The notes beneath the pieces were generated by a model that made no database searches, was not told the origin of the DNA, and was given only the letters and a program-made list of their open reading frames with translations. A stretch of 14,752 nt of DNA, taken from contig CAZHRF010000025.1 of the NCBI GenBank assembly GCA_964534625.1, positions 1 to 14,752 on the forward strand. Direction: 5' to 3'. A program made the position numbers and the translations under genes. Positions 1-14,752 of this stretch are shown piece by piece; within the stretch, counting starts at the first letter, position 1; every line of letters begins with the position of its first letter. The DNA comes from an uncultured archaeon (GTDB lineage: Archaea > Asgardarchaeota > Heimdallarchaeia > Heimdallarchaeales > Heimdallarchaeaceae).

Positions 1-109
1 TGGAGAAGCGATAACCCCTCATAGTACTAGTGATAGTACTATTGCTCTTGATTTTGAGGCTGCTTCGTTGAAACAAGAAACCATCTGCCTTTAGGCAGTG
101 GTAGTTCAT
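1..109 (+). mobile_element. Right end of an IS200/IS605-family element (continues left of the window)
   Basis: GAAA(77-80)-CCATCTGCC-TTTA-GGCAGTGG(81-101, hairpin with one bulged T)-TAGT-TCAT(106-109). It resembles the common IS605-type right end GAAGCCCCNNCCTTTAGGNNGGGGTAGTTCAC. Under the IS608 guide/cleavage pairing scheme (GAAT guide gives TCAA), a GAAA guide predicts a TCAT end, which is what is present. Confidence 0.85.
2..94 (+). CDS. tnpB: 5'-truncated C-terminal tail of a probable TnpB (IS200/IS605 RNA-guided endonuclease)
   Basis: Frame 2 is open from the window edge: GEAITPHSTSDSTIALDFEAASLKQETICL*. The GE...SLKQE..CL* tail with its stop inside the right-end hairpin is typical of TnpB ORFs that run through the omegaRNA. 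No catalytic motifs are inside the window, so a non-autonomous remnant cannot be excluded. Confidence 0.55.
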   Translation, partial: GEAITPHSTSDSTIALDFEAASLKQETICL

Positions 110-136
110 GAATCATCATTACGAAATAATTAAGTT

Positions 137-2164
137 TTAGGCGTTTTTTTCCACAAAAATCTTCTCTACCAATTTATTCAATGTTTCAAAATTGGTTTGT
201 ATGTATGGTTTTAATGTTTTCAGATCAAACACTTCAAACATTTTTACGAGTCTAATCAATTTTTGTTTGTTTTCATCTGTCTTCTGATCTGCCATAAACA
301 TGTATATTATTTCATCTTCGATTACAATTAATATAGAATAGTCTACAAATTTAAACGATTGCACCTCTTTTGTACGAAGAATATTACTTGCAAACATTAA
401 TACTGCTGTTATAAGCCCAGAAAGCAATGTACTTTCCACATCTTTTTTTTCTTCGTTAAAATGAAACTGATACAACGGTATACCAGATTCCTTTTCAATA
501 ATTATGAATGCTTCAGGTTTAGAACTCTTTTTTTGCTCCTTTTGCATTTCTTCATATTGCGCTCCTCCCACAGTATCAATTAATGAATCCAGAGATGTAG
601 TTTGTTGTAAAAGCTCTCCTTCTCTCTCCAGTTTTCTTAAATCGGTATTGATTTGGTTGTCCAATTTCGTGAAACCATATTTATTTGCTATATCTTGAGC
701 TTTAAACAAAGCTTCTTTCGATTCATCAATCTTACTAAATCTGCCATAAATTTTTCCTTTAATATGATATGCCATTGCTTCTACATACGAAAACTCATTT
801 TTACGCCCAAATTCGATTAATTCTTCTAGATAGCCAAATACCTTCGAGAAATCTTCAATTTCTTCCGTATTAAAGAATCTTCTTGTATACAGATCTATTA
901 TCCCAAGCAATGATTCTAATCGTAATTGAAATATAGGTTTGTGTTCAAGTTTTTTCAATGCTTTCTCTAATTGGTTGATGGCTTCATCATATTTTTTTCG
1001 TTTTTTATAAAGTTCAGAAAGGACAATCAAAGTTTTTGCATGATAAATGTCATTTTCGCTTCTATTTGCATATTCTTGTAAATACTGTAAATTTTTCTTT
1101 ATTTCATCTGCAGATAATTTTGCAATGTTTATTCGTACTGACAACAAGAGATAATCAAAATAAATCCCCTTATCAATAATATAGTATTGTTCATCTAACT
1201 CATTTAACACTTTTTTACATTCTTCTATTTTTCCTTGCCTATAGAAAATTTGTCCTAATGTTAAATGTTTTAATCCTAACATTGTATTTGACAGTTCTTG
1301 TTTGGATACTTCTTCAATTACTGCCCTTGCATGATCATATCTTTCAAAAAATGCCAATATACGTGCTTTTAGATATTCTAATTCTATTTGCAATTCTTTA
1401 TTTCGAGCTATTTTTTCATATTCTAATGCTTCATTAATCTTTTCCCCTGCCGTCAGATAATTACCTTTCATCATATCTAGTTTAGCATAATAATAGAGGA
1501 CGATTGTTCCTAACAAAATATCATTTTGGATTTGTGAGATCATCTCTATTAATTCAAGTGTTTCTTCAGCTTTTTCTAAGTTATATACTGCCAAATAATA
1601 ATCCATGATTGCAATTAAATAGTAAATCTGTTGAATACTTAGTTTTGCTACAACAAGCCCTTCTTTATTCACATCTTCTTTCATTTTCAGGAGCATGTTG
1701 GTTCTTAAGCTATTTGTACATTCTCCAGCCTTTACCATGTCTCCTCTCAACAAATGAGTACATAATAATATAAAATGTAATCCTTGCTTATCACCTTCCC
1801 TCGAGAGACTATTTTCAATCTTATACCGTTCAAGAATTAATTCTAGATTAGTTAAATCCCTCTTTCGATAATACACAATAGTATCGGTTTCGCTTTGTTG
1901 GTTAATGGAAAGTTGATCGTTAATTTTCAAATAAACATTTAAATCACTATGTGAAATTAAAATATCAGCTATAAGTTCTTGTACTTTTGTTGGTAGTAAT
2001 GCTATTGTATGTTTTCTTTCACAGACATGTAATACTTTTTGTCTCAGTAATTTTATATCCCCTAGATTTTTTTCTGGAATAAAGAGGAATCGTGCAATGT
2101 CTGCTTTTTCTTCTTTTGAAAATTGATGTCTTTTTTCGTAAGGTAAAGGTAGGGTAGTCTCCAT
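137..2164 (-). CDS. Tetratricopeptide-repeat protein with C-terminal longin-like domain (675 aa)
   Basis: Serial TPR-like helices (YYYAKLDMMKGNYLTAGEKINEAL; LTLGQIFYRQGKIEECKKVL; VLSELYKKRKKYDEAINQLEKAL; HIKGKIYGRFSKIDESKEALFKA). About aa 549-675 has AFIIIEKESGIPLYQFHF...LLSGLITAVLMFA...YSILIV...IIYMFMAD plus helices, the beta-beta-alpha-beta-beta-beta-alpha-alpha pattern of longin domains. Confidence 0.8.
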   Translation of the reverse strand: METTLPLPYEKRHQFSKEEKADIARFLFIPEKNLGDIKLLRQKVLHVCERKHTIALLPTKVQELIADILISHSDLNVYLKINDQLSINQQSETDTIVYYRKRDLTNLELILERYKIENSLSREGDKQGLHFILLCTHLLRGDMVKAGECTNSLRTNMLLKMKEDVNKEGLVVAKLSIQQIYYLIAIMDYYLAVYNLEKAEETLELIEMISQIQNDILLGTIVLYYYAKLDMMKGNYLTAGEKINEALEYEKIARNKELQIELEYLKARILAFFERYDHARAVIEEVSKQELSNTMLGLKHLTLGQIFYRQGKIEECKKVLNELDEQYYIIDKGIYFDYLLLSVRINIAKLSADEIKKNLQYLQEYANRSENDIYHAKTLIVLSELYKKRKKYDEAINQLEKALKKLEHKPIFQLRLESLLGIIDLYTRRFFNTEEIEDFSKVFGYLEELIEFGRKNEFSYVEAMAYHIKGKIYGRFSKIDESKEALFKAQDIANKYGFTKLDNQINTDLRKLEREGELLQQTTSLDSLIDTVGGAQYEEMQKEQKKSSKPEAFIIIEKESGIPLYQFHFNEEKKDVESTLLSGLITAVLMFASNILRTKEVQSFKFVDYSILIVIEDEIIYMFMADQKTDENKQKLIRLVKMFEVFDLKTLKPYIQTNFETLNKLVEKIFVEKNA

Positions 2165-2353
2165 GTATTGCTCATATTCATCGAATAATGTGCTTTTCTT
2201 AAGGATTTTGCTTTTGTCTCCATCTGAAAACCATTTTTGAAAATAACAATAAGACCATCTATCAATGGTACTATATTATTAATTCTCTGCGTTTTTCCAC
2301 AAAAATCGTTATGTCGATATATTTATTATGATGTTACATTTAAAAATTATTGC

Positions 2354-2671
2354 ATGAAAGCTGACGAAGACCCAGATACTAAAACCAAAGAGGAAGGAAC
2401 TAAAAACAAAGAGAAAATTACCTCTAGTGTTAGAGAGATTAAGAATGAATTAAAAAAACTTAATGCACAATGGTCAGATAATATTTGGTTAGTCATTGCT
2501 AGTACAATTTTAGGGTCATTAGCATTTGTTACTGGATTATTTGTTCCATTTGAAGGAACATGGGAACATTGGGTACAAACGATATTTTTTATTATTGCAG
2601 CAGGTTTTATAGTTTTGCCCTTATCATATTTATTTAATCAATTATGGATTTTCCTATTAAAAAAAGAATAA
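2354..2671 (+). CDS. Small hypothetical membrane protein (105 aa; charged/coiled N-terminus, 2 TM helices)
   Basis: In-frame ATG at 2354 within the 2237-2671 ORF, about 26-32 nt downstream of TATA-like TTTATTA (2322-2328). Hydrophobic segments IWLVIASTILGSLAFVTGLFV and VQTIFFIIAAGFIVLPLSYLF. Confidence 0.7.
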   Translation: MKADEDPDTKTKEEGTKNKEKITSSVREIKNELKKLNAQWSDNIWLVIASTILGSLAFVTGLFVPFEGTWEHWVQTIFFIIAAGFIVLPLSYLFNQLWIFLLKKE

Positions 2672-2695
2672 TGGTCGGTTTATTATTACCAATCA

Positions 2696-2718
2696 ATTTT
2701 TTATTTTTAATTTTTTTG
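2696..2718 (+). terminator. Oligo-T tract, probable archaeal terminator
   Basis: TTTTTTATTTTTAATTTTTTT starting about 25 nt after the stop at 2671. Confidence 0.45.
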
Positions 2719-2776
2719 ATGATTAATTTTATTTAATTTATGGACATTTTTAAATTCAGAAAAATTAATAGTTAGC

Positions 2777-2798
2777 TTTATATGTGTTTGTGCACAAA
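2777..2798 (+). promoter_or_regulatory. TATA box followed by a perfect 12-bp palindrome (candidate operator)
   Basis: TTTATATG at 2777-2784, 26-33 nt upstream of ATG 2810 (leaderless geometry); TTTGTGCACAAA at 2787-2798. Confidence 0.55.
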
Positions 2799-2809
2799 AA
2801 CTGAATCAT

Positions 2810-5800
2810 ATGTTAGCTAGGGGACAAAAACAACTATTACTCATATTTTTAATTATCGGTACATCGATTTTATCCGTAAGTTTTTTCTCTTATCAAACTA
2901 AAGGGCTTGATCCCTCTGAACATACTATTGAGGGTACTCTTTATTATACTAAACAAGAAGATATCAGAAAAACATATTCTAAAATTTTTTATGATTCTAA
3001 TGGTGATTATAATATTTTTTTAGTTATGCAATTTTATAATGATTCCTACAACATATATCATATTCAAGATGAAAGAGTGAAAATTCTAACCGCCAGTCGT
3101 AATTTTAGATCAATATCCGACATATATGAAAAAGAGGGGTATGTATATTTTATATACAATAATTATGATTACTCATACGGTAATGTGTTTTATTTAGGAG
3201 AGTATAATCTTTTAAATGGAGAATTTTCATCAAAACATATTAATAATTTGAGCGACCAAGCGTCTAAATACAAAGTTAAGTTTTTTGATGAAAAAGTATG
3301 GTTAATTTTTGCAAGGGGAGACTATGTTAATCCATCGAACACCCGCGTAATAATGCATGAGATTTATTATAATAAAACTATACACAAACAAGAAACTACT
3401 TTACCTTATCCTAATTGGAATTTACAGGATATGACCATAATAAATGATACATTAGTATCTAGCTACAAATTTTATGAATCAACATTTCCAGTAGAAGAAA
3501 CATTCATAATAGTTTCAAAAGAAGATTACCATTATAATGCTTCTGTCTTGCGTCCTTCTCTAGAATATTACAATGTGTTTTTATCAAGTAAAGATGACCA
3601 ACTTTTTTTAGTTGTTTCTCATTATAATACACTCTATAGTAAGTTCTTTTCTTTAAACGATAGTTTAATTATTGATGATTTCACTTCAAAGGTTATAAAT
3701 TTTTACAATCCTGAAAGTATAACCTTTACTTTCTTTGATGATATTACCTATGGAATTGCTCAGACAAGTGAATATTATTTATTAAACGATGATCATGGTT
3801 ATCCATCATATAACCAACAAGGAGAGTACACTGTTAATACCTTTGTTATAAGTTTCACAGACGAATACATAAATAGTGATAGAATTAATATAAAATACTC
3901 AAGTCAGTCTTTTGCAAGTCTTTCATTTGATATGCATATATTCAATACTACTGATTACATTTTTTGTTATTCTACTGCACTATTAGCAAAAAATATTGAT
4001 GATTACAAATTTATTGAGAAAAGAGTGTTTGCGTTACACCTTGGTTCTTCTCTACCCATTCCCCTCCCTAAAGCGCCTTATCTCTATAATATTAATAGTG
4101 TAAATCCTTTTGTGTACTTTTGGTATAAAAATTGGTTGTGGTTTGTGATTCCACTTGGATTATTGGGCTTGCTTTATAGTATTTTTTTCAAGAAAATTAA
4201 TGCTGCGTTTAAAAAGATGAAAGTATATCTTTTACGTCCTATTGTTAGTGGAGTGAGCAAGACACATTTAATACTTATCAACTCATGGTTATTCGTTTCT
4301 AATTCAGCTATTATCATTTTCACTCTGTGGAAAACCAATAAAAAGAAACTTTTCTTGAATTTATTAGGCTTGTCTATTTTAAGCTTAATTTTACTTTCAA
4401 GTGCTACATTAATAGACTCCGAGAAACGTAATGTAATACACTTTTATTTAAACAATGCTAATTTAGGCCATGATGCTACTCTTTCTGCTGGATATTCTAG
4501 GTCCTACTCTTCAGTTGGTTCTAATGTGGTTCAATTAAATACAAACTATACGCAATTAGCAAAAGAAGAGATCAACAATTATATAAGCCAAAACGCACCT
4601 TTTTTTCATTCAACTATTGAGAACATCTATCATTCTGTTAATTTTCATTGTATTATAGGACATGAATCGGTTACTTCTATATCAGAATTTTATTCCATAG
4701 TATTTTACTATACTTCATTACAGCTAGAATTTTCTGATGTTTTTGAAAATTTCATAATTGAAGGAAGAAAACCTACTGAACAAATGGAAGTATTAATACA
4801 TGAACAAATGGCGAATTTATTAAATGTTGAAACAAACGACACAATTAAACTTGCATTAAGTAATAGCAATACTGTCACTCACGACCTAGATACCAAAAAT
4901 TTCACCATTTCAGGAATTTATTCGTTGAATAGAGTAAAACTTGTCAATACTCTTTCGTTACACGATTTACCTAGTGATCATCTCCTCAGATTAACAGGAT
5001 TTTCAGTTTTAACCTTTGATGAATTTTTCTTAAAAAATGTTGAAAATATAACTAAAATGCACACAACAATGACAGGATCTCTTCAATTTCAATATGATTT
5101 TTCAACAATTGATCCTAATAATTTTGTTCTACTCTACCAGCAATATAGTGAGATATTTTTTAATGGAGATCAATCCTTCAGTTTTGATTCTCTTGGTAGA
5201 TGGTCATTAGAAAACGAAATAACGTTTTTGTTTGACAGAATCAATTCTCTGCTCAATATTATCCAATTTTTAATTTACTTCATTAGCATTCCTATTGTCT
5301 TTTTGGCACTTTTTTTAATCAACGAAACAAATCAATTGAATGCAACAAGTATCGAGCAAGAGATGGAGATCTTGCGTTCAAAAGGTCTTTCGGTTGGAAG
5401 GCTTTTATTTATCTATTCAAGCATGAGTATTGCAGAATCATTTATTGCAACGATTTTAGGCTTTACTAGTGCACTATTTCTTACACCAGTTTTAATTAAA
5501 ATTGATACATTTCTGACGTTTAATAATCCGTTAGTAGCCATAGGTTTGGCGCTTGTTCCTGTAACTTTGTTAATTTCCTTTTTTGGTTTAACAATTATTT
5601 CTTTGCCAAGAATTGCTAAATTATCTAAAAAAGGAACGGAAAGAGAAAAACCCCCAAGAAAATTTTGGGAATTTCTTAAGAGATTCAAGTTACATTATAT
5701 TGTAATAATCATCATGGGACTCTTATTTTCCTTTTTCTCCTTTACGATATTAACTATTTTAGGATTTTTGATTTATCTCATCAATCCCGCCTTAGTAATG

Positions 5801-7147
5801 ATATTTGTTTTCCTGATAGGGATAGGCGGTTTAATTGCTTTATTTGGAATCATTATCTTGCTCAAAGATCTACATAAAGCTGTTATCCAGATAATCAGCA
5901 AAATTATGTGGCGAATAAAGAAGAGTTTTACAACTTTAAGTTTTGTAGAAATCAACTCTGATATTAGATTATTCAACAACACATTCCTTACATATATTAT
6001 AGTTGTTTCCATCATCTTTCCATTCATTGTTACACCTTTAACCATTCAACAAAAATATATTGATGAAGCCTATTTCTACAATGGTAGTGATCTTTCGATC
6101 AACAATTGGAATGAGATTTCATCAAACTTTTCAAAAACAGATATTATGGCCATTGATGGTGTTTCAACTGTCTCTAATGTGAGTGAAGTCCGAGTAAATT
6201 ACAATCATCTTCCAATTAATATGCTTATTCTAGACGATCCATCGGAATTTTATCAAGTTGTTAAAAAACCTCCAGATCATTATTATGCTAATTGGAAAGA
6301 GGAAATACAAGCCTTGGAAAGAAACCAAACTATGCTTGTTTCTTCTCAAATGGATGTTTCATTGATTTTTGAAGGAGAAGAGTTTGTGTTCACAAGATCT
6401 TATCTGGGAGAGCAACATGAAAGTACCTTCAAAATAAAAGGTGTATTTGGGTATTTCCCCCTGTTCTACGATGAGGGATTCGTCGAACAAGACACAGATG
6501 AATATACGAGTGAAGATAAATCATTTGCAGCAGTAATGTCTTTTGCTAATTTCAATCAATCTGCAGATGTCTTTATTGTCGCAAGAAAAACCAGTAAATT
6601 GTTAATAAAGACACAGCCATTTGCTAATATGGGACAAGTACAAAGAAATATTGAGAACCTTATTGGACTAAATATTCAGAATGCAAATGAAATGAGTAGA
6701 GAAAATTTGTTTGGTACCATTCCTTTTTATTTTGTTATAGTTGCTGCATTTTCGCTATCCATCTTCATATGTTTAATAGCCATTGTTTATACGAGTGCAA
6801 GCAATCCCATTAAACTATTACAAGCTAAAATGGTGAAGCATGATATTTTGAAAAAGATGGGAGTACCTACAAAGAAAATAATTTTACTTTCTGCTATGGA
6901 ACTATTTTTCTCTTGTCTATTACCAGGTCTTGCATTAGGAGGATTCTTAGGATATCAATTAATGCGCTTTTTCAATTTCATCTTCATAGATCTGACTTCA
7001 TACAATGCGGTTTTACCTTATAAAATACAAGTACCCATCGTATTGACTATAGCAATTTTCGTTGGAATACCGATTATCTATTATTCGATTTTCTTCCTAA
7101 CGATGAAAATGAATTTCTATAAATATAGACCAAGAAATCTGGAGTGA
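2810..7147 (+). CDS. Giant FtsX/MacB-family (type VII) ABC transporter permease with two FtsX repeats and an N-terminal extracellular extension (1445 aa)
   Basis: N-terminal signal/TM, about 400 aa hydrophilic Y/N/F-rich region, TM at about aa 438-460, MacB-type TM1 (KKKLFLNLLGLSILSLILL), MacB extracytoplasmic motif IIEGRKP..EVLI...ANLLNV..NDTI...FTISGIY, FtsX coupling motifs EQEMEILRSKGLS and KHDILKKMGVP, a second extracytoplasmic domain (GSDL...IDGVSTVS...FKIKGVFGYFP) and multiple TM helices. Confidence 0.88.
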   Translation: MLARGQKQLLLIFLIIGTSILSVSFFSYQTKGLDPSEHTIEGTLYYTKQEDIRKTYSKIFYDSNGDYNIFLVMQFYNDSYNIYHIQDERVKILTASRNFRSISDIYEKEGYVYFIYNNYDYSYGNVFYLGEYNLLNGEFSSKHINNLSDQASKYKVKFFDEKVWLIFARGDYVNPSNTRVIMHEIYYNKTIHKQETTLPYPNWNLQDMTIINDTLVSSYKFYESTFPVEETFIIVSKEDYHYNASVLRPSLEYYNVFLSSKDDQLFLVVSHYNTLYSKFFSLNDSLIIDDFTSKVINFYNPESITFTFFDDITYGIAQTSEYYLLNDDHGYPSYNQQGEYTVNTFVISFTDEYINSDRINIKYSSQSFASLSFDMHIFNTTDYIFCYSTALLAKNIDDYKFIEKRVFALHLGSSLPIPLPKAPYLYNINSVNPFVYFWYKNWLWFVIPLGLLGLLYSIFFKKINAAFKKMKVYLLRPIVSGVSKTHLILINSWLFVSNSAIIIFTLWKTNKKKLFLNLLGLSILSLILLSSATLIDSEKRNVIHFYLNNANLGHDATLSAGYSRSYSSVGSNVVQLNTNYTQLAKEEINNYISQNAPFFHSTIENIYHSVNFHCIIGHESVTSISEFYSIVFYYTSLQLEFSDVFENFIIEGRKPTEQMEVLIHEQMANLLNVETNDTIKLALSNSNTVTHDLDTKNFTISGIYSLNRVKLVNTLSLHDLPSDHLLRLTGFSVLTFDEFFLKNVENITKMHTTMTGSLQFQYDFSTIDPNNFVLLYQQYSEIFFNGDQSFSFDSLGRWSLENEITFLFDRINSLLNIIQFLIYFISIPIVFLALFLINETNQLNATSIEQEMEILRSKGLSVGRLLFIYSSMSIAESFIATILGFTSALFLTPVLIKIDTFLTFNNPLVAIGLALVPVTLLISFFGLTIISLPRIAKLSKKGTEREKPPRKFWEFLKRFKLHYIVIIIMGLLFSFFSFTILTILGFLIYLINPALVMIFVFLIGIGGLIALFGIIILLKDLHKAVIQIISKIMWRIKKSFTTLSFVEINSDIRLFNNTFLTYIIVVSIIFPFIVTPLTIQQKYIDEAYFYNGSDLSINNWNEISSNFSKTDIMAIDGVSTVSNVSEVRVNYNHLPINMLILDDPSEFYQVVKKPPDHYYANWKEEIQALERNQTMLVSSQMDVSLIFEGEEFVFTRSYLGEQHESTFKIKGVFGYFPLFYDEGFVEQDTDEYTSEDKSFAAVMSFANFNQSADVFIVARKTSKLLIKTQPFANMGQVQRNIENLIGLNIQNANEMSRENLFGTIPFYFVIVAAFSLSIFICLIAIVYTSASNPIKLLQAKMVKHDILKKMGVPTKKIILLSAMELFFSCLLPGLALGGFLGYQLMRFFNFIFIDLTSYNAVLPYKIQVPIVLTIAIFVGIPIIYYSIFFLTMKMNFYKYRPRNLE

Positions 7148-7148
7148 T
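7141..7148 (+). promoter_or_regulatory. Shine-Dalgarno-like site overlapping the permease stop codon (translational coupling)
   Basis: GGAGTGAT contains the TGA stop (7145-7147) and lies 4 nt before ATG 7153. Confidence 0.6.
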
Positions 7149-7152
7149 AAAA

Positions 7153-8913
7153 ATGGCTGAAATAATAAAATGTGTGGATTTGATCAAGGTTTATCAAGAT
7201 CCTATAAATGAGATACGTGTTCCAGCTTTAAGAGGATTAGACATAACAATAGACGAAGGAGCATTGGTATCGATTATTGGGCCATCGGGAGCAGGAAAAA
7301 CCACCTTAGTAAGAATGTTAGCTGGTACTGAAACACCAACGAGTGGATCAGTAATAATTAAAGATCAACGTTTAGATGTATTGGAAGAAGAACAAAGACG
7401 TAGTTTTAGATATTATAATATAGGTATTGTTAATCAATTTGTTAGCCAGAATCTTTTTGCTGAATTATCTGTAACAGAAAATTTGATGTTACCTAAAAGA
7501 ATGTTTTTACTGCCCAGAGAAAAGTCAATAAAAGAAGTAAATGAACTTCTTGAATTACTCAATCTTTATCATATCAAGGATAACAAAGTTGGTAAAATCT
7601 CAGGTGGGGAGGCAATGCGTTTATCGCTTGGAGTGGCTTTAGCCAAAAACCCCGAAATAATTTTAGCAGATGAACCTACAGGACAATTAGATACCCAGAG
7701 TACAATGGACATGATAGATACAATTCGAAATGTCAATGTAAACATGGGCAAAACGATTTTAGTTGTCACACATGATATACGTTTTCGAAATATTTTCAAA
7801 AATAGTTATATAATTCGTGATGGGCGTTTAGTAGGGTTCAGTAAAGATCTCCAAAGGCATGAATTAGAATTTCTCATGGAGTCTTCAGATGTAAAGACTT
7901 CTTATGTAGATGCTTCCAATTTTGTTCGTATTCCTGATAAAATTAAACTTGAATTAGGATTAAAAGATCAAGTTGAATTTGAAATTCATCCAACTAAAAA
8001 ACTTGGTCTCTTCTGGAATCCAGCTAGAGTGACAAGAGAAAACATTTTCCAGCTTCTTAAGAACGAAGGAAAAATAGACGAAGATAACGTAGAAACGGAA
8101 ATTGTTGAAATTGAATTTCAAGATATTGAACACTTGATTTCGAGAGAATTTATTCCTCCAACTCAAAAAGAGGTTATTATCCGTTGTTCGAATCTAAACA
8201 AAACGTATAAATCTACTGGAGGAAAAAATATTGTACTAGATGGAGTTAACTTAGAAATTACCAAAGGTGATTTTGTTTTTGTTTCAGGTCCTTCAGGTGT
8301 TGGTAAAACAACTTTATTCAACCTTATTTCTGGCTTAGATAAACCTACAGACGGTCAAATAGTTGTTAATGGTTTTCCAGTTTCTGAAAAAAGCGAACAA
8401 GAAGTTTCTCTGTATCGTTTGAATAATATCGCTTATATCACACAGCATAATAATCTCTTTGAACCAATAACAGTAAAGGAAAATATCAGATTACCTTACC
8501 TTTTTACAGGTAAAGAAAAAAAATATGATGACCAATATGGGATGAAAATCGCTAAAGAATGCCAGATTAATCATAAGTTAGATGTATTTCCCTATGAATT
8601 GTCTGCGGGAGAAAAACAACGTGCATCCTTAGCTGTTGCTCTATCGAGAAATACGGATGTTATTTTAGCTGACGAACCTACTGCTAATGTTGACTCTGAA
8701 CTTGCCCGTCATTTAATGAATTTACTTATGGATATCTCGCGAATAAACAAAACAACAATCATGGTTTGTTCTCACGATTTAAGTCTTTTAAGACCAGGTT
8801 TTAGACATATTGAATTAGAGGGTGGGGGGATATATGGTGATACTAGAATTGACAAAAACAGGATAAAAGATATTTTAATCGAATATTTACAAATAAAGAA
8901 CAGCAAAAAGTAA
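7153..8913 (+). CDS. Tandem two-domain LolD/MacB-type ABC ATPase with central AbrB/SpoVT-like module (586 aa from ATG 7153)
   Basis: NBD1: GPSGAGKTT, ISGGEAMR, ILADEPTG, VTHD. NBD2: GPSGVGKTT, LSAGEKQR, ILADEPTA, CSHD. Linker SYVDASNFVRIPDKIKLELGLKDQVEFEI resembles the AbrB/MazE/SpoVT swapped-hairpin consensus. ATG 7153 is preferred over GTG 7144 because of RBS spacing. Confidence 0.9.
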   Translation: MAEIIKCVDLIKVYQDPINEIRVPALRGLDITIDEGALVSIIGPSGAGKTTLVRMLAGTETPTSGSVIIKDQRLDVLEEEQRRSFRYYNIGIVNQFVSQNLFAELSVTENLMLPKRMFLLPREKSIKEVNELLELLNLYHIKDNKVGKISGGEAMRLSLGVALAKNPEIILADEPTGQLDTQSTMDMIDTIRNVNVNMGKTILVVTHDIRFRNIFKNSYIIRDGRLVGFSKDLQRHELEFLMESSDVKTSYVDASNFVRIPDKIKLELGLKDQVEFEIHPTKKLGLFWNPARVTRENIFQLLKNEGKIDEDNVETEIVEIEFQDIEHLISREFIPPTQKEVIIRCSNLNKTYKSTGGKNIVLDGVNLEITKGDFVFVSGPSGVGKTTLFNLISGLDKPTDGQIVVNGFPVSEKSEQEVSLYRLNNIAYITQHNNLFEPITVKENIRLPYLFTGKEKKYDDQYGMKIAKECQINHKLDVFPYELSAGEKQRASLAVALSRNTDVILADEPTANVDSELARHLMNLLMDISRINKTTIMVCSHDLSLLRPGFRHIELEGGGIYGDTRIDKNRIKDILIEYLQIKNSKK

Positions 8914-9067
8914 TGTTTGTAATGTAATAAATCTACAGATTTCATTAGTCTCATGCTTAGTAGTATTAAGAAGTCTCTACTAAAAAAATCAAAAGCCACA
9001 AGGACATCAATTAGATATGGGTATATTCAAAATCAGCTAAGTTTTATCTTATAGTAAAAAAATTACT

Positions 9068-9103
9068 ACAAACTTTTTATGTAAGACCTAACAATACTAT
9101 TGT
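9068..9103 (+). promoter_or_regulatory. BRE/TATA-like promoter with a 13-bp palindrome abutting the start codon
   Basis: ACAAAC-TTTTTATGTA at 9068-9083, about 21-30 nt upstream of ATG 9104; ACAATA-C-TATTGT at 9091-9103. Confidence 0.5.
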
Positions 9104-11785
9104 ATGAAACAGTTATACAAACTTAGTAGCGTATTTATGATATGTTGTATTCTTTTATTCCCATCATTGATGAGAATACATGATTCAAATGCATTTAACA
9201 CAAATAGCACTATTAATAACAAAAATGAGAAGAGTATGGAATTGATAAACAACCATTACACCTCTCAACCATCTAACCCACCATCAATCCATAGCACCAA
9301 TCGCGATGAATATTTAGTCACAAGTGAGTATCTTGAAACTGCACAAGACATAATAAATGAAATCAGAGTTACATATCCTTTTGAGAGCATAGGGATCATA
9401 AGAAATCGTGATTTAGCAAAAGTTCAAGCTATCATAGGCTTAACCGATTATTTTCTTGCTACGAAGAGGTATGAAATTATTGATACTACTTTATCTATAG
9501 CTGATTCGCTTTCTCTTGAAGTAAATGATACATTCATTAGAGGTGACTACGATGATGGTAAAAGTGCCTATCCTGTTTATCCCCAAGATAGTTTAGTACT
9601 AATTCTTGCCTTACATAGACTATCATTAGTTCTTGATCTAGACGGAAGAGAAGTAGAATCTTTGCAATATTCTCAACAATCTCAAGATATTTTAGATAAT
9701 CTTATCGAAGTTTTCTATAATAATGCCAATACAAATCTCAGTTCTACGTTGTATGTTAATGCTGATGGACAGATCGTTGATGGTGACTATTATCCCTCAG
9801 CTATCTCAACAGCCTTATTTACTCTTGCTTCTTATGCTTTATCTAATACTACTGCACTTGAATATGCTAAAAATGCCCTAGATAGTTACTTAATTGATGG
9901 TCGTGAAACAGTCACTGTTTTCGAGGAAGAGTCAGCATATATTGTTAGAAGTACAATAAATACAGAAATGACATTATATAATGTTACTAGATTGCAGGAT
10001 AATGCGTACTTTTTGACAGCTTTACTACAACAAAGTGCATATCAAGAATCATTAAACAATAATGCACAAGCTGATGACTATATGATTCAAGCCAGTCTAT
10101 TCTCTGAAGGTATAACGGGAATATTTTTTAACTTTTTTACGGGATTACTACACACACAATACAACTTAGTTACCGAAGTTCTCTCATCAACAGCCTTTAC
10201 ATATGAGAATAGTGTTACAATTTCAGCATTTATAGAATTTTATAGACGGCACAAGGATTATTGGGATTTCAGACCCTCGTTACAACCTATAGTTGATCTT
10301 TCGAGAAATCTTTATTATACCTTGTACTCTCCAGGAGAATTACATTTCTTACCGGGTTATACCTCTTCTGGGTCTTTTATTACGTTTGACAGCTCAATAA
10401 TTCTTAGAAATCCTGCTATTGTAAATTATCAAGCTATCACTTTTTTGAGTAAAGTTTTACCTGTCTCAACGATATTTAGCATACCCTTAGAACCTAAAGT
10501 GGGAGAAAGTTTTACTTATCGTTTGAATATTTCGTATGATGAAACCACCTCAATTTATGGCTCATCTAACATTTCTATGAGTATTAATCTTAAATCAGCT
10601 ATTTATATGACATTTAATTCATCAACGTCCAATACATCGTTAGTTGTTAGTTCAACGAATTTAAATGGTGAAACTAAAAAAAATCAAACAATTATTGAAC
10701 AAACATTAAGTTCTTCGGTTGGAGGAGAACAATTAATCGAAGTAACGATTTCTTATTCCAACTATAATTTAATTTGGATCAATCATTTTCTGTTTTTCAC
10801 TCAAAAAATAAGCATAAAAACAGATCCAAATGAAATTTCGACAACTCAAGGGCAAGATGATTTTGTAAGATTTGCTGTTATCTGCGAAAATACTCAAGGT
10901 AATCCTGTTGTTGATGCTTTAGTAGATGTAAAGGTATCAGATGACATTTTTTTCACAGAAATTACTGCTCCAGGTGGAATAGCGCATTTTGAATTACCTA
11001 TTCATGAAGTATTCCAATTAGATGAAAGTCAGTCCCAAAATAATCCCCTTTCAATGCAACAATCTGAAAGTAACACTAGAACATTAAATATTTCAGCTTC
11101 CAAACCCGGTTTTGATTTTTCTTCAATTAATAAAACAGCAATTTTGCGAAGAAATAGGTTACAGATCTATTTTAGCAGAGATTTAAATATTAAGCGAGGA
11201 TCAGATTTAACCGTCACAATTTCAGTAGAACCTCAAATTCCAACTCATGTGGGGAATCCGAGAGGAGAATTCTTTTTAGCGGGAGAGCACTTGTCCTTTA
11301 GTGGACAACCAGAAATTAGTTTGCCTACTCAAATAACCCTCAGAACAGCTAAGTATGATACTGATATTGAACTAGCAATAAAAATTATTTCCGATAACTT
11401 TCAAGAGCAATGGTTTAACCAAACCATATTTATTGAAGAATTAGATGCATTTGAGTTTGTTTATTTCTATTTCGAAAAAGCTATAAGTTCAACATGGATA
11501 CAAGTATTGGGTTCTTTAGGGGTGCTCTGGGCTATCCTTTGGAGACAATTTCTCCTGGTAATTGGGGCATTAAATAGATGTCCATATTGTGGAGAAACAA
11601 CCAAGAAAAAGTATAGCGTCTGTCGATATTGTGGCCACATATTAAATCCAACTAGCTATAAAGATTTACAAGGTACAAAAGATAAACAGAAAGGAAAAAT
11701 AACAAAAGAAGAACACAATACCTTTGAATCTGACAACATAAATAGTAAAAAAATTGATATAGATACTGAAGAGAAAGAAGAATAG
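9104..11785 (+). CDS. Large type-I membrane/surface protein: signal peptide, helical alpha/alpha-toroid-like region, beta-sandwich domains, C-terminal TM, cytoplasmic zinc ribbon (893 aa)
   Basis: Signal MKQLYKLSSVFMICCILLFPSL. Recurrent helix motifs (YPQDSLVLILAL, LQDNAYFLTAL, TYENSVTISAF) reminiscent of six-hairpin glycosidase-like barrels. GNPVVDALVDV...TAPGGIA...ISASKPGF looks Ig-like or carboxypeptidase-regulatory-like. TM WIQVLGSLGVLWAILW; CPYCG-x8-CRYCG; many N-x-S/T sequons. Confidence 0.75.
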   Translation: MKQLYKLSSVFMICCILLFPSLMRIHDSNAFNTNSTINNKNEKSMELINNHYTSQPSNPPSIHSTNRDEYLVTSEYLETAQDIINEIRVTYPFESIGIIRNRDLAKVQAIIGLTDYFLATKRYEIIDTTLSIADSLSLEVNDTFIRGDYDDGKSAYPVYPQDSLVLILALHRLSLVLDLDGREVESLQYSQQSQDILDNLIEVFYNNANTNLSSTLYVNADGQIVDGDYYPSAISTALFTLASYALSNTTALEYAKNALDSYLIDGRETVTVFEEESAYIVRSTINTEMTLYNVTRLQDNAYFLTALLQQSAYQESLNNNAQADDYMIQASLFSEGITGIFFNFFTGLLHTQYNLVTEVLSSTAFTYENSVTISAFIEFYRRHKDYWDFRPSLQPIVDLSRNLYYTLYSPGELHFLPGYTSSGSFITFDSSIILRNPAIVNYQAITFLSKVLPVSTIFSIPLEPKVGESFTYRLNISYDETTSIYGSSNISMSINLKSAIYMTFNSSTSNTSLVVSSTNLNGETKKNQTIIEQTLSSSVGGEQLIEVTISYSNYNLIWINHFLFFTQKISIKTDPNEISTTQGQDDFVRFAVICENTQGNPVVDALVDVKVSDDIFFTEITAPGGIAHFELPIHEVFQLDESQSQNNPLSMQQSESNTRTLNISASKPGFDFSSINKTAILRRNRLQIYFSRDLNIKRGSDLTVTISVEPQIPTHVGNPRGEFFLAGEHLSFSGQPEISLPTQITLRTAKYDTDIELAIKIISDNFQEQWFNQTIFIEELDAFEFVYFYFEKAISSTWIQVLGSLGVLWAILWRQFLLVIGALNRCPYCGETTKKKYSVCRYCGHILNPTSYKDLQGTKDKQKGKITKEEHNTFESDNINSKKIDIDTEEKEE

Positions 11786-11800
11786 AAGAATGCTTCTTCT
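11784..11800 (+). terminator. Short hairpin at the stop codon (possible terminator/3' structure)
   Basis: AGAAGAA-TGC-TTCTTCT, perfect 7-bp stem. It is low complexity, so it could be chance. Confidence 0.3.
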
Positions 11801-11809
11801 CTTGTTAAT

Positions 11810-11856
11810 ATGAACTACCCCACCCTCAAGGACGGGGTTTTCAAGAAGACGTTCAC
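11810..11856 (-). mobile_element. 47-bp non-autonomous IS200/IS605-derived mini element (PATE/REP-like single hairpin)
   Basis: Minus strand: TTAT|GTGAACGTCTTCTT-GAAAA-CCCCGTCC-TTGA-GGGTGGGG-TAGT-TCAT|. GC-rich island in an AT-rich convergent intergenic region. It shares GGTAGTTCAT with 100-109, and the stem pairs fully (two G-T wobbles) only on the minus strand. Confidence 0.75.
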
Positions 11857-11865
11857 ATAAAATCC

Positions 11866-11879
11866 TTTTTTTCTTTTTT
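11866..11879 (+). terminator. Oligo-T tract, probable terminator for 9104-11785
   Basis: TTTTTTTCTTTTTT between convergent genes. Confidence 0.45.
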
Positions 11880-11946
11880 ATTCCTCTACTCAAATAAATT
11901 AAAGAAGTAAAGATAGAAGAGTTTACAAAAAGTATTAAGTCTTTTT

Positions 11947-13257
11947 TTAGCTAATTTTTTCAACTATTTTTGATATTTCGTTTCTACACTTTGCTGGAAA
12001 GATCAATAAATTATTATATTTTGGACGTGAGAGACTCGACACAACTTCCGATACTTCAGATAATTGTTTAATTTCACCCGCCTCTAATTCGATTAGTATT
12101 GCATCTCGGTTAACCTCTGTATAAGGTGTATAATATCTAGAATAAAACACATCGATTCCCCAGTATGCTTCAGGAAATCCACATTTTGAGACTAGCTCGT
12201 CTATTTCGTTTTTCTGCTGTTTTATTTTTTTTACCATTTCTTCTGTTAAGGGTATACTTTTAAACAATTTCCGTTGCAATATTCTTTTTGCTAAATCTTT
12301 CATTACGTGCTCTTCTTTTTCTTTATATGCTGATAATTGTAATTGTGTAAAAATAACATCATCAGTTAAGGGTTGCATAGTTTTCCAATTCGGTTGCTCT
12401 ACAAACTCTTTTATCATCTTAAGCACTTCTAGATTGGGGTCTTTTTCTGCCCACTGAAAGAGCTGACTTATATACAACTTGATCATATATTCCCAACATC
12501 TAACTGTTTTATGGAAATAAACCCTAGAAAATTGCATATATCTGGCAATTACTATCTGTTCTGTTGATTGCATTCCCTTCTCTTTTATCACTAATCTTCC
12601 ATCAGAAGAAATTTTTAGCATTGCCAATAATCTTTCAATATTGTAAAGACCAAAAGACACCCCGGTAACAAGTGAATCGCGCATGAGATAATCAATAGAA
12701 TCTGCATCAAGTTGTGAAGCAATTATTTGATTAAGAAAAGGTTTGTTGGATACAGGCTTGCCTATTATTAGATCAGCTATTCTTTCCTTATCTATTTCCT
12801 TTTTTTCTAGAACGCTACCTATCTCCGATGTATCAGATAAAACTATTTGTTGGGTAATGTTCTCGTGCCTTAGAAAATCATGATATTTTGCATAGTCACC
12901 CCCTTGCTCTGTTAGCATTCTAATAGTATCTTCAAACATATGAGAAAAAGGACCATGTCCCACATCATGGATTAGAGAGGCCACTCTTACGTCTTTTATA
13001 TCCTGCTCTGTTATCCACTTACCATTACTTTTCTGTAAAACTGCTAATATTTTATTAGCTATATGAAAAGCACCTAGACTATGAGAAAAACGCGAATGAG
13101 TTGCGGAAGGATACGAAATTGGCACACCTCCTAACTGTGCTAATCTTCTCAATCTTTGAAATTCTGCTGTATCTATAAGTTTAGTATAAAACTCATCAGG
13201 TATATCGATATAATTATGAACTGAATCAGCTATTGAACGTTGTTTGACTATTTTCAT
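11947..13257 (-). CDS. HD-domain phosphohydrolase, SAMHD1/YwfO-like dNTP triphosphohydrolase family (436 aa)
   Basis: DSVHNYI, IDTAEFQRLRRLAQLG, YPSATHSRFSHSLG, HDVGHGPFSHMFE, LDADSIDYLMRDS, VYFHKTVR: the complete motif series of this family. Confidence 0.92.
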   Translation of the reverse strand: MKIVKQRSIADSVHNYIDIPDEFYTKLIDTAEFQRLRRLAQLGGVPISYPSATHSRFSHSLGAFHIANKILAVLQKSNGKWITEQDIKDVRVASLIHDVGHGPFSHMFEDTIRMLTEQGGDYAKYHDFLRHENITQQIVLSDTSEIGSVLEKKEIDKERIADLIIGKPVSNKPFLNQIIASQLDADSIDYLMRDSLVTGVSFGLYNIERLLAMLKISSDGRLVIKEKGMQSTEQIVIARYMQFSRVYFHKTVRCWEYMIKLYISQLFQWAEKDPNLEVLKMIKEFVEQPNWKTMQPLTDDVIFTQLQLSAYKEKEEHVMKDLAKRILQRKLFKSIPLTEEMVKKIKQQKNEIDELVSKCGFPEAYWGIDVFYSRYYTPYTEVNRDAILIELEAGEIKQLSEVSEVVSSLSRPKYNNLLIFPAKCRNEISKIVEKIS

Positions 13258-13281
13258 CTTAAATAGTAGTTATAGACAGCA

Positions 13282-13296
13282 GTAATAACTTTTTTT
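13282..13296 (-). promoter_or_regulatory. BRE + TATA-like promoter of the HD gene (leaderless geometry)
   Basis: Minus strand AAAAAAAG-TTATTAC, with the TATA-like part 25-31 nt upstream of ATG 13257. Confidence 0.5.
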
Positions 13297-13366
13297 ACAT
13301 GAAATTTTTTTTACATTCATTACATAAGATTAAAAAGATAATCACTTGTTCATTACTTGTGATAAT

Positions 13367-14704
13367 ATGAAGATAGCTATATTTGGAACAGGATATGTAG
13401 GTCTTGTTACTGGCGCTTGTTTTGCAAGTAAAGGACATGAAGTTATTTGTGTAGATGTGGTTCCTGAAAAAGTTGAAATGATTAATAACTCCAAATCGCC
13501 CATTTATGAAAAGGGGTTGGATGAATTATTGAAAAATCACGTTCCTACTGGACTATTAAGAGCTACGTTAAATGCTAAAGATGCAGTAGAAAATGCTGAA
13601 ATTATATTTATTTGTGTAGGCACACCGAGTTTGCCAGATGGTTCTATGGACTATCAATACGTTGAACAATCAGCTAAGGACATAGCTGAAGTTTTTACAA
13701 AGGATCAAGAGTACAAAGTAGTAGTTGTTAAAAGCACTTGTATTCCTGGTACGACTGTAAATCTCGTTGGTCCTATTTTAGAAAAAACGAGCGGTTTGAA
13801 AGTTGGTGAAGATTTTGGCTTGGGTATGAACCCTGAATTTTTACGAGAGGGAGTAGCAGTTCAAGATTTTCTTTACCCCGATAGAATTGTTGTTGGCGGT
13901 GTTGATAAACGATCTTTAGATAGTATTTGCAAATGTTATAACGAATTTAATGCACCCATTTTAACTGTTGATCCTACTGCAGCAGAGATGATTAAATATA
14001 CATCCAATTCGTTTTTAGCTTGTAAAATTTCTTTCATAAATGAGATGGCGAATCTTTGCGAAGTTTTAGGTATTGATGTTAATGATGTTGCAAAAGGTGT
14101 TGGGATGGATCACAGGATATCAGATAAATTCTTAAGATCAGGTGCTGGATTTGGTGGATCCTGTTTCCCTAAAGATGTCAAGGCTTTATATCATAAATCA
14201 AAAGAAGTTAGTTTACCTTCAAAATTATTAGAAGCCACTTTAAGAGTAAATGAGATTCAACCCTTACGTACAATTGATTTACTTAAAGAAGAATTACAAA
14301 AAGAGAAACAGACTGAATCGCTTAAAGATTTAAAAATAGCAGTTCTCGGTTTGGCTTTCAAACCAGAAACAGATGACATGAGAGAAGCTCCATCTTTAAT
14401 AATCCTTCAACAATTGTTAGAAGAAGGTGCAAAAGTCACAGTAACTGACCCAATAGCAATAGAAAATGCAAAAAAGGAAATCAATCATAGCAATTTGACT
14501 TTTGAAGAATCAATAGATGAAACATTAAAAGAAGCTGATGCATGTATACTCGTAACAGAATGGAAAGAATTTCAATCATTACCCCCTGAAAAATTTCTAG
14601 AATTAATGAAACAACCAATTTTAATCGATGGAAGAAAGGTATATGATTACCAAGTATTCAGGAATAAAGGGATAATTTACAGAGCAATAGGGTTAGGAAA
14701 ATAA
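13367..14704 (+). CDS. ugd: UDP-glucose 6-dehydrogenase (UDP-glucose/GDP-mannose dehydrogenase family, 445 aa from ATG 13367)
   Basis: MKIAIFGTGYVG Rossmann motif, ICVGTP, KSTCIPGT, NPEFLREG, AEMIKY, GFGGSCFPKD (catalytic Cys), GLAFKPETDDMREAP, IDGR. Confidence 0.93.
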   Translation: MKIAIFGTGYVGLVTGACFASKGHEVICVDVVPEKVEMINNSKSPIYEKGLDELLKNHVPTGLLRATLNAKDAVENAEIIFICVGTPSLPDGSMDYQYVEQSAKDIAEVFTKDQEYKVVVVKSTCIPGTTVNLVGPILEKTSGLKVGEDFGLGMNPEFLREGVAVQDFLYPDRIVVGGVDKRSLDSICKCYNEFNAPILTVDPTAAEMIKYTSNSFLACKISFINEMANLCEVLGIDVNDVAKGVGMDHRISDKFLRSGAGFGGSCFPKDVKALYHKSKEVSLPSKLLEATLRVNEIQPLRTIDLLKEELQKEKQTESLKDLKIAVLGLAFKPETDDMREAPSLIILQQLLEEGAKVTVTDPIAIENAKKEINHSNLTFEESIDETLKEADACILVTEWKEFQSLPPEKFLELMKQPILIDGRKVYDYQVFRNKGIIYRAIGLGK

Positions 14705-14722
14705 AATAAAATAAAATAAAAT
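14698..14722 (+). repeat. (AAAAT)x5 microsatellite overlapping the ugd stop codon
   Basis: Five perfect tandem AAAAT units. Confidence 0.85.
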
Positions 14723-14747
14723 AAAGAAAGACAATCCTTTCTTTTTT
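14723..14747 (+). terminator. Hairpin plus T-tract downstream of ugd
   Basis: AAAGAAAG-ACAATC-CTTTCTTT followed by TTT. Confidence 0.45.
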
Positions 14748-14752
14748 CATGC

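Follow-up and report, generated by a model that had tools for sequence, protein, structure and literature searches.

A 47-nt single-hairpin element in an Asgard-type archaeal genome as a probable terminal-only remnant of an IS200/IS605-type transposon

The window, i.e. the whole stretch of DNA that was analysed, covers the initial 14.75 kb of a 44-kb contig. The 47-nt single-hairpin element on its minus strand is a terminal-only PATE, a kind of element that has already been described (Dyall-Smith et al. 2011; PMC3119063) and is now found in a new host lineage. As a whole, it is best explained as a terminal-only remnant ("solo hairpin") which was left after a deletion between the two end hairpins of a longer transposon, and we put the probability of this explanation at about 0.65. 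The most strongly founded part of it is the composition of the element: judged by comparison with the longer elements of the same genome, it is very probably a chimera that joins the 5' part of a left end to the 3' part of a right end. The mechanism was presumably slippage or another repeat-mediated deletion, and the collapse probably occurred in place, rather than the element arriving as an already collapsed unit.

Genomic setting

The genome (3.37 Mb in 120 contigs, 32% G+C, 89.8% complete) is archaeal: it encodes ribosomal protein S8e, which matched only archaea among the control genomes, and has two Snf7/ESCRT-III genes that scored above the Pfam cut-off. The public runs containing the locus are microbial-mat metagenomes from one study. 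Two intact ORFs converge on the element, which lies in the 161 bp that separate them. The plus-strand ORF (9104-11785), which encodes 893 aa with no Pfam match at E <= 0.001, ends 24 nt from the element, and the minus-strand ORF, encoding an HD-domain protein, ends 90 nt from it on the other side.

At the orthologous site in 40 relatives, the HD-domain gene alone was matched, at 65-68% identity, and the intergenic DNA was not comparable. A search for related loci with the HD-domain protein yielded no relative. Exact matches of both flanking proteins led to Logan contigs that come from several runs belonging to the same study; these end inside the repeat on both sides and are therefore uninformative about alleles at the site. 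Exact-pattern scans of collections of genome contigs and of metagenome contigs with the 33-nt chimera gave no match, and neither did a scan of the metagenome contigs with a degenerate left-end pattern.

Structure of the 47-nt element

Read on the minus strand from 11860 to 11810, the sequence consists of TTAT, GTGAACGTCTTCTT, GAAAA, CCCCGTCC, TTGA, GGGTGGGG, TAGT and TCAT. This agrees exactly with the parse given in the earlier note (TTAT, 14 nt, GAAAA, a stem of 8 bp capped by a TTGA loop, TAGT TCAT), including the position of AAAA at +16 to +19. The element proper extends from 11856 down to 11810 and directly follows the TTTAT target or transposon-adjacent motif (TAM; 11857-11861), of which TTAT occupies 11857-11860. 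All parts lie on the minus strand. The segment GTGAACGTCTTCTT (+1 to +14; 11843-11856) is derived from a left end. It is followed by GAAAA (+15 to +19; 11838-11842), in which the left guide AAAA stands at the foot of the stem and GAAA overlaps it, displaced by 1 nt. The chimeric subterminal hairpin (+20 to +39; 11818-11837) combines CCCCGTCC of the left type, the TTGA loop and GGGTGGGG of the right type, and contains the crossover interval TCCTTGAGGG (11823-11832), 10 nt that are exactly common to both parental hairpins. The right-end-derived tail TAGT TCAT (11810-11817), with which every right end in the genome terminates, carries TCAT (11810-11813) as the equivalent of the right cleavage site.

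The span from GAAA to TCAT is 33 nt, the same as at positions 77-109 of the window. The claim of equal spacing thus proved correct as far as length is concerned, but 77-109 does not belong to the parental right-end type, in which (C30:34399) the span is 32 nt and GAAA lies directly at the stem foot. An imperfect subterminal palindrome takes the place of terminal inverted repeats in the 47-nt element, and no target-site duplication is found between the flanks GGATTTTAT and ATTAACAAG.

The 8-bp stem includes G.T and T.G wobbles (alternatively, it can be drawn as 7 bp with a bulged T), and in the minimum-energy fold the A before the stem is suggested to pair with the T after it. With a folding energy of -6.7 kcal/mol (z = -1.3 against shuffles; z = -0.9 with flanks included), the stem alone does not clearly exceed shuffled sequence in stability. 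Folding is far stronger for the left end of the parent family (-11.3 kcal/mol, z = -3.9). In the left end at C30:32987-33039 (= L021:288-340), a second, outer helix (TCTTCTT/AAGAAGA) surrounds the subterminal hairpin; the 47-nt form has lost this helix, including its 3' strand. An Rfam search of the window returned no family. It is thus the repetition of the element in the genome, and not its folding energy, that makes it more than a chance hairpin.

Longer elements with the same ends

A search of the genome with the hairpin core gave 29 matches, about 18 of which are left ends of longer elements. These left ends all follow TTTAT, start with (G/T)TGAACGTCTTCTT GAAAA and continue past the hairpin with ATGAAAAGAAG. 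The target (T)TTAT that had been predicted for the parent family was thereby confirmed, as TTTAT precedes all of the approximately 18 left ends as well as the six of six single-hairpin copies of this family.

When each left end was paired with the next right end, a series of sizes was obtained: tnpB elements of 1413 bp (C30:32987-34399) and 1107 bp (C7), both with a broken frame, protein-less PATEs of 389-399 bp, and two-hairpin mini-elements of 161 bp (C58:1846-1686) and 142 bp (C36:17705-17564). The tnpB elements, PATEs and mini-elements form a graded deletion series, in which the two mini-elements fall between the PATEs of about 390 bp and the 47-nt stubs.

In the 1413-bp element, tnpB is the sole gene and is split between two frames (IS605 OrfB HTH and TNB zinc-ribbon). 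Matches to the TnpB zinc-ribbon were found at 11 places in the genome, mostly in short frames. The only long intact TnpB frame seen (C42:7112-8389 = L024:313-1590; 425 aa, OrfB_IS605 and TNB) is flanked by sequences lacking the hairpin ends of the families studied here, and it may belong to a different type of element. The Y1 transposase domain (PF01797) had no match in the 89.8%-complete assembly, in which a tnpA copy could have been left unassembled because of this incompleteness and the location of repeats at contig ends. Among 30 genomes from the same taxonomic family, 4 have a PF01797 match; the tnpA loci of relatives have ends that differ from those described here and allow no usable comparison.

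Left-end and right-end parts of the element

From +1 through +39, the 47-nt element equals the left end of the element at C30:32987 except at +1 and +35, and both positions are polymorphic among left ends. Position +1 is G in the 47-nt element and in the left ends of the PATEs of 389-395 bp, and T in the long tnpB elements; position +35 is T in the 47-nt element and C in the C30 left end. The comparison of the first 19 nt with left ends of full elements, which the earlier note had recommended, thus showed that +1 to +14 are identical to the PATEs of about 390 bp and one base off the long tnpB elements. The last 23 nt of the 47-nt element are exactly those of the right end at C30:34399.

The left and right identities overlap in the 10-mer TCCTTGAGGG, which is the longest exact homology of the parental hairpins. 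In the 1413-bp element (C30:32987-34399), the two hairpins are direct repeats that can be aligned over about 27 nt with 4 mismatches and a 10-nt exact core. A G-C pair in the left end and an A-T pair in the right end occupy the same stem position, where the chimera carries the mismatched combination G.T. The T in the 3' arm was found in all six single-hairpin copies of the family starting with TTTAT/KTGAACGT (the slash marks the element boundary) vs only 2 of 18 left ends (Fisher p = 2e-4). A chimera would not be needed if there were a long element whose left end naturally continued with TAGTTCAT. The exact parent, combining G at +1 with a TTGA-loop right hairpin, is absent from the assembly.

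Single-hairpin elements in the genome

In total, 28 single-hairpin elements with unrelated flanks were curated in the genome. They fall into three end families: TTTAT/KTGAACGT... (6 copies, including the element at 11810-11856), TTTAC/TAGACTAR... (2 copies) and TTTAY/CT...CTAGCCAGAA... (about 20 copies). Each end family also has long members, with left ends that continue with ATGAA. The six copies of the first family are near-identical, 46-47 nt long, each located after TTTAT and in unrelated flanks, and four of them are identical or differ by one base. The pattern that had been proposed as a check, namely many copies preceded by TTAT, ending in TCAT and lying in unrelated flanks, was therefore found. 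Such a multi-copy pattern is expected both from mobility and from the repeated collapse of parents that are nearly identical, and so cannot tell the two apart. The identical copies are uninformative in this respect since, with a single 10-nt stretch of exact homology, independent collapses would converge on one product.

The crossover points differ between copies. The copy at C2:61243 has the right-end A-T pair and a TTTA loop, which places its crossover further 5' (5' of the A-T pair), and the copy at C21:32721 has its crossover in the guide, beyond which it follows the right-end type. Three junction types occur within the TTTAY/CT...CTAGCCAGAA family. The differing crossover points define at least eight chimera classes and hence at least eight independent fusion events. 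Together with the chimeric anatomy, this recurrence supports the suggestion of the earlier note that the element is the scar left when the left and right hairpins of a full element, being homologous, recombined.

RNAalifold, applied to the 28 copies as aligned with MAFFT, returned no consensus structure, the arms of the different families being out of register, and the structure is consequently argued family by family and not by a covariation statistic. Guides and targets were compared across the same 28 stubs, and the fourth base of the guide was found to covary with that of the target between families. TTAT was combined with A at this guide position in 8 cases and with G in none, TTAC with G in 14 and with A in 2, and the rest were ambiguous. 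The left rule in this genome is thus AAAA with TTAT, and AAAG, AATG or AACG with TTAC. Genuine right ends have GAAA at the foot and the terminus TCAT.

Nearly all 28 stubs are intergenic, in short gaps, or touch just the final codons of an ORF. Two ORFs of at least 100 aa end in or at a stub (C2:60104-61243 and C2:41593-42354), and one of them stops exactly at the stub terminus. TCAT reads ATGA on the other strand and contains the stop codon TGA, so that a transposon terminus can supply or replace the stop codon of a host gene. At C7:6874-6932, a minus-strand stub is directly followed by a second right-terminus-like sequence, GATAGTTCAT, on the plus strand; these may be two remnants abutting in opposite orientation.

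Collapse and homology of the end hairpins

The genome contains two types of right end that differ in their relation to the left-end hairpin. A 16-nt right-terminus motif of the type with a left-end-like hairpin occurs 29 times in the genome, whereas the reversed motif has no occurrence; in 30 relatives, the count is 0-1 per genome. These 29 termini comprise 23 single-hairpin elements and 6 genuine right ends.

The other type is represented at the start of the contig by the right end of a different tnpB element (1-109, plus strand), from which the stretch 77-109 had been taken for comparison in the earlier note. This stretch reads GAAA CCATCTGCC TTTA GGCAGTGG TAGT TCAT, with a bulged T in the hairpin, and its CCATCTGCC/GGCAGTGG hairpin is unrelated to the left-end hairpin. 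The contig begins inside the 3' end of this tnpB element; positions 1-109 match C113 and C64 at 95-97%, and some 20 PATEs or long elements have right ends that match positions 51-109. All 24 termini of the CCATCTGCC/GGCAGTGG type follow a tnpB 3' region or guide-RNA region, and none is a single-hairpin element.

Single-hairpin elements thus account for 23 of 29 termini with the left-like hairpin and 0 of 24 with the unrelated one (Fisher p = 8e-10, the copies within a family being not fully independent). Collapse requires homology between the two end hairpins.

Discussion

According to the origin proposed here, a tnpB-only IS200/IS605-type element, or a protein-less PATE derived from it, would have inserted 3' of TTTAT between two convergent genes. 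The left and right subterminal hairpins of this family are direct repeats, imperfect over some 27 nt, and recombination or slippage during replication from one to the other would have deleted the entire core and one hairpin copy, leaving the 5' part of the left end, one hybrid hairpin and the tail of the right end. The 47-nt copy is now most likely an inert relic, since it has no omega-RNA scaffold, cannot encode a protein, and belongs to an assembly in which a transposase was not found.

The closest parallel is found in Haloquadratum walsbyi, in which the near-terminal palindromes of PATEs and of transposons of the IS605 type are direct repeats of 19-22 bp, and repeat-mediated removal of the core and one repeat yields a 52-bp "terminal-only" element (PMC3119063). 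The tnpB-only transposon ISHwa23 was reduced from 1500 bp to 52 bp in this way, and complete and collapsed forms were observed at the same site in two strains in four cases (PMC3119063). Like the Haloquadratum terminal-only PATEs (HqIRS46, ISHwa23), the elements described here have a tnpB-only (IS1341-type) or PATE parent with palindromes that are direct repeats, have lost the core and one repeat copy, and consist of about 50 bp of fused termini present in many copies. Unlike them, they reside in an Asgard-type archaeon from a microbial mat and not in a haloarchaeon. The repeats are imperfect in this genome, which leaves a recognisable chimera with a G.T mismatch and mappable crossovers, in contrast to Haloquadratum. 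A full-text literature search on terminal-only collapse gave no further paper using those terms.

The mechanistic model for ends of the IS200/IS605 type is IS608 of Helicobacter pylori, in which a 4-nt guide immediately 5' of the foot of each hairpin recognises the cleavage site and the left cleavage site lies 19 nt 5' of the foot (PMC3201880). The subterminal hairpin, a possible extrahelical T, the 4-nt guide and the distance of the left site (19 nt) are the same, and the IS608 rule applied to this genome assigns AAAA to TTAT, AAAG or AATG to TTAC, and GAAA to TCAT. The differences lie in the sites (TTAT/TCAT here, TTAC/TCAA in IS608), in the distance of right cleavage from the foot (8 nt here, as read from the sequence alone, and 10 nt in IS608), and in the single hairpin and missing transposase gene of the 47-nt form.

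Like the ISGst PATEs of Geobacillus (PMC10055086) and the PATEs of about 390 bp of the same genome, the 47-nt form is non-autonomous, and it has the left end and the TTTAT target in common with the latter. Protein-less PATEs, unlike the 47-nt form, keep both hairpins and the TnpB guide-RNA scaffold; with only the last 23 nt of the right end left, the 47-nt form cannot supply a guide RNA. Solo LTRs provide an analogy only: terminal direct repeats recombine, the interior is lost and one hybrid repeat marks the insertion, although the element class is unrelated and the hairpins measure about 27 nt compared with LTRs of hundreds of bp.

The question that bears most directly on the interpretation is whether the element still moves. 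The earlier note regarded one hairpin with overlapping guides as possibly acting as both ends, AAAA directing the cut after TTAT and GAAA the cut after TCAT, and a 47-nt unit fused once and spread in trans by a Y1 TnpA would then be a minimal mobile element. A dual guide is sterically conceivable for the 47-nt copy if modelled with the extra A-T closing pair, which puts GAAA at the stem foot with AG 3' of it, as in the right end; unless this pair forms, the guide at the foot is AAAA of the left type and GAAA is displaced by 1 nt. Mobility would account for the six near-identical copies in unrelated flanks, bounded exactly by TTTAT and TCAT, and it has precedents in the PATEs of about 390 bp, which clearly spread in trans in this genome, and in six strain-specific Haloquadratum insertions, all of the 52-bp form, for which the authors suggested mobilisation of the stub (PMC3119063). 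Identical products are, however, also predicted by independent collapse, with one 10-mer being the sole long exact homology, and the eight or more chimera classes point to repeated origin. Moreover, 8 of the 28 copies (with GAATG or GAACG) lack GAAA in any register and yet belong to the commonest subfamily, so that abundance in the largest family is apparently independent of a dual guide. On the 3' side of the stem, the bases correspond to the right-end type, whereas in IS608 a robust synaptic complex depends on left-end bases there (PMC3201880). The hairpin is weakened by its G.T mismatch (-6.7 kcal/mol vs -11.3 kcal/mol for the left end), and the assembly contains no Y1 transposase match. 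We therefore regard spread of a once-fused unit by this dual-guide route as unlikely, and current excision and reinsertion of the 47-nt unit, in which the fused hairpin with its overlapping guides would still be a substrate for a TnpA acting in trans, as quite unlikely on the sequence evidence. The amplification of one collapsed founder would also give four near-identical copies, and this counts against collapse in place.

A deletion between elements is another way to obtain the same product, in that the left end of one element would have recombined with the right end of a nearby second element in the same orientation, removing also the intervening host DNA and both cores. The same homology would permit this, and only the side of the site with the HD-domain gene is conserved in relatives, although at 65-68% identity their synteny is uninformative. 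With the stub in a 161-bp gap between intact convergent ORFs, no sign of missing genes and nearly all 28 copies in short intergenic gaps, such an event seems very unlikely. It is hardly credible that the element has no transposon origin, i.e. that the hairpin arose by chance, that it is simply a right end in decay, or that it is a host element of the REP kind which depends on a RAYT, even though the hairpin alone is not significantly stable and the site downstream of two genes resembles the position of REPs, since the homology stops exactly at TTTAT and TCAT. The 39 nt of left-end identity exclude a chance hairpin and a plain decayed right end.

REP/RAYT systems consist of a Y1 RAYT gene and hairpins with a 5' GTAG-type motif, often in paired arrays. 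No PF01797 match was found in the assembly, the hairpins have no GTAG motif at the foot, and the copies are unpaired and carry transposon boundaries, which argues against this class. MITEs are defined by terminal inverted repeats and a target-site duplication; they were rejected as well, because the inverted match between the ends GTGAAC.../...GTTCAT is partial and limited to 5-6 nt, and a duplication is absent. REPs, and the free-standing IS605 stem loops of Borrelia plasmids (PMC2775950), resemble the 47-nt element in being short single hairpins that are related to IS200/IS605, intergenic and without an adjacent transposase. The 47-nt element differs from both in that the exact transposon boundaries (TTTAT/...TCAT/) are kept and neither a GTAG motif nor a RAYT or Y1 gene was found. 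The earlier placement of the element as an intermediate towards REP or PATE repeats is justified in so far as it is a PATE of the terminal-only type (PMC3119063).

Taken as a terminal-only remnant, the 47-nt element adds figures (23 of 29 vs 0 of 24) to an obscure observation of 2011, and the imperfect repeats leave the crossover mappable. The small GC-rich hairpin repeats of this Asgard-type genome would be collapsed IS605-type transposons and not regulatory or REP-type elements, which is a caution against over-reading some 28 similar hairpins across the genome. Since stubs outnumber surviving elements for the left-like hairpin type, end-to-end collapse looks like a main route of decay for these tnpB elements. 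The stubs record former insertion sites as well as the TTTAT target or TAM of the family's TnpB. If the element were mobile after all, it would be the smallest mobile unit of the IS200/IS605 type and a plausible bridge from transposon ends to REP-like repeats.

Collapse may also have consequences for the action of TnpB. Excision requires pairing between the cognate target motif and the guide (PMC10055086). Unlike scarless excision, collapse would presumably not restore the sequence at which cleavage by TnpB is expected (for the mechanism, see PMC10055086): it keeps 47 nt between TTTAT and the old flank, and so would escape the TnpB cleavage of a vacated site. Such an escape could explain the accumulation of stubs in this genome.
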